From an uncultured Gemmatimonadales bacterium (lineage in GTDB: Bacteria; Gemmatimonadota; Gemmatimonadetes; Gemmatimonadales; Gemmatimonadaceae), in NCBI GenBank assembly GCA_963793305.1, contig CAWBZV010000003.1, forward strand, positions 1,344,001-1,408,000: a stretch of 64,000 bases of DNA, in the 5' to 3' direction. The translations under genes were made by a program, and so were the position numbers. Every line of letters begins with the position of its first letter. The stretch's first letter is position 1. Below the pieces are notes generated by a model. It saw nothing but the letters and a program-made list of their open reading frames with translations, made no database searches and was not told the DNA's origin. Of this stretch, positions 1-64,000 are shown one piece after another.

Positions 1-1337
1 GTCGCGCGCTGGATCTCCTCGCTGAGGCGCGGATTGTACAACAGGGCCAGCGCCCCCGTGACGTGCTCGCGCAGCCGATCGACCGCGACGAGTGGCGCGC
101 GAACGGGCCCGCTCACGGGATCGACGCTCCGCAACAACCGCCCCACGCGCGCGTCCGAGATCTGCGCCTGAAATCGGAGCGAGTCGCCGTCGCGGTAGAA
201 GCTGCCCCAGACGATCGTCCCGGCGCCGGTCTGTTCCGCCAGCGCTCGGACCGCCGCGGGCCCGGCTCCGACAGGCGTTCTCGCGGCGAGCATGGCGGTT
301 CGCGCATCGACGACGTCGACGAGTCCGGTCTCCGCCAGGCGCTGCGTCACCCAATCGGCCGCCATCAGCCCGACGGGGTTGAACGCGCTGTCACCCGTGT
401 TGTTGTCGAACCGCGCCACGAGCACGCGCGTAGGCACCAACACCGGCCCGCGCATGGCTCGCCACTCGGTGATGGCATGCACGCCTACGGCAACGATGGC
501 CAGTCCCGCAACCAGGGCGATGATGAGGCCACGTCGCTTCGGCGGCTCGGATTTCGGCGCGGCCGCTTGCGGCACGCTCGGTCGCCGAATGGCGGCTGGC
601 GTGCGGCGCTTGTGGGGCGCAATGGGAATCGCCTGCTCCGGCGAATCACGGAGCTTCGTCGCATACGCCGTCACCGAAGCATCAGGCGCCGCGTCGAGCT
701 CCTGTCGCACCAACGTCTCGTACACCCGGGCGTGCTGCAGCGCACCCGCGCGATCCCCGGAGGCGGCCAGTGCGTGCATGAGCTCGAGCGCCACTTCGGC
801 GTCGAGTGGATCGGCCGACGCGAGCCGTCGACACCAGCCGGCTTCCGCGCGCGGATCCCCGCGATCGTGTGCGTCGGCCGCCAGCGTCCGCAGCGCTTTG
901 CGATATCGCTCGGCGAGATGCGACCGCTGCCCCTCGACCCAGCGCTCGAACTCCGGCGCGTCCGGCACGTAGAACCCGTCGAGAAACGGCCCCCGATAGA
1001 TCGCGACCGCGCGCTCGTGCTCCTTCCGCTCGAGCGCCTGCTCGAACTCCGCCAAGTCGCTGGTGATCGCCTCGGGATTGAGGCGAAGCTCCGTCGTTCC
1101 GAGCACGAGATCGTCGCGCCCGAGATCGCGCCGCAGCGAGTACACGGTCTGCGCCAGCACGCGCCGGGCTTTCTCGTCATCACTGTCCGGCCATAGCTGG
1201 TTTATCAACTTCGCGCGCGCGACGCCGCGGTCGCCGGCGGCAGCGAGGATGGCGAGCACGGCCAACGGACGCCGCTGCCCGGCGGCGCCGCCGTCGCGGT
1301 CGATGGATAGACCACCGAACGTCCGGACCCGGAGCAT
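1..1337 (-). CDS. BTAD/SARP-type transcriptional activator domain protein with TM segment and TolB-N-like region (3' end runs off window)
   Basis: Own translation from ATG 1337: MLRVRTFGGLSIDR...LWPDSDDEKARRVLAQTVYSLRR...YRGPFLDGF...EFERWVE...; later a TM segment (GLIIALVAGLAIVAVGV) and VLVARFDNNTGD. Not in the ORF track because it is open at the window edge. Confidence 0.8.
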   Translation of the reverse strand, partial: MLRVRTFGGLSIDRDGGAAGQRRPLAVLAILAAAGDRGVARAKLINQLWPDSDDEKARRVLAQTVYSLRRDLGRDDLVLGTTELRLNPEAITSDLAEFEQALERKEHERAVAIYRGPFLDGFYVPDAPEFERWVEGQRSHLAERYRKALRTLAADAHDRGDPRAEAGWCRRLASADPLDAEVALELMHALAASGDRAGALQHARVYETLVRQELDAAPDASVTAYATKLRDSPEQAIPIAPHKRRTPAAIRRPSVPQAAAPKSEPPKRRGLIIALVAGLAIVAVGVHAITEWRAMRGPVLVPTRVLVARFDNNTGDSAFNPVGLMAADWVTQRLAETGLVDVVDARTAMLAARTPVGAGPAAVRALAEQTGAGTIVWGSFYRDGDSLRFQAQISDARVGRLLRSVDPVSGPVRAPLVAVDRLREHVTGALALLYNPRLSEEIQRA

Positions 1338-1339
1338 GG

Positions 1340-2308
1340 TCAGGGAACGAGGAGAATCTTGCCGGCCGTACGACGCGACTCGAGCGCGCGTTGCGCGTCC
1401 GCGGCGTCTTTCAGCGGGTACTCGTGCGCAATCCGCACCTTGAGCTCGCCGGCTTTGATCCACGTGAACAGATCGTTCACCCGTCCCACCATCTCGTCGC
1501 GCGTCGCGGTGTAACTGCCGAGCGTCGGGCGCGTGAGATAGAGCGAGCCCTTGCGATTCAAGATCTGGGGATCGATCGGTGGAACCGCGCCGCTCGACGC
1601 GCCGAACAGCACCATGTATCCGCGCGGCCGGAGACAGTCGAGGCTCGCGTCAAACGTTGCCTTCCCGACCGAGTCATACACGACATCGACACCCTGGCCA
1701 CCGGTGTACCGCGCGACCTCGGCCACCACGTTCTGCGTCGAGTACTCGATAGTCTCGTCCGCGCCGTCGGCACGGGCGATCTCGGCCTTGGCCGCCGTGC
1801 CCACGCTCCCGATCACCCGCGCGCCCCGCCGCTTGGCGATCTGGACGAGCAATCCCCCGGTGCCGCCCGCAGCCGCGTGGATGAGACACGTCATTCCGGG
1901 CGCCAACGGATACGTCAATGTCGCGAGATAATGCGCGGTCATCCCTTGCAGCATGACCGCCGCGGCTACGTCGGTAGCGACGCCATCGGGAATCTTTACG
2001 AGCTTTGCCGCAGGGACGGCTTGCAGCTCCGCATACGCTCCAAGCGGTCCCTCGTACGCGACCCGGTCACCAACGGCCAACCCGGCCACGCCGTCGCCGA
2101 GGGCGACGATCGTTCCGGCGCCTTCCGTGCCTGGGATAAAAGGCATGGGCACTGCATACATCCCAGTCCGCCGGTATACGTCAATGAAATTGACGCCTAT
2201 GCCCGCGAGGCGAACCAGCGCTTCGCCGGGGCGAAGTTGAGGGTCGGTTACGGTTTCGTAGCGGAGGACCTCTGGTCCTCCGTTTTCGTGTACACGGATG
2301 GCCTTCAT
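1340..2308 (-). CDS. qor: NADPH:quinone oxidoreductase (zeta-crystallin/MDR family)
   Basis: MKAIRVHENGGPEVL, GVNFIDVYRRTG, HAAAGGTG, DVVYDSVG, GKILL motifs. Confidence 0.9.
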   Translation of the reverse strand: MKAIRVHENGGPEVLRYETVTDPQLRPGEALVRLAGIGVNFIDVYRRTGMYAVPMPFIPGTEGAGTIVALGDGVAGLAVGDRVAYEGPLGAYAELQAVPAAKLVKIPDGVATDVAAAVMLQGMTAHYLATLTYPLAPGMTCLIHAAAGGTGGLLVQIAKRRGARVIGSVGTAAKAEIARADGADETIEYSTQNVVAEVARYTGGQGVDVVYDSVGKATFDASLDCLRPRGYMVLFGASSGAVPPIDPQILNRKGSLYLTRPTLGSYTATRDEMVGRVNDLFTWIKAGELKVRIAHEYPLKDAADAQRALESRRTAGKILLVP

Positions 2309-2311
2309 GGG

Positions 2312-2341
2312 TTGACAAGTTATAACGTCGCCGCGTAGTCT
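2312..2341 (+). promoter_or_regulatory. sigma70-type promoter for a leaderless leader-peptide transcript
   Basis: TTGACA (2312-2317), 18 bp spacer, TAGTCT (2336-2341), then ATG 5 nt later at 2347. Confidence 0.65.
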
Positions 2342-2346
2342 CCGAC

Positions 2347-2412
2347 ATGCGTCGCGAAACCGTCACGTTCTGTTGTGCTACCGCCAATCTGCGGCCAAGG
2401 CGACATACGTGA
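2347..2412 (+). CDS. Cys-Cys leader peptide (21 aa, MRRETVTFCCATANLRPRRHT)
   Basis: Small ORF with tandem TGT TGT at 2371-2376, between the promoter and an intrinsic terminator preceding a sulfurtransferase. Confidence 0.7.
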   Translation: MRRETVTFCCATANLRPRRHT

Positions 2413-2444
2413 CGGACTGACAGCATAATTGTCGCGTTTTCCCC

Positions 2445-2477
2445 GGCCGCTCCGATTACCGAGCGGCCCTTTTTTTT
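2445..2477 (+). terminator. Intrinsic terminator (attenuator) directly upstream of the sulfurtransferase RBS
   Basis: GGCCGCTC-8 nt loop-GAGCGGCC, then C and T8. Confidence 0.8.
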
Positions 2478-2489
2478 CCCCGAGGAACT

Positions 2490-3386
2490 ATGTCGACCGC
2501 TACCACCACTGTGGATCCGGAGATCGAGAAGAAGGGGTACGCCCAGCCCGAGGTGTTGGTCAGCACGAATTGGCTGGCCGAGCATCTCCATGACCCGAAT
2601 ATCCGCATCCTGGAGAGCGATGAGGACGTCCTGCTCTACGACACCGGCCACATTCCCGGCGCGCAAAAGGTCGATTGGCACACCGACCTGAACGATCCGG
2701 TCATCCGCGACTACATCACGCCGGCCGCGTTCCAAGCGCTCCTGCGCCGCCTCGGCATCGATGAGTCGACGCCGGTCATCTACTACGGCGACAAGAACAA
2801 CTGGTGGGCGACGTATGCCTTCTGGGTGTTCAAGCTCTTTGGCTTCGAGAACGTGCGCGTTCTCGATGGCGGGCGCGCGAAGTGGGAGGCGGAGAAGCGG
2901 GAGTTCGTCACCGATCGGCCGAAGTTCGAGCCCTCGACCTACACCGCGCCGCAGCGCGACGACAAGCACATCCGGGCCTTTCTCGAGGATGTGAAGAAGC
3001 ATCTCAACGCCAAGGGCAAGCTCGTCGACGTGCGTTCGCCGCAGGAATACACCGGCGAAAAGCTCCACATGCCCGACTACCCGCAGGAGGGCGCCCTCCG
3101 CGGTGGGCACATCCCGACGGCCAGGAGCGTTCCTTGGGCTCGCGCCGCGAATCCCGACGGCACGTTCAAGTCCGCCGAGGACCTCCGCGCCATCTACGAG
3201 AAGGAGCAGGGGCTTAACAAAGGCGACGAAGTCATCGCCTACTGCCGCATCGGCGAGCGGTCGTCACACACGTGGTTTGTGCTGACGTACCTCCTCGGAT
3301 ATCCCAAAGTCCGGAATTACGACGGCAGCTGGACCGAGTGGGGGAACGCCGTGCGCGTGCCGATCGAGCAGGGGTCGGGCAAATGA
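2490..3386 (+). CDS. sseA: Thiosulfate/3-mercaptopyruvate sulfurtransferase (tandem rhodanese, SseA/CysA type)
   Basis: GHIPGA, DWHTDL, catalytic [25 protein letters not shown]. Confidence 0.92.
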
Positions 3387-3460
3387 TACTCTTATGTATC
3401 GTGTGATCCATTAACGCCTCAGGGAGTATTGGCGGGGATCATGTTACTTTGCCCCCGCCA

Positions 3461-4924
3461 ATGCTTCTTAAGTTCGTCGTTGCGCTGAGTATCGCGGTAC
3501 GTATCGGCGCGCAACAACCGGCGCCGCCGAGTCGGGCGCTCTCGCTGTCCGACGCCGTCGGTACCGCGCTCGGCCAGAGCGAGACGATGACGATCGCTCG
3601 CGCAGGTCTGACGCGCGCCCGCGGGCAGGTCCTGCAGGCGCGCGCGCCGTTCCTGCCGCAGCTCTTCGGCACGTTGAGCTATACCCGCACGATCAAGTCG
3701 CAGTACGCCGCTCTGACGTCCATCCCCAAGAACCAATTCGAGCTCTGTACGATCCAGCTCGACTCCACCGCGACCGGGGCGCAGCGGCAAGCCGCGCTGG
3801 CGGCAGCCCAAAGCTGCCCGTCCCAGTTCTCCGGCAACATCTTCTCGAGCGTCGGCATTGGCGCGCTGAACGCCTACAACCTCGGCCTCTCGTTCTCGCA
3901 GACCCTGTTCGATGGCCAATTCCTCGCGGCGCACGCCGCCACGGCTCCGCGCGAGGCTGCGGAGATCGAGCTCGGCGCCCAGCGCGCGCAGGTCATGTTC
4001 GACGTCGCGCAGGCGTACTATGATGCCGCACTCGCCGACGAGCTGGTGACGATCGCGGATTCGACCCTGGCGATGGACGAGCGCACACTGGCCCAGGCGC
4101 AGTTGGCCCGGCGAGTGGGCAACCAGTCGGAGTTCGACCTCCTCGAGACGCAGGTGACGCGCGACAATCAGATCCCGGTGCTGGTTCAGGTGAAGGCCGA
4201 GCGCGATCAGCGATACTTGCGGCTCAAGCAGTTGATCGGGCTGCCGCTCGACGCGCCGCTGGCCCTGACGACCGGGGTCGAGGACGGGACCGATCTGCCG
4301 GGGGGTATGCGACTCGCCTCGCTCAACGACAGCATGCCCGGCGTAGTCGGCGATACCACGGTCGACCACCGTTCGAGTGTGCGCGAGCAGCACGAGGCGG
4401 TCGTCGAGACAGAGGCGCTCGTGTCATCGAGTCGCGGCGAGTACCTGCCGTCGCTCTCCTTGACCTCGAGCTACCAGCGGGTCGCCTTTCCCACGGGCGG
4501 GCTTCCCGCCTGGAATAGCTTCTTGAACAATTGGACTATCGGCGTGACGGCGTCCGTGCCGATCTTCAATGGATTCAAAACGCACGGGGATGTATTGATC
4601 GCCGAGGCCAACCTCGAGACCGAGAAGGCGCGGTACAACCAAGCGCGCGACGCGGCGGCGCTCGACGCGCGGAGCACGATAGCGGAGCTTCGCGCGGCCG
4701 AGGCCAGCTGGCGCGCGGTGTCGACGTCGTGGCTGCAGGCGGTGCACGCGTACGAGATCGCGGAGCTCCGCTATCGCGAAGGACTCTCGTCGCTGGTCGA
4801 GTTGAACGGGGCTCGGATCGCGCGTCAGCAGTCGTTCTCGAATCGCGCCCAAGCGGCCCGCAACGTCCAGGTCGCCCGCATGCGCGCCGCCCTGATCCGC
4901 GACCTCCCACTGGCGACGCGATGA
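3461..4924 (+). CDS. TolC-family outer membrane efflux protein
   Basis: Signal peptide, LSLSDAV, YLPSLSL, PIFNG, YREGLSSLVEL; first gene of a TolC-MFP-RND operon; start uncertain (3449/3461). Confidence 0.85.
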   Translation: MLLKFVVALSIAVRIGAQQPAPPSRALSLSDAVGTALGQSETMTIARAGLTRARGQVLQARAPFLPQLFGTLSYTRTIKSQYAALTSIPKNQFELCTIQLDSTATGAQRQAALAAAQSCPSQFSGNIFSSVGIGALNAYNLGLSFSQTLFDGQFLAAHAATAPREAAEIELGAQRAQVMFDVAQAYYDAALADELVTIADSTLAMDERTLAQAQLARRVGNQSEFDLLETQVTRDNQIPVLVQVKAERDQRYLRLKQLIGLPLDAPLALTTGVEDGTDLPGGMRLASLNDSMPGVVGDTTVDHRSSVREQHEAVVETEALVSSSRGEYLPSLSLTSSYQRVAFPTGGLPAWNSFLNNWTIGVTASVPIFNGFKTHGDVLIAEANLETEKARYNQARDAAALDARSTIAELRAAEASWRAVSTSWLQAVHAYEIAELRYREGLSSLVELNGARIARQQSFSNRAQAARNVQVARMRAALIRDLPLATR

Positions 4925-6006
4925 GATATCTCCTGGCGGCCTCGCTGTTGCTCACCGCCGCGTGTAGTCGCCGCGACGCGAGCGATACACGCGCGCAGCG
5001 CGTGATCGAGCTCGGCGTGGAAGATATCGCGATCGTCGCGACCGATGTCGTACGAAGCGGCCCCGCGATCGCTGGCACGCTCGCTCCGACTCGCAACGCG
5101 CAGCTGAGAGCCGAAGTCGGCGGCGCAGTATTAGAGACGCTCGCCGACCAAGGTCAGCACGTCGCCGCAAATCAAGTGCTCGCCCGCATCGATGCCGCGA
5201 CAATCCGCGACGCCTATGTCTCCGCGAAGTCGGCCGTCTCGACCGCGCAGCTCGCGGCCGATTACGCCGACCGGCAGGTCAAGCGCTTCGACACGCTGTT
5301 GGCGGCCGGCGCCATCGCCGAGCGGGACCACGAGGGCGTGGTCGAGCAAGATGCCCAAGCGCATTCGGCGCTCGCCAATGCCAAGTCCGGTCTCGTCCAA
5401 GCCGAGAAGGCGCTGGCCAACACTGAAATTCGCGCTCCGTTCGCGGGTGTCGTCAGTGAGCGTGACGTCAGCGCGGGCGATGTCATCGGGCCCGGCAGTC
5501 CAATGTTCGGCGTCGTCGATCCCAGTCGCTTGCAATTCGAAGCGACTGTTCCCGCCACACAGATCGCGTCCGTTCACGTAGGCGACGCCGTGTCGTTCGC
5601 GCTCAATGGCTATGGTGGCCGCACGTTCAGTGGTTCGATTGTGCGAATCAATCCGGTTGCCGACCCGGCGACACGGCAGGTTCAGGTTTTCACCGAAATC
5701 AAGAATCCGGACAACAGCATTGTCGGCGGACTCTTCGCGACGGGCCGCATAGTCACCCAATCGTCGCGCGGTCTCGTCGCGCCCATCACGGCGATCGATA
5801 CCAGGTTCCTGAAGCCAAGTGTGCTCCGACTGAGAGATGGCAAGATCGAGCGAGTCGATGTCGCACTCGGCCTCCGCGACGATGTGGCCGAGCGAGTCGA
5901 GATCACCGCTGGTGTCGCGGCCGGAGACACGCTGTTGCTCGGCCAAGCACAGGGCCTGACCCCTGGCACGCCGGTACGCGTGACCCGGATGGCGGCCGAG
6001 CGGTAG
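4921..6006 (+). CDS. RND efflux periplasmic adaptor (MFP), lipoprotein
   Basis: Lipobox LTAAC, IRAPFAGVV, INPVADPATR; ATGA overlap with tolC. Confidence 0.88.
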   Translation: MRYLLAASLLLTAACSRRDASDTRAQRVIELGVEDIAIVATDVVRSGPAIAGTLAPTRNAQLRAEVGGAVLETLADQGQHVAANQVLARIDAATIRDAYVSAKSAVSTAQLAADYADRQVKRFDTLLAAGAIAERDHEGVVEQDAQAHSALANAKSGLVQAEKALANTEIRAPFAGVVSERDVSAGDVIGPGSPMFGVVDPSRLQFEATVPATQIASVHVGDAVSFALNGYGGRTFSGSIVRINPVADPATRQVQVFTEIKNPDNSIVGGLFATGRIVTQSSRGLVAPITAIDTRFLKPSVLRLRDGKIERVDVALGLRDDVAERVEITAGVAAGDTLLLGQAQGLTPGTPVRVTRMAAER

Positions 6007-6010
6007 CCGG

Positions 6011-9000
6011 ATGTTCATTTCCGACTTCGCGATCGAGCGTCCGATCCTGACGACGGTGACGATGATCGCCCTCGTCGTGTTCGGCATATTCGCTCTGATC
6101 AAAACGGATATCGACGAATACCCGGACGTCGCCTCGCCGGTGATCTCGGTCTTCGTCCCCTATCCGGGCGCGACCCCGCGCCAGGTCGAGCGCGAAGTGA
6201 TCGACCGGTTGGAGGAGCAGTTCAGCGCGATCAGCGGTCTCGATCACCTCGAGTCGACGGGGGTCGACGGGTTCGCCGAGGTCACGGTCATCTTCCAATT
6301 CGGCAAGAGCGTCGATCAAGCCGCACAGGATGTGCGCGACGCCATCGCCGAGGTGCGCGACCAGCTCCCATCGGAGGTCCGCGAGCCGATCATCCGAAAG
6401 TACGATCCCTCGGCGCTCCCGATCGTATCGCTCGCCGTGACGTCCGAGAGCATGAGTCCGGCCGAGCTCACCATACTCGCCGATCCCGGCATCACGAAGG
6501 AGTTGCGCGGGATTCTGGGCGTGGCTCAGGTCACCGTCGAGGGCGGCGACGAGCGGACGATCGCCGTCAATCTGCGGCCGCGCGACCTCGAGGCCGCCAA
6601 TGTCAGCGTCGGCGAGGTCGTGTACGCGCTCAATACCCAGAATTTGGCCGCACCGGTCGGCAGTGTCACCGGCGCGCTGACCGAGCGGACGATCCGGCTC
6701 AATGGTCGCCTGCAGTCGCCGGACGACTTCACACAGCTCGTCGTTGCCCAGCGTGGTCCTCCGCCTCGCCTGGTTCGCCTCGGCCAGATCGCCGACGTCA
6801 AGGACACCGTTGTCGAAGCCCGCTCGCTCGCGCTCTACAACGGGCGCCCAGGTATCGGGATCGATATCACGAAAGCGAAAGGGACCTCGACGACCCGCGT
6901 GGCCGACGCGATCAAGACGAAGCTCCCGGACATCCGCCGGACGCTCCCACCCGGCGTGGAGTTGACGCTGGTGCAGGATGCCGGGGTGCGCGTCTCGCAA
7001 TCCGTCACAAACGTCGAGGAGATGCTCGTCGAGGGAGCCGTACTCACAGTCCTCGTGGTCTTCGTTTTCCTGAACTCTTGGCGCTCGACGGTGATCACAG
7101 GCCTTGCACTCCCGGTTTCTACACTGGCCGCATTCATAGCCGTCTGGGCGTTCGGCTTCACGCTCAACACGATGTCGTTGTTGGGCCTCTCGCTCGCGAT
7201 CGGGATCCTGATCGACGACGCGATCGTGGTGCGGGAGAACATTGTTCGCCATATAGAAATGGGCGAGGACCATATCGAGGCCTCGCACACGGCGACTGAC
7301 GAGATTGGGCTGGCGGTGACGGCGACTACGCTCTCGATCGTCGCCGTCTTTGTGCCGGTGGCGTTTATGCGGGGCGAGGCGGGCCAATGGTTCAAGCCGT
7401 TTGCGCTGACCGTTGTCTGCGCCGTGCTGGTTTCGCTCTTCGTGTCATTCTCACTCGACCCAATGCTCTCGGCCTATTGGCCGGACCCCCAACTCGAGTC
7501 ACACCAACGCCGAAATCCGATTGGCAGGGCGCTAGAGCGATTCAACACCTGGTTCGACCGTCAAGCTGACGCATACAAGGGCGTGATTGCCTGGGCACTC
7601 GACCATCGCTGGACCATGGTGGCACTGGCCGTGCTTTCCTTTGTCGGTGCGATCTCTCTCCAAGTGATGTTCGGCGGCGCCGACCTGATCCCAAAGAGCG
7701 ACCGCTCCGAGCTCAACATTGTCGTACAAACTCCTCCAGGTTCAAACCTCGACTATATGCGGTTAAAGCTCGCCGAGATCGAGCGGGTCCTGCGTTCGCA
7801 CCCGGAGGTGCAATCCACGTATTCCACGGTCGGGAGCGCCGCGGGCGAGATCGATTCGGGATCGGTCTACGTGCGTCTCGTCCCGAAGGGACAGCGCCGC
7901 ATGTCCCAGACGGCGCTCACCGAAGTGATACGCCCCGAACTTTCGCGGCTGGGCGGCGTCACCGCCTACGTCTTCGAGCCGAGCCCGGCGGGGAATCGCA
8001 AGCAGATCCAGATCAAGCTGCGTGACGAGGGCGCGGGATACGCGACGCTCAGTCGGTTCGCCGACCAGGTGATGGGTGCGGTGCGCCAGGTCAACGGCGC
8101 CGCGGACGTTCGGGCTCTCGACGAAGGGGGACCGGCCCGAGTTGCAGATCGATCTCAATCGCCCGCTCGCGGCGACCATGGGCATCTCGGTGAGCGACGT
8201 CGCGGCCTCGTTGCGGCCCGCGTTTGCGGGCCTGCACGTCGGTGACTGGGTCGACCCCACTGGCAAGACGCGCGACGTGACGGTCAGATTCGCGGCCGAT
8301 GCCCGCGCGAACGCGACGGACCTGCAGCAGCTCCCCTTGCTGCTCTCGTCCGACAGAGGCCCGACCACGATCCCACTGGGCGCGGTCGCGTCGGTCACGA
8401 CTTCACTTGGCCCCGCCGCGGTCGAGCACTTCGGCCGCGATGAGGTGATCAGCGTCGAGGCCAACGTCGAAGGTCGATCCCTGAGCGAAGTCTCGAACGA
8501 CATCAATGCCCGGGTGGCTCGGCTGGCCACGCCGCCGGGCATTCGCATCACGCAGGGCGGAGAGGTGAGCGATCAGGCCGAGGTCTATGGCGACATCATT
8601 GCCGCCCTCGGCCTCGCGGTGCTGCTCATGTACTTGATCCTCGTCGTGCAGTTCGGATCATTCCTCGATCCGCTGACGATCATGATGGCGCTGCCGCTCT
8701 CGCTCATTGGCGTGGTGCTCGCGCTCATGATCACGGGCGAAACGCTGAATATTCTCAGCATGATCGGCGTCATTCTCCTCATGGGCATCGTCACCAAGAA
8801 CTCGATCTTGCTGGTCGACTTCGCGATCTGGGCCAAACAACGCAAACAGATCTCGACGCGCGATGCGTTGATCGAAGCCGGCCGCATTCGTTTACGCCCG
8901 ATCCTCATGACCACCCTGGCGCTCATCGCCGGCATGCTGCCGGTGGCGATTGGCGCCGGCGTCGGCGGCGATTTCCGTCGGTCGTTGGGGATCGCGGTGA

Positions 9001-9116
9001 TTGGCGGGGTCATCACCTCGACGGTGCTGACGCTGCTCGTGGTCCCGACGTTCTACGAGATCCTGGATGGCGCACGGGCGTCTTTCCTGCGCGCCATCAA
9101 GAGTTCCGGCGACTAG
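6011..9116 (+). CDS. AcrB/AcrD/AcrF-family RND permease with a 1-nt frameshift near 8110
   Basis: MFISDFAIERP, GILIDDAIVVREN, GIVTKNSILLVD, RLRPILMT; split between ORFs 6011..8245 and 8076..9116; removing one base at ~8110-8111 restores AADV-GLSTKGDRPEL. Confidence 0.85.
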
Positions 9117-9125
9117 GTTTTCCAG

Positions 9126-9803
9126 GTGCATTGGCTTTATAACCTCCCGGGGACGTTCTGGGCGTATTTGCTGATCGGCGCGATCAGCAACATCACCGAG
9201 GAGCTCGCGCCCATCGGCGGTGGCTACGCCGCGCACCGGGGGCAGCTCGGCCTCATGCAAGTGGCCATCAGCGTCTGTATCGGGACCTGGGTCTCGGGCT
9301 TCGGTCTCTACTACCTCGGCCGCGCCCGCGGCATGTGGCTCCGCAAGCGCTTCCCGAACTTTGGCCGCCTCTTCACGCGCGCCCTCATGGTCGTGCGGCG
9401 CCGCCCCTGGCGCTCGTCGTTCGCCGTGCGCTATGCGTTCGGCCTCCGCATCACGTTGCCGATTGCGTGCGGCGCCGCCCACGTCCCGATTTGGGAATAC
9501 GCGATCGGCAGCGCCGTCAGCTCGCTCACCTGGTCCTGCCTCTTCACCGTCATCGGTTGGATGTTCGGCCGCTCAGCCGATGTGATCATGCGGCACATCC
9601 ATCGGTTCGAGGACGTGCTGACGCTCGCGGGTATCGGCGCCGTGGGGATTCTGCTCTTCGCCTATCTCCGCCGCAGCGTGACGCACGACGACGAAGCGAT
9701 CACCGAGTTCGGCAAAGAGCTCGATCGTCTCAGTGGGGAGTTTCCGATTCTGGTTGATGAGAACGGCGGAACACGCCATAGAGGTACCACAACGACGGAA
9801 TGA
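9126..9803 (+). CDS. DedA/VTT-family membrane protein
   Basis: LYYLGR, RYAFGLR, multiple TM segments. Confidence 0.8.
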   Translation: MHWLYNLPGTFWAYLLIGAISNITEELAPIGGGYAAHRGQLGLMQVAISVCIGTWVSGFGLYYLGRARGMWLRKRFPNFGRLFTRALMVVRRRPWRSSFAVRYAFGLRITLPIACGAAHVPIWEYAIGSAVSSLTWSCLFTVIGWMFGRSADVIMRHIHRFEDVLTLAGIGAVGILLFAYLRRSVTHDDEAITEFGKELDRLSGEFPILVDENGGTRHRGTTTTE

Positions 9804-10770
9804 GCACGAGGGCGCCGACGGCGATGGCCGCCACGAACGCGCGCAACGTGGCCGGAGGCGACGCGGCGTCGAAGATCGTCAGCGTCGGTGGGACCAGGAA
9901 CGGATACTGGGAGAACAGCCAGCCCCAGAGGATCAGGACCACCAGCGCGCCAGCCGCGACCCGCGCGAGCCGAAACCGTCGCGTCCAGAGTGCGACAATG
10001 GCGCCGAGGCCAGCGATCATCGCCAAGAGGTGAATCGGTCCGGCCAGTGACGAGTGCAACAGCATATGCCGCACGCGCGGCGCGAGTGGCTCGGCGGCCA
10101 GCAGCGCCGCGTACGCGGTGATCGGCAGCACGAGACCGGCCTCGATCGCTCGTCGCCGAAAGTCGTTCTGCAGCTCCGTATCGTGCGCCGCCTCGACCGT
10201 GAGATACGTCGCGGCCAGAAACGCGACCAGCACGAGCGTCATGACGCCGACGGCGAGCGTGAAGGCGTTGAGCCACGGCGTGATGAAGACGGGGACAAAT
10301 TCGATGCCGCTCTCGCCGAGTGTCGCCATGGCGGTGCCGACGCCATTCGATGCGATCGCGCCGACGATCACGCCGAGGAGGACCGGGGCGAGCACGCTGG
10401 CGATCGCGAAGATCATACCCCAGCGCTCCTGCACGGCGCTATGCGTCGCGTCGTAGGCCCGAAACGTGAACGCCGAGCCCCGCAGCACGATGCCGATGAG
10501 CAGCAGCGTGATCGGGATGTGCAGCACGGTCATGAGCGCCGCGAACGCCGGTGGAAAGCAGGTGAACAGCAATACGACAATCAGAATCAGCCAGACGTGA
10601 TTCGCTTCCCAGATCGGTCCGATCGCGTGCGCGATCAGCGCGCGCTGTTTCTCGCGCCGCGGGCCGGACGCGAGGAGATCCCACACGCCGCCGCCGTAGT
10701 CGGCCCCGCCGAACAGCACGTAGGCCGTCAACGCAACTCCGGCGATTGCCGCGACGATGGTCTGCAGCAC
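9730..10770 (-). CDS. cydB: Cytochrome bd ubiquinol oxidase subunit II
   Basis: GGADYGGG, IGPIWEANHVWLI, LRGSAF. Confidence 0.92.
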   Translation of the reverse strand: MLQTIVAAIAGVALTAYVLFGGADYGGGVWDLLASGPRREKQRALIAHAIGPIWEANHVWLILIVVLLFTCFPPAFAALMTVLHIPITLLLIGIVLRGSAFTFRAYDATHSAVQERWGMIFAIASVLAPVLLGVIVGAIASNGVGTAMATLGESGIEFVPVFITPWLNAFTLAVGVMTLVLVAFLAATYLTVEAAHDTELQNDFRRRAIEAGLVLPITAYAALLAAEPLAPRVRHMLLHSSLAGPIHLLAMIAGLGAIVALWTRRFRLARVAAGALVVLILWGWLFSQYPFLVPPTLTIFDAASPPATLRAFVAAIAVGALVLIPSLWYLYGVFRRSHQPESETPH

Positions 10771-10771
10771 G

Positions 10772-12061
10772 CTAGTCGACCGTGTGCAGGACTTGGTTGT
10801 ACATGAGCCACGTCACGATGACACCGAGGAACAGATACAGCACGGTGAACGTGAGGAACGGCACGATCAGACCAGGCATCGGCGTGACCGCGTCCGCCGT
10901 TCTCAGGATGCCGGCCACGATCCATGGCTGACGGCCGACCTCGGTGACGGTCCATCCGGCTTCGACGCAGATGAACCCGAAAGGCGCCGCAACACTCAAC
11001 GCGATCAGAAGCCGCTTGCTGAACTCACGTCGGCGAATCACGTCCCACAGTGCCCAAAGCCCGATGGCCGCCAAAAGTGTTCCGAGTCCGACCATGACTT
11101 GAAATGCCAGATGCACGATGACCACCGGCGGCCAGCGGTTCTCGGGGAAATCATCGAGCCCTTTGACGGTGGCATTGAAATCATGATATGCCATGAACGA
11201 AAGCCCGCCAGGAATCTCGATGTCCCACCTCGTCTCGTGCGCCTTCACGTCCGGGATGCCGCCAATGCGCAATGGCGCGCGAGCCTGCGTTCTGAACTCG
11301 CCTTCCATGGCGGCGAGCTTCACAGGCTGGGTATCAGCGACCACGCGACCCGCAATGTCTCCGGAGATCGGCTGCAAAACAGCCGCGGGTGCGCCGATCA
11401 TGAGCGCAACGATGAGCGCCCGTTTGTGAAAGGCATCCGTCGGCTGACGGAGCAATAGAAACGCGTGGAGCCCCGCGACCGCCATGCCGAGCGACGCATA
11501 CGCGGCCAGCGTCATATGCAGGGTCTCGGCGAGCGCCGCTGGATTGGCCATGGCGACGAACGGATGCACGTCGACCATCTGCCCGTGCTCCAGCCGGAAG
11601 CCCGTCGGCGTATTCATCCACGCATTCGCGTCGACCACGAAGATGGCCGAGAGCGCACCGGAGATCGCGACCAGCACTCCCGCCGTGAGGTGCATCTTCG
11701 GCCCGATGCGATTCCAGCCGTAGAGATAGACGCCGAGGAAGATCGCCTCGGTGAAGAACGCGAACCCTTCCAGCGAAAACGGCATGCCGATAATGCTGCC
11801 CGCGTACTGCATGAACCGCGGCCACAGGAGGCCGAGCTCGAACGACAGCACCGTCCCGGACACGGCGCCCACGGCGAACATGATCGCGGTGCCTTTCGCC
11901 CACCGCTTGGCGAGATCCAGGTACACGCTCTCACCCGTCTTCTGCCATTGCCGCTCGGCGATGACCATGAGCGCGGGCATGCCGATCCCGACGATCGCGA
12001 AGATGATGTGAAAGGCGAGCGAGATCGCCATCTGCGATCGGGCGGCGAGGAGGTCGCTCAT
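10772..12061 (-). CDS. cydA: Cytochrome bd ubiquinol oxidase subunit I
   Basis: AFHIIF, FTEAIFLG, ANAWMNTP, QPVKLAAMEG, GWTVTEVGRQPW. Confidence 0.95.
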   Translation of the reverse strand: MSDLLAARSQMAISLAFHIIFAIVGIGMPALMVIAERQWQKTGESVYLDLAKRWAKGTAIMFAVGAVSGTVLSFELGLLWPRFMQYAGSIIGMPFSLEGFAFFTEAIFLGVYLYGWNRIGPKMHLTAGVLVAISGALSAIFVVDANAWMNTPTGFRLEHGQMVDVHPFVAMANPAALAETLHMTLAAYASLGMAVAGLHAFLLLRQPTDAFHKRALIVALMIGAPAAVLQPISGDIAGRVVADTQPVKLAAMEGEFRTQARAPLRIGGIPDVKAHETRWDIEIPGGLSFMAYHDFNATVKGLDDFPENRWPPVVIVHLAFQVMVGLGTLLAAIGLWALWDVIRRREFSKRLLIALSVAAPFGFICVEAGWTVTEVGRQPWIVAGILRTADAVTPMPGLIVPFLTFTVLYLFLGVIVTWLMYNQVLHTVD

Positions 12062-12203
12062 CTGCTAGCAATATATGACTTATTCCAACGGTTACTCTGG
12101 TCGGTGCGCGATGCGCAACCGCTATCCGGAACTGCACTGACGCCAATCGATGTATATTGACGCGCTGGTGGCATTATAGACAGACGCCAATTATGGTGGT
12201 TCC

Positions 12204-12785
12204 GTGCGCCGGCAAACCAATATCCGCATCGTGCTGGGCATCGTGATCGTGCTGTTGCTCGCGTGGTGCTACAGCATCAGCAATCGGATCTACTCCCTAT
12301 GGCACCAGGGAAGCGACCTCGCGCGTGGGTCCTCACGCCTCGAGCGCGTCGACACGACGCTCGCGCCCGGTTCGCGCGTCGAGTTCAACGGCACGACGGT
12401 CGCTGATCTCCGGAGCACCGGGCACCTCGGCACCCAGGCGGACCATCCGACGATGGACACCATCGCCCTGTTCCACCGCTGGCCCGCGCTCATTGCGTTC
12501 ATTCAGCGCGACTCGGCCAGGTTCGCTCGGGAGCGCGGTGGGCCCACACCTGGTATTGCCGCGGCAAAGCGCTTTCTGCTGAGTCCCGACGCCGGCGATC
12601 TCTATCTCGGCGAGTTCGTCACCGGCGCCGATACCGCGCGGCTGGCGCACGATACGACGCTGTACGCGACTATCGACTCATTGGCCGGCCCTATCGTGTT
12701 GCGACTCCAACCCGGTCCGCACCCTACTGGCCGAATGCGTGGGGAGCTCTTTATCGGGCCGCCGACCGCTTTGTATCGGGTCTAG
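12204..12785 (+). CDS. Hypothetical membrane-anchored protein
   Basis: N-terminal TM helix; TATGGT box 6 nt before GTG; no recognised family. Confidence 0.55.
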   Translation: MRRQTNIRIVLGIVIVLLLAWCYSISNRIYSLWHQGSDLARGSSRLERVDTTLAPGSRVEFNGTTVADLRSTGHLGTQADHPTMDTIALFHRWPALIAFIQRDSARFARERGGPTPGIAAAKRFLLSPDAGDLYLGEFVTGADTARLAHDTTLYATIDSLAGPIVLRLQPGPHPTGRMRGELFIGPPTALYRV

Positions 12786-13405
12786 TCGGGAGCCGTACTT
12801 CTCGCGAGCGCTGCGTCGAGGCCCTCCACCGCCGCGGAGCGTGGCTGAAGTCGCTCGGCCGTATGCGTGGCCGAGAATCGCGCAACTTTGGTATAAGTAA
12901 GTCCAGCCGCCCTGGCGACGTTGAACACTGCTGTATCCTTCACGCCGTCCTTTCCCTTTGGGTGGACAACCCAGAGAGCCGCCTTGGCCGGCAACTTTGC
13001 CGCAACCGTCGCGATCCGCGCCAGATCCTTCTCGCGCTCGACGCCGAGAAAGACGATAGTACTCTCGGCGTGAACACGGCCGTGCGTGATAGCATTGGTG
13101 CGACCAGCGAGCGCCGCGAGAAACTCAGCATCGTCCACGCCGATAACAGACACTACGGCATCAGGTTTGACGCCGAGTTTGTCGATCAGCGACTTGGGTG
13201 ACTTGATCTTCTCGACCCATTTCGAGGCCGACGAACCGACTTGAAGCTCTATGTCGCCGGACGACGTGCGCAGCAAGAGCCGCCCGCCGTCAGCCTTGGC
13301 GCTCGTGATCGCCGCGAACGGGATGCGCCCCCGCACGATGATCTCGTCGGTCTCGAGCAGAACTTTCAGCTCGGCCGAGACTCGACACGTCGTTTCAATG
13401 CCCAT
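12782..13405 (-). CDS. DUF3052-like protein
   Basis: KSLIDKLGVKP, LWVVHPKG, GLTYTKVARFSATHTA; likely start ATG 13405 (MGIETTC). Confidence 0.65.
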   Translation of the reverse strand: MGIETTCRVSAELKVLLETDEIIVRGRIPFAAITSAKADGGRLLLRTSSGDIELQVGSSASKWVEKIKSPKSLIDKLGVKPDAVVSVIGVDDAEFLAALAGRTNAITHGRVHAESTIVFLGVEREKDLARIATVAAKLPAKAALWVVHPKGKDGVKDTAVFNVARAAGLTYTKVARFSATHTAERLQPRSAAVEGLDAALARSTAPD

Positions 13406-13851
13406 AGATACGCCTCGATAGTACGAGCCTGCCCGAAGACAAATCGCGACATGAACCGAAACACGGGATTGTAGATCTCGCCGCGCTCGACGATGGTGAC
13501 TCGCCCGGGCGCGACCCGGTATTCCCACTCGCCGCCAAATGGCAGTGACTTGTCGGCGATCCGCACGACGAGGCGGGATGGCGGCTCGGCGGCAGTTACG
13601 TGATACGTGATGACACCGTTCTTCCCGTGCTCGCGCCACGTCTGGTCTGGCAGCTGATCGACACTCGCGACATCCGGTCGCCACTCGGGAAACGCGGCCA
13701 CGTCGGTCAGCGCCGCCCACACGCGCTCAGCCGGCGCCGAGATCTCGGCCGTACGCTCGGCGGTGTGGGCAACTGGCAGCAGGGCGCCGACGACGACCAC
13801 GATCAGTACGATGCAGGCGACAATGCCGCCCGCGATCAAGAGCCATCTCAT
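13366..13851 (-). CDS. SRPBCC/START (polyketide cyclase-like) protein with N-terminal TM
   Basis: ISAPAERVWAALTD...FPEWRPDV, GEIYNPVFRF. Confidence 0.8.
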   Translation of the reverse strand: MRWLLIAGGIVACIVLIVVVVGALLPVAHTAERTAEISAPAERVWAALTDVAAFPEWRPDVASVDQLPDQTWREHGKNGVITYHVTAAEPPSRLVVRIADKSLPFGGEWEYRVAPGRVTIVERGEIYNPVFRFMSRFVFGQARTIEAYLWALKRRVESRPS

Positions 13852-14309
13852 GCGCGTCGCCTCTTCGCTTCGCCGACGGAGTCTGCGGAGCGTGCCAGGA
13901 TGGTCAACCCGTTGATCGCCGCGCGTTGCTCCTCGGGCGTGAGCCGCGAGAGCAACCCCTCGACCAACGCGGGATCGAGCGCCGAATTCGCGCTGCGCAC
14001 GCGGGCCCCGGCGTCAGTGAGCCGCAGCTGCACGCGACGCCGGTCGCGGTGGTCCCAGGTCCGGTCCACATACCCGTGCTTTTGGAGCCGGTCGACGGCG
14101 ACCGACATGGTGCCGGGCGTGACCCCCAGATGCCGCGCGAGCGCCGTCAGCGAGGTCGCCTCGACCGTGTCCAGATGGTCGAGGATGCTCGCCTGGTGCG
14201 CGCTGAGCAGTGTGCCGCCCTCGGGATCCCGCACGTGGCGGCGATGACAGGCGAACCAGATACGCGGGTACGCCGTCATGACCACCGCCGCCGCATCGCT
14301 CGTCCGCAT
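13848..14309 (-). CDS. MarR-family transcriptional regulator
   Basis: LARHLGVTPGTMSVAVDRL, DRRRVQLRLTDAG; start ATG 14309. Confidence 0.88.
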   Translation of the reverse strand: MRTSDAAAVVMTAYPRIWFACHRRHVRDPEGGTLLSAHQASILDHLDTVEATSLTALARHLGVTPGTMSVAVDRLQKHGYVDRTWDHRDRRRVQLRLTDAGARVRSANSALDPALVEGLLSRLTPEEQRAAINGLTILARSADSVGEAKRRRA

Positions 14310-14314
14310 GCCCC

Positions 14315-14348
14315 AATCTAGGTAAGTAATTTGTTTTGTCAAATCAAA
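14315..14348 (-). promoter_or_regulatory. Leaderless promoter of marR with an overlapping imperfect palindrome (candidate operator)
   Basis: Minus strand TTGACA (14342-14337), 16 bp, TAGATT (14320-14315), 5 nt, ATG; palindrome TTGTTTTG-T-CAAATCAA at 14331-14347. Confidence 0.5.
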
Positions 14349-14382
14349 AGAAACTGCCACGCAACGCCGGCGTAGTAGGGCA

Positions 14383-16530
14383 GTGCTCGCGCTCCTGTTG
14401 TTCCTCGCGTTCGGCCAGAAAGGTCAGGACACGACCGACGCCTACGACTCGCGCGCGACACATGACCTCGTGGCGCTCGCGCGGTCGGCGCGGCATGCGG
14501 ACGACGCACGGCTCCAGGGATACGACGCCACCGTCGTCCAGCAGATGACCATCGGGATCGAGCTCGCGCGGTTCGTGCGCCGACGGACGCTCTTCCAAAA
14601 GCAGACCGCCGCGCGCGTGCGCTGGCAGCGCGGCTCGGGTGCCGTGGTCGATATCATTGGCGATCGCACCAAGCTGCCGATCATTCCCGAGGTCGACGCC
14701 GACGTTGATGACGGCGACGGGCTGGTCGCATTGCCCTACGTGCCGGGGCGCCCGATCCCGTGGCAGCGAACGACGCACGACACCATCGACGCGAACGACT
14801 GGATCGACCCGCTCGCGCCGGGCGCCGAGGCGTACTACCGGTACACGGCAGGCGACTCGGAGACGATCCGCGCGCCGGGCGCCGAACCGGTCCGCGTGCG
14901 CGAGATCCGTCTCCACCCGCGCCGCCCCCAGTGGAACCTCGGCGTGGGCTCCCTCTGGTTCGACGAAGCCTCGGGGCATCTCGTCCGGGCGGTGTACCGA
15001 TTCGCGGCGCCCATGAACATCATGGAGGTCGCGCGATCGAAGGACCCGCACTCGTTCGACGACGTTCCGATCTGGGTGCGCCCGCTGATCTTCCCGATGT
15101 CGGCCAACGTCTCGACCGTCATCATCGAGTACGGCCTGCTCGAGAATCGGTTCTGGCTGCCAACGGGAGGGCTCTTCGAGGGACAAGCGCGTGCCGGCGG
15201 CATGCGATTCCCGTTCAATCTGGAAGCGCGCTATCGCTACGCGAGCGTCAACGAGCCGGACTCGCTCCCGCCCATCACGATGCAGCCGCTGCCGGACTCG
15301 GTGGCCGACTCCGTGCGCCAGCACCTGCGCCGGGATCAGTGCGCGCATGGCAGCGTGTGGACCGAGGTCGATACCTCGGGCAATCGCGGCGTGCGCGTGC
15401 TGACGCGAACGCCGTGCGATACGGCGGCGCTGGCGCGTTCGCCTTCGCTACCCGCGGGCGACTACGGTCCCGCCGCGGTCGATGTCAGCACGCTCGTGCG
15501 CGCCATCGGCATGAACGCGCAACCGGATTGGGCGCCGCAGTCCGTGCAGCTGCACTACGGTCTCGATCACGGCCTCGTGCGATACAATCGCGTCGAGGGC
15601 CTCTCGGCTGGCGTGGCCCTCAGCGACGACCTTGGCCGCGGCTACTCCACGTGGGGCGAATTCCGCTTCGGCGTCGCCGACCGCCAGCCGAACGCCGAGT
15701 TCCGTGTCACGCAATCCGACGACCGCACCACGCTCGGCCTCGGCGTCTACCGCCGCCTCGTCTCGGCCAACGACTGGGGCGACCCGCTCTCGCTCGGCGG
15801 GTCGCTCTCGGCGCTCCTCTTCGGCGACGACGAGGGCTACTACTATCGCGCCTGGGGCGGCGAGTTCACGAGCCAGGGCAACCTGGGAGTGCCGTACACC
15901 TGGCGCCTGTTCGCCGAGGGCGAGGGAACGGCGCAGGTCAACACCAATTTCTCGTTCACCCACGCGTTCGACGGCTCACACGCGCCGGCCAACCTCGTCG
16001 CCCGCGAGGGCGCCGTCACCGGCTTCTCGGTGCGACTCGTGCCGTCCTACGGCCTCGACCCGCACGGGTTCCGCGTACTGTCGGACATTCGAGTCGAGGG
16101 CGCCGCGGGCACCTTCGACTATGCGCGCGGCGCCGCGGACGTCACGCTCTCGGACGGCATCGCGCGGGTGCTGGACGGCGCCGTCACGCTCAGCGCCGGC
16201 ATGACTGGCGGCCAGGTGCCCCCGCAGCGTTGGTGGTACCTGGGCGGCCTCCAAACCGTCCGCGGCCTCCCGCCCGGCGTGGAGGCCGGCGACAGCTACT
16301 GGCTCACGCGCGTCGAGCTCGGGCCGCGCTCAGTCGCGTTCAAGCCCGTCGTGTTCTACGACATGGGCTGGGCGGGGGACCGGAGCGACTGGGGCCACGA
16401 GGGCCGCCCACTGAGCGGCGCCGGCGCCGGCATGTCGTTCCTCGACGGCCTCATTCGCCTCGACGTCGCGCACGCGATTTACCCCGGGCGCTCGTGGCGC
16501 GTGAACTCGTACCTGAACGCGACGTTTTGA
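14383..16530 (+). CDS. Putative outer-membrane beta-barrel protein (uncharacterised)
   Basis: Signal-like N-terminus, RYNRVEGLSAG, YLGGLQTVRG (Omp85-like VRG loop), alternating beta-strands, C-terminal Phe. Confidence 0.7.
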   Translation: MLALLLFLAFGQKGQDTTDAYDSRATHDLVALARSARHADDARLQGYDATVVQQMTIGIELARFVRRRTLFQKQTAARVRWQRGSGAVVDIIGDRTKLPIIPEVDADVDDGDGLVALPYVPGRPIPWQRTTHDTIDANDWIDPLAPGAEAYYRYTAGDSETIRAPGAEPVRVREIRLHPRRPQWNLGVGSLWFDEASGHLVRAVYRFAAPMNIMEVARSKDPHSFDDVPIWVRPLIFPMSANVSTVIIEYGLLENRFWLPTGGLFEGQARAGGMRFPFNLEARYRYASVNEPDSLPPITMQPLPDSVADSVRQHLRRDQCAHGSVWTEVDTSGNRGVRVLTRTPCDTAALARSPSLPAGDYGPAAVDVSTLVRAIGMNAQPDWAPQSVQLHYGLDHGLVRYNRVEGLSAGVALSDDLGRGYSTWGEFRFGVADRQPNAEFRVTQSDDRTTLGLGVYRRLVSANDWGDPLSLGGSLSALLFGDDEGYYYRAWGGEFTSQGNLGVPYTWRLFAEGEGTAQVNTNFSFTHAFDGSHAPANLVAREGAVTGFSVRLVPSYGLDPHGFRVLSDIRVEGAAGTFDYARGAADVTLSDGIARVLDGAVTLSAGMTGGQVPPQRWWYLGGLQTVRGLPPGVEAGDSYWLTRVELGPRSVAFKPVVFYDMGWAGDRSDWGHEGRPLSGAGAGMSFLDGLIRLDVAHAIYPGRSWRVNSYLNATF

Positions 16531-17050
16531 TGCGATAGGTCGCGTACACGCAGCCACCCTCCGTCGTCCGAGACGCCTTCATCTCCAAGGGGACCCGCCT
16601 GCCGGGGTCGCGAAACAGTGGGACGCCGGCGCCGAGCAAGATCGGGTGGATGTTCAACCCAATCTCGTCGATCGCGTCGGCGGCGAAGAGCGCTTGCGCG
16701 AGATGCCCGCCGCTCATGAGCCAGAGTCCCTTGCCAGGTTGTCGCTTGAGATCGTTCACGAACGCCCCGGGGTCGGTGGCCACCAGCTCGACATTCCGCT
16801 GGTCGATCGACTGCAGCGTGCGCGAGAACACGTAGTTGCGCATTGACCCGAACCCGGGATCGTTGGCTCGACCGGCGGCCACCGCCAGGTCCCACGTCTT
16901 GCGGCCCCACAGCAGCGTATCGATCGTAGCCCAATATTCGGCCATGATCGCCTGCCCGTCGCGGCTGGACCGGATCCAGTCAATGCCGCCGTTGGCGTCG
17001 GCGATGAATCCATTGAGGCTGCAAGCCGCGAGATACGAGACGGTGCGCAT
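16451..17050 (-). CDS. Dihydrofolate reductase/RibD C-terminal family protein
   Basis: ACSLNGFIA, LLWGRKTW, LWLMSGG, HPILLGAGVPLF; start ATG 17050. Confidence 0.85.
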   Translation of the reverse strand: MRTVSYLAACSLNGFIADANGGIDWIRSSRDGQAIMAEYWATIDTLLWGRKTWDLAVAAGRANDPGFGSMRNYVFSRTLQSIDQRNVELVATDPGAFVNDLKRQPGKGLWLMSGGHLAQALFAADAIDEIGLNIHPILLGAGVPLFRDPGRRVPLEMKASRTTEGGCVYATYRIKTSRSGTSSRATSARGKSRARRRGE

Positions 17051-17052
17051 AA

Positions 17053-17068
17053 CTAAATCCTCGTTTAG
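17053..17068. promoter_or_regulatory. Candidate TetR operator
   Basis: CTAAA-N6-TTTAG inverted repeat in the 30-bp gap between divergent DHFR-like and tetR genes. Confidence 0.5.
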
Positions 17069-17080
17069 ATTCAAATTATC

Positions 17081-17740
17081 ATGAGCCCTCGGCCGCGCAA
17101 GGTCAGCGACGATGACGTCTTCGCGGCCACCCACCGGGCGATGTCGCGACTCGGTCCGGGGGAACTGACGTTGGCCGAAATCGCCGCCGAGGCCGGAGTC
17201 ACGGCCGGCGCGCTGGTGCAGCGGTTCGGCTCGAAGCGCGACCTGCTGCTGTTGCTGTTCAAGCAGGCCGCTGGCTCTGCCGGCGAGATGATGCGCGCCC
17301 TGCGCGCCCAACACCGTTCGCCACTCGCCGCCGTGCGCGCCTATGCGGTGTGCATGGCGGACCTGGCGCAATCGCCATCGGCATTCGTGCGCAACCTCGC
17401 GTATCTGCAGACCGATTTGACCGACCCCGACTTTCGCGCGTGCCTCGTGGAGCAGGCGCGGGCGACTCGCGCGGCACTGCGCGCGTGGATCGCGGAGGCG
17501 GTTGCTCTGGGCGAGCTCAATACAGAGCCGGCGAAGCTCGCTCGAACCATTGAGACCGTCGTCAGCGGCTCACTGATGACTTGGGCGACGTACGCCCGGG
17601 GGTCGGCCGCGCGCTGGATCCAGGCCGATGTCGATGCGGTGCTGGCGCCGTATCTCGCTACACGCTCTGGCCGAGGCGGCGCTCCAGCTCGACGCGGTAG
17701 CGACGGCTCACCCGCAGGCGCGCGCCGTCGCTCAAGATGA
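17081..17740 (+). CDS. TetR/AcrR-family regulator
   Basis: LTLAEIAAEAGVTAGALVQRFGSKRDLL HTH. Confidence 0.88.
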   Translation: MSPRPRKVSDDDVFAATHRAMSRLGPGELTLAEIAAEAGVTAGALVQRFGSKRDLLLLLFKQAAGSAGEMMRALRAQHRSPLAAVRAYAVCMADLAQSPSAFVRNLAYLQTDLTDPDFRACLVEQARATRAALRAWIAEAVALGELNTEPAKLARTIETVVSGSLMTWATYARGSAARWIQADVDAVLAPYLATRSGRGGAPARRGSDGSPAGARRRSR

Positions 17741-18413
17741 CGACGCTGTCGCCCGAGGCCCACGGCTGGACCTCGGTCACTCGATCGAGGTTGATAAGGG
17801 CCGAGCGATGCACGCGGCAGAAATGCGCGGGACCGAGGCGATCTTCGAGCCTGCGCAACGTCGTTCTGAGCACGTGGGTGTGTCCTTTGACGTGCAGCCG
17901 CGCGTAATTCCCGACCGCGTCGATCCAGTCGATCTCGTCGACCCGTATCGGCCTGGCCCGCCCCTTGTCTCGCACCAGCAATCGCTTCGCCGTGGTCTTG
18001 AGATCGTCGAGTATGTCCCGCAGCGCGGCGTACCGCTCGGCGGCGGTCGCCTGCTCCCGGCTCTGCCGCACTCGGGCCACGGCCTGCTGGACCCGCTCGC
18101 CATCAATCGGTTTCAGTAGATAGTCGACGGCTCGAACCTGGAACGCGCGGACGGCGTGCGCGTCGTACGCGGTCACGAACACCACGCACGGCGCATTGTC
18201 GGGCGAAACGGCGCGGAGCACCTCGAACCCGTCGATCTCCGGCATCTGCACGTCGAGAAACACCACGTCCGGCCGAAATGCGGTCACCGCGTCGATGGCC
18301 TCCCGGCCCGACGTGCATTCGGCGACAATGGCCACGTCGGGTTCGGCTTCCAGCAAGCGCCGCAGGCGGGCGAGCGCCAGCAATTCGTCATCGACCAGGA
18401 CGGTGCGGATCAC
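17658..18413 (-). CDS. LytTR-family response regulator
   Basis: VDDE, FLDVQMP, VTAYD, DYLLKP, FCRVHRSALIN, VSRRY; GTG start 18413. Confidence 0.92.
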   Translation of the reverse strand: MIRTVLVDDELLALARLRRLLEAEPDVAIVAECTSGREAIDAVTAFRPDVVFLDVQMPEIDGFEVLRAVSPDNAPCVVFVTAYDAHAVRAFQVRAVDYLLKPIDGERVQQAVARVRQSREQATAAERYAALRDILDDLKTTAKRLLVRDKGRARPIRVDEIDWIDAVGNYARLHVKGHTHVLRTTLRRLEDRLGPAHFCRVHRSALINLDRVTEVQPWASGDSVVILSDGARLRVSRRYRVELERRLGQSV

Positions 18414-19441
18414 GCGGGCACTCTCACGACGACCATGACCCCGGGCTGACCGTCCGTGATGCTCAGCGTGCCCTTGGCGCCATACATCGTGCGCAGCCGG
18501 CGTCGCGTGTTGCGTAACCCCACGCCTTCCCGCCAGGCATTCCCGCTGGGCAATCCCCGGCCGTTGTCGCGCACGACCACCTCGAGCCCGGCGTCTCGCA
18601 CGCGCGCGTCCACGCGGATGGCCCCTCGCGCGGCGCGAGGCTCGATCCCATGTCGCACGGCATTTTCCACTAACGGTTGCAAGAACAATGTCGGCACACT
18701 CACGTCGAGCGTCTCCGGCTCGGCGCACACCGTGAGCTCGATGCGATCCCCGAATCGCGCGCGAATGATGCCGATGTACGCGTCGAGCAGCGCGAGCTCA
18801 TCGCGCAACGGAATCTCGTGCCGCCCGGCGTAGGACCGATCGAACACGCGCCGCAAGAGGGTCGCGAGCCGCGTGAGCATCGCGTCGGCGGCCGCCGGAT
18901 CCCGGTGGATCAACTCGGCCGCCGCGTTCAGCGTGTTGAACAAGAAGTGCGGTTGCAGCTGCGCCCGTAATGCGCCCAGGCGTGCCGAAGTGAGGCGTTG
19001 GGCCAGTCGCGCCGATCGCACCCGTCGTCGCTCGGACAACCGGCGCTCGTCGTTCGCATAGGCGATGACCAGTACCGCGGCGTAACTCACGACGTCGAGA
19101 AATAAGCGCGCGCTGAAGTCGACGGAGAATCGCGCATGTGACCAGGGAATCGTCAGCGCCGATTCGATCGTCAGCAGCGCGAGCGCCGCGAGGAGGTGCA
19201 CCGGTACGCTCGTGCGCCACGTCGCGCGCGTGACCCGGAACCGCCGGGCGAGCCACAGAATGACCGGTGTGTACGCGGCCCACAGCCAGACGCTGAACAT
19301 ATTGGCGGCCGCGTACCGGCCCCACGGTCTGGCGTCCCCCCGCACGAGGTCGGCGATGTACGACTGGTAGGTCGAGAACAGGCCGACCGCCGTCCACACG
19401 CCGACGATCGTCAGCGCTTGTCGTACTCGCCGTGCCTGCAT
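18410..19441 (-). CDS. LytS/YehU-type sensor histidine kinase
   Basis: LRAQLQPHFLFNTLN, LQPLVENAVRHG, DNGRG, GVGLRN. Confidence 0.92.
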   Translation of the reverse strand: MQARRVRQALTIVGVWTAVGLFSTYQSYIADLVRGDARPWGRYAAANMFSVWLWAAYTPVILWLARRFRVTRATWRTSVPVHLLAALALLTIESALTIPWSHARFSVDFSARLFLDVVSYAAVLVIAYANDERRLSERRRVRSARLAQRLTSARLGALRAQLQPHFLFNTLNAAAELIHRDPAAADAMLTRLATLLRRVFDRSYAGRHEIPLRDELALLDAYIGIIRARFGDRIELTVCAEPETLDVSVPTLFLQPLVENAVRHGIEPRAARGAIRVDARVRDAGLEVVVRDNGRGLPSGNAWREGVGLRNTRRRLRTMYGAKGTLSITDGQPGVMVVVRVPA

Positions 19442-19449
19442 GCCGTAAC

Positions 19450-20334
19450 CTACGGCGAGACCGGCTGGCTACCAGTGAACGTGCCGCCGTCTTGGAGGTA
19501 GCGCCAGCTCCCGTTCGCCTCGCGCTTCCAGATCGACAGGTACTGCCCATAGAAGAAGGTGCTGGGGCCGATGAAGACGTACGGTCCGGCCGTGTACGCG
19601 AGATCGTTGCTCGACGCCACATCGGCCAGCGTCGGGGTCCAGCTGAGCACCTGGTTGATCGTTGTCCCGTTGTAGTACGCGCGGATCGCCGTCTTCCCGT
19701 ACACGAAATCCGCGCCGGTTTGGATCCCGAACGTGTCGGCGTACATCGTGAACGACGAATCCTGTCCGACGTAGACGGACAGATCCGAGAACGCCTGGTC
19801 GGTCGCCAGCACGCTCGACGAAGATGTGTACGAGGGGCTCGTGGCAGTCGTCGGCGTCATGTATGGTCCCGTCGGAGCAGTCGGCGTCGCCGACCCGGGT
19901 GCCATCATCCAGGCCTCGACTTTCCAGGCGCCGTTGATGCGCCGCCAGAACGCGATGTACAGCAGCGGCTGCGTCCCCGGCCCCAGTATCGTATCGCCGG
20001 CCGGGTCGACCTGCGTGGCCGCGCCATAGCTGTAGCCGACATCGCCCGCCGACGACACGTCGACAAAAAACGACTTCCAGGTGAGCGAGTATCCAGGGGT
20101 CGTGTACAGCGCCGTCAACGTCGCTTTGATGTTGGCTCGGCCAACGATGATCGGTAGACCGGTCTGCTCATAGATCGCGCTGTCCGCGAATCCGGATGCA
20201 AACCCGAAACCGGTGGTCGAGAGCGCCGAGTCGGCCGACCTGAGCGCCGCCCGCGCGCTGTTCAAATCGACGTGGGTGGGCGACGTGGAGGAAGCACACG
20301 CGCTCACGACTAATGTCAGTGCAAGAATACGCAT
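19450..20334 (-). CDS. Lipoprotein with two NTF2-like (DUF4440) domains
   Basis: Lipobox VSAC; duplicated DV(S/A)SxxD(V/L)xY and (F/I)W(R/K)RxxxGxW motifs. Confidence 0.75.
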   Translation of the reverse strand: MRILALTLVVSACASSTSPTHVDLNSARAALRSADSALSTTGFGFASGFADSAIYEQTGLPIIVGRANIKATLTALYTTPGYSLTWKSFFVDVSSAGDVGYSYGAATQVDPAGDTILGPGTQPLLYIAFWRRINGAWKVEAWMMAPGSATPTAPTGPYMTPTTATSPSYTSSSSVLATDQAFSDLSVYVGQDSSFTMYADTFGIQTGADFVYGKTAIRAYYNGTTINQVLSWTPTLADVASSNDLAYTAGPYVFIGPSTFFYGQYLSIWKREANGSWRYLQDGGTFTGSQPVSP

Positions 20335-20377
20335 GGCCGGGACGCTACGCGCCCGGCCAATGCGCGCCTACGATACG

Positions 20378-20459
20378 GTGATCACTCGCACCTGAACGAT
20401 GATCAACGGCGAGCCCAACGACGGCGACCGATCACAGGCGACCGGATCAGCGGCGAGCG
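20378..20459. repeat. Degenerate direct repeats upstream of the DUF4440-lytS-lytTR operon
   Basis: GGCGA at 20408, 20423, 20437, 20452; GATCA at 20380, 20401, 20430, 20445. Confidence 0.5.
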
Positions 20460-20475
20460 AGCCGCGCAGCGGCCG

Positions 20476-21360
20476 CTACGCCGAGTAGATCGACCCTTCG
20501 GCAACCAGCACCGAAGCGCCACCGACGCGCACTCCGGTGACGGCGCCATCGCCCGCCGTATCCACCTCGACTTCGAGCATACTCGGCCGCCCCATATCGA
20601 CGCCTTGCTCGACCCGAATAGTCGACGTTGACCCGCGTGCCGTCCGCCCATGCCACGCCAGATATCCGCCCAGCGAAGCGCAGGCCGATCCAGTTGCGGG
20701 ATCCTCTTTCATCTCGGGATCCAACGCAAACATTCGCGCATGCACTCTCGCGCCGTCATCCCAGAAGACAAACGCCTCGCTGGTCCTGAACAGATCAGCC
20801 CGAGGTTTCGCATCGCGCAGCGCCTCGCGGGAGCGCACCGGCACCATGAGAAAGGGAACGCCGCACGACACGGTCTGGAGCGCGTTCTCCTCGTGGACGA
20901 TGTCGTCGGGCGACAGCGATAGCATTGCGGCGACCGCGGCAACGGGCGGCGGCGCCGCGCCGAGCGTCGGGAGTTGCGCGACGCTCAGTTGGGTGAACCG
21001 CGGCACCCCATCGCGCGAGTGAATGGTCACCGGGACGAGCCCGATCCCCTCCTCGAACACGATGCGCGTCTCGGCCGTCGGCGTCGCGATCTCACCGAGC
21101 GCGGCCAGCACGAACGCCGCGCCGACGGTGGGGTGTCCCGCGAACGGCAGCTCACGCCCGGGCGTGAAGATGTGCAGCCGTCGCGTATTCGCCGGATCCG
21201 CCGGCGGAAGCACGAACACGGTCTCCGACAGGTTGAACTCGCGCGCCAATGTCGCCATCTGAGTACCGGTGAGCCCACGCGCGTCCGGGAATACCGCGAG
21301 CGGATTCCCGCCGAACCGCCGCTGCGTGAACACATTGGCCGTGTGAAACCGATACTTCAT
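20476..21360 (-). CDS. PhzF-family isomerase
   Basis: [47 protein letters not shown]. Confidence 0.92.
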
Positions 21361-22985
21361 GCCTCGGCCATGAACGGATACCGCCAATCCGTCGGCGGTA
21401 CGAACGTCTCTTTGATGGATCGGGCACTGATCCACCGGACAAGGTTCAGCTTCGAGCCAGCCTTGTCATTCGTGCCCGATCCTCTGGCGCCACCAAACGG
21501 CTGCTGCCCCACGACGGCGCCCGTCGGCTTGTCGTTGATATAAAAATTCCCGGCCGCCTGCCTGAGCGCCTGCGACGCCTCGCGCACCGCCACCCGATCC
21601 CTCGCAAACACGGCGCCAGTCAGCGCGTAGGGCGACGTGCGATCGATCAGACTCAACGTCTCGCGCCATTTCGCATCCGGATACGGGTGCACGGTGACGA
21701 CCGGCCCGAACACCTCCTCGCACATGAGGCGATACCCAGGATCCGCCGTCTCGACCAGCGTCGGCTCGATAAACCACCCGGTCTCGCCGTGCGCACCACC
21801 GCCCTGGACGATCGTCGCGTTCTTCTTCGCATCGTCGAGATATCCGCTGATCTTGGCGAATGCCTTCTTGTCGATGACCGCGCCCATGAAATTGCGAAAA
21901 TCCCGCACATCGCCCATGCGAATCTCCCGCATGATGGCAACCGTCCGCTCTTTCACCTCGGGCCATAGAGACGCCGGCACGTACACGCGGCTGGGCGCCG
22001 AGCATTTCTGTCCTTGGTACTCATATCCCCCCCGAGCAATCGCTACCGCGAGTGCCTGGGGATCGGCCGAGACATGGGCCAGAATGAAGTCTTTTCCGCC
22101 GGTCTCGCCGACGATGCGTGGGTATGACTTGTAAGCACCGCGCGCCGAATGACTGCCGATCGTGTTCCAGAAAGAGTTGAACACCCCGGTGCTCCCGGTG
22201 AAATGCACACCGGCGAGATCGCGGTGCCCCAGCGCGACCTGGGAGATCATGACCGCATCGCCCGAGACCAAGTTGATGACGCCCGGGGGAAGCCCCGCCT
22301 TTTCGAGCACTTGGAGTATGTACCAGGCCGATGGCATCGCACTCGATGCGGGTTTCCAGACGACGGTATTGCCCATGAGCGCCGGCGCCGTCGGCAGATT
22401 CCCGGCGATCGACGTGAAGTTGAACGGCGTGATGGCATACACGAACCCTTCCAGCGGCCGCAGATCGAGCTGATTCCACATGGACCGGTCGGAAATCGGC
22501 TGGTCGCCCGCCAACTCATCGGCATAGAACGGATTGAACCGCCAGAAGTCGATGAGCTCGGCCGCCGAGTCGATCTCAGCCTGGTGCGCGGTCTTCGACT
22601 GCCCCAGCATAGTCGCCGCGTTCACCGTCGCCCGATCGGTGGTCGCCAACAGCTCGGCGGCCTTGAGGAAGACCGCGGAGCGCTCCTGCTGGCTCCAGCC
22701 GCTCCACTCCCGGTGGGCCTCTCCCGCGGCTGCTATCGCCTGTTCCACGTCCTCCCGGCGGGCCTGGTGCCAGTCGGCGAGGACGTGTTGGTGGTCGTGT
22801 GGCATGGTCGCGTGGGCGACCTCGCCGCTCCGCACGCGCTCGCCACCGATCACGAGCGGAATGTCGGGTCGCTCTCCGGCCATGGAAGCCAGCCGGGCCT
22901 TTAGTTCTACCCGTTCCGGAGAGCCTGGAGCATAACTCTTGACAAGCTCATTTACGGGACGAGGGACTCGAGCAGATTGAGACAT
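21357..22985 (-). CDS. pruA: L-glutamate gamma-semialdehyde (P5C) dehydrogenase
   Basis: PFNFTSIAGNL, FTGST, GETGGKDF, EYQGQKCSA, EEVFGP, FYINDKPTGAVVGQQPFGGARGSGTNDKAG. Confidence 0.95.
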   Translation of the reverse strand: MSQSARVPRPVNELVKSYAPGSPERVELKARLASMAGERPDIPLVIGGERVRSGEVAHATMPHDHQHVLADWHQARREDVEQAIAAAGEAHREWSGWSQQERSAVFLKAAELLATTDRATVNAATMLGQSKTAHQAEIDSAAELIDFWRFNPFYADELAGDQPISDRSMWNQLDLRPLEGFVYAITPFNFTSIAGNLPTAPALMGNTVVWKPASSAMPSAWYILQVLEKAGLPPGVINLVSGDAVMISQVALGHRDLAGVHFTGSTGVFNSFWNTIGSHSARGAYKSYPRIVGETGGKDFILAHVSADPQALAVAIARGGYEYQGQKCSAPSRVYVPASLWPEVKERTVAIMREIRMGDVRDFRNFMGAVIDKKAFAKISGYLDDAKKNATIVQGGGAHGETGWFIEPTLVETADPGYRLMCEEVFGPVVTVHPYPDAKWRETLSLIDRTSPYALTGAVFARDRVAVREASQALRQAAGNFYINDKPTGAVVGQQPFGGARGSGTNDKAGSKLNLVRWISARSIKETFVPPTDWRYPFMAEA

Positions 22986-23760
22986 GGTGCGGAAAATAAC
23001 GCGGACGATCGTATGTATGGTCTGGCTCGTTGGCTGCAGACAACCGCCGCCGGTCCGATGGGACGGGCCAGCGGTGTCGCGCGGGCCAACTGAGCCTGTT
23101 CCCCCACTCAAAGTCCATCCAGAGCGTCATCAGTGCAAAGCGACGGTCCGATTTGCGGTCGGCGGTGATAGTCTCGTTTATGCCGCGTGGTGGACCGTGC
23201 GTCCGGATTCGAGCGCTCTGTTACGAATCGCGCGATCGGCTGACGGCGGGAAGCGTTGGGACGCCGCGGTAACGGCCGAAGAGCGCGATCGATCGGTGAT
23301 GGGTTGCTCGCGTCCCGCTCCCGCAATCGCTTACGACGCTGACAGTGGATATGTGCATTTGGCATACTACCTCGAGCCACCCGAAGGCTCCGGCATTTTT
23401 TATGAACATCTCATGAAAGGGATGTTTCACGCACCCCTCGTGATCGTCTACGGCGAGAGGCCAGTAGCCGCGGCCGTCTCCGCAGCAGGCGACACGGTTG
23501 TCGTCGCGTACGAGGACCCGAATCGCCGCACGCCGCAGGTCATGCTGGCCATCTCCTATACCGCCGGGCACTTGTTCGAGACGCGGGTGAGCGCCTCTGG
23601 CGATGATGTAGATGCGCGCGCGCCGGATGTGCGCTTGAGAGGTGGGCGGGTCGTCGTAGGGTGGTACGAGACGGGCGTCGGCCGGGGTGACGAGGACAGT
23701 GCACCCAGCGTGGGCGCCGAGCCGGTGCAACGGCAGGGTGTTCTGACGGGGGGCCGATGA
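22984..23760 (+). CDS. Hypothetical exported protein with BNR/Asp-box
   Basis: Possible lipobox LVGC; SADGGKRW Asp-box; start uncertain. Confidence 0.6.
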   Translation: MVRKITRTIVCMVWLVGCRQPPPVRWDGPAVSRGPTEPVPPLKVHPERHQCKATVRFAVGGDSLVYAAWWTVRPDSSALLRIARSADGGKRWDAAVTAEERDRSVMGCSRPAPAIAYDADSGYVHLAYYLEPPEGSGIFYEHLMKGMFHAPLVIVYGERPVAAAVSAAGDTVVVAYEDPNRRTPQVMLAISYTAGHLFETRVSASGDDVDARAPDVRLRGGRVVVGWYETGVGRGDEDSAPSVGAEPVQRQGVLTGGR

Positions 23761-24428
23761 AGATTCTGGTGGCGGACGACGACGAAGCGATGCGGGACTT
23801 GGTCGAGGCCGTGCTGACCAGCGCGGGCCATTCCGTCGTCACCGCCGCCGACGGCCTCGAGGCGTGGGCCGCATTCGAGCGGGAGGCGCCGGAGCTGCTC
23901 GTCCTCGACTGGCAGATGCCGGGGCTGTCGGGCGTCGATCTGTGCGAGAAGGTCAGACGGTCGCCCGCTGGGCAGCACACGTTCATCCTCATGGCGACGG
24001 CCCGGGGCGCGACGGATGATCTCCGCCGCGTGCTCGCCGCCGGAGCGGATGACTATCTCTCGAAACCGCTCACGCCCGAGACGCTGGCCACGCGCATCAC
24101 CATTGCCGAGCGCCACATGGCGGTCGATCTCGAGCGCCGCCAGGCGGTCGACGCGCTGCAGCGCGCGCAGTGGCTGGCCGGTATTGGCGAGACGGCGATC
24201 GCCATCCAGCACGAGGTGAACAACCCGCTGACCGCGCTCCTGGGCAACGTCGCCCTCCTCGAGGACAACACGATGACCGCCGAGGAACGGGCGCAGTGTC
24301 TCCGCACCATTGCCGAGCAAGCCGTCCGTATCGGGGCCGTCGTGCGACGGCTGTCCAACCTGCGTGATCCACGCTCCGTCGAGTACATCCGGGGCTCCCG
24401 TATGATCGATCTCTCGGAGAAATCGTAG
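23757..24428 (+). CDS. Receiver-domain protein fused to HisKA (DHp) without ATPase domain
   Basis: ADDD, LDWQMP, DDYLSKP, then HEVNNPL; ORF ends without N/G boxes. Confidence 0.85.
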   Translation: MKILVADDDEAMRDLVEAVLTSAGHSVVTAADGLEAWAAFEREAPELLVLDWQMPGLSGVDLCEKVRRSPAGQHTFILMATARGATDDLRRVLAAGADDYLSKPLTPETLATRITIAERHMAVDLERRQAVDALQRAQWLAGIGETAIAIQHEVNNPLTALLGNVALLEDNTMTAEERAQCLRTIAEQAVRIGAVVRRLSNLRDPRSVEYIRGSRMIDLSEKS

Positions 24429-24518
24429 GTCTCCACTCTTGCGCGTACTCTGGGGTGATGTAGTTTGCACCCGCATTACAGGGATATTCGTTACCTCACT
24501 TCCCCGGAGACACGCTCG

Positions 24519-24872
24519 ATGGCCATAGCCAAAAAGAAGGCCAAGAAAGCCGCGAAGAAGAAAGCCGCCAAGCGTCCCGCCGCGAAGAAGCGTCCGGCGA
24601 AGAAAGCGTCGAAACGCAAGCCGAATGCGGCGTTCATGAAGCCGATGCAGCCAAGCGCCCAACTCGCCCTGGTCGTCGGCAATACGCCAATGCCGCGGAC
24701 CGAGGTGACGAAGAAGCTGTGGCAATATATTAAGAGAAAGGGCCTGCAGGATGCGAAAGAACGGCGTATGATCAATGCCGACGACGCCTTGAAGCCGATC
24801 TTCAATGGGAAGGCGAAGGTGTCGATGTTCGACATGACAAAGCTGGTCAATAAGCATCTCAAGGACGCGTAA
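24519..24872 (+). CDS. SWIB/MDM2-domain protein with Lys/Ala-rich N-terminal tail
   Basis: RTEVTKKLWQYIK..GLQD...INADDAL...VSMFDMTKLVNKHL. Confidence 0.88.
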   Translation: MAIAKKKAKKAAKKKAAKRPAAKKRPAKKASKRKPNAAFMKPMQPSAQLALVVGNTPMPRTEVTKKLWQYIKRKGLQDAKERRMINADDALKPIFNGKAKVSMFDMTKLVNKHLKDA

Positions 24873-24941
24873 ATTGGCACGGGTGTGAGAGCGCTCGGCA
24901 TCTACGCTCGTCGGGCGCTCTCCCTATAATCCGGCCGCTCC

Positions 24942-25691
24942 GTGTCCAAGCCCCGCAAACGTTCCACGCTGGAAAGCGCCAAGAGCCTGATCGGCGCGCT
25001 GCTCGTTTTTTTCTTCATCAGGCTCTTCATCGTCGAAGCGTATCGGATCCCCACGGGGAGCATGATCCCGACGCTGCTCGTCGGCGACTGGCTGTTTGTG
25101 AACAAGCTGGTCTACGGCCCGCATATCCCCTTCACCGACATCCTGCTGCCGGGCTACTCGAGCCCACACCATGGCAATGTCGTCGTGTTCAAGTCGCCGA
25201 ACCAGATCGACCAGCCCGAAGATCCCAATCCAACGCTCGTCAAGCGCCTGCAGGGAGAGCCCGGCGACACCCTGTACATGCGCAATGGGATCTTGTACGT
25301 GAACGGCGTGCCGAGGCCGCAAGGCCCCGGGTTCAACACGCAGTATGATCCGAACGACCTGGCGGATCCCATGTCGCCGCCGACAGAGGCGAGTCCGCTC
25401 TTCGTCTGGCAAAAGCCATTTCAGATCAAGAATTCGCGATTCGGGCCGCCACCGGATACGATCACCCACGACACCTGGGGGCCGATCGTCGTCCCGCCCA
25501 AGCATTACTTCATGATGGGCGACAATCGGTACCGGTCGAAGGACAGCCGGTACTGGGGATTTGTCCCCCGCGTCAACATCCGCGGCCAGCCGATGTTCAT
25601 CTACTACTCGTACGACACCGACGCCGGCCTCGATTATTTCCGCGCGATCACCGAGATTCGCTGGAGGCGCCTCGGACATTGGGTGAAGTAA
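24942..25691 (+). CDS. lepB: Signal peptidase I
   Basis: IPTGSMIPTL (Ser), LVKRL (Lys), MGDNRYRSKDSRYWG; TATAAT at 24925. Confidence 0.93.
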   Translation: MSKPRKRSTLESAKSLIGALLVFFFIRLFIVEAYRIPTGSMIPTLLVGDWLFVNKLVYGPHIPFTDILLPGYSSPHHGNVVVFKSPNQIDQPEDPNPTLVKRLQGEPGDTLYMRNGILYVNGVPRPQGPGFNTQYDPNDLADPMSPPTEASPLFVWQKPFQIKNSRFGPPPDTITHDTWGPIVVPPKHYFMMGDNRYRSKDSRYWGFVPRVNIRGQPMFIYYSYDTDAGLDYFRAITEIRWRRLGHWVK

Positions 25692-25728
25692 CGAGTAGCG
25701 TGGTGGCATCTTAAGCGTCTTTCGGTCA

Positions 25729-28527
25729 GTGACTGACCAATCAGCTCAACGGATGGTTGACGTTCTCCGGCGTACGCCCTTGCTCGTGGGCGTCGTCGTC
25801 GCGGCCGTGTGCGCCGGCGCGTCGCAACTCGCGCCTGGGCTGACACCGATCGCGTGGCTCGTCTATCCCGCGCTGATTGCCGGCGCTGCCGGACAGCTTG
25901 GCTGGCACCGCCGCGCCCGGCGCCGCGAGCTGGCACTCGATATCTCGCTCCTCGTCTGCGCCGCGACCGTCGTCGGCATCACCCTGTCGTATGCGATACC
26001 GCCGTTGCCAGGCGTGAGCGCCGGCTGGACGATCGTCCACCGCGCGCTCCCGATCCTGTTCCTGTCGCTGTTGGCGCTCCTCCTGGCCTCGCGCGGGAGC
26101 GGGGTAGGTCGTGCGGGTGGCCTGAGCTTGGGTCTCGCCGCGATCGCGGTGTCGGTGGGGTCAGAGGTCCAAGCCGTTCGCGCGCCGGCCGCCGGCGTGG
26201 CGCTCATCGCCTTTGCGCTGGCCGCCCGCTGGATTGTGCGCGCGCGCGGGGTCCACCCGCCTCCGCCGGGACGGGAGATCACGGGGTCATCGACCGTGCG
26301 GGCCCGGTTCATCATCATCGCGACCGGCGTCGTCTCGATCGCGACGTTCGTCCTCGGGTTCCGCGGCGAGTCGAGCCCGGCGCTGGCGGTCGCCGTGTCC
26401 CTGTTCGTCGCGCTGTTGGCGGCGCGGGCGACCCGTTCGCTCTCCGCGCAGACGGAACAGGCGACGCTCCTCGCCAGAAGCGTCGAGGCCGAGCGCGCGC
26501 TGTCGTCGACATTGGAGCAGCGGATCGCCGAGCGGAGTGGGGAGCTGGCGAACGCCGAACGGGTGCTCGAGCGCATGTGGATGCTCGGTCAGCACGTCGC
26601 GCTGGAGCTCAATCCCACGCGCGTGCTGGAGCGGTTTCTCGAAGCGGTCATGGACGTGGCGCACGCCGAGGGCGGGACCGTCGCCCTCGTGATCGACGAT
26701 ACGAAATACCGGATCGCCGCGGCGGCCGGCATTCTCGCCCAGTTCGACGGCGCGATTTTCTATAGCGATTCGGCCAACGGGCGCGTGATTCAGACCGGCC
26801 GCACGCTCGCGGTCGACGACCTGGCGATGCATCCCGGCCTGATCAGCGAGTCGGTCGCCAAGGCCGTGCCGCAGATGCGGTCGCTGGTCATCGTCCCGCT
26901 GCAACGGCGCGGCGAACGCATCGGCGCCGTCGGCCTGGGCTCCTCCGCCGTCCGCGCGTTCTCGCCGGACGACATCTCGCGGGTCGAGGCCATGTCGGAT
27001 ATGCTGTCGGTGGCGTTGGCCAATGCCGACTTGGTCCAGGATCTCCGGCAGGCCGAGCTGCGATTCCGCACGCTGTTCCGCGCCGCGCCGGATGCGGTGC
27101 TCACCGTCCAACTCGGCGGCCGGGTCGTCGAGGCGAACGACTACGTGCGCGAGCTCGTCGGCCTGGATCCGACGAAGCGCGATCTCATGGATTTCATCGC
27201 ACCGAAAGACCAGCGACGGCTGCGCGAGGCGCTGACCGCGGCGTTCGGCAATCTGCCGGCGCGTCTCGAGGTCAACGTCGTGCGGCCGGCGGGCGAGTCC
27301 CGCGCGGTCTCGATCGCCGCTCGTCGGTTGCCGGAGACCGACCCGCCGACGTTGCTCATCATCGGGCGCGATATGACCGGCGAGCGGGAAATGCGCGCCC
27401 GGTTGATGGAAACCGAGCGTCTGGCCGCGGTGGGCGAGCTCGTCGCCGGTGTCGCGCACGAGGTGAATAACCCGCTCTCGAGCATCAGCGCGTTCGCCCA
27501 ATTATTGCTGCGCGAGGAAGGACTGACCCCGCAGCAGCGCGAGTCGATCGATGTGATTCGGTCGGAGACCGGACGGGCGAGTCAGGTCGTTCGCGACCTG
27601 TTGGCGTTCGCCCGTCGGAGCGCGCCACAGCGCGAGCCGCTCGATCTCAATCAAGTGGTCGAGCGCACGATTCGCCTGCGCAACTATCAGCTCACGTCCA
27701 GCGGCATTCACGTCGTGCTGGAGCTCTCGCCGGACATTCCCGCGATTCATGGCGATGCGAGACAGCTGCAACAAGTCGTGCTGAATCTCGTCACCAACGC
27801 GATTCAGGCGATGGCGAACATTGGCGGCGGGACCCTCTCGATCGCCACGCGCGCCGATCGCAATCGGGTCGTGCTCAATGTCGCCGATACGGGACCGGGC
27901 ATCCCGCCGGACACCCGCGCGAGGATTTTCGAGCCGTTCTTTACGACCAAACCAGAGGGTGAGGGGACGGGATTGGGACTGTCCGTCTCGTACGGCATTG
28001 TCATCGCCCATGGCGGAACGATTACGCTCGTCGACAGTGCGAGCGGCGCACGCTTCGTGGTGTCGATTCCGTCGATCAACGAGCGCCCCGAGCGCCATGT
28101 GAGTGCCGAAATACCGGTGTATACCGCGCGATCCCCGCTGGCCGGGATGACGGTATTGTTTGTGGACGACGAGGCCACTTTGCGCCACGGATTCGAAGCC
28201 TTTGGCAAACTCCGCGGGTTTGGCGTGGTATCTGCGTCCGATGCGGGAGCGGCCCTGCATGTCGTGCGCGAGGGCGAACCGCGCGTCGATATCGTGGTGA
28301 CGGACCTGCGCATGCCCGGGGTCGATGGGGTAGGCTTGTATCACTCGCTCGTCGCCGAGCGACCGGGATTGGCCGCGCGGACGGTGTTCATCACCGGCAA
28401 TGTGGTGACGATGAGCGATCGCATGGTGGAACGGCCGACATTAACGAAGCCGTTCAGTTTCGAGCGATTGGAGGAGACTCTCGTGGGCGTGCTGTCTGTT
28501 GCGGCCGGCGACGACTCCATAGGTTAG
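25729..28527 (+). CDS. Membrane hybrid sensor histidine kinase (TM-GAF-PAS-HisKA-HATPase-REC)
   Basis: HEVNNPL, NLVTNA, DTGPG, FFTTK, GTGLGL, C-terminal VDDE/TDLRMP. Confidence 0.9.
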   Translation: MTDQSAQRMVDVLRRTPLLVGVVVAAVCAGASQLAPGLTPIAWLVYPALIAGAAGQLGWHRRARRRELALDISLLVCAATVVGITLSYAIPPLPGVSAGWTIVHRALPILFLSLLALLLASRGSGVGRAGGLSLGLAAIAVSVGSEVQAVRAPAAGVALIAFALAARWIVRARGVHPPPPGREITGSSTVRARFIIIATGVVSIATFVLGFRGESSPALAVAVSLFVALLAARATRSLSAQTEQATLLARSVEAERALSSTLEQRIAERSGELANAERVLERMWMLGQHVALELNPTRVLERFLEAVMDVAHAEGGTVALVIDDTKYRIAAAAGILAQFDGAIFYSDSANGRVIQTGRTLAVDDLAMHPGLISESVAKAVPQMRSLVIVPLQRRGERIGAVGLGSSAVRAFSPDDISRVEAMSDMLSVALANADLVQDLRQAELRFRTLFRAAPDAVLTVQLGGRVVEANDYVRELVGLDPTKRDLMDFIAPKDQRRLREALTAAFGNLPARLEVNVVRPAGESRAVSIAARRLPETDPPTLLIIGRDMTGEREMRARLMETERLAAVGELVAGVAHEVNNPLSSISAFAQLLLREEGLTPQQRESIDVIRSETGRASQVVRDLLAFARRSAPQREPLDLNQVVERTIRLRNYQLTSSGIHVVLELSPDIPAIHGDARQLQQVVLNLVTNAIQAMANIGGGTLSIATRADRNRVVLNVADTGPGIPPDTRARIFEPFFTTKPEGEGTGLGLSVSYGIVIAHGGTITLVDSASGARFVVSIPSINERPERHVSAEIPVYTARSPLAGMTVLFVDDEATLRHGFEAFGKLRGFGVVSASDAGAALHVVREGEPRVDIVVTDLRMPGVDGVGLYHSLVAERPGLAARTVFITGNVVTMSDRMVERPTLTKPFSFERLEETLVGVLSVAAGDDSIG

Positions 28528-28530
28528 GAG

Positions 28531-29067
28531 ATGCCGGAGTTCTTCCCGCGGCGCACCATCGTGTGGCGACTCGAACGGACCAATCCGTTCCGGACGCTCA
28601 CGCTCTCGACGGCGGAGATGGGTCTCCTCACCGGGATCGTGTTGCGTCTCGTGCGCGCGTTGATCATTCCGCACACACCGGAATCGACGGCATGGCTCTA
28701 CTGGGTGTTCGTCGGCCTCGTGCTGTGCGGCGCCGCGGTGCTGCATCTGTCGAACTACACCGTGCGCCACTGGATCTGGCGCGCGCCCGCGTTCGCGGCC
28801 TCGGTCGCCGCCGGCGAGGCGCTCACGAGTCTCGTGCTCATCGCGGTGCACCGCGAGCCATTCGGCACCGGCCGCGCGACATTCATCGATTGGCCGCAAA
28901 TGGCGGTGAACTCGCTCGCCATCACCTCGGCCGTCATCTGCGCCTTCGCCGCACTGCTCGCCGTCGTCGTGCAAATTGTCCGCTATTTGTTATTGCTGAG
29001 TGAGCACCGCGCCCATACCGTCGGCGCGATTCATGCTGAGCGTGCGCGCGACGAAGAGCACGGTTAG
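28531..29067 (+). CDS. Hypothetical membrane protein
   Basis: About 4 TM segments; AGGAG before ATG. Confidence 0.7.
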   Translation: MPEFFPRRTIVWRLERTNPFRTLTLSTAEMGLLTGIVLRLVRALIIPHTPESTAWLYWVFVGLVLCGAAVLHLSNYTVRHWIWRAPAFAASVAAGEALTSLVLIAVHREPFGTGRATFIDWPQMAVNSLAITSAVICAFAALLAVVVQIVRYLLLLSEHRAHTVGAIHAERARDEEHG

Positions 29068-29076
29068 TTTTCTAGC

Positions 29077-29361
29077 ATGGCCCGTGCGACTTGGAAAGGA
29101 ACGGTCCTCGCCGAGAGCGACCGCATAGAGATCGTCGAAGGCAACGTGTATTTCCCGCCCGATGCCGTGAAGCGGGAGCACGTGCGACAGAGCGGCACTC
29201 ACTCGACGTGTCCGTGGAAGGGCGAGGCGAGCTACTACGACGTCGTCGTGAATGGCGAGACGAACCGCGACGCGGCGTGGTACTATCCGGCGCCGAAGAG
29301 CGCCGCCGCCAATATCCTCAACCACGTGGCATTCTGGCGAGGCGTCACCGTCGAACGTTAG
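29077..29361 (+). CDS. DUF427-family protein
   Basis: VEGNVYFP, CPWKGEASYY, AAWYYP, HVAFW. Confidence 0.9.
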   Translation: MARATWKGTVLAESDRIEIVEGNVYFPPDAVKREHVRQSGTHSTCPWKGEASYYDVVVNGETNRDAAWYYPAPKSAAANILNHVAFWRGVTVER

Positions 29362-30149
29362 AACGCGGGGATGAACTGATCCTCGATGTTGATCGTGCCC
29401 TTCACGTGAACGATCGACCGGACCGCGCACTGCTGGATGTGTCCGGGAACGAAGTGTGACTGCCGGAACCATTCGAGGTATCTGAGCGCCAGCGCGGTGC
29501 CCGGCGACCGAACGATGCTGGCCGTTCCGAGCAGCGGCACGCCCTTCTCGTCGATGACAATCGCGACTTCGAGCGTATCCGATTCCCCACGCGCCGCAGT
29601 CTGCAGGGGCCGCATGTGCGTTTTGTTCTCGGGGTGGCTGGCCGTCGCGAAGGCGCGCCACTCGGGAAGCCGTACCGAAAACATCGGCACCGCGCCAAGC
29701 GCCGAGTCCGTCGACAGCGCGAACGCCAGTCGGATGCCGTTCCCCGCGTGAGGTGGCAACGGCGGAAAGCTCGAGTCTTTCGCCGCGCCCAGGATGCCAC
29801 CAATGAGCATCGAGTCGATGGCGAGCGATGACGACGAGGTCATCTCGGCGACATTTTGTGCCGTGCCATTCGGCATGACCGAGAATGCCGCGGTCGTGGC
29901 GATCGTGGGCCGGCCCCGCGGGTCGAATACCACGATCGGCAGGTTCGCCGGAACCTGCATCTTCGCTCGCACCGCCTCGGCCACGATCCCGGCAAACCCC
30001 GCCGGCAATGCCAATCGCGTGAACGGATCCGACACGGCGCCGTAGACCGTCTCCGATATCGTGTCCGATGTCGGCGGAAGAACGGGGCAGATGACGAAAT
30101 GATTCGTATCGGCCGCCAGCATCGCGGCGCTGAGCAAGAGTGCGATCAT
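29358..30149 (-). CDS. Exported hypothetical protein with TonB C-terminal-like segments
   Basis: Signal peptide from ATG 30149; SSSxxxD..FPPLP and VIDEKG...FVPG...VRSIV patterns. Confidence 0.5.
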   Translation of the reverse strand: MIALLLSAAMLAADTNHFVICPVLPPTSDTISETVYGAVSDPFTRLALPAGFAGIVAEAVRAKMQVPANLPIVVFDPRGRPTIATTAAFSVMPNGTAQNVAEMTSSSSLAIDSMLIGGILGAAKDSSFPPLPPHAGNGIRLAFALSTDSALGAVPMFSVRLPEWRAFATASHPENKTHMRPLQTAARGESDTLEVAIVIDEKGVPLLGTASIVRSPGTALALRYLEWFRQSHFVPGHIQQCAVRSIVHVKGTINIEDQFIPAF

Positions 30150-30160
30150 ATCTTTACCCC

Positions 30161-31033
30161 ATGCGAGTGCGCGTACCGGGCAGCACGTCAAACTTAGGCG
30201 CCGGATTCGACACGATTGGACTCGCGGTCAGTCGTTACCTGACCGCGGAGTATCGGGCCGGGGATGGCCCACTCGCCATCGATCGCCGCGGTACGCTTGC
30301 GTCTCTCCAAGGCATGCCCGAAGAGCTGGATCTCTTCGCGCAGGCCATGCGATCCGTGTGTCCCTCGTTGGGCGGCACCCTGGTGCTGGACTCGGAGATT
30401 CCCGTCGGCCGTGGCCTCGGGTCATCCGCCGCCGCCGTCGTCGGTGGCCTGACGCTCGGCGCAGCGGTCGCGTCCTCGAACGTTGATGTGTTGCGGACAG
30501 CCAGACGTTGGGAGTCGCACCTCGACAACGTCGCGCCGTGTCTCCTCGGCGGGCTCGTCGCCGTTGTGGAGAACGAGGCATTCCCACTGGTGCTGGCACC
30601 GGGCATCGCGTTCGCGTACGCCGCGCCGGGTGTGCCGCTGTCGACTGCACGGGCGCGCGCCGCGCTGCCCGCGTCAGTCCCGCATAGCGAGGCGGCCCGC
30701 GCACTCGGTCACCTGGCAGCGTTGATCCGCGGCCTAGAGACCGCCAATGTCGCTCTCCTGCAACTCGGCCTGGCCGATCGGCTGCACGTCCCGTATCGCC
30801 TGCCGCTGATCCCAGGTGGCGCTGCAGCGCGCGAAGCAGGACTCGCCGCCGGTGCGTGGGGAGTAACAGTGTCCGGCGCGGGATCGGGGTTACTGGCGGT
30901 GACGGCGCCCGAGAAGGCTGCCAGTGTGGCGGAAGCGATGGCCGCGGCGTTCCGCGAGTCCGCGGGCCCCGAGGGAGTGGTCGCGTTCCCGCTCGTCCCG
31001 GATTCGCGCGGAGTGACCCTTGACGCCTCGTAG
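30161..31033 (+). CDS. thrB: Homoserine kinase
   Basis: VPGSTSNLGAGFD, IPVGRGLGSSAA, HLDNVAP, SGAG. Confidence 0.93.
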   Translation: MRVRVPGSTSNLGAGFDTIGLAVSRYLTAEYRAGDGPLAIDRRGTLASLQGMPEELDLFAQAMRSVCPSLGGTLVLDSEIPVGRGLGSSAAAVVGGLTLGAAVASSNVDVLRTARRWESHLDNVAPCLLGGLVAVVENEAFPLVLAPGIAFAYAAPGVPLSTARARAALPASVPHSEAARALGHLAALIRGLETANVALLQLGLADRLHVPYRLPLIPGGAAAREAGLAAGAWGVTVSGAGSGLLAVTAPEKAASVAEAMAAAFRESAGPEGVVAFPLVPDSRGVTLDAS

Positions 31034-31049
31034 CCGTCCCCGGGATACT
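31020..31049 (+). promoter_or_regulatory. sigma70-type promoter for a leaderless thr leader
   Basis: TTGACG (31020-31025), 18 bp, GATACT (31044-31049), 5 nt, ATG 31055. Confidence 0.55.
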
Positions 31050-31054
31050 TGACG

Positions 31055-31141
31055 ATGATGACTCGCACAGCGCGCACGATCACGACGACGACCATGACGA
31101 CGCGGTCCCTCCCCGGGGACGGCGCGACCGGCCGCGACTAG
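31055..31141 (+). CDS. thrL: Threonine operon leader peptide (28 aa, MMTRTARTITTTTMTTRSLPGDGATGRD)
   Basis: 10 Thr codons (9 in the first 16), followed by a terminator and hom-thrC. Confidence 0.85.
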   Translation: MMTRTARTITTTTMTTRSLPGDGATGRD

Positions 31142-31165
31142 CGCGAAGTCACAAGCCGAATCGAG

Positions 31166-31198
31166 CCCCCCGGATGATCGGGGGGTTTTTCTTTTTTT
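31166..31198 (+). terminator. Intrinsic terminator (thr attenuator)
   Basis: CCCCCCG-GATGAT-CGGGGGG then TTTTTCTTTTTTT, ending at the hom RBS (GGAG). Confidence 0.88.
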
Positions 31199-31208
31199 GG
31201 AGACTGAT

Positions 31209-32129
31209 ATGTCGAACACCGTTGGCGTCGCGGTCTATGGCTTGGGCACCGTTGGCTCGGCCGCCGTCGAGATCATGCAAGCAGCGGGCAATGGGCGGCT
31301 CAGGCTGCGCCACGTCGTCGTGCGCGACAAAGCCCGAAAGCGCGCCATCGACTTCGACCCGGCGCTTCTGACGGACGACTGGTGTCAGCCGTTGCACGAC
31401 CCGAAGGTCGGCCTCGTGGTCGAGCTCATGGGCGGCGTCGATCCCGCGTCTCGCGTCGTGCGCCGCGCGCTCGAAAGCGGCAAGCACGTCGTCACCGCCA
31501 ACAAGGCGCTGATCGCAACGCATGGTGCGTCGCTCGAAGCGCTCGCCGACGCCTACGGCGTCGCGTTGCGCTATGAGGCGGCCGTTGGTGGCGCGATTCC
31601 CTTGATCCACACCCTGCGGGGCACACTCAAAGGCAATCGCATCACCCGGATACGTGGGATACTCAACGGCACCACGAATTTTATTCTCACGCGTATGTCG
31701 ACCGACGGCATGTCCTTCGATGAAGCCCTACGGGAGGCGCAGCGGAGAGGATTTGCCGAGGCCGACCCGAGCGCGGATATCTCCGGCTTGGATGCAGCCC
31801 AAAAGCTGGTCATCCTGGCGCGCCACGCGTTCGGCTACTGGGTCCCCGTCGAGTGTGTCGAGCGCACGGGAATCGAGGATCTCCGGCCCGAGCAAGGAGA
31901 AGTATTTAAGTTGATCGCCGAGGCCGTCCTCGCGGACGGCAGCCTGCGGCTCCGCGTAGGACCGCAGCGCCTGGCCTCGACGGATCCCATGGCTCACGTG
32001 AACGACGAGAACAACGCGGTGCTCATTGAAGGTGACTTCGCCGGCTCGCTTACGTTCATCGGCCGGGGCGCTGGAGCGCTCCCCACCGGGTCGGCAGTCT
32101 ATGACGATATCGTCGCCGCAATCTGTTAG
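31209..32129 (+). CDS. hom: Homoserine dehydrogenase (no C-terminal ACT domain)
   Basis: GLGTVG, VVTANKA, EAAVGGAIP, GILNGTTNFIL, GFAEADP, GRGAG..PTGSAV. Confidence 0.93.
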   Translation: MSNTVGVAVYGLGTVGSAAVEIMQAAGNGRLRLRHVVVRDKARKRAIDFDPALLTDDWCQPLHDPKVGLVVELMGGVDPASRVVRRALESGKHVVTANKALIATHGASLEALADAYGVALRYEAAVGGAIPLIHTLRGTLKGNRITRIRGILNGTTNFILTRMSTDGMSFDEALREAQRRGFAEADPSADISGLDAAQKLVILARHAFGYWVPVECVERTGIEDLRPEQGEVFKLIAEAVLADGSLRLRVGPQRLASTDPMAHVNDENNAVLIEGDFAGSLTFIGRGAGALPTGSAVYDDIVAAIC

Positions 32130-33156
32130 TAGAGGGGTATTGGAACGCTGGCGTGCGTATTTGCCCGTCACGCCGGCGACGCCGGCGCTGACGTTAGGGG
32201 AAGGGGACACGCCGCTCCTGGCGACCCCGCGACTCGCCGCCTGGGTTGGCGTCGACGAGCTCTATGTGAAGTTCGAGGGGATGAATCCCACGGCCTCGTT
32301 CAAAGACCGCGGGATGGTCGTCGCCGTGGCAAAGGCAGTCGAGCGCGGCGCCCACACCGTCATTTGCGCCTCTACCGGAAATACCGCCGCCAGCGCGGCC
32401 GCCTACGCCGCCCGCGCGGGGCTCGCCGCCATCGTATTGCTGCCCGGCGGGAAAGTGGCCATGGCCAAAGTCGCCCAGGCCCTGGCGTATGGCGCCCGAG
32501 CGATCGCGCTCGATGGCGGCTTCGACGCCGCCCTGGATGTCGCCCGAGAGCTCGTCGCTCGGCACCCGGTGGCCCTCGTGAACTCGGTCAACCCGGACCG
32601 CATCGCGGGCCAGGCCACGGCCGCCTATGAGATCTGCGACGTATTGGGCCGCGCGCCCGACGTGTTAGCGTTGCCGGTGGGCAATGGTGGGAATATCACG
32701 GCCTACTGGGCGGGATTCCGCCGGTATCAATCGGGCCTTCCGCGGATCATCGGCGGACAAGCGGCCGGCGCCGCGCCGCTCGTCCACGGCGCCCCGGTCG
32801 AGCACCCCGAGACGATCGCCAGCGCGATCCGCATCGGACGCCCGGCCAGCTGGGACACGGCCGTAGCGGCCGCCCGCGAGTCCGAAGGCGCCTTCCGCGC
32901 AATCACCGACGAGGCGATCCTCGAAGCCTACCGCCAGATCGCCCAGCTCGAGGGGATATTCTGTGAGCCTTCCTCCGCCGCCGGTATCGCCGCGTTGCGC
33001 ACGAGCGTGGCGGATGGTCAGACAAAGGCCGCGAGCAGCTGCGTCTGCGTCTGCACGGGGCACGGCCTCAAAGACGCCCAACAGGCGCCGGGCGCCGATA
33101 GAATCACATTATTATCCGCATCCGCGGATGCCGTGGCAAACGCTCTGAACTGGTAA
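32101..33156 (+). CDS. thrC: Threonine synthase
   Basis: LGEGDTPL, NPTASFKDRG, CASTGNT, PVGNGGN, FCEPSSAA, TGHGLKD. Confidence 0.95.
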   Translation: MTISSPQSVSRGVLERWRAYLPVTPATPALTLGEGDTPLLATPRLAAWVGVDELYVKFEGMNPTASFKDRGMVVAVAKAVERGAHTVICASTGNTAASAAAYAARAGLAAIVLLPGGKVAMAKVAQALAYGARAIALDGGFDAALDVARELVARHPVALVNSVNPDRIAGQATAAYEICDVLGRAPDVLALPVGNGGNITAYWAGFRRYQSGLPRIIGGQAAGAAPLVHGAPVEHPETIASAIRIGRPASWDTAVAAARESEGAFRAITDEAILEAYRQIAQLEGIFCEPSSAAGIAALRTSVADGQTKAASSCVCVCTGHGLKDAQQAPGADRITLLSASADAVANALNW

Positions 33157-33165
33157 GGGGGAACG

Positions 33166-35365
33166 ATGGACGTACGCGTAGTGCGGTTTCTAGGCATTGC
33201 GGGTCTGAGCGCGTTCCTGGCCAGTTGCGGCGGGTCGCCCACCACACCAGCGAGCAACCCGGCGATCAGCCTGGCTACCACGGCAGTGTCGTTCGGCATC
33301 CAGGTTGGTAGCGGCAATCCGACCGCGCAAACCGTGAACGTCACGAACAGCGGCACGGGGACCCTGTCCGGGCTATCCGTCGGGACGATTGCGTACGGCA
33401 GCGGCGCGTCGGGATGGCTCAGCGCGAGCCTCACCGGCTCCAGCGCCCCGGCGACGATCACCCTCAACGCGACGACCGGATCGCTGACTGCGGGGACCTA
33501 CAGCGCCACGATCCCGATCACGGCAACCGCAACGAACAGTCCGGCGACCCTCAAAGTCACATTCGCGATCTTCCCGCCCGCGGGCAGCACGACGCTCGCT
33601 GTCGGGCAGGACACCACATTCCTGGCGACGCCCGTCATCGCGACGAATCTGGTGCTCCAACCGGGTCAGCAGTACCTCATCGCGGTCGTCAATACGGATA
33701 CGAGCGCCGCGGCCAACGAAGACTTCACGCTGTTCGGCTCGATGACGAGCACCCAGCGCGTGCGCCTGGCGTCTCGTGCGCCCTTGCGCCGCTCCCAGGC
33801 GACGCCGAAGCATGCGCCCATCTACAACGCCGGGTCCGCCGTCAAACGCATCCAGTCGCTCCGCAAGCGCCAAGCAAACCACCTGGCGATGCTCGACCAC
33901 AACACGGCGGTCTTCCAGCGTTTCGCACGCTCGGGACGCGTGTCGCCTTCGTCGGGATCGACCGTCCCGCGGCCGAGCTTCTCGATCTCGCAAACGGTCG
34001 GCGCCGTCAACAAGATCTATATCGCGAGCTCGTTCGGGGCGAGCTGCACGGGCGTGGACTCGATCGGCGCCCGCACGGTCGCCGTTGGCCAACACATCAT
34101 CGTGCTCGCCGACACGAACAGGACGAACTGGCCAGACAGCCTTCGTGACTCAGCCTTCTATCAGACGTTCGCGAACGAGTACGACGCGGTCACGTTCCCG
34201 CACATCAACACCTACATCGGCAACCCGCTCGCCTACGACGCTCAACTCTCGAGCATCGGCAAGATCACCATCGTGATCTCGCCGGTGCTGAACAACTTCG
34301 GCGGTGGCATCGTCGCGTTCGTCAACGGCTGCGACTTCTACCCCTTTGACGGGAACCTGAGCGACAATAACGCGGACCTCGGAAATCAGACCGAAGTGTT
34401 CTACTACTGGGCGCCCGACGAAGCGAGCGGCTGGACTCACAGGGCGTGGGAAGATCTGATGCGCGGGACGGCCGCGCACGAGACGAAGCACATCGTCTCC
34501 TATACGGACCGCAAGATCAACAATGATTTCCAGTACCTCGAGCAGCGGTGGCTGGAGGAGGGCCTCGCCCAGGTGTCGGCCGAGATCTGGGAGCGGAACT
34601 TCAACAACACGACCTGGAAGGGGCACGCGACCTTCAACCAGGCGGTCGCCTGCGAGATCTACCTCGGCCCCCACGAGACACCCGCCTGCCAGGACACGGC
34701 CGGGACAAAGCCGGTCGCGCTCACCGGCAGTCATTTGCCGTTCTTCTTCGAGTACCTCGCAGCCGAAAGCCAATCGCCGACCGGACTGGGTTTCGGCAAC
34801 ACCGGCAGCAATGCCACGCCGACGAACTACGGCGAAGGCTGGGCGTTCGCCCGCTGGGTGCTCGATCAGTATGCCACGACCGAGCCGTCGCTGATCCAGT
34901 CCCTCGTGAACGAGCCGACGCTGAGCGGGCTCGCGAACGTGTCACAGCATACGGGGAAGAGCGTTCAGGAGTTGCTCGTCTACTTCGCCATGGCGAGCGC
35001 GATCTACGACACGGCGACCTATACGGCGGCGGACGTCAGGACCACGATTCCGACGTTCAACTTCGGGCAGATCTTCTACTTGGGTCAGACGTTCGTTACA
35101 GTGTACCAACACCGCCAACCAGGTCGTGCCCTGCGGGTTGTTCGGGCAGAACTTCGCGACGACGCCGGTGTGGCCGATTCAACCTACGGCGCTAAGCACT
35201 GGCAACCTCAACGCCAAGGTGACGGGCGTGGCGGGCACCGCGGCCTCGTACTTCCTGCTGACATTGACGGGGAGTGGGCAGCAGTATCTCCAGCTACAAT
35301 CTGGTAGCGGTGGCAGCATCAGCACTTCCAGCGGCCTCCGGATCGGTATTATTCGAGTGCAATGA
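33166..35365 (+). CDS. Secreted lipoprotein: N-terminal Ig/BACON-like domain plus HEXXH zinc metallopeptidase-like domain; 1-nt frameshift near 35100
   Basis: Lipobox FLASC; AAHETKH ... WLEEGLA; C-terminus (..SGLRIGIIRVQ) in another frame; one-base removal gives TFVT-CTNTANQVVPCGLFG. Confidence 0.75.
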
Positions 35366-35838
35366 GCTCGGCGTGGCTGGCCTTCTCGGCCGCAATCATA
35401 CTCGCGTGTCACAGTGGCGCCCGGACGGAGCCAACCGTCAAGTCCGTCCAGGGCGACACCGTGATCGGCACGATCCAGATCGTCGGGACCGACCCCTTTC
35501 CACGCACGGTCATCATCCCAGGCTACTCGGGGCTTCCGCTGCGGTTAGTTGGCCCGCCGACGCTGCAGCGGCTCGACGGACTGCAGGTTCAGGTCGTCGG
35601 TCAGCGCGCCGGCGATCAGTTTACCGTCAAGAGCTTTCTCGTCCTGAGCGCCAATGGTCAGCCGGCGACGGACGGCAAGCTCGTCACGGACGGCGGCACG
35701 CTCTACATCGTGACTGAGGACGGCGAGCGACACGCGTTGGTGAACCCTTCGCCCAACCTGCGCGCGCGCGTCGGTCAGCGCGTGTGGGTGTCCGGGCCGC
35801 TAGACCGGGAGCCGATCGCGTACGGCTTCATCAACTAG
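35362..35838 (+). CDS. Hypothetical lipoprotein
   Basis: Lipobox ILAC; ATGA coupling to the upstream gene. Confidence 0.7.
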   Translation: MSSAWLAFSAAIILACHSGARTEPTVKSVQGDTVIGTIQIVGTDPFPRTVIIPGYSGLPLRLVGPPTLQRLDGLQVQVVGQRAGDQFTVKSFLVLSANGQPATDGKLVTDGGTLYIVTEDGERHALVNPSPNLRARVGQRVWVSGPLDREPIAYGFIN

Positions 35839-36780
35839 CGCGCCGACGTACGACGCGATCCCGGCCTCGAGGGTCAGAAACGGCTCTCGATAGCCCTCTT
35901 CTCTCAGGCGTGTCACCCTGGCCTGAGTGAAATATTGATATCGGTCGCGGATCGCGATCGGCGTATCGACGAACTCGATCTTCTCGGACTTGCCGAGCGC
36001 CCGGCAGACGCCACGGGCGAGATCGAGATAAGTCCGCGCGGTACCCGTACCGAGGTTGCGGATGCCCCGCGCGACGGGCTTGGTCAGCGCGAACATGAGC
36101 ACCGAGACCACGTCGGACACGGCGATGAAGTCACGCGCCTGATGTCCGTCGGCGATACCGGCGCGGTGACTCCTGAACAGGCGAATCGGCTCTCCCGCCC
36201 ATCGCTGATCGAACGCGTGCATGACGACGCTGGCCATGTGTCGCTTGTGCCGCTCCCCGTACCCATACACGTTGAAGAACTTCCAGCCCGACCACGCTGG
36301 CGGTGTTGATGCCTGCTGCAGGACCCAGCGATCGAATGCCTGTTTCGATCTCCCGTATGCGTTCAGGGGCTGGAGACGGGGGATGAGCGACTCGTCGTCG
36401 TCATAGCTGAGCGTGCCGTCGCCATACGTTGCGGCGCTGGAGGCGTACACGAAGGGAATCTGGCGCTCGGTCGCATACGTCCAGAGGCGCTGGGAGTACT
36501 CGACGTTGTCCCTGGTAAACAGCTCCTCGTCCGTCTCCGTCGTGTCCGTGCACGCACCGAGGTGCACGATACCGGTGAGCGGGCGCGGCGCGGCGCCCAG
36601 CCAGTCGAACAGCTCGTGCCGATCGACCATCGAGGCGATGTCCAGGTCCCGATGCTCGGGCCGGGCTAAGAAGTGCTCCCTCGCGTCGACCGGCACCACG
36701 GGAATCCCTTCTTTCCGGCATCGCTCCGCAAACCGATAGCCTATGAACCCTGCGGCCCCGCTGACAAGGACTGGGTGCAT
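35800..36780 (-). CDS. rfaD: ADP-L-glycero-D-manno-heptose 6-epimerase
   Basis: GAAGFIG, HLGACTDT, YASSAATYG, YGRSK, FFNVYG..E.HK..MASV, YQYFTQA. Confidence 0.9.
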   Translation of the reverse strand: MHPVLVSGAAGFIGYRFAERCRKEGIPVVPVDAREHFLARPEHRDLDIASMVDRHELFDWLGAAPRPLTGIVHLGACTDTTETDEELFTRDNVEYSQRLWTYATERQIPFVYASSAATYGDGTLSYDDDESLIPRLQPLNAYGRSKQAFDRWVLQQASTPPAWSGWKFFNVYGYGERHKRHMASVVMHAFDQRWAGEPIRLFRSHRAGIADGHQARDFIAVSDVVSVLMFALTKPVARGIRNLGTGTARTYLDLARGVCRALGKSEKIEFVDTPIAIRDRYQYFTQARVTRLREEGYREPFLTLEAGIASYVGALVDEAVRDRLPV

Positions 36781-36798
36781 GTGGTGTATATTACATGC

Positions 36799-37236
36799 AT
36801 GAGCATATATGACGAGCGGATGGTCACCCCTATGCGCCACGAGCTGACGCGCCTTGGCGTCGAGGAGCTCCGGACGGCGGATGCCGTCGACGCGAAGCTG
36901 CGCGGCGCGACCGGGACGACGTTGGTAGTCGTGAATTCCGTCTGCGGCTGCGCGGCGCGAAACGCCCGGCCCGCGATTGCCCGCGCGCTCCAGCACGAGA
37001 CGCGCCCGGATACGCTGACCACGGTGTTCGCCGGCCAGGACCAGGATGCGACCCAGCGCGCCCGAAGCTACTTCGTGGGCTACCAGCCCTCATCGCCCTC
37101 GATCGGGTTGTTCAAGAACGGCCAGCTGGTATTCATGCTCGAGCGGTACCAGATCGAAGGACGGTCGGCCGACGACATTGCCCATGATCTGACCGACGCG
37201 TTCGACCGCTACTGCGCAGGTTCTCTGGCTGTGTGA
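36799..37236 (+). CDS. BrxA/BrxB-family bacilliredoxin
   Basis: NSVCGCAA, TVFAGQD, PSSPS. Confidence 0.9.
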   Translation: MSIYDERMVTPMRHELTRLGVEELRTADAVDAKLRGATGTTLVVVNSVCGCAARNARPAIARALQHETRPDTLTTVFAGQDQDATQRARSYFVGYQPSSPSIGLFKNGQLVFMLERYQIEGRSADDIAHDLTDAFDRYCAGSLAV

Positions 37237-37901
37237 GACTGCTCATCGTCGAAGACGACCCCGAGCTGGCGTCGATTCTCGCCGATGGCCTGGCGGATCA
37301 CCACTACGAGGTCGTCGTCGCCGCTGATGTGCCCGCCGCGCGCGACCGCGCTGTGCTCGGCACGTACGATGTCATGATCCTGGACGTGCTGTTGCCGGGT
37401 GGCAGCGGGTTCGATCTGTGCGCGCAGATTCGTTCCCGCGGGATCGCGACGCCGATCCTCATGCTGACGGCGCGCGACGCGATCGATGATCGCGTTCGCG
37501 GCCTCGAGGCTGGGGCGGATGACTATCTCACCAAGCCATTTGCGTTCCGCGAGCTGCTCGCCCGCGTGCGCGCCTTGTCGCGCCGCCAACCAGCACTGGC
37601 GCCCCAACGGGTTCGCGTGGCCGATCTCGATGTGGATCTCGAGACGCGCCAGGTCCAACGGGGCCGTCGCCCTATCACCCTGACCGCGAAAGAATTTGCG
37701 CTGCTGGAATTCTTTACGCGACACGAAGGTAAAGTCGTCGACCGGGCCGCGATCGCCGCGCACGTGTGGGACGACAACCATGATCCCTTCACGAATGTTT
37801 TGGAAGTTCTCGTGCGGCGATTGCGGCGTAAGATCGACGACGACTTCGAGCCGAAGTTGATCCACACCATCCGCGGCGCAGGTTATCGTTTTGGCCTGTG
37901 A
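37233..37901 (+). CDS. OmpR-family response regulator (CusR/CzcR-like)
   Basis: GADDYLTKPF, LRRKID, IHTIRGAGY. Confidence 0.92.
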   Translation: MRLLIVEDDPELASILADGLADHHYEVVVAADVPAARDRAVLGTYDVMILDVLLPGGSGFDLCAQIRSRGIATPILMLTARDAIDDRVRGLEAGADDYLTKPFAFRELLARVRALSRRQPALAPQRVRVADLDVDLETRQVQRGRRPITLTAKEFALLEFFTRHEGKVVDRAAIAAHVWDDNHDPFTNVLEVLVRRLRRKIDDDFEPKLIHTIRGAGYRFGL

Positions 37902-39232
37902 AGCCTCTCACTAGACTACGGCTGCAGCTGACGGCGTGGTACGCTGGAACGTTCTGCCTCATTCTGTTCGTTCTCGGTGTGCTCGTATTCACCGTGATCG
38001 CCCGCCGCTTGGCCGAGGAGCTCGACGAGTCGTTAGTCGACGCCACGCAGGCGGCCGAACAAGCGACGCAGATCCGCGAAACCGAAGCCGCGCTCGGCTC
38101 GACGCACCTCGTCGACGCGTTCTCCGAGCTCGTGATCCCGGAGCGCCGGTTGTATCTGCTCGACTCGACCGGCACGCCGCTTGTGCCGCGCGAGGTGCCG
38201 GAGCCGGTCCTCACGTCCGCCGCCAAAGCCGCCGAGTCGGGCTCTGACGATCAGCGTTTCAAGCTCGACCGCCACGGCCCCCACCAGCGCCTGTTCCAAG
38301 CCCACGCCGAACGCTTTCAAGTCCGCGGCGGACGGCACTATATCGTGGTCGCGGTGGCCGACCGCATCGAGCTCGAGGACCGTTACGCCCGCCTGATCGC
38401 CGCCCTCGCCGCCGGCGCGGTGGGGGCAGTGCTCCTGGTCGCCGTAGGCGGCTGGTTCCTCGCCTGGAAGGCGATCGAGCCGATCGAGCGGAACCTCGCC
38501 TACGTGCGGCGATTCGTGGCCGACGCGGCCCACGAGCTCCGGACGCCCGTCTCGGTGCTCCGCAGCCGCGCGGATGTTGCGCTCTCTCGCGAGCGGCGGC
38601 CAGAGGCCTACGTCGACGCGCTGACCGCGGTCGGACTCGAGGCCGAGCGCATGGGTCGCATCGTCGACGATCTCCTGACGCTGGCGCGGGTCGACGCCGG
38701 TGAGCGGGCCATCGTGCGGCAGCAGATCTACCTCGACGACCTGGCCCTCGACGCGGTGAGCAGCGTACGGGTGCTCGCCGAGACACACGGCGTCGATCTC
38801 GACGTGACGGAGTTCGAGGAGGCGCCTGTCGTGGCCGACCCCACGCTCGTGCGGCAGTTGCTCGTGATTCTCCTCGATAACGCGGTAAAGTTCACGCCGA
38901 CGGGCGGCAGGGTCTCGTTGAGCGTACGATCGGTCGATGGCCGCGCGATGGTGACGGTCGAGGATACTGGCGTCGGCATTTCGCCTGCCGATCTGCCCCG
39001 CATTTACGATCGATTCTACCGCGGCGACGACGCCCGCCGGCGGTCGGATGGAGCAGGACTCGGCCTCTCGATCGCCAAGTGGATCGCCGATACGCACGGC
39101 GCGGACATCGAGCTCGTGTCCACGGTGGGGCAAGGCACGCGCGTTACGGTGCGTTTTCCACCAATCGCGCAAATCGCGGATCACGCCGCAGCGGCTCCCA
39201 CGTGGGATCGATCCGGAGCCAGGCGCGCGTGA
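37898..39232 (+). CDS. Sensor histidine kinase
   Basis: 2 TM segments, HELRTP, LLDNAVKF, DTGVG, GAGLGL. Confidence 0.92.
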   Translation: MKPLTRLRLQLTAWYAGTFCLILFVLGVLVFTVIARRLAEELDESLVDATQAAEQATQIRETEAALGSTHLVDAFSELVIPERRLYLLDSTGTPLVPREVPEPVLTSAAKAAESGSDDQRFKLDRHGPHQRLFQAHAERFQVRGGRHYIVVAVADRIELEDRYARLIAALAAGAVGAVLLVAVGGWFLAWKAIEPIERNLAYVRRFVADAAHELRTPVSVLRSRADVALSRERRPEAYVDALTAVGLEAERMGRIVDDLLTLARVDAGERAIVRQQIYLDDLALDAVSSVRVLAETHGVDLDVTEFEEAPVVADPTLVRQLLVILLDNAVKFTPTGGRVSLSVRSVDGRAMVTVEDTGVGISPADLPRIYDRFYRGDDARRRSDGAGLGLSIAKWIADTHGADIELVSTVGQGTRVTVRFPPIAQIADHAAAAPTWDRSGARRA

Positions 39233-41684
39233 AGTAGTAAGGCAGACGCACGAGCGGTTCCAACCGTGCGACCGCTTTGTCGGGCTCGCCGTTCATCATG
39301 TAGATGCGGGCGAGCATCTGCTGCGGATAGAGTCCTTGCTCGCCATCGGTGCTCGGCGTCATGAGGGACGCGCCTCGCTGTCCGTGCCGTATCGCCTCCC
39401 CCTTGTTGCCCAGGAAGGCGAACGCGAGACCGAGCTGGGATTCGTGCTCCCAGTCGTCCGGCGGCAATGCGAGTTGCGTCGCGAGGACGCGGCGCGCGGT
39501 ATCCGCATACGCACGCGCGTCCGCTGTGTCCCCGCGGAGCCAGTACACCTCGGCGCGCACGAGTCCCCACTGGCCGTGGTCGTCGTCGAACGCGGCCGGC
39601 GACAGCGAAAGCAGTCGCCGTTGCTCGGCGTCCTCGAGGACCCAGTAGAGGTCCCAGGAGTAGCCGAACAGGGCGGCCAACGCCGCGGTGTCGACCGCGC
39701 GCGCCCCCTGTCGAAAGGCGGCCTGCGCCCCACCGAGGTCGCCCTGCGCCAGCATGACCATGGCCTTGAACTCGACGACGATCGCGTTCTGTGGGGCGAA
39801 GAGGAGGGAGCGGTCGAATGCGGCCAGCGCCTCCGGGTACCGCCTCTGGAACTGCAGGCTGATGCCGAGACTCATCGCCTTGTTCGGCGCGCGCGGATCC
39901 AGGTCGAGCGCCCGCTGCGCGTGCGCGATGGACGCCGCCCACCGCCCGGCACTGCGCTCCGCGCCGGCCGCGGCGTTCAGGAGGCTGACGTTGTTCGGGG
40001 CGCGGGCGAGCGCCGCGTCGAAGATCGCCAGCGCGCGCGCATTGTCGAGCCGGACGAGCCGGTCGTAGCTGGCGCTGGCGAGCTGCGTTTCCGGTAGCAT
40101 CGCTCCAATGGCTTGTGCGCGCTCGACCGCGCGCTTGGCCGCTTCGGCCTCCGTTGGTGCTCGCGAGCCGTTGGCATACAGTACTGTGTGAGCGACGGCC
40201 AGTTGCACCCAAGCCAACGCGAACTGCGAGTCCAGGCTCACTGCGCGGTTGTACAGGGTGACGCCGCGCCGGAGCGTGGGGATGTCGCCGATGCTGACGT
40301 GCTGCGTCAGGGCGTCGCCTTTCAGGAACGCATCATAGGCGGCGAGGCTCGTCGTGGGCGCGGCCGCGAGCGCCTGCTGCTGTTCCGTGCCGAGCGCTAC
40401 GTTCAGCGCCGACGCGACTTTGCTCGCAATGTCCGCCTGCACCTTGAAGACATCGGACAGATCGGCATCGAACGCCTGCTGCCACTTGCTCGTTGGTGGC
40501 ACTCCCGATGCATCGACCAGCTCCGGGTCGACGCGCACGCGGCTGGCGCCTCCGCTCACTTTCTGCCAACGCACCTGTCCAGTGAGCAGGTACCGCACGC
40601 CGAGCTCGTTGGCGATCTGCTGCAGCGGCTTGGGAGATCCCCGATACTGTGTCGAGCTCGTGCGCGCGATTACCCTGAGCCCGGGGAGCGCTGTCAGCTT
40701 GCCCCGAATCTCATCGGCAACGCCGTCGGCAAAGTACGCGTCCGCCGAGTCCCCGAGATTGTCGAAAGCGAGCACAGCGAGCGCGGGCGATCCCGCAGTC
40801 ACCGGGGCCGGCCGGCGCCATGTCACCACGACGACCGCGACAATGGCGAGCACGACGGCGACGGCCGCCACCACGACCACAGGTGCCTTCTGAACGGCCG
40901 GCCGTTGGGGTGTCGTGAGAGCAGCCGCGAACGTGGCTGCCGAGTCGTACCGCTGCACTGGGTCCGTCGCGAGCGCTCGGTTGATCGCGGCGTCGATGCC
41001 GGTCGGGATGTCGGGAGGGCGCGCCGGCCCGTACGGGAGCCCGCCGGTCAGCATCTCATAGCACACGACGCCCAATGCATAGATGTCCGCTCGCGTGTCG
41101 ATATGGTCACCGGCCGCCTGCTCGGGGCTCATGTACGACGGCGTGCCGATGACGAATCCGGTCTGCGTCAGTTGCCCGGATGTGGCCGATGCGCCAAGCG
41201 CCCGCGCGATGCCGAAATCCGCGAGCAGCGCCTCGCCTTGGGTAGTGAGCAGGATGTTGCTGGGCTTGACATCGCGGTGAATGACGCCGTGCTGATGGGC
41301 GTAATCGAGCGCGCTCGCGATCTCGCGCGCGATGCGGACCGCGACGTCAACCGGTAACCGCCGCTCACGGCGCAGCCGGTCGGCCAGCGTCTCGCCCTCG
41401 ACGTACGGCATCGTGAACCAGAGTTGACCGGCTCGCGTCTCGCCCGAGTCGTAGACCGACAGGATATGCGGGTGTTGCAGCCTCGCCGCGAACGTGATCT
41501 CGCGGCGGAAGCGTTCCGGGCCAAGGCTCTGCGCCAGTTCGCCGTGGAGCACTTTGAGTGCGACGACGCGGCTGTGCTTCGTGTCGTGGGCCAGGAAGAC
41601 GGTCGCCATTCCCCCACGACCGATCTCTCGCTCGATCGTGTATTGGGATCCAAGTCCCTCCTGGAGCTCAAGGATGTCGGTCAC
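39144..41684 (-). CDS. Hanks-type Ser/Thr protein kinase with TM, TolB-N-like and TPR regions
   Basis: GRGGMATV, VALK, HRDVKPSN, DFG, YMSPE; LAVLAFDN; TPR-like helices. Confidence 0.9.
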   Translation of the reverse strand: MTDILELQEGLGSQYTIEREIGRGGMATVFLAHDTKHSRVVALKVLHGELAQSLGPERFRREITFAARLQHPHILSVYDSGETRAGQLWFTMPYVEGETLADRLRRERRLPVDVAVRIAREIASALDYAHQHGVIHRDVKPSNILLTTQGEALLADFGIARALGASATSGQLTQTGFVIGTPSYMSPEQAAGDHIDTRADIYALGVVCYEMLTGGLPYGPARPPDIPTGIDAAINRALATDPVQRYDSAATFAAALTTPQRPAVQKAPVVVVAAVAVVLAIVAVVVVTWRRPAPVTAGSPALAVLAFDNLGDSADAYFADGVADEIRGKLTALPGLRVIARTSSTQYRGSPKPLQQIANELGVRYLLTGQVRWQKVSGGASRVRVDPELVDASGVPPTSKWQQAFDADLSDVFKVQADIASKVASALNVALGTEQQQALAAAPTTSLAAYDAFLKGDALTQHVSIGDIPTLRRGVTLYNRAVSLDSQFALAWVQLAVAHTVLYANGSRAPTEAEAAKRAVERAQAIGAMLPETQLASASYDRLVRLDNARALAIFDAALARAPNNVSLLNAAAGAERSAGRWAASIAHAQRALDLDPRAPNKAMSLGISLQFQRRYPEALAAFDRSLLFAPQNAIVVEFKAMVMLAQGDLGGAQAAFRQGARAVDTAALAALFGYSWDLYWVLEDAEQRRLLSLSPAAFDDDHGQWGLVRAEVYWLRGDTADARAYADTARRVLATQLALPPDDWEHESQLGLAFAFLGNKGEAIRHGQRGASLMTPSTDGEQGLYPQQMLARIYMMNGEPDKAVARLEPLVRLPYYFTRAWLRIDPTWEPLRRDPRFARLVENAP

Positions 41685-43227
41685 GGGATGACAGGTCTCG
41701 ACATCCGGGATGCACCGTGTCCGGGACGGCGTCGACGGGAAACGTCGCGGCCTGGGCCGACGCGAGTCGCATCGTGTCGCTCAGATTGTACAAGTCCGCG
41801 CTCACCGGGGTGAACTCGTACCCCGGCATCACGATCGAATCCGTGCGGACCCCGATGGTGCCGAGATAGCGGCCGATGGTTCGGCGCGCCCACGTGTACG
41901 GCGGAGGGCCAGAGGTCAGTACCCAGAGGCGTGGTGCGCCACGGAACCGATCGATATCCGCGATAAACTGCCGCGTGTCTTTCCGGTCGCAGATCCCAAC
42001 GTAGTAGGCCCCGGCCGCGAGCCCATACCGGGGTCCGTAGAAATCTGCCGCTTCGGACGTGGTCGAGAACACGTACACCGAGTCACCCGGTTGCCGATGC
42101 GCTTGGAAGAACGCGAACATGGGCTTGTACGACTCGATCACGTACGGGGGTCGTTTCGTCACGATCGTATACAGCGGCGCTAGCAGCAGCGCCGCCATGA
42201 CGACCGGTGGCCTGACCCAGGCGATCGCTGCCGCGAGCGCCATGAGGACGCTCGGCAAAAGGAACAGCACAACCCGGGTGTGAAACGGGTATTGCTGCGC
42301 GACCGCGGCGGCCAGCGTCATCACGAACGGCCCGGCAAGGATGAGCGCGAGCGAGCGGCGCTGGCGCCAGAGCACGACGACGCCGAGGACCGTGAGTACC
42401 GAGTAGAACAGGGGCAACGGGTACTCGAGCATCCACCGCTCGCCAAAAAGTTGCGTCATCCGAGTCCACATCCACGCGATGCCAGTTGTGGGGCGCGGCG
42501 GCAGTGGAAGAAAGCCATGGCGCACCCCCCAGAATCCCTGCATGAACGCCAGCGTGGCTGGTGCCGTGTAGTGCCGGGCGAGGACGAGTCCCGCGATCGA
42601 TGCGAGCGCCCAGAGTGCGACGGTGATGAGCACCGGCCCCCGCCGCGTGATGAGCAGGGCGGCGCCGAGGCCGGCCATGACCAAAATCGCGGCTTGCGAG
42701 AACACAATGACCACGAACCCCGCCATCCCCGCGATGACGCATCGACGGGTCGTGGGCCGATCGACGAGATCCAGCGCCACGAGCATGAGCGCCACCGTGA
42801 TCAGCACGTCCATGCCATACTGTTTGAGCTCGGTGCTGTAGCGGATCAACGGAGGCGCGAGCGCGAAGAGCGCGACGCTGATCGTCGCCGCCGTGCCATC
42901 GAGCGCCCGTACGGCGAGGCGCCGGAAGAGCAACAGCCCGGCGATCCCACAGAGGAACGGAACCAATCGCAGCGCGAAGTCGCTCGTCCCGAAAGTCAGC
43001 GTCGCGATCTTCAAGGCCGCAATGAATCCCACCGGCGCGACCTGCGTATACAGGAGCGGTCCGGTCACCAGCTGGCGCAGCGAGAGCTGCGTCAGGTTGC
43101 GGGCGATCGATAACTCGTCGTACCACAGTGATGGGTTGGCGGCGTACTGCCAGACACGTAGGACTAGGCCCACAGCGACGAGTGCCGTCAGGGCGTTCTC
43201 TTGTGTGACTCGGTATCTGACACGCAT
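41668..43227 (-). CDS. GT-C/PMT (family 39-like) membrane glycosyltransferase
   Basis: SLWYDE, ALRL, YSTELKQY, many TM segments. Confidence 0.75.
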   Translation of the reverse strand: MRVRYRVTQENALTALVAVGLVLRVWQYAANPSLWYDELSIARNLTQLSLRQLVTGPLLYTQVAPVGFIAALKIATLTFGTSDFALRLVPFLCGIAGLLLFRRLAVRALDGTAATISVALFALAPPLIRYSTELKQYGMDVLITVALMLVALDLVDRPTTRRCVIAGMAGFVVIVFSQAAILVMAGLGAALLITRRGPVLITVALWALASIAGLVLARHYTAPATLAFMQGFWGVRHGFLPLPPRPTTGIAWMWTRMTQLFGERWMLEYPLPLFYSVLTVLGVVVLWRQRRSLALILAGPFVMTLAAAVAQQYPFHTRVVLFLLPSVLMALAAAIAWVRPPVVMAALLLAPLYTIVTKRPPYVIESYKPMFAFFQAHRQPGDSVYVFSTTSEAADFYGPRYGLAAGAYYVGICDRKDTRQFIADIDRFRGAPRLWVLTSGPPPYTWARRTIGRYLGTIGVRTDSIVMPGYEFTPVSADLYNLSDTMRLASAQAATFPVDAVPDTVHPGCRDLSSRDRHP

Positions 43228-43419
43228 GGGAGCCTCCATCGATGACGCGCTGATATCATCGGGGGTCCGAGGGGCGTAGTTGGGGATTGCCCCCCGGAGG
43301 CGAACCGACCAGTCGAGCGGCGCGCTAGCGCTGCATCGACGAGCCGCGGAGCGGCGCCCATACCATCCTCCTACCGCCTGTGTAATCCTTGTGACAGTTT
43401 AGTCCGCTACCCTACCACG

Positions 43420-44628
43420 ATGACGGTTCGTATTTCCCCATGGACCTGGTTAGCCGCTCTGGCGGCTGGACATACAGTGTTTGGACAGGTGCCGCAACCC
43501 CTGACGCTGCGCGAGGCCGTCGATTCCGCCGTCGCGCGCGGCACCAGGGTCGCTTTGGCGCGTGCCGACTCGGCCACGGCACGGGCCGGGCTCACGGCCG
43601 CGCGGGAATGGCCCAATCCCACGTTGACGCTGCAGTACACGCGGGATGAGCCGCACTACCACGGATTCATCGAGTTTCCGATCGACTACCCGTGGCTTCG
43701 CTCGGCGCGGATTCACAGCGCGTCGCTCGCCACGCGCTCGGCTGGCTATCGATTCGCGTTCGAACGCGCGGCGGCGCGGTTCGACGCCGAGACGACATAT
43801 GTTCGCGCCCAAATCGCGCAAGAGCACGCGCGGCTGTCGCACGTCAACGGAGTGTACGCCGACAGCCTGCTCCGTCTGGCGCACATTCGCCGCGAAGCGG
43901 GCGACGCGAGCGATTTGGATGTCGAGCTCGCCACCGTGACCGCCGGGCAGGCCGCGAACGCCTCGGCGGCCGATTCGTTAGCCGCGATCGGCGCGGTGCT
44001 CGATCTGCAAGCACTGCTCGGTATGGCCTCGGATAGCATACGAGTCACGCTCGCAGACTCCCTATCATTCCCCGGACCGGTGAGCGGCGATACGACCGTC
44101 GGCCGGACGCTGCAGGTCGCGGCAGCCGAGGAGACGCTGGGCTCCGAACAATCGGCGCTGAGCGTGGCGAAGCGAGCGGCATTCTCGACGCCATCTATTT
44201 CTCTCGGTGTCGAAGGTGGCGACCCCACGCAGCCGTATCCGTTACCGGCTGCCACCGTGATCTTCCCATTCCCGCTGTTCAACCAGAACGGCGGCCAGGT
44301 CGCGACCGAGGCCGCGAACGTATCGCGGGCCCAAGCCGAGCTAGCCCGTGCACGCCGAGAAAGCGCGGCGGCGATCGCGGCAGCCCGACGAGAGCTCGCG
44401 GCCGCGATCGTTCGTGCCCAACGCGACCGCTCGCTGCTCGAATCCGCATCGCGCGTCGCCGCGATGTCCCTCACCGCGTTCGCCGAGGGCGCCCAGGCCT
44501 TGCCAGCCGTGCTCGAAGCCCGCAAGAGCGCCCGCGACGCGCTCGTCCAATACGTCGACAATGTCGGCGCCGCCGCTGCCGCGGCCGCCGCCGTTCGACT
44601 GTTCACGTCGAAAGTAGGCGACCAATGA
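43420..44628 (+). CDS. TolC/CzcC-family outer membrane efflux protein
   Basis: LTLREAV, WPNPTL, PLFNQNGG. Confidence 0.85.
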   Translation: MTVRISPWTWLAALAAGHTVFGQVPQPLTLREAVDSAVARGTRVALARADSATARAGLTAAREWPNPTLTLQYTRDEPHYHGFIEFPIDYPWLRSARIHSASLATRSAGYRFAFERAAARFDAETTYVRAQIAQEHARLSHVNGVYADSLLRLAHIRREAGDASDLDVELATVTAGQAANASAADSLAAIGAVLDLQALLGMASDSIRVTLADSLSFPGPVSGDTTVGRTLQVAAAEETLGSEQSALSVAKRAAFSTPSISLGVEGGDPTQPYPLPAATVIFPFPLFNQNGGQVATEAANVSRAQAELARARRESAAAIAAARRELAAAIVRAQRDRSLLESASRVAAMSLTAFAEGAQALPAVLEARKSARDALVQYVDNVGAAAAAAAAVRLFTSKVGDQ

Positions 44629-45716
44629 CTCGTCGGATAATTATTCTCACCGCTGTTCTCGCCGTGGCGTGCAAAGGTGGTGAGGCGAAAAAAGACGACG
44701 TGGAGCCAGTCGTCAACGCGCAGACCGCGACGGCGGTCCAGCAGTCGTTCACGGAAACGGTGACCGCGATCGGCACCGTCACGCCGCGGCCTGGACACTA
44801 TGCCGAGCTAGCAGCTCCGGCGCCGACGCGCGTCGCGCACATTTTCGTTTCCCCAGGCGATGTCGTTCACGAGGGCGACCCGCTGGTCGAGTTCGAGCGC
44901 GCCCCGTTCGACGCCGCGGCCCAGAGCGCGCGCACCGCGCTCGACAACGCCGAGCACGCGGCGCAGCGTGCCGAACGCTTGGCCACGGCCGGAATCATGG
45001 CGCGCAAAGATGCCGACCAGGCGGAGGCCGACCTCGCGCAAGCAAAGGCCAACGCGGTGACCGCCGAACGCGCCCAGCAGCTCGCGACGTTGCGCTCGCC
45101 GATCTCGGGCACGGTCACCCGCATGACCGCGATCCTCGGCGCGTCAGCGGATCCCTCCCAGCCCGTGGTCGCGGTCGCCGACCCGGGCATGCTCGACATC
45201 GTGTTCAGCCTCTCCCCCAGCGATGGCGCCGCGGTCCGCACCGGCTCCTCGATCGTGCTCACCTCCGGCCGCACGAGCGATGGCGAGTCCTTGGGCCAGG
45301 GACAAGTCGCGTCGATCGGCGCGACGGTCGACTCGGCATCGCGCGGCGTCCTCGTCCGAGCGCGGTTGACGCATCCGTCGCGCGCATTGCGTATCGGCGA
45401 GACCGTGTTCGGTCGTATTGCCGTTGCCGTGCATCCGCACGCGGTCGTGATCCCGGTCCAAGCGTTGGTCCCGGATGGCGACGGGCTCAAAGTCTTCGTC
45501 GTGGCGGGCGGCCAGGGGCTCGCCCGACGCGTCACGGTCGGCGGCCGCACCGAGACGGACGCCGAGATCACCGATGGCCTCAAGGCCGGTGAGATCGTCG
45601 TGACCGTCGGCGCGTACGGCATGGAGGACAGCGCCAAAGTGGTGCCGCTCCGTCAACAAGTCGCCCCGGCCGAGGCGCCGGGGGATAGCGACCAGAAGGG
45701 CGCCGAGCGGTCATGA
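44625..45716 (+). CDS. RND efflux periplasmic adaptor (MFP), lipoprotein
   Basis: Lipobox AVAC, LRSPISG, GLKAGE. Confidence 0.88.
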   Translation: MTRRIIILTAVLAVACKGGEAKKDDVEPVVNAQTATAVQQSFTETVTAIGTVTPRPGHYAELAAPAPTRVAHIFVSPGDVVHEGDPLVEFERAPFDAAAQSARTALDNAEHAAQRAERLATAGIMARKDADQAEADLAQAKANAVTAERAQQLATLRSPISGTVTRMTAILGASADPSQPVVAVADPGMLDIVFSLSPSDGAAVRTGSSIVLTSGRTSDGESLGQGQVASIGATVDSASRGVLVRARLTHPSRALRIGETVFGRIAVAVHPHAVVIPVQALVPDGDGLKVFVVAGGQGLARRVTVGGRTETDAEITDGLKAGEIVVTVGAYGMEDSAKVVPLRQQVAPAEAPGDSDQKGAERS

Positions 45717-48700
45717 AGCTCTACGACCTGATTGGCGCGCAACGTCGATTTGTCTACCTCGTCATCGCCATCGTCAGCGCGGCGGGCATCTGGGCGGGAT
45801 TTCAACTGCCCTCGGCCATCTACCCCGAACTGACCTTTCCCCGGATCACGATCGTCGCGCAAGGCTCGGCCCTCGGCGCGCGGCAGGTCGTCTTCGCGAT
45901 CACGCGCCCGATCGAGGAAGCGATCAGCATTGTCCCGGGCGTCCAGCGCGTCCGGTCGAAGTCGATCCGCGGCGCGTCGCAAATCGACATCTCGTTCGCG
46001 CCGAACACCGACATGGTGTATGCCCTGCAGCTCGTGCAGACGCGCGTCAACGAGATTCGCGGGACGCTCCCGTCGGAGCTGGAGATCGAGATCGAGCGTC
46101 TGACGCCGTCCGTCTTTCCGATCTTGTCATACAATCTGATCGGCGGCGACGCCGCGACGCTCTACGACATTGCGCGCTATCAGATCCGCCCCGTGTTTTC
46201 GCGCGTGCCGGGCGTTGGGCGCGTGGACGTGCAGGGAACCGATGTGCGCGAGATCGAGGTGATCGTCGACCCCGCGCGACTCTCGGCGCAATCGATCTCC
46301 TACGATGACGTCGCCACCGCGATCAAGCAAGCGACGTCAGTCGACGCCGTGGGCCGGGTCGCCGAGGACTATCAGCAGTTCTTGCTCGTGACCGATCAGG
46401 AAGCCCACACGGTCGAAGACATCGAGAACGTCGTCGTGCCCACGCCGTCGGGGGCGAACGTCCGAGTCAGCGACCTGGGCTCGGTGTCGCTCGGCACCGA
46501 GGACCATACGCGCATTATCGCCGGAGACGGCCGGCCAGCCGCGACGCTCAATATCACGCGCCAGATCGGCGGCAACACGGTCGCGATCGCCGATAGCGTC
46601 GCGGGGTTGGTCAAGACGATCACGCACACGCTCCCGCCCGGCGTGCGCATCGAGCCGGTGTACGACCAGGCGACGCTGGTCAAGGACGCCGTGACGTTGG
46701 TGCGCGATGCCATGTTGATCGGAGCGGTGCTGGCGATCATCGTGCTGCTCCTGTTCCTTCGCGACGGCGTGATCACGGCCATCAGCGCCACGTCGATCCC
46801 CTTGACGCTCGCGATTACGGTCTTCGTCATGTCGCTCGTGGGGCAGACGTTCAACCTGATGACGCTGGGCGCCATGGCCATCGCGATCGGACTCGTGATC
46901 GATGATGCCGTGGTCGTGACCGAGAACATTGCCCGTCACTTGGCTCTCGCGCCGGACGACCGTCCCCGCGCGATCCGCGAGGCCGTGCAGGAGCTCATCT
47001 GGCCGGTCACGACATCGACGATCACGACCGTCGTCGTCTTCCTGCCGCTCGGACTTCTCCAGGGCGTTGTCGGCCAATTTTTCATCGCGCTATCGGTGAC
47101 CTTGACGATCGCGGTGCTCGTCTCGCTCGTCCTGGCGCTCACGATCATCCCGCTCCTCTCCGCACAGTTCGTCAAGCACCGCGAGCACGTCGCCAAGGTC
47201 GACTGGTTGGCCGACCGGTACGAGCGCACGCTGTCGACCGTGCTGCGGCACCCGAGCTGGGTCATCACCGCCGCCGTCGTCCTCGTCGCCCTCGGCGTCG
47301 TCGCCCAGCAGCGCGTCGGGACCGGCTTCCTCCCCGAGATGGACGAGGGGGCGTACGTGTTCGACTACTTCACCCCCGGCGGAACGGCGCTGAGCGAGAC
47401 GGATAGGGAAGTACGGATCGCCGAGCGCATCATGGCGGCCGAGCCCGAGGTCGCGGCGACGTTGCGGCGCACGGGCGCCGAGCTGGGTGTATACGCCACC
47501 CAGCAGAACTCGGGCGATCTCGTGGCCCGCCTCGTCCCGCGTTCCCAGCGCGATCGGTCGGTCGATGAGGTCATCGACGACGTGCGAGCGAAAGTCCAGC
47601 GCGCCGTCCCACGACTGCACATTGATTTCGTGCAGATCCTCTCCGACGTGATCAACGACCTGGCGGGCGCGGCCCGGCCGATCGAGATCAAGTTGTTCGG
47701 TGAGCAGTTGGAGGCGGTCGAGGCGTACGCCAAGTCGCTCGAGCCCGATATGACGAAAGTGGATGGCCTCGAGGACTTCTACAACGGTGTCAGCGAGCCG
47801 TCACCCGAGCTCATGCTGCGCATCAGCGGGGCCGAGGCGAACCGCATCGGCATGACGCCGCAGCAAGTCGGCGCCGACGTCTCTGGCTCCATCCTCGGCG
47901 TCGTCGGCGGCGAGATTCGCACGGAGGACCGCGCCATTGCGGTCCGCGTGCGCGCGCCGGACACCGTGCGATTCGACCCGCTCCGGCTCGGATCGCTCCC
48001 GATCATCGGCCCTGGTCACAAACCGACGCCACTGTCCTCGCTGGCGTCGATCACGCCGCAGATCACGCGGGCCGAGCTCGATCGCGAGAATCAGCAGCAG
48101 ATGATCGCGATGACGGCGGATATCTCCGGTCGCTCCCTGGGCGCCATTAACGCCGACGTCAAACGGGTGTTGGCCGCCCATCCACCGCCGCCAGGCATTC
48201 GGGTAGAAATCGGCGGTCAGTATGCCGGGCAACAGCAAGCATTCCGCGCGCTGCTGATCGTATTGGCCCTCGCGGCGGTCAGCGTGATCGGCGTGATGCT
48301 CGTCCAATTCGAGTCGTTCATCGAGCCACTCGTGATCGTCTCGGCCGCCCCGATCTCATTTGTCGGCGCGCTTGCCTTGTTGACCATCACGGGCACCCCT
48401 CTGAACGTATCGTCGTTCATGGGCTTGATCCTGCTGGTAGGCCTGATCGTCAAAAATGGCATTATCCTGCTCGACTTCACAAAGCTCCGCATGGAACGCG
48501 AGGGCGTCCCATTGGAGACCGCGGTTCGAGAAGCCGCGCGCACGAGATTGCGTCCGATTCTCATGACGACCCTGTGCACGCTGTTTGGCCTGCTGCCCTT
48601 GGCGCTTGGCCTGGGCGCGGGCAGCGAGCTCCAGCGGCCGCTGGCGTTGGCCGTCATTGGCGGCCTCGCCCTGTCGACGCCGATTACGCTATTCGTTGTC

Positions 48701-48760
48701 CCGACCGTGCTGGTCGCCGTACGGGGACGCGACTTCAGAAAACTTGCCTCCGGCGCATAA
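45713..48760 (+). CDS. RND efflux permease (CusA/CzcA-like)
   Basis: GLVIDDAVVVTEN, GFLPEMDEG, RRTGAELG, VKNGIIL, RLRPILMT. Confidence 0.9.
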   Translation: MKLYDLIGAQRRFVYLVIAIVSAAGIWAGFQLPSAIYPELTFPRITIVAQGSALGARQVVFAITRPIEEAISIVPGVQRVRSKSIRGASQIDISFAPNTDMVYALQLVQTRVNEIRGTLPSELEIEIERLTPSVFPILSYNLIGGDAATLYDIARYQIRPVFSRVPGVGRVDVQGTDVREIEVIVDPARLSAQSISYDDVATAIKQATSVDAVGRVAEDYQQFLLVTDQEAHTVEDIENVVVPTPSGANVRVSDLGSVSLGTEDHTRIIAGDGRPAATLNITRQIGGNTVAIADSVAGLVKTITHTLPPGVRIEPVYDQATLVKDAVTLVRDAMLIGAVLAIIVLLLFLRDGVITAISATSIPLTLAITVFVMSLVGQTFNLMTLGAMAIAIGLVIDDAVVVTENIARHLALAPDDRPRAIREAVQELIWPVTTSTITTVVVFLPLGLLQGVVGQFFIALSVTLTIAVLVSLVLALTIIPLLSAQFVKHREHVAKVDWLADRYERTLSTVLRHPSWVITAAVVLVALGVVAQQRVGTGFLPEMDEGAYVFDYFTPGGTALSETDREVRIAERIMAAEPEVAATLRRTGAELGVYATQQNSGDLVARLVPRSQRDRSVDEVIDDVRAKVQRAVPRLHIDFVQILSDVINDLAGAARPIEIKLFGEQLEAVEAYAKSLEPDMTKVDGLEDFYNGVSEPSPELMLRISGAEANRIGMTPQQVGADVSGSILGVVGGEIRTEDRAIAVRVRAPDTVRFDPLRLGSLPIIGPGHKPTPLSSLASITPQITRAELDRENQQQMIAMTADISGRSLGAINADVKRVLAAHPPPPGIRVEIGGQYAGQQQAFRALLIVLALAAVSVIGVMLVQFESFIEPLVIVSAAPISFVGALALLTITGTPLNVSSFMGLILLVGLIVKNGIILLDFTKLRMEREGVPLETAVREAARTRLRPILMTTLCTLFGLLPLALGLGAGSELQRPLALAVIGGLALSTPITLFVVPTVLVAVRGRDFRKLASGA

Positions 48761-48841
48761 TCTCGGCGCCGAGCGAATAGCACGCCTTCAACCTGACGTC
48801 GCGAGTGGTGTCGCATTGCCGCGACACACTGTTACAAAATT

Positions 48842-48876
48842 TGGCACGCTGAGGAATGGCGTGGCACGCTGAGGAA
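48842..48876 (+). repeat. Perfect 15-bp direct repeat TGGCACGCTGAGGAA x2 (20-bp period)
   Basis: Copies at 48842-48856 and 48862-48876. Confidence 0.9.
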
Positions 48877-48973
48877 CTGTGGCTCTGCGCTAGTTCGTGT
48901 TAGCGTTCTGTCCGCTCGGCGTTAGGCTCTGCGAACGTCGACTAGTGGATTCGAGCCAGTGCTGGGAGGGGCC

Positions 48974-49975
48974 GTGAGTGAGCGGATCGATGAGTTGCTT
49001 CTAGGCAGCTCTTCTCAGATGTGCGAGGTCCGGCGACTCGTGGCTCGATTCGGCCCAACACCGTTGTCTGTGCTCGTGACCGGGCCGACTGGAGCAGGCA
49101 AGGGGCTCGTGGCGCAGGCCCTCCACGTATCGAGCCGACGCAGGGGCCGTTACGTTGTCGCCAATGTTGCCGCGTTCGGTGATGGCTTAGTCGAGACTGA
49201 ACTCTTCGGCCATGTGCGAGGCGCGTTCACCGGTGCCGCGGGATCACGGCACGGTTTGGTGCAGCACGCAGATCACGGTACGCTGTTTCTCGACGAGATT
49301 CACCGACTGTCGGCAACGGCTCAGCCTAAACTCTTACGCGTGCTCGACACACAACTCGTCCGTCCCGTCGGGTCCGATACTGAAGTCCGATCGGACGTTC
49401 GCGTCGTGGCGGCCGCGAACGAGGATCTGGAAACCATGGTCGACGCTGGTCGGTTCCAGGGGGATCTATTGGCGCGACTGGCACGGCTCGTCATTCACGT
49501 TCCTCCCCTCATCAATCACATCCAAGATATTCCGCTCTTAGCGGAGCGGTTCGTAAATGGGTTGGAGGGTTTTAGTGGTTCGCGATTCACGCCGGCTGCG
49601 TTCGATGCACTGAAGGAGTACGATTGGCCGCGAAACGTGCGTGAGCTGCAGGTCGTTGTTGAGCGAGCCGCTATCCTTTGCGATCGTCCGTGGATCGATC
49701 GTGTGGATGTCGTCGCGGCGATTGGTGCAGGTCGCCCTGAATGCGCCCCTTCGCGTGCGCGGGACGCGAGGCCGCTCTCAGCGAAACCCGGCGAGGATCT
49801 CACAGCACGACGCGAGCGACGGCTGCTCGGCGCGCTCCAGGCGAGTGGTGGTCGAGTGCGAGTGGCGGCGACCGCGCTCGGCGTGAGCCGGAACACGGTG
49901 TACCGATGGATGTGCGAGCTGGGCATCGCTCCGCAGGAACGACGGAGCTCGCGATCCAACGGTAGTTCTGCTTAG
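48974..49975 (+). CDS. sigma54-dependent enhancer-binding protein (AAA+ plus HTH) lacking an N-terminal sensory domain
   Basis: Walker A GPTGAGK, ELFGHVRGAFTGA, LFLDEI, WPRNVREL, HTH LGVSRNTVYRW; GGAGGG before GTG 48974. Confidence 0.88.
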   Translation: MSERIDELLLGSSSQMCEVRRLVARFGPTPLSVLVTGPTGAGKGLVAQALHVSSRRRGRYVVANVAAFGDGLVETELFGHVRGAFTGAAGSRHGLVQHADHGTLFLDEIHRLSATAQPKLLRVLDTQLVRPVGSDTEVRSDVRVVAAANEDLETMVDAGRFQGDLLARLARLVIHVPPLINHIQDIPLLAERFVNGLEGFSGSRFTPAAFDALKEYDWPRNVRELQVVVERAAILCDRPWIDRVDVVAAIGAGRPECAPSRARDARPLSAKPGEDLTARRERRLLGALQASGGRVRVAATALGVSRNTVYRWMCELGIAPQERRSSRSNGSSA

Positions 49976-50085
49976 TCACGCTCCGTCACAAGTCCAACCG
50001 TGACTGACCGAGACTAGTAGAGACTAACGTGGCGGCCGCGCTGGACTAACTGCCCATGTGGCAAGCGGTTAGGTCGTCGGCGACA

Positions 50086-50102
50086 TTGGCGTCGCGCATG
50101 CA
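50086..50102 (+). promoter_or_regulatory. Candidate sigma54 (-24/-12) promoter
   Basis: TTGGCGTCGCGCATGCA = TGG-N10-GCA with exact spacing, downstream of the bEBP gene and upstream of the Rhs module. Confidence 0.65.
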
Positions 50103-50177
50103 ATGGGACAACGGACATTGAGGCTGGAGCTCTCCGTGTGAGAGTCCGGCACACGTTCCCTTGTCTTGGAGCGCCCG

Positions 50178-50684
50178 ATGTCCATCAACGTCCGCTCAAT
50201 GCGATTTCGTCGCATCCACCGCGCAATCGCCGTCTGCCTTGGCAGTGCCGTGGCGGGTGTTCTGCTCGCGGCTGCGCCACCGTCGGACGTCGAACGCGCC
50301 TCGAGCCCTGGTCAGCGTACGATGCCGCAGGTCGCGTGTACGGGAGGTACGACCTCGATAACGCCATGTGGCACATTGGCGGATACACTGGCGCCGTCGG
50401 CCAATGGCCAGCGCACGTTCAGCGTTACGAACGGATCCAGCACGGATCACACCTATACACCGAGTTGCACTGCAACGCTGCCCGTGGCGTCATGCAGTGT
50501 AGCCCCCTCCGTGCTCGTCGTCCCTGCGGGTGGCTCGGCATCGATAGCCGTGTCGTACACGGTTTCCAGTGCGACTGCGACTGACTCTGGGACGATTACC
50601 GTAGCCGTCGATGGCGGCGCGCCGGATCAGGTAAGCACCGCGATCGCCGTGGGCACTGCCGCGACCACGAGTACACCGCAGTGA
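50178..50684 (+). CDS. Small secreted Thr/Ser-rich Ig-like protein
   Basis: Basic-hydrophobic signal region; beta-rich body with Cys residues (SCTATLPVASCSVAP...GTITV); GGAG upstream. Confidence 0.65.
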   Translation: MSINVRSMRFRRIHRAIAVCLGSAVAGVLLAAAPPSDVERASSPGQRTMPQVACTGGTTSITPCGTLADTLAPSANGQRTFSVTNGSSTDHTYTPSCTATLPVASCSVAPSVLVVPAGGSASIAVSYTVSSATATDSGTITVAVDGGAPDQVSTAIAVGTAATTSTPQ

Positions 50685-50774
50685 AACTGCTCACCCGATA
50701 CGGCTGTCACGCCACGGCATTCGCAATCACCTCGCAGATCCCGATCGCACCATATCGCTTGATCCGGAGCGCTC

Positions 50775-53700
50775 ATGTGTAGCACGTGCAGCCGCAATGT
50801 CGATCCGATGCCAGGTCAACGCACGAATCAGTCGCGAGCCGGTGCGGTATGGGGTATGAGCGTGTGGTGGGTACTCGCGCTCTGTGTCGGAGCGAGTGGT
50901 GGGGCTCCGCGATCACTCCAGGCGCAACAAGTCTGCCAGAGTCCCGACCATGAACTCAGCATTGGGAGCACGACCAATGGGCAGAATTGCAACCAATCGT
51001 CGAATGTCGCCTTGAGCCAGACGGGCCTACAGCAAACATGGCCGTGGGCTGACAATCTGAACATTCTCACCACATTCACTGTAACCGGGTGCAGTGGCAT
51101 CGTGACATCGTGCTCCGTGTCGCCGACGAGTTCCACTAACACGTCGGGTACGGTGACCGTGACGTACAACACGAGCGCCACAGGGGGAGCGGGCACTATA
51201 ACGGTCCGAATGAAGGACAGTACCGACTTCGTAGTTGCCACGCTCAACGTCACGTCGCCCTACACGCTCAGTACGGCATTCACGAATGGCACGGATCAAT
51301 CGTTGGCGCGATGTGCCCAGTCGTGCTTTGCCGCGGTGGCCACTGTCGGGACGCCGCCGTATATCTCGATGGACGCCCCGCGAACGATCGGCCTCGTATA
51401 CAACGGGGATCGCGTCCGAGCGCGGCCGTTCATTTACGCGGACGTCGCATCGGGCGGCTCACCACTGCCAACCAACTACCAGCTTCAGGTGACCACGAGC
51501 ACTGGCGCGAAGCTCAAGTTCACCAATGGCGACACCGTCCTGACGTTCGCTGGTGGGGCGAGCGGTCGACTCGCTGGTCAGCTGGCACTCGATAGCACGA
51601 TTGCGACCGGTCCCATGGCCGTGACGGTCACGACGATCGCGAACTATCCCTCGAACCAGGAGTCGCAAAGCACGCCGATGACCATCGTGGTCGACAACGA
51701 ACGCAACTCGCCCGTCGCTCACGGCTGGACACTCGCTGGCATCCAGCACATGTACGTGCAGACGTTTACCAGCTCCATCCTCGTCACCGAGGGGAGCGGG
51801 AGCGCGGAGGTATTCACGGCCTGCACAACGGGAGGCTGCACGGCCCCGGCGGGCGAGTACTCGACGATCACGTATTCCGGCTCGTTCCCCGCGACCACGT
51901 ACGTGCGGAAATATCCGGACTCGTCGAGAGTGACATTCAACAATCTCGGCCAGATGATCACATTGGCCGACGCGTTCGGCAACAGTGATTCGTTGGCGTA
52001 CGACGCTCAAGGCCGACTCATCGCGCTGTACGATCCGTTTCGGAAGATCAGCGGCTCCGGACGATCGTACGTACAGCTCGTCTACGGGTCGACGTATGGC
52101 CTCTCGTCGATTACCTCGCCAGGGGCCAGCGGGTCGTTGACGGGCGGGCGCACATCGACATTCCAAGTCAATGCTAGCGACTCCACCCTCACGGCAGTGT
52201 ACGATCCGGATGGATACCATACGGCATTCGGCTACGATAGTCGCAAACGACTGTCCTGGCAGCGCGATCGTCGTGGTGATACGACGAAGTTCGGTTACGA
52301 CAACCTCTCGTTTAAGCTGGACAGCATCACGACACCGCCAGTGCCTGTAGACAGTGGAGGCGGCAAAACGTACGGACAGCTGCAAGCGCTCCTCACGAAG
52401 TTGAGCCCATGGCAGATCGTTGGCGTGCCGACCAGCCCAACGTCGCCGAGTTCGCCGGCCCCTCTCGGATCGACCAGTCCGCAAGGTTCGGTGACGGATC
52501 CGGCTGGCCATCAGACGAGTTGGACTGTCAATAGGTGGGGTGAAGCGCTCGTGATGACGAACGCGCTCGGGGCACAGGCAACCGTATCCATCGCTGACAG
52601 TAACCCTGTGCCGCAGAAGCTGACGACGTCGCGTGGTGGTGTGTACACCTGGACCTGGACCGGGTCTACAGTCACGTCGGTTAGTCCACCCGGCGCTGGA
52701 ACCACGACTATGCTGTACAATAGCGGCTACTCGATTGCCGACAGCGTCGTTGTTCCCGGCCAACCGTCCCAGCGTCGTTTTGTTGGAATAGGGGGGCGCA
52801 TAGACTCCGTCCGGTTCGCGAGTATCGCCGGCCGCACGATCCACTACACCTATGACACGCGCGGCCGCACTCTCCAAATGTCCGATATCCATGGCCACAT
52901 CACGAATTACCACTACGACACGGTGTTCGGCAATCAGGACAGCGTGCAGTCGCCCGGAAACCGCGTCGCCGTAAAGCGATTTGATCGGTTCGGTCGCGAC
53001 TCCGCGCTGTATAGCGATAACACGGCACAGACCACCATCGTCTACGACTCCCTGAATCGTGTGGTTCAGGTCAATGATGGCGTCAACCCGAGTCCGACCG
53101 TGTCGACATATGACTCGTTGTTCCTGCTTCGCATCGTGGATGCAAAGGGTCAGCTCCACAAGCAAGATGTCGACGCCATGGGCCGCCCCTCCCGAGTCTA
53201 TGACGCCGGAGACACCACGAAATACACGTCGTATCGCTACAGTGCGGATGGGTCGCTTACCGGCGAGACAAATCGCCGCGGACAGCAATTCACACTGACC
53301 TACGATGCGATTCATCGAAACGTGACCAACTCCCGTACGGTGGGCGGTGTGGTCGTGGCGCTCGATTCGACGAAATACGATGTCGCCGGCTTGCTGACGG
53401 TGAGCTCGAACAGCGCGGCGCGCGACTCACTCTTCGTCGACTCGACCGGCTGGACCGACTCCGTTGTGACGCGCTTCGCCAACGTGCACCAGCGATTCAG
53501 GATCCGGTACGGTCACGACAACCTGATGCGTCTCGATACGACGATCGTCGGAGACAGCCTCGGATTGGGACTCGTCCCGCGGTACTTGAGCTACGATTCC
53601 GTTACCGGTGCGATTTCGAAGATCGCGCTGTCATCCACAACCGGGCTCTCGACGAAATTCGGTATCAACACCGAGTTCAATCAGGTCAAAGTGAGCTTTC

Positions 53701-55283
53701 CCGGGACGGACAGTACCGGCAAGCCTGGGGCATTGCAGGATACGCTGACGAGCTCACACCTGCCGTTTCAACGCCAGTTTACGAGCTCGGTGCTCGACAA
53801 CCCGATGAACCAGAAGTTCGGCTACGATTCGCTCGGTCGGTTCCGAACCGATATCACGGTGAACACCGCACTGAATGAGTGGAACATCAATCGGTACTGG
53901 TATGACCAACTCGGGCGGCTGCAATCTCGCCACTTTAAAGACTCGACCGGGTTGTGCGGCGCGGACACGACCTATGGCTATCAGTGCACGAACGTAAACC
54001 AAGCGGATACGCTGTCGTACGATGCGGCCAACAATCTTACGGGCGGCCAGATCTTCGGGGATTCCGTCAAGGGCGGGTATCGCACCGGCAACCGGGATAC
54101 GACACTGTTCGGCGTGACCCACACGTTCGATGCCGATGGCAATGTCCTGACGAACGGATCACGACAGTTCTTCTGGGGCGTCGAGGGTCACCTGGACAGC
54201 GTCGTGGCTGGAACGGTCGTTCTGCACTACGAATACGATGCGCTGGGTCGATTGGTCAAGCGCTCGAGGAATGGCACGTTGGAGCGACTCTTCCTATGGG
54301 ATGGCAGTCAGCTGCTCGCTGAACTCAACGGGGCCGGTAGCCAACGAATCGGCGAGTATGTGTCGAGCGGGATGGACTCGCCATTCGCATTCATTAATAC
54401 GGTGTTGCTGTCCAAAACGGTGAGCTACTACGTCCAAGATCCGGTCGGCACCACCGTCGGATTGGTGCGGAGCGACTCCAATAGCGCGCAAGCCGTGCGG
54501 GAGCAGTATTCATATACCGTTCTCGGTGCGCCTTCGACGGTGATCGACTCGGGGCTCGCCAACCGAATGCAGTGGAAAGGCATGGTCTACGAGGGCGACT
54601 CAACGCGGTTGTACTATGCGCGGGCTCGGTGGTACGATCCGCAGCAGGGACGGTTCATGAGCGAGGACCCCACTGGTGCGGCCAACGGGCTGAACCAGTA
54701 CACATTCGCTACCGGCGATCCTGTCAATGGTCGGGATCCTACCGGCACGTGCGACGGAGGCGGCCCCGTAATCGAGCCGGGCGATTTGCTCTCGTTTGAC
54801 GATGATCCCTGCGATCCTCCTCCAGCGGTTGAAGATACAACTACACCTCCTCCCCCACCGAGTGACACGTTGCCTCAGGCGTGTGGGGATGGGGTCAACG
54901 TGGACGTCACCTTTTGTCCGAGCCAGGGCGTAGTTAGCGCGGATTCGGTCTACTGTTCGAATCAGACCCAGTCTGGTGGAGCGTGTAATATGTACCCGAC
55001 TCGGTACTTCGGAACGCACTGGTGTGGCCCCGGCGGAGCAGGGCCGACTGTAAATGCCCTTGACGCCGCTTGCCAAGCGCACGACGCGTGCTATGCGGCG
55101 GGCGGGTTCAATTCGCTTTCCAACTGGACTCCATATGGTCCCTTTTCAACCGCCCAATTTGCGTTGATCTCGTGCAATCAAGCTCTGTGCAATGCAGCGC
55201 GATCGCCTGCAGTTCGGAATATTCGAGGGGCTACGTATGTTCTGCTATATTTCAAGAGCGTCCCCTACGGTGGTTGTACGTAG
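50775..55283 (+). CDS. Rhs/YD-repeat protein with predicted signal peptide and C-terminal phospholipase A2-like domain
   Basis: Many YD repeats (YDAQGRL, YDSLNR, YDALGRL); Rhs core YYARARWYDPQQGRFMSEDP...DPVNGRDPTG; C-terminus YFGTHWCGPG...LDAACQAHDACY. Confidence 0.88.
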   Translation: MCSTCSRNVDPMPGQRTNQSRAGAVWGMSVWWVLALCVGASGGAPRSLQAQQVCQSPDHELSIGSTTNGQNCNQSSNVALSQTGLQQTWPWADNLNILTTFTVTGCSGIVTSCSVSPTSSTNTSGTVTVTYNTSATGGAGTITVRMKDSTDFVVATLNVTSPYTLSTAFTNGTDQSLARCAQSCFAAVATVGTPPYISMDAPRTIGLVYNGDRVRARPFIYADVASGGSPLPTNYQLQVTTSTGAKLKFTNGDTVLTFAGGASGRLAGQLALDSTIATGPMAVTVTTIANYPSNQESQSTPMTIVVDNERNSPVAHGWTLAGIQHMYVQTFTSSILVTEGSGSAEVFTACTTGGCTAPAGEYSTITYSGSFPATTYVRKYPDSSRVTFNNLGQMITLADAFGNSDSLAYDAQGRLIALYDPFRKISGSGRSYVQLVYGSTYGLSSITSPGASGSLTGGRTSTFQVNASDSTLTAVYDPDGYHTAFGYDSRKRLSWQRDRRGDTTKFGYDNLSFKLDSITTPPVPVDSGGGKTYGQLQALLTKLSPWQIVGVPTSPTSPSSPAPLGSTSPQGSVTDPAGHQTSWTVNRWGEALVMTNALGAQATVSIADSNPVPQKLTTSRGGVYTWTWTGSTVTSVSPPGAGTTTMLYNSGYSIADSVVVPGQPSQRRFVGIGGRIDSVRFASIAGRTIHYTYDTRGRTLQMSDIHGHITNYHYDTVFGNQDSVQSPGNRVAVKRFDRFGRDSALYSDNTAQTTIVYDSLNRVVQVNDGVNPSPTVSTYDSLFLLRIVDAKGQLHKQDVDAMGRPSRVYDAGDTTKYTSYRYSADGSLTGETNRRGQQFTLTYDAIHRNVTNSRTVGGVVVALDSTKYDVAGLLTVSSNSAARDSLFVDSTGWTDSVVTRFANVHQRFRIRYGHDNLMRLDTTIVGDSLGLGLVPRYLSYDSVTGAISKIALSSTTGLSTKFGINTEFNQVKVSFPGTDSTGKPGALQDTLTSSHLPFQRQFTSSVLDNPMNQKFGYDSLGRFRTDITVNTALNEWNINRYWYDQLGRLQSRHFKDSTGLCGADTTYGYQCTNVNQADTLSYDAANNLTGGQIFGDSVKGGYRTGNRDTTLFGVTHTFDADGNVLTNGSRQFFWGVEGHLDSVVAGTVVLHYEYDALGRLVKRSRNGTLERLFLWDGSQLLAELNGAGSQRIGEYVSSGMDSPFAFINTVLLSKTVSYYVQDPVGTTVGLVRSDSNSAQAVREQYSYTVLGAPSTVIDSGLANRMQWKGMVYEGDSTRLYYARARWYDPQQGRFMSEDPTGAANGLNQYTFATGDPVNGRDPTGTCDGGGPVIEPGDLLSFDDDPCDPPPAVEDTTTPPPPPSDTLPQACGDGVNVDVTFCPSQGVVSADSVYCSNQTQSGGACNMYPTRYFGTHWCGPGGAGPTVNALDAACQAHDACYAAGGFNSLSNWTPYGPFSTAQFALISCNQALCNAARSPAVRNIRGATYVLLYFKSVPYGGCT

Positions 55284-55296
55284 GTGGTCTAGTTCG

Positions 55297-55860
55297 TTGC
55301 CGGGCCTAGCGCCGCTGGCCCTTAGGAGACCCTACGTCCGAGGTTCCTCGACAGTGACATTCAGAGACGAACCTAGTGCACAAGAATCTGGTGAGCACAA
55401 AGCCGGACGTCGCGATCGCCGTCGGTGGTCGCTTGTCGTTGCGCTAGTTGTGGCGATAGGCATCGGAGGTCTGTTCTTCCGGTCAGTAAGTCCGTGGGAC
55501 CATAACGTCGGCGCGTTGATCTTTTTGGAATCTCTCCCGGTGATTGCACTGATCTGGCTCCAACTGCCGGAAGGGCCGCGGGCATTCGGTCCCATCGTCG
55601 CCTATCTGGCCGCGGTGTGGCTTGCGTTCGTGAGTTACGGGATTGCGTCGGACCCCGGTGGGTCCCCAAGTGCGCTCAACCCCTTGCACCCGCCGCCGTT
55701 GAATACGTCTCAGAGCCTCGTCGGCGTGACAATAGCGTGCGCCGCCGTCATGATCTGTGCGTCGCTATATACCCGTGGGCGTGTCCGTATCGCGATGAAC
55801 CTTTGCACGGCTTTGGTATTATCGGCATGCATTGCGGTAAAGACACTCATCTACGTGTGA
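55297..55860 (+). CDS. Multi-pass membrane protein, candidate immunity protein
   Basis: About 5 hydrophobic segments; immediately follows the Rhs stop; start uncertain (TTG 55297 with GGTGG, or GTG 55354). Confidence 0.5.
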   Translation: MPGLAPLALRRPYVRGSSTVTFRDEPSAQESGEHKAGRRDRRRWSLVVALVVAIGIGGLFFRSVSPWDHNVGALIFLESLPVIALIWLQLPEGPRAFGPIVAYLAAVWLAFVSYGIASDPGGSPSALNPLHPPPLNTSQSLVGVTIACAAVMICASLYTRGRVRIAMNLCTALVLSACIAVKTLIYV

Positions 55861-55903
55861 AGTCGTGCGCGGCCTCCAACTTGGCGCCCGTGGCATTGGC
55901 GGA

Positions 55904-57193
55904 TCAGGAAACCCGCACCCAGCGCATGATCTCGGCCAACGAGCGGCGCTTCCCGTACATGAGGATGCCGACGCGGTAGACCCGTGCCGCGAACCAGATG
56001 GCGATGACGTTCGCGACTAGCAGCCCCAGGATCGTCCCCACGATTTCCAAGGGCGGCACCTGGATCAGCGCCAATCGCAGCGGCATGAGGATCGGCGCCG
56101 AGAACGGAATCCACGACACCACGCGCGCGAGCGTGCTCGTCGGACTCAAGAACACGGGTCCAACGAACATGATGCTCAGCACGAGCAGCATCGTGACGGG
56201 CAGTGACGCTTGCTGCGCGTCCTCCTGACTCTCGACCGTCGCGCCGATAGCGGCGAAGAGCGCCGCGTAGAAGAAGAAGCCCAGCAAGAAGATCAACACC
56301 AACTCGATCCCGGCGCCAATGCTGATGGAGCCCGGCAGCGGGATGTTCGCCGATTCGCTCGCGCCGAGCGCGCGCAGGATCGGCGCCCGGAAATGGACGA
56401 TTGCGACCGAGGCGAGGGTCCAGATGATCTGCTGGGTGATCGCGACGCCACCCACGCCGAGGATCTTGCCGGCCAGGAGGGTATCCGGTGGTGCGCTGGC
56501 GACGACGACTTCGGACACGCGGCTCGCTTTCTCGTCCGACACGCCGCGGACGATGCTCTGGCCATAGACGACAATCGTGATGTACAGCAGGATCGCCACG
56601 ATGTAGCCGAACCACGCGCCTGACATGCCCGACCCGCCGAGTCCGTGATCGGTGACGCGCTCGGTATGCAGCTGGACCGGCACCGCGGTCAACGATCGAA
56701 TGCGCGCCGGGTCGAGTCCCGCGCCCACCAATCGCTCGGTGAGCACGGCGTTGCGGACGACCTCGCGTACATGGTCGATATCCTGAATGGCCGATGCGTT
56801 GCGCCCATTGTATCGCGCCGTCTGGCCGGCGAGCGTGCTGTCGGTGAGCACGAGATAGCCGACCCACTTGTTGTGCATGACGGCATTCAGCGCATGGACC
56901 TCGGCCGCCGGGGCCTCATCGCGGGATACGACCTGCAACATCGCGTTCGACGTGTCGGTCGTGACTCCCGCACCGAGGTTGGCGACCACGCGCTGGCCGA
57001 GGCCCGTTCCGGTTTCGTCGATGACGATGATGTGGGAGGCGTCGGCCGAGACGCCGGCGTGCTGCGTCAGCACGATCTGCCCGATGCTGACGCCACCGAA
57101 GAACAGCGGCCCCAGGATCGTCGCGAACAGGAACCAACGCGAACGAACCCGCTCCAGATACTCGCGGCGGATGATGACCCCGAGCTTACCCAT
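55904..57193 (-). CDS. ABC-2 type transporter permease (NatB/YhaP-like)
   Basis: IIRREYLERVRS, DEKASRVSE, AGKILG, YRVGILMYGKR. Confidence 0.88.
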   Translation of the reverse strand: MGKLGVIIRREYLERVRSRWFLFATILGPLFFGGVSIGQIVLTQHAGVSADASHIIVIDETGTGLGQRVVANLGAGVTTDTSNAMLQVVSRDEAPAAEVHALNAVMHNKWVGYLVLTDSTLAGQTARYNGRNASAIQDIDHVREVVRNAVLTERLVGAGLDPARIRSLTAVPVQLHTERVTDHGLGGSGMSGAWFGYIVAILLYITIVVYGQSIVRGVSDEKASRVSEVVVASAPPDTLLAGKILGVGGVAITQQIIWTLASVAIVHFRAPILRALGASESANIPLPGSISIGAGIELVLIFLLGFFFYAALFAAIGATVESQEDAQQASLPVTMLLVLSIMFVGPVFLSPTSTLARVVSWIPFSAPILMPLRLALIQVPPLEIVGTILGLLVANVIAIWFAARVYRVGILMYGKRRSLAEIMRWVRVS

Positions 57194-58139
57194 GTCCCGA
57201 CATCCCCTCGGCGACGCCGACGGCGCCGACCCGCTGGAGGAAGATCTTGTGCAGCGACGGCTGCACGACCTCGAACCGCGTGATCTCGGCGCCGGCGCCG
57301 ACCAAGCGCTCGAGCAGGTGTTGCGCCCGCGCATTCGCCGCGAGCTCGATCTCGAGCGTCCGCTGCTCGCGATTGACGCTCTCGACGAGAGAGCGATCCT
57401 CTAACACGCGATCCACCGCGGCAGATGTCCCGTTGGCGGTCGCCAACGCGATCGTGCGCCCGGCATGTTCCGCGCGCACGTCCGTGACCGGGCCATCGAG
57501 GACCTTCGAGCCCTTGGCGATGATACACACCGAGTCGCATAGGCGCTCGGCGTTGTCCATGAGGTGCGTGCTGAAGATGACCGTGCGCCCGCGCTGGCGG
57601 AGCTCGACGACCGTGTCGTTGAGTGCCTGCGCATTGATCGGATCCAGCCCGCTGAACGGCTCGTCGAGTATGACGAGCTCGGGATCGTGCAGCAGCGTCC
57701 CGATGAACTGGACCTTCTGCTGCATGCCGCGGGACAACTCGTCGACCTTCTTGTCACCCCACTCGGTGAGCCCGAGCCGCGTAAGCCATTCGTCTATGTG
57801 CCGGTCGACATCCCGTCGCGTCATCCCTTTCAACTCGCCCAGGAACCGCAGGACCCGGCGCACTTGCATCTTGCGATACAACCCGCGTTCCTCGGGGAGA
57901 TAGCCAATCCGGTCGGTCACGCCTTTGGCGCCGCTCGGCAAGCCGAGCACGTTGATCGTGCCGCGGTCCGGGACGATCACGTTCAGGATCATCCGGATCG
58001 TCGTCGTCTTCCCGGCGCCGTTCGGGCCGAGCAACCCGTAGACGCTTCCCCGGGGAACGGCGAGCGACAACCCCTGTACGGCCACGTGGCCATCGAAGGT
58101 TTTTTGTACGTCTCGAATGTCGACCGCGAGATCGCTCAT
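57186..58139 (-). CDS. ABC transporter ATP-binding protein
   Basis: GPNGAGKT, GYLPEERGLY, LSRGMQQK, LDEPFSGLDP. Confidence 0.92.
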   Translation of the reverse strand: MSDLAVDIRDVQKTFDGHVAVQGLSLAVPRGSVYGLLGPNGAGKTTTIRMILNVIVPDRGTINVLGLPSGAKGVTDRIGYLPEERGLYRKMQVRRVLRFLGELKGMTRRDVDRHIDEWLTRLGLTEWGDKKVDELSRGMQQKVQFIGTLLHDPELVILDEPFSGLDPINAQALNDTVVELRQRGRTVIFSTHLMDNAERLCDSVCIIAKGSKVLDGPVTDVRAEHAGRTIALATANGTSAAVDRVLEDRSLVESVNREQRTLEIELAANARAQHLLERLVGAGAEITRFEVVQPSLHKIFLQRVGAVGVAEGMSGHG

Positions 58140-58224
58140 ATTCGTGATAGTATACTACGCACGCGGTACCGGAGGAGTTTCAGTGCGCGTCGCGCGGAGC
58201 GCACGCGTACACTAACTTGCCGCC

Positions 58225-58983
58225 GTGTCGAGAGTTGCCACGATCGTGGTAGGTCTAGCCGCATCGCTGCTGTTACTGTTTCTCGCCGCCCCACTCGCCG
58301 AGCTCGTCGTCTCGGGCGGTAGGCAGGGCCTGCACGCGTTGGGGAGCGATGCCGAGCTGCGCGACGCACTCGTGTTGACCGCCGCCACGGCGACAACGGC
58401 CACGCTCCTCGGACTCCTCGCGGGCACACCGATCGCCTACCTGCTCGCCCGCCGCGCCTTCCCAGGTCGCGCAGCACTCGCCGCGCTGCTGGATCTCCCG
58501 GTGCTGATCCCACACCCGGTCGCGGGCATCGCGCTGCTCCTCGCCCTCGGCCGCCACACCGCGGTCGGCTCCGCATTGTTCGCCGCCGGACTCCGCATCA
58601 CCGGCACCCCCACGGGAATCGTGAGCGCGATGCTCTTCGTCTCGTGCCCGCTCTACCTGAGCGCCGCGCGCGAGACGTTCGACCGCGTCGACTCCCGCTT
58701 CGAGACCGTGGCTCGCACCCTCGGCGATCCACCCTGGCGCGTATTCCGCCGCGTGACACTCCCACTCGCATCCCGCGGTCTCGTCGCCGCCGCCGTCATC
58801 ATGTGGGCCCGCGCCGTCAGCGAGTTCGGCGCCGTCGTGATCCTCACGTACAACCCGCAAGTCGCCAGCGTCTTGAGCTACGACCGGTTCACGACCTACG
58901 GTCTCCCAGGCGCACTCCCCGTCGCGGCCGTGCTCGTCCTGCTCGCGTTGATTCCACTCGCCATTCTCCACCGCCTGCGATGA
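58225..58983 (+). CDS. Molybdate/tungstate ABC permease (ModB/WtpB-like)
   Basis: DLPVLIPHPVAGIALL, ARTLG, WARAVSEFGA. Confidence 0.85.
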   Translation: MSRVATIVVGLAASLLLLFLAAPLAELVVSGGRQGLHALGSDAELRDALVLTAATATTATLLGLLAGTPIAYLLARRAFPGRAALAALLDLPVLIPHPVAGIALLLALGRHTAVGSALFAAGLRITGTPTGIVSAMLFVSCPLYLSAARETFDRVDSRFETVARTLGDPPWRVFRRVTLPLASRGLVAAAVIMWARAVSEFGAVVILTYNPQVASVLSYDRFTTYGLPGALPVAAVLVLLALIPLAILHRLR

Positions 58984-60014
58984 TCGACGTCGCCGGCCTC
59001 TCCGCGCGCGCGGGGACGTTCTCGCTCACGGACATCACGTTTCAAGTTCCCGCGCGTGGATACGGCGTGGTCATCGGCCCGGCAGGCGCGGGGAAGACGA
59101 CGCTGCTCGAAGTGCTCGCGGGTGTCATCCCGATGACGTCAGGTACGGTGCGGCTGGCCGACCGCGACATGCACGGAGTCCCTCCCGAAGCACGAGGCAT
59201 CGGCCTCGTGTACCAGCACGCCTATCTCTTCCCGCATCTCTCCGTCGCCGACAACGTCACCTACGGCACGAGCGACCTGGCGTTCGCGCACGATGTGGCC
59301 CGTCGCCTCGGCGTCCACGCGCTCATGGACCGCCCTGTTCAGGCGCTGAGCGGTGGCGAGCGCCAGCTCGTGGCCCTCACGCGCGCGATCGCGCCACGTC
59401 CCCCGATCCTGCTACTGGATGAGCCATTCGTCGCGCTCGATCCCCGCCGCCGCGCGGCGATCCGACGCGAGGTCCGCGCCCTCTACCGGGAGCTCGGGTC
59501 GACGGTCCTACAGGTTACGCACGACTTCACCGAAGCCGGGCTCCTTGGCGACGTTGCCGTGCTGCTGGACGCCGGACGCGTGTTGCAAGCCGGGCCACCC
59601 GAGGAAATCTTCCGCAAGCCCGCCTCGAGCGAAGTCGCGGCCTTCCTCGGCGCCGAGAACGTCTTTGCCGGCACCGTCGTGGTGCTCGGCGACGGGACGG
59701 TCGAGTTCCACACGTCCGACGGCGCTATGACGTTCGTGGCCGCTGGCGACGCCACGCCCGGCCCGGGGCACGCGGTCGTGGCCGCCGACGAGATCGTCCT
59801 CTCGCCGACGGCGATCGCGTCGTCGGCACGTAACGTATTTCACGGGTACGTCGAGGCCGTCGAACGATCTGGCCCTCTCTCTCGCGTGACCGTAATGGTC
59901 GACGGCGCCCCACTCGTGGCGGCCCTGACCACGCGTTCCGCGTCGGAGCTGCGGCTGGATCCAGGTACGCCGGTCATCGCCTCCTTCAAGGCAATGGCGG
60001 TGCATCTGTGCTAA
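58980..60014 (+). CDS. Molybdate/tungstate ABC ATPase with TOBE domain (ModC/WtpC-like)
   Basis: GPAGAGKT, LFPHLSV, LSGGE, SSARN...FKAMAV; ATG 58980. Confidence 0.85.
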   Translation: MIDVAGLSARAGTFSLTDITFQVPARGYGVVIGPAGAGKTTLLEVLAGVIPMTSGTVRLADRDMHGVPPEARGIGLVYQHAYLFPHLSVADNVTYGTSDLAFAHDVARRLGVHALMDRPVQALSGGERQLVALTRAIAPRPPILLLDEPFVALDPRRRAAIRREVRALYRELGSTVLQVTHDFTEAGLLGDVAVLLDAGRVLQAGPPEEIFRKPASSEVAAFLGAENVFAGTVVVLGDGTVEFHTSDGAMTFVAAGDATPGPGHAVVAADEIVLSPTAIASSARNVFHGYVEAVERSGPLSRVTVMVDGAPLVAALTTRSASELRLDPGTPVIASFKAMAVHLC

Positions 60015-60664
60015 TGCTTCGTAGTATCCGCCGGCTGGGTGGCACCGCTTTGTTGCTGGAGTAGCTGCACGAGCTCAGCCTGATGCGCCTGCAGGACCGC
60101 GAGGCTGATCGCCTGACTTTTGGCCGCGAGCGTCGCCTGCTGAGACGCGACCTTCTGTCCTATCGGCGATTTGTAAAACGTAATCAGCTCTTTGAGCTCG
60201 GACTCCGTGAACGCTTGCGTGTACACCGCGGTGAGCTGCGGCCCGATGGCGTCCCATGTGACGTACTTATTCGCGAACTGCTGCATCGCGCTGCGATAGG
60301 GTACCATGGCCGGATTGTTCTGGATCTGCACGTCGATCGAGGCCGAGATCGCGTCCCGCAGTGTCTTATCGGCGTGCATCACCTGCATCAACTCGGCCGC
60401 GGCTTTGGTCTGTCCGGGCGTCGGTGTTGGCGCCGGTGTCGCAGCGGGCGCCTGCGCGCTGGCGCTCGAGGCCACGGCGAGGGAGAGGCCGAGGACGAGC
60501 GCGAAATACCGCTGGACGGCGCGGTGCGCCAGATACATGCCGACACCAGTGCCGACGCACGAGAGGATGAACGCGGTCATAAACCCCACGAGGTTGCCAG
60601 CGTACCAGCCGACAGCACCGCCGACGGTCATGCCGGCGAATGATGCGAGTTTTCCCATGTCCAT
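60011..60664 (-). CDS. DUF2059-domain exported protein with N-terminal Gly-rich hydrophobic extension
   Basis: YTQAFTESELKELITFYKSPIGQK; internal signal-like ASSASA-Q. Confidence 0.75.
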   Translation of the reverse strand: MDMGKLASFAGMTVGGAVGWYAGNLVGFMTAFILSCVGTGVGMYLAHRAVQRYFALVLGLSLAVASSASAQAPAATPAPTPTPGQTKAAAELMQVMHADKTLRDAISASIDVQIQNNPAMVPYRSAMQQFANKYVTWDAIGPQLTAVYTQAFTESELKELITFYKSPIGQKVASQQATLAAKSQAISLAVLQAHQAELVQLLQQQSGATQPADTTKH

Positions 60665-60689
60665 TGGACGATCCACCCTCAAAAGGGTG

Positions 60690-62267
60690 TTAGCCGTGGT
60701 GCGCCGGGGCAGGAGGGGCGCCGCCCGCCATCACGAACAGCTCCGCTTGCGTCCGCGAACGGCGCAAGAGATCCAGTGAGCGGGCCAGTTGCACGTCATC
60801 CCCGGTGCGACGACGGAACGCGACCGAATCGGGGAATGCGAGCTCCGCGATCCGGTCCGCGAGCAGGCGGTCCACGAAGGAGCGTGCAGCGTCGAACTGG
60901 GCGCGCGTGACGGGCACGTTTGCGTCCTGGAACCGATGGAAGAGGCTATCGCGCCACGCTGGCTGGACGGTGAAGTCTGGCTTGACGGTTCGGCCAAGCT
61001 CGCGGGCCAGGCTGTACGTGGCGAGGTAGACGCCCTGGGAAGCCGGCGTGATCGCCTGTACGAACGCCCGCTCCGTGTCATCGAGCGTATCGGGCAGCAC
61101 GACGAGGTCGGGCGTGATGGCGCCGCCGCCGAACACCGTGCGGCCGGCGTCAGAGTGAAACACCGGCTTCGGTTTCCCAGCGGAGTCAGGCTGGATCTCA
61201 ACCAACTCACCATCCGGCAGCAGCTTCCGGGGTTTCTGGATCGACCGGCCGTCCGGCGTATACCAACGGCCGGTCGTGAGCTTGAGCGAGTACCCGCCAT
61301 CGAGCGCGAACAAGCTCTGGACCAGGCCCTTGCCGAACGACGTCGTGCCGACGACGAGCGCCCGGTCGTGATCCTGCAGCGCGCCGACGACGATTTCCGT
61401 CGCGGACGCCGAGCCGCCATCGATGAGCACCGCGATGGGTACGGTGGTCGTCAACGGGTGGCGTACGGCGCGATACGTCTCCTGCGGGCCGGCTCGCTCG
61501 CGTACGCTGGCCAGCTCGGTCCCCTCGGCGAGGAAGCAGTTGGCGACGAGCAGCGCTTGATCCACGGCGCCGCCGCCGTTGCCGCGGACATCGAGGACGA
61601 TGCCCTTCGCGCCAGCGGTCAGGAGGTGCGACAGTGCGGCGTTGACTTCCTGCGCCGCGGACTCGCTGAAGACCTGCAATGGCACGTACCCGATCTGGCC
61701 GTCCAGCATGGCCGAGAAGGGCACTGATGGCACGTGAACGCTCTCGCGGACGTACCGGGCGCGAATCGGCTGGGCCTCTCCGAGTCTCGTGACGGCCACG
61801 TCGACCGGCGTGCCGGGACGCCCAAGGAGGGCCTGTGAGACCTTGTCCAGCGGCCATCCGCGCACGCCCGCGCTGTCGACCGAGATGATCTCGTCGCCGG
61901 GCCGAAGTCCTCCCGACGCGGCAGGCGAGTGCGGGAACACGCGCACGATCGTCGGGCGCCCGCTGTGGTCTTCGATCTGGAGACCCAGGCCGCCATACGC
62001 GCCGCCGAGCGACTCGCGGTTGAACGATGCCAGCTCGTCGCGCGAGTAGAGCTCGGCGTACGGATCGCCCAGCGAGTGCACGAGTCCGCGCGCGGCCTTC
62101 TCATACAGCGCGTCCGTCGACAGCGAATCGACGCTGCGCTCACGAACGAGAGAGAAGACCTCTTGAAACAGATCCGCCCGGTGCGTGACCGGTCGGGCGG
62201 CAATGACACCGGCGACGACGAGTGGAGCGGCCGCCAGGAGAACGAGCGTGGGACGCGTGCGACGCAT
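60690..62267 (-). CDS. S41 carboxyl-terminal processing protease (PDZ)
   Basis: LDVRGNGGG, SASATE (Ser), SFGKGLVQ (Lys), YTPDGRSIQ. Confidence 0.92.
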   Translation of the reverse strand: MRRTRPTLVLLAAAPLVVAGVIAARPVTHRADLFQEVFSLVRERSVDSLSTDALYEKAARGLVHSLGDPYAELYSRDELASFNRESLGGAYGGLGLQIEDHSGRPTIVRVFPHSPAASGGLRPGDEIISVDSAGVRGWPLDKVSQALLGRPGTPVDVAVTRLGEAQPIRARYVRESVHVPSVPFSAMLDGQIGYVPLQVFSESAAQEVNAALSHLLTAGAKGIVLDVRGNGGGAVDQALLVANCFLAEGTELASVRERAGPQETYRAVRHPLTTTVPIAVLIDGGSASATEIVVGALQDHDRALVVGTTSFGKGLVQSLFALDGGYSLKLTTGRWYTPDGRSIQKPRKLLPDGELVEIQPDSAGKPKPVFHSDAGRTVFGGGAITPDLVVLPDTLDDTERAFVQAITPASQGVYLATYSLARELGRTVKPDFTVQPAWRDSLFHRFQDANVPVTRAQFDAARSFVDRLLADRIAELAFPDSVAFRRRTGDDVQLARSLDLLRRSRTQAELFVMAGGAPPAPAHHG

Positions 62268-62272
62268 ACAGC

Positions 62273-62710
62273 CTACGATACCTCAAGCGACAGGGTCTGC
62301 GCCAGCGCTTCGGCCAGTGTCTCCCATGGCAGGAGCGCGCATGCCACGCGAGCGGGGGTACGCCGAATAATCCCAAACGCGACAAGGGACCCGAGATCCG
62401 AATCATCCGGCTCGCCCGGCTTACTGGTGACGAACCGCCGAAATCTCGCGATGAATGCTGTTATTTCGGTGACAGAGCGGCCGCGGACGACATCCGTCAT
62501 CATCGACGCCGAGGCGCGCGCAATGGCGCACGCATCGCACTCGAATCGGATGTCTCGGATCAGATCGCCCTCCATAGCGACATCGACGTGCATCGTCTCG
62601 CCGCACAGGGGATTGGCCTTCGTGGCGCTCGCATCGGGCTCGGCTAGCGCCCCGCGTCCATGCGGCCGCCGATAATGATCGAGTATTGCTTCGTGATACA
62701 GGTCAGACAT
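62273..62710 (-). CDS. sufU: SufU (NifU-N family) Fe-S assembly protein
   Basis: LYHEAILDHY..P, NPLCGE, CAIARASAS, RVACALLPW; follows sufS. Confidence 0.88.
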   Translation of the reverse strand: MSDLYHEAILDHYRRPHGRGALAEPDASATKANPLCGETMHVDVAMEGDLIRDIRFECDACAIARASASMMTDVVRGRSVTEITAFIARFRRFVTSKPGEPDDSDLGSLVAFGIIRRTPARVACALLPWETLAEALAQTLSLEVS

Positions 62711-63890
62711 TGGCAAAGAGGGACTGCGCCCGTTTGACGCCGGTGACCAGCGCCTGGACGTCGCTCTCATCGTTATACACGTAGAACGACGCCCGAGCCG
62801 TCGCGCCCACCCCGAGCCGCCTAATCAGTGGCTGCGCACAGTGATGGCCCGCACGGATCGCGACGCCATCCTGATCGAGAATGGTCGCCAGATCGTGGGG
62901 ATGAATATCCGCCACGGTGAAACTGACCACACCACTGCGCTCAGCCGGTGGCGGTCCAAACACCCGCACCCCTTCGATAGCCGTCAGTCGCTTGCTGGCC
63001 GCCGCGGTCAACTCCTGTTCATGGCGCCGCACGTTGTCCATGCCGATGGCGTCGAGATACTCGACCGCGGCCGCCAAGCCGACGGCGCCGCCGAGATTTG
63101 GCGTGCCGGCCTCGAATTTGTGCGGCAAAATGTTCCAGGTCGTGTGGTCGTCGCCCACGTACTCGATCATGTCGCCGCCGGTCTGATACGGCGGCATGGG
63201 CTCCAGTCGTTCCCGCCGCCCAACGAGCCCGCCGATGCCGGTAGGCCCGAGCATCTTGTGCCCGCTGAAAGCATAGAAATCGACGCCGAGCCGATCGAAC
63301 TCCACGCGCATGTGTGGAGCACTCTGTGCGCCGTCAACAACTATGATCGCACCCTTTGCGATCCCCACGACCTCGGCGAGCGGCGTAATCGAGCCGATGG
63401 CGTTCGAGACGTGAGTGACCGCCAGAATCTTGGTGCGAGGCGTGATGAGACTGCGGAGGTGATCGAGATCCAGCCGCCCATCCTCGGTGATCTCGGCGAT
63501 CTTGAACGTCGCACCGGTCTTGAGCGCGAGTTGCTGCCACGGGACGAAATTGGCGTGATGCTCGAGCCGCGTGACGACGATCTCGTCGCCACGATGTATA
63601 TCCGCGGTCGCGGCAACCAGATTGAGCGACTCGGTCGTTCCGCGCGTGAAGATGAGACAGGCGGAGTCCGACACGCCCAGAAACCGCGCCACGCGCTCGC
63701 GGGCCGCATGGTACCGGTCCGTAGCCGCGACCGACAGCGCATACGCTCCGCGGTGCGGATTCGCGTACGCGGTCTCGTAGACGTCGCGAACCGCATCGAG
63801 CACGGCGCGCGGCTTCTGCGAGGTCGCCGCCGAGTCGAGATAGTGCAGCCATGGCTCGCGCGCCAGGAGCGGGAAATCGCTCTTGTTCAT
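62703..63890 (-). CDS. sufS: Cysteine desulfurase SufS
   Basis: YLDSAATSQKP, EHHAN, FSGHKM, RAGHHCAQP. Confidence 0.95.
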   Translation of the reverse strand: MNKSDFPLLAREPWLHYLDSAATSQKPRAVLDAVRDVYETAYANPHRGAYALSVAATDRYHAARERVARFLGVSDSACLIFTRGTTESLNLVAATADIHRGDEIVVTRLEHHANFVPWQQLALKTGATFKIAEITEDGRLDLDHLRSLITPRTKILAVTHVSNAIGSITPLAEVVGIAKGAIIVVDGAQSAPHMRVEFDRLGVDFYAFSGHKMLGPTGIGGLVGRRERLEPMPPYQTGGDMIEYVGDDHTTWNILPHKFEAGTPNLGGAVGLAAAVEYLDAIGMDNVRRHEQELTAAASKRLTAIEGVRVFGPPPAERSGVVSFTVADIHPHDLATILDQDGVAIRAGHHCAQPLIRRLGVGATARASFYVYNDESDVQALVTGVKRAQSLFANV

Positions 63891-64000
63891 GCCTTCGATC
63901 CCACCAGGACGGTGTCGTGTTCGACGCGGACGGCGTACCGCTCGATGTCGTCTACGGCCGGCCCCAGACACACCCGCCCCGTGCGCACATCGAACCGTGC
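63887..64000 (-). CDS. Rieske-type ferredoxin (C-terminal part only)
   Basis: Own translation ARFDVRTGRVCLGPAVDDIERYAVRVEHDTVLVGSKA*; typical position in suf operons. Confidence 0.8.
   Translation of the reverse strand, partial: ARFDVRTGRVCLGPAVDDIERYAVRVEHDTVLVGSKA

Follow-up and report, generated by a model that had tools for sequence, protein, structure and literature searches.

In Rhodobacterales, cysS is preceded by the uORFC-8-2 motif, which comprises an upstream ORF with two tandem Cys codons and an intrinsic terminator with a U-run; in the sections of the paper considered here, an attenuation mechanism with read-through upon stalling is offered as a presumption, and its tables might hold further Cys uORFs (Brewer et al., 2021, PMC8632094). 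In mycobacteria, the polycysteine leaderless sORFs Ms5788A/Rv0815A form a Cys 'ribulon', and the parts of the preprint used here describe this attenuation as translational, termination having been ruled out (Canestrari et al., bioRxiv 10.1101/834739). The consulted passages of a 2026 paper likewise cite Cys attenuation solely as translational (PMC13236596). The trp attenuators of Corynebacterium and Streptomyces carry a conserved complementary triple gGCC-rGCy-GGCC, and the actinobacterial Cys leaders in the portion of the same source used here are without terminators (Seliverstov et al., 2005, PMC1262725). None of the cases from our literature searches in which terminator-type attenuation had been tested involves cysteine; for this amino acid, attenuation is proven at the level of translation, and its terminator version exists as a prediction only. 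Searches of the literature accessible without subscription gave no match for cysteine attenuators or for classical attenuation with a Cys leader peptide and cysK, and none for attenuators, leader peptides or leaderless transcription starts in Gemmatimonadota.

Here, we analyze a leader of 130 nt upstream of the sulfurtransferase gene sseA in a stretch of 64,000 nt from an uncultured Gemmatimonadales bacterium (the window). Probably, judging from its sequence and that of its relatives, this leader is a classical ribosome-stalling transcription attenuator that senses Cys-tRNA and controls sseA. The principle of such a switch is textbook and not new. A sequence-only reading of the locus had implied that an intrinsic-terminator version with only two Cys codons would be new in this lineage. 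This was overstated, since PMC8632094, in its accessible sections, already predicts a uORF before Rhodobacterales cysS that has two Cys codons and an intrinsic terminator.

The likeness to uORFC-8-2 is one of description and extends to the tandem Cys codons, the terminator with its U-run and the proposed stall read-through. As far as the description in PMC8632094 goes, however, uORFC-8-2 precedes cysS in Rhodobacterales, is dominated by UGC, has its Cys at codons 14-15 and is given no leaderless start, whereas the leaders described here belong to another phylum, precede sulfurtransferase, sulfite reductase-like, cysK, cysC and tauE genes, are dominated by UGU, place Cys at codons 9-10 in the sseA leader, and probably start leaderless. 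With the mycobacterial sORFs, as presented in the parts of the preprint used, the sseA leader shares a probably leaderless sORF with a Cys run, the occurrence at several loci per genome and a thiosulfate sulfurtransferase target (there cysA2); in contrast to these translational attenuators, it combines a terminator and an antiterminator with a free SD and two Cys. With its SD beyond the stem and a T8 terminator, it falls outside the mycobacterial polyCys LL-sORF class. Judging from the consulted portion of PMC1262725, the actinobacterial trp attenuators share two to three sensing codons and a GC-rich terminator with poly-U, and their triple gGCC-rGCy-GGCC resembles the GCGGCC/GGCCGC/GCGGCC core found here, but they sense Trp instead of Cys. 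The compact leader can be tested in a laboratory strain, and sensing may require no more than two UGU codons, on an mRNA that is probably leaderless. For a phylum that is abundant in soil and has few cultured members, the leader would also be a first entry point to the regulation of sulfur metabolism.

Architecture of the sseA leader

The locus comprises the following features (positions in the window):

1340..2308, minus strand: NADPH:quinone reductase-like gene (qor), divergent neighbour of the leader, given as context
2312..2317, plus strand: -35-like hexamer TTGACA, read from the sequence
2336..2341, plus strand: -10-like TAGTCT (TAnnnT), 18-nt spacer from TTGACA, 5 nt to the leader ATG
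2347..2412, plus strand: leader ORF MRRETVTFCCATANLRPRRHT, 21 codons, ATG 2347, TGA 2410-2412, with homologous Cys leaders in relatives
2360..2368, plus strand: segment 1, anti-antiterminator, partner of 2407-2415 in ribosome-free RNA
2371..2376, plus strand: Cys-Cys codons TGT TGT (codons 9-10), 14 nt upstream of the antiterminator core
2381..2384, plus strand: CCGC, sequestering the antiterminator GCGG by computed pairing
2391..2396, plus strand: antiterminator core GCGGCC, pairing with 2445-2450 (GGCCGC, terminator 5' arm)
2407..2437, plus strand: switch helix 2407-2415:2429-2437 within the antiterminator fold, from folding
2445..2477, plus strand: intrinsic-terminator-like hairpin, 8 bp, -15.9 kcal/mol, arms GGCCGCTC (2445-2452) and GAGCGGCC (2461-2468), with T8 at 2470-2477
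2482..2486, plus strand: GAGGA, sseA ribosome-binding site beyond the terminator stem
2490..3386, plus strand: sseA, tandem-rhodanese sulfurtransferase of the SseA/CysA2 type, ATG 2490, CRIGER motif

Re-reading the sequence reproduced all coordinates that the sequence-only reading had given for the promoter hexamers, the ORF, TGT-TGT, the stem, T8 and the ribosome-binding site. The terminator is listed by a consensus scan, although the scan's two terminators against 1.3 ± 1.1 in shuffles are not striking on their own. The TTGACA/TAGTCT promoter is absent from the scan list because TAGTCT matches three of six consensus bases. Rfam searches for a T-box or riboswitch at positions 1500-4000 of the window returned five weak matches, all far below the gathering score, and Rfam models had no match in 17 leader loci.

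The promoter spacer contains a palindrome, GTTATAAC, at 2319-2326, which is kept in four of six same-genus genomes and carries one change in G003, where another gene takes the place of the divergent qor. On the minus strand, the palindrome reads TATAAC and lies 10 nt upstream of the qor ATG; the leader and qor promoters may thus overlap, or the palindrome may be an operator.

Of the 25 family leaders, 16 have a TTGAC-type hexamer 35-38 nt upstream of the start chosen for them. In this genome, an ATG follows TTGACN..TAnnnT at offsets of 4-9 in 43 of 144 sites, compared with 0-3 at each offset elsewhere. The spacing from TTGAC[AT] to ATG in this genome shows no peak when the TAnnnT box is left out and peaks only with it. 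Leaderless starts are therefore plausible in this genome, and for the sseA leader we infer such a start near 2347.

Small shares of sequence words from the locus occur in six soil metatranscriptomes, four of which were available as assembled contigs. RNA contigs covering 2365-2688 and 2362-2589 span the terminator and none covers 2252-2327; we do not use them as evidence because ends, strand and level are unreadable, DNA carry-over is possible and a silent control is lacking.

Conservation upstream of sseA orthologs

The DNA upstream of sseA orthologs was scored in 106 regions of the window's family, anchored on the protein and without an RNA pattern; L259, L337 and L338 (less than 300 nt upstream), L015, G163 and G243 were left out. 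A terminator-like hairpin is found in 28 regions and absent in 78, counts in which the apparently real hairpins of L281 and L027 are missed and the likely false ones of L009, L284 and L333 are kept. A mini-ORF with CC or CxC occurs in 20 of the 28 hairpin-bearing regions but in only 5 of the 78 hairpin-less ones, for which the control window was more generous, in agreement with the conserved Cys sORF that the sequence-only reading had expected in relatives. Similarly, ORFs with at least three Cys are present in 18/28 regions with the hairpin and 4/78 without. The Fisher values overstate these contrasts because the genomes are related and kin are not independent. In a second family (f2), CC/CxC ORFs show the same tendency (5/6 vs. 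4/21), but for ORFs with at least three Cys the contrast is weak (2/6 vs. 7/21). Overall, a Cys leader with a hairpin precedes sseA in about two dozen related genomes. Most sseA orthologs are without the leader, and several of those inspected lie closely behind another gene.

Twenty-five family leaders were defined by hairpins with a GGCCGC-type core, allowing a gap of 5-22 nt between the last Cys codon and the antiterminator. The gap measures 11 nt in six leaders, 14 nt in eleven, and 17 and 20 nt in one each, so that all 19 lie in one frame though leader lengths vary; in the other 6 of the 25, the expected position is without a canonical antiterminator core. The Cys codons of the leaders are 66 TGT to 44 TGC, compared with 744 to 2625 in the long ORFs of this genome.

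In an alignment of seven sequences, the terminator stem is paired in 100% of cells and CCGC:GCGG in 96%. The helix 2360-2368:2407-2415 contains two pairs with double-sided change, a value reached by 50 of 500 shuffles. The antiterminator core is nearly invariant, without double-sided change, and its value is reached by all 500 shuffles; with so little variation in the core, covariation is weak. Cross-pairing of the helix extensions yields p 0.02, or 0.06 after kin are collapsed, and the cognate extension outscores a same-locus decoy in 18 of 19 cases.

A loose pattern (TTGAC..RTG..TGYTGY) was uninformative, its matches in 401 genomes being at the level of the control. Outside the window's family, Cys-rich leaders and U-tailed hairpins stand before sseA orthologs in L044, L049 and L059 (Chloroflexota), L087 (Cellvibrionaceae) and L052 (Longimicrobium).

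Folding of the nascent leader RNA

Folding of the leader RNA reaches z = -3.75, a stability that none of 200 shuffles attains. Three mutually exclusive folds were computed. Nascent RNA ending where the terminator 3' arm begins was folded and swept with ribosome masks of 10, 13 and 16 nt. Without a ribosome, 2360-2368:2407-2415 (P 0.995) and CCGC:GCGG (P 0.98) form and the antiterminator does not (P 0.0003). With the ribosomal A site at codons 4-10, the antiterminator reaches P ~1.0 for all three footprints; it is blocked from codon 12-14 on, with P 0 from codon 14. The Cys codons thus lie near the end of the permissive window, and the antiterminator closes two to four codons further on. The pairings that the sequence-only reading had proposed (2360-2368:2407-2415, CCGC:GCGG and GCGGCC:GGCCGC) all form in the computed nascent folds, the first two without a ribosome and the third with one at codons 4-10, and its expectation that a ribosome at the Cys codons frees the antiterminator holds in the masked folding of nascent RNA. 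An addition to that scheme is that, in the antiterminated fold, 2407-2415 switches partner to 2429-2437. The same mask-sweep pattern is observed in L002, L003, L005, L006 and L011.

At full-length equilibrium, the terminator of this allele dominates even with a stalled ribosome (P 0.99), and the attenuation model therefore needs kinetic trapping. In L004, L006 and L011, certain stalls move the equilibrium to the antiterminator (0.58-0.94). Within the genus, this allele has the weakest antiterminator (-16.0, compared with -19.7 to -27.3 in the others; shuffle p 0.125).

Proposed mechanism and alternatives

Transcription would start at or near 2347 and the mRNA would be translated leaderless. 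When Cys is plentiful, the ribosome would pass codon 13 and cover 2391-2396, or leave and allow the 2360:2415 hairpin to form; in either case 2445-2468 could fold and RNA polymerase would stop at the U-tract. When charged tRNA-Cys is scarce, the ribosome would stall at codon 9 or 10 and cover segment 1 and CCGC, such that GCGGCC could capture the 5' arm of the terminator ahead of synthesis of the 3' arm, resulting in read-through into sseA. Cysteine synthesis might then receive reduced sulfur, perhaps derived from thiosulfate, through SseA and a similarly led sulfite/nitrite reductase; this is the weakest step of the scheme. The sequence-only reading, which had put forward Cys-codon-dependent transcription attenuation, is supported: the conservation, the spacing, the specificity for the amino acid and the ribosome-masked folds are all in line with it. 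As far as sequence analysis can address them, the locus appears to have all features of a classical leader-peptide attenuator apart from covariation, which is weak.

The same RNA switch might instead be operated by a TnaC-type arrest, in which the nascent Cys peptide reacts to a ligand such as a persulfide, an oxidant or a metal. The targets are sulfur and redox genes, and an Arg-Pro-like pair recurs about five codons past the Cys run; the pair is, however, imposed by the GCGGCC core that encodes it. The leader peptides have nothing in common in sequence except Cys, the number (1-7) and spacing of which vary, and Trp and Phe/Tyr leaders use the same core, so we regard peptide arrest as unlikely. 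A related idea is that the leader senses sulfur amino acids or translation speed in general and that any early stall, caused by Met or Cys shortage or by antibiotics, opens the switch. Indeed, the antiterminator becomes free with a mask on any codon from 3 to 11, related leaders mix Met and Cys, and some stand behind SAM-II riboswitches. The sseA leader, however, has no Met codon beyond its start, and Cys is the only family-wide residue and occupies the last permissive positions, which makes a general sensor improbable.

Regulation in the mycobacterial manner, with the sseA ribosome-binding site hidden by pairing and without termination, has a proven precedent that is leaderless, Cys-rich and located before an operon with cysA2. 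Here, GAGGA (2482-2486) lies 13 nt past the stem and stays single-stranded in the centroid fold, the hairpin carries a T8 tail, and in relatives (L006, L011) the hairpin is 50-120 nt from the start codon; translational attenuation is thus highly improbable at this locus. Finally, the hairpin could be the constitutive terminator of a small RNA or a small Cys-peptide gene, with sseA transcribed from an inner promoter. The consensus scan does list such a promoter-like site, GCGACA-18-CATAAT at 2400-2429, with 9 of 12 matches where 0.3 sites are expected. Transcripts from this site would, however, still begin ahead of the terminator, CATAAT is lost in L004, L005, L006 and L011, and the pairing of Cys with sulfur genes and of Trp with trpS would be left unexplained, so that this arrangement has very little to recommend it. 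Attenuation by a ribosome stalled at Cys codons accordingly remains our preferred reading.

Amino-acid specificity of a shared scaffold

A Cys-free pattern, consisting of the antiterminator and terminator cores only, was run on 401 family genomes and 104 distinct matches were inspected; the raw match count is meaningless because a reversed control pattern matches about as often. A U-tract is present in 38 of the 104. With the reading frame taken from the sseA set, at least two Cys occur in the fixed frame in 18 of 23 U-tract matches before genes that we classed as sulfur-related (sseA, NIR_SIR reductase, osmC-like, cysC, tauE, ThiF-rhodanese), or in 14 of 19 after removal of the four loci used in pattern design, with a few more overlapping the sseA set. 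The corresponding count is 0/6 before trpS-like genes, where five of the six have at least two Trp in some frame, and 4/66 among matches without a U-tract. Five of the nine other U-tract matches have at least two Cys, including those before a cysteine synthase A gene (cysK) and a hemD-like gene. Cys leaders on the shared core thus stand before sseA, sulfite reductase-like (NIR_SIR), cysK, cysC and tauE genes. The sensing codons match the target gene, and one scaffold therefore serves several attenuators; exceptions to the match include panB, which follows a Met-rich leader, and a hemD-like gene, which follows a Cys leader.

On the GCGGCC/GGCCGC scaffold, Trp leaders precede trpS-like genes in L136, L137, L157, L166, L168 and L176, and a Phe/Tyr-rich leader precedes prephenate dehydratase in L145. 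In several loci, a SAM-II riboswitch (RF00521) is located upstream of a Cys/Met leader attenuator (L158:1232-1303, L164:2350-2424, L165:2346-2417, L133, L141, L170); SAM-II was matched in 7 of 15 hand-picked loci, and three of the tandems precede sseA. The Met-rich leader before panB stands behind such a riboswitch (L170), while L142 carries the riboswitch alone with the same antiterminator core. The poly-Cys leader before the hemD-like gene (L174) might serve siroheme supply. A conserved leaderless ORF that starts with MPTR and contains Leu/Val codons (G310:C6:65521, G493:C60:1052, G281:C53:25599) is possibly a branched-chain amino-acid leader.

Sulfur genes and further leaders of this genome

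By its two rhodanese domains (Pfam Rhodanese) and its CRIGER motif, which the consulted part of PMC6856128 assigns to thiosulfate sulfurtransferases, the SseA protein is predicted to be a thiosulfate sulfurtransferase of the SseA/CysA2 type. It matches known tandem rhodaneses over the full length (1uar, E 1e-124; Mycobacterium tuberculosis SseA, 3hzu, 3e-112; CysA2, 3hwi, 2e-90) and shares CRIGER with them; the comparison is one of sequence and draws on parts of PMC6856128 and PMC12375888. Its best named relatives are from Gemmatimonadota.

Three of the 122 terminator-like hairpins in this genome combine a leaderless-type short ORF with a downstream gene, and two of these three loci are Cys-run leaders before sulfur-type genes, namely sseA and a nitrite/sulfite reductase gene. 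The second leader, MTLRCCCLAPRIPETQA, contains Cys-Cys-Cys and a terminator before the NIR_SIR reductase (G000:C2:572452-572560; L125:1953-2062) and follows the same stall logic in ribosome-mask folding; its U-tract adjoins the reductase ATG, with no obvious SD. A search of this genome with covariance model R1 gave no second strong copy of the sseA leader, and the reductase leader is therefore analogous but not alignable. The reductase ortholog in G127 also has a poly-Cys leader and terminator, and that in G034 lies within an operon headed by a poly-Cys leader, with cysteine synthase A next. From this context, we infer that the reductase acts on sulfite. The co-regulation hints at an in vivo role of SseA-type rhodaneses.

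On a thiosulfate route, a rhodanese would release sulfite and sulfane sulfur, a reductase would make sulfide and cysteine synthase would fix the sulfide. Such a thiosulfate-to-cysteine route would fit the gene set of this genome, which is 92% complete. A cysteine synthase gene is present, with no Cys-run ORF within 450 nt upstream; profiles PF01507 and PF01747 have no match in the assembly at this completeness, and APS kinase has a marginal match only. Four CC/CxC ORFs were noted near PALP genes, and the two inspected are apparent chance ORFs without a promoter-terminator layout. A search of the literature accessible without subscription found nothing on thiosulfate assimilation via rhodanese and sulfite reductase. 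Tentatively, and with considerable doubt, Gemmatimonadota may possess a termination-based cysteine 'ribulon' built on a portable GCGGCC/GGCCGC cassette, which would be redirected to another amino acid by exchange of its sensing codons (Cys, Met/Cys, Trp, Phe/Tyr), could be stacked behind SAM-II and would here co-induce rhodanese and sulfite reductase as a thiosulfate-to-cysteine route without sulfate activation. If true, the SseA family would gain a physiological job.

The third of the loci with a leaderless-type ORF (G000:C6:29093, plus strand) carries an Asp-rich ORF, MVTSRDDSRATDCWGH, and a terminator before a 410-aa protein, which looks like a probable Asp/Asn-tRNA synthetase; MVTSRDDSRATDCWGH is thus a candidate Asp attenuator.
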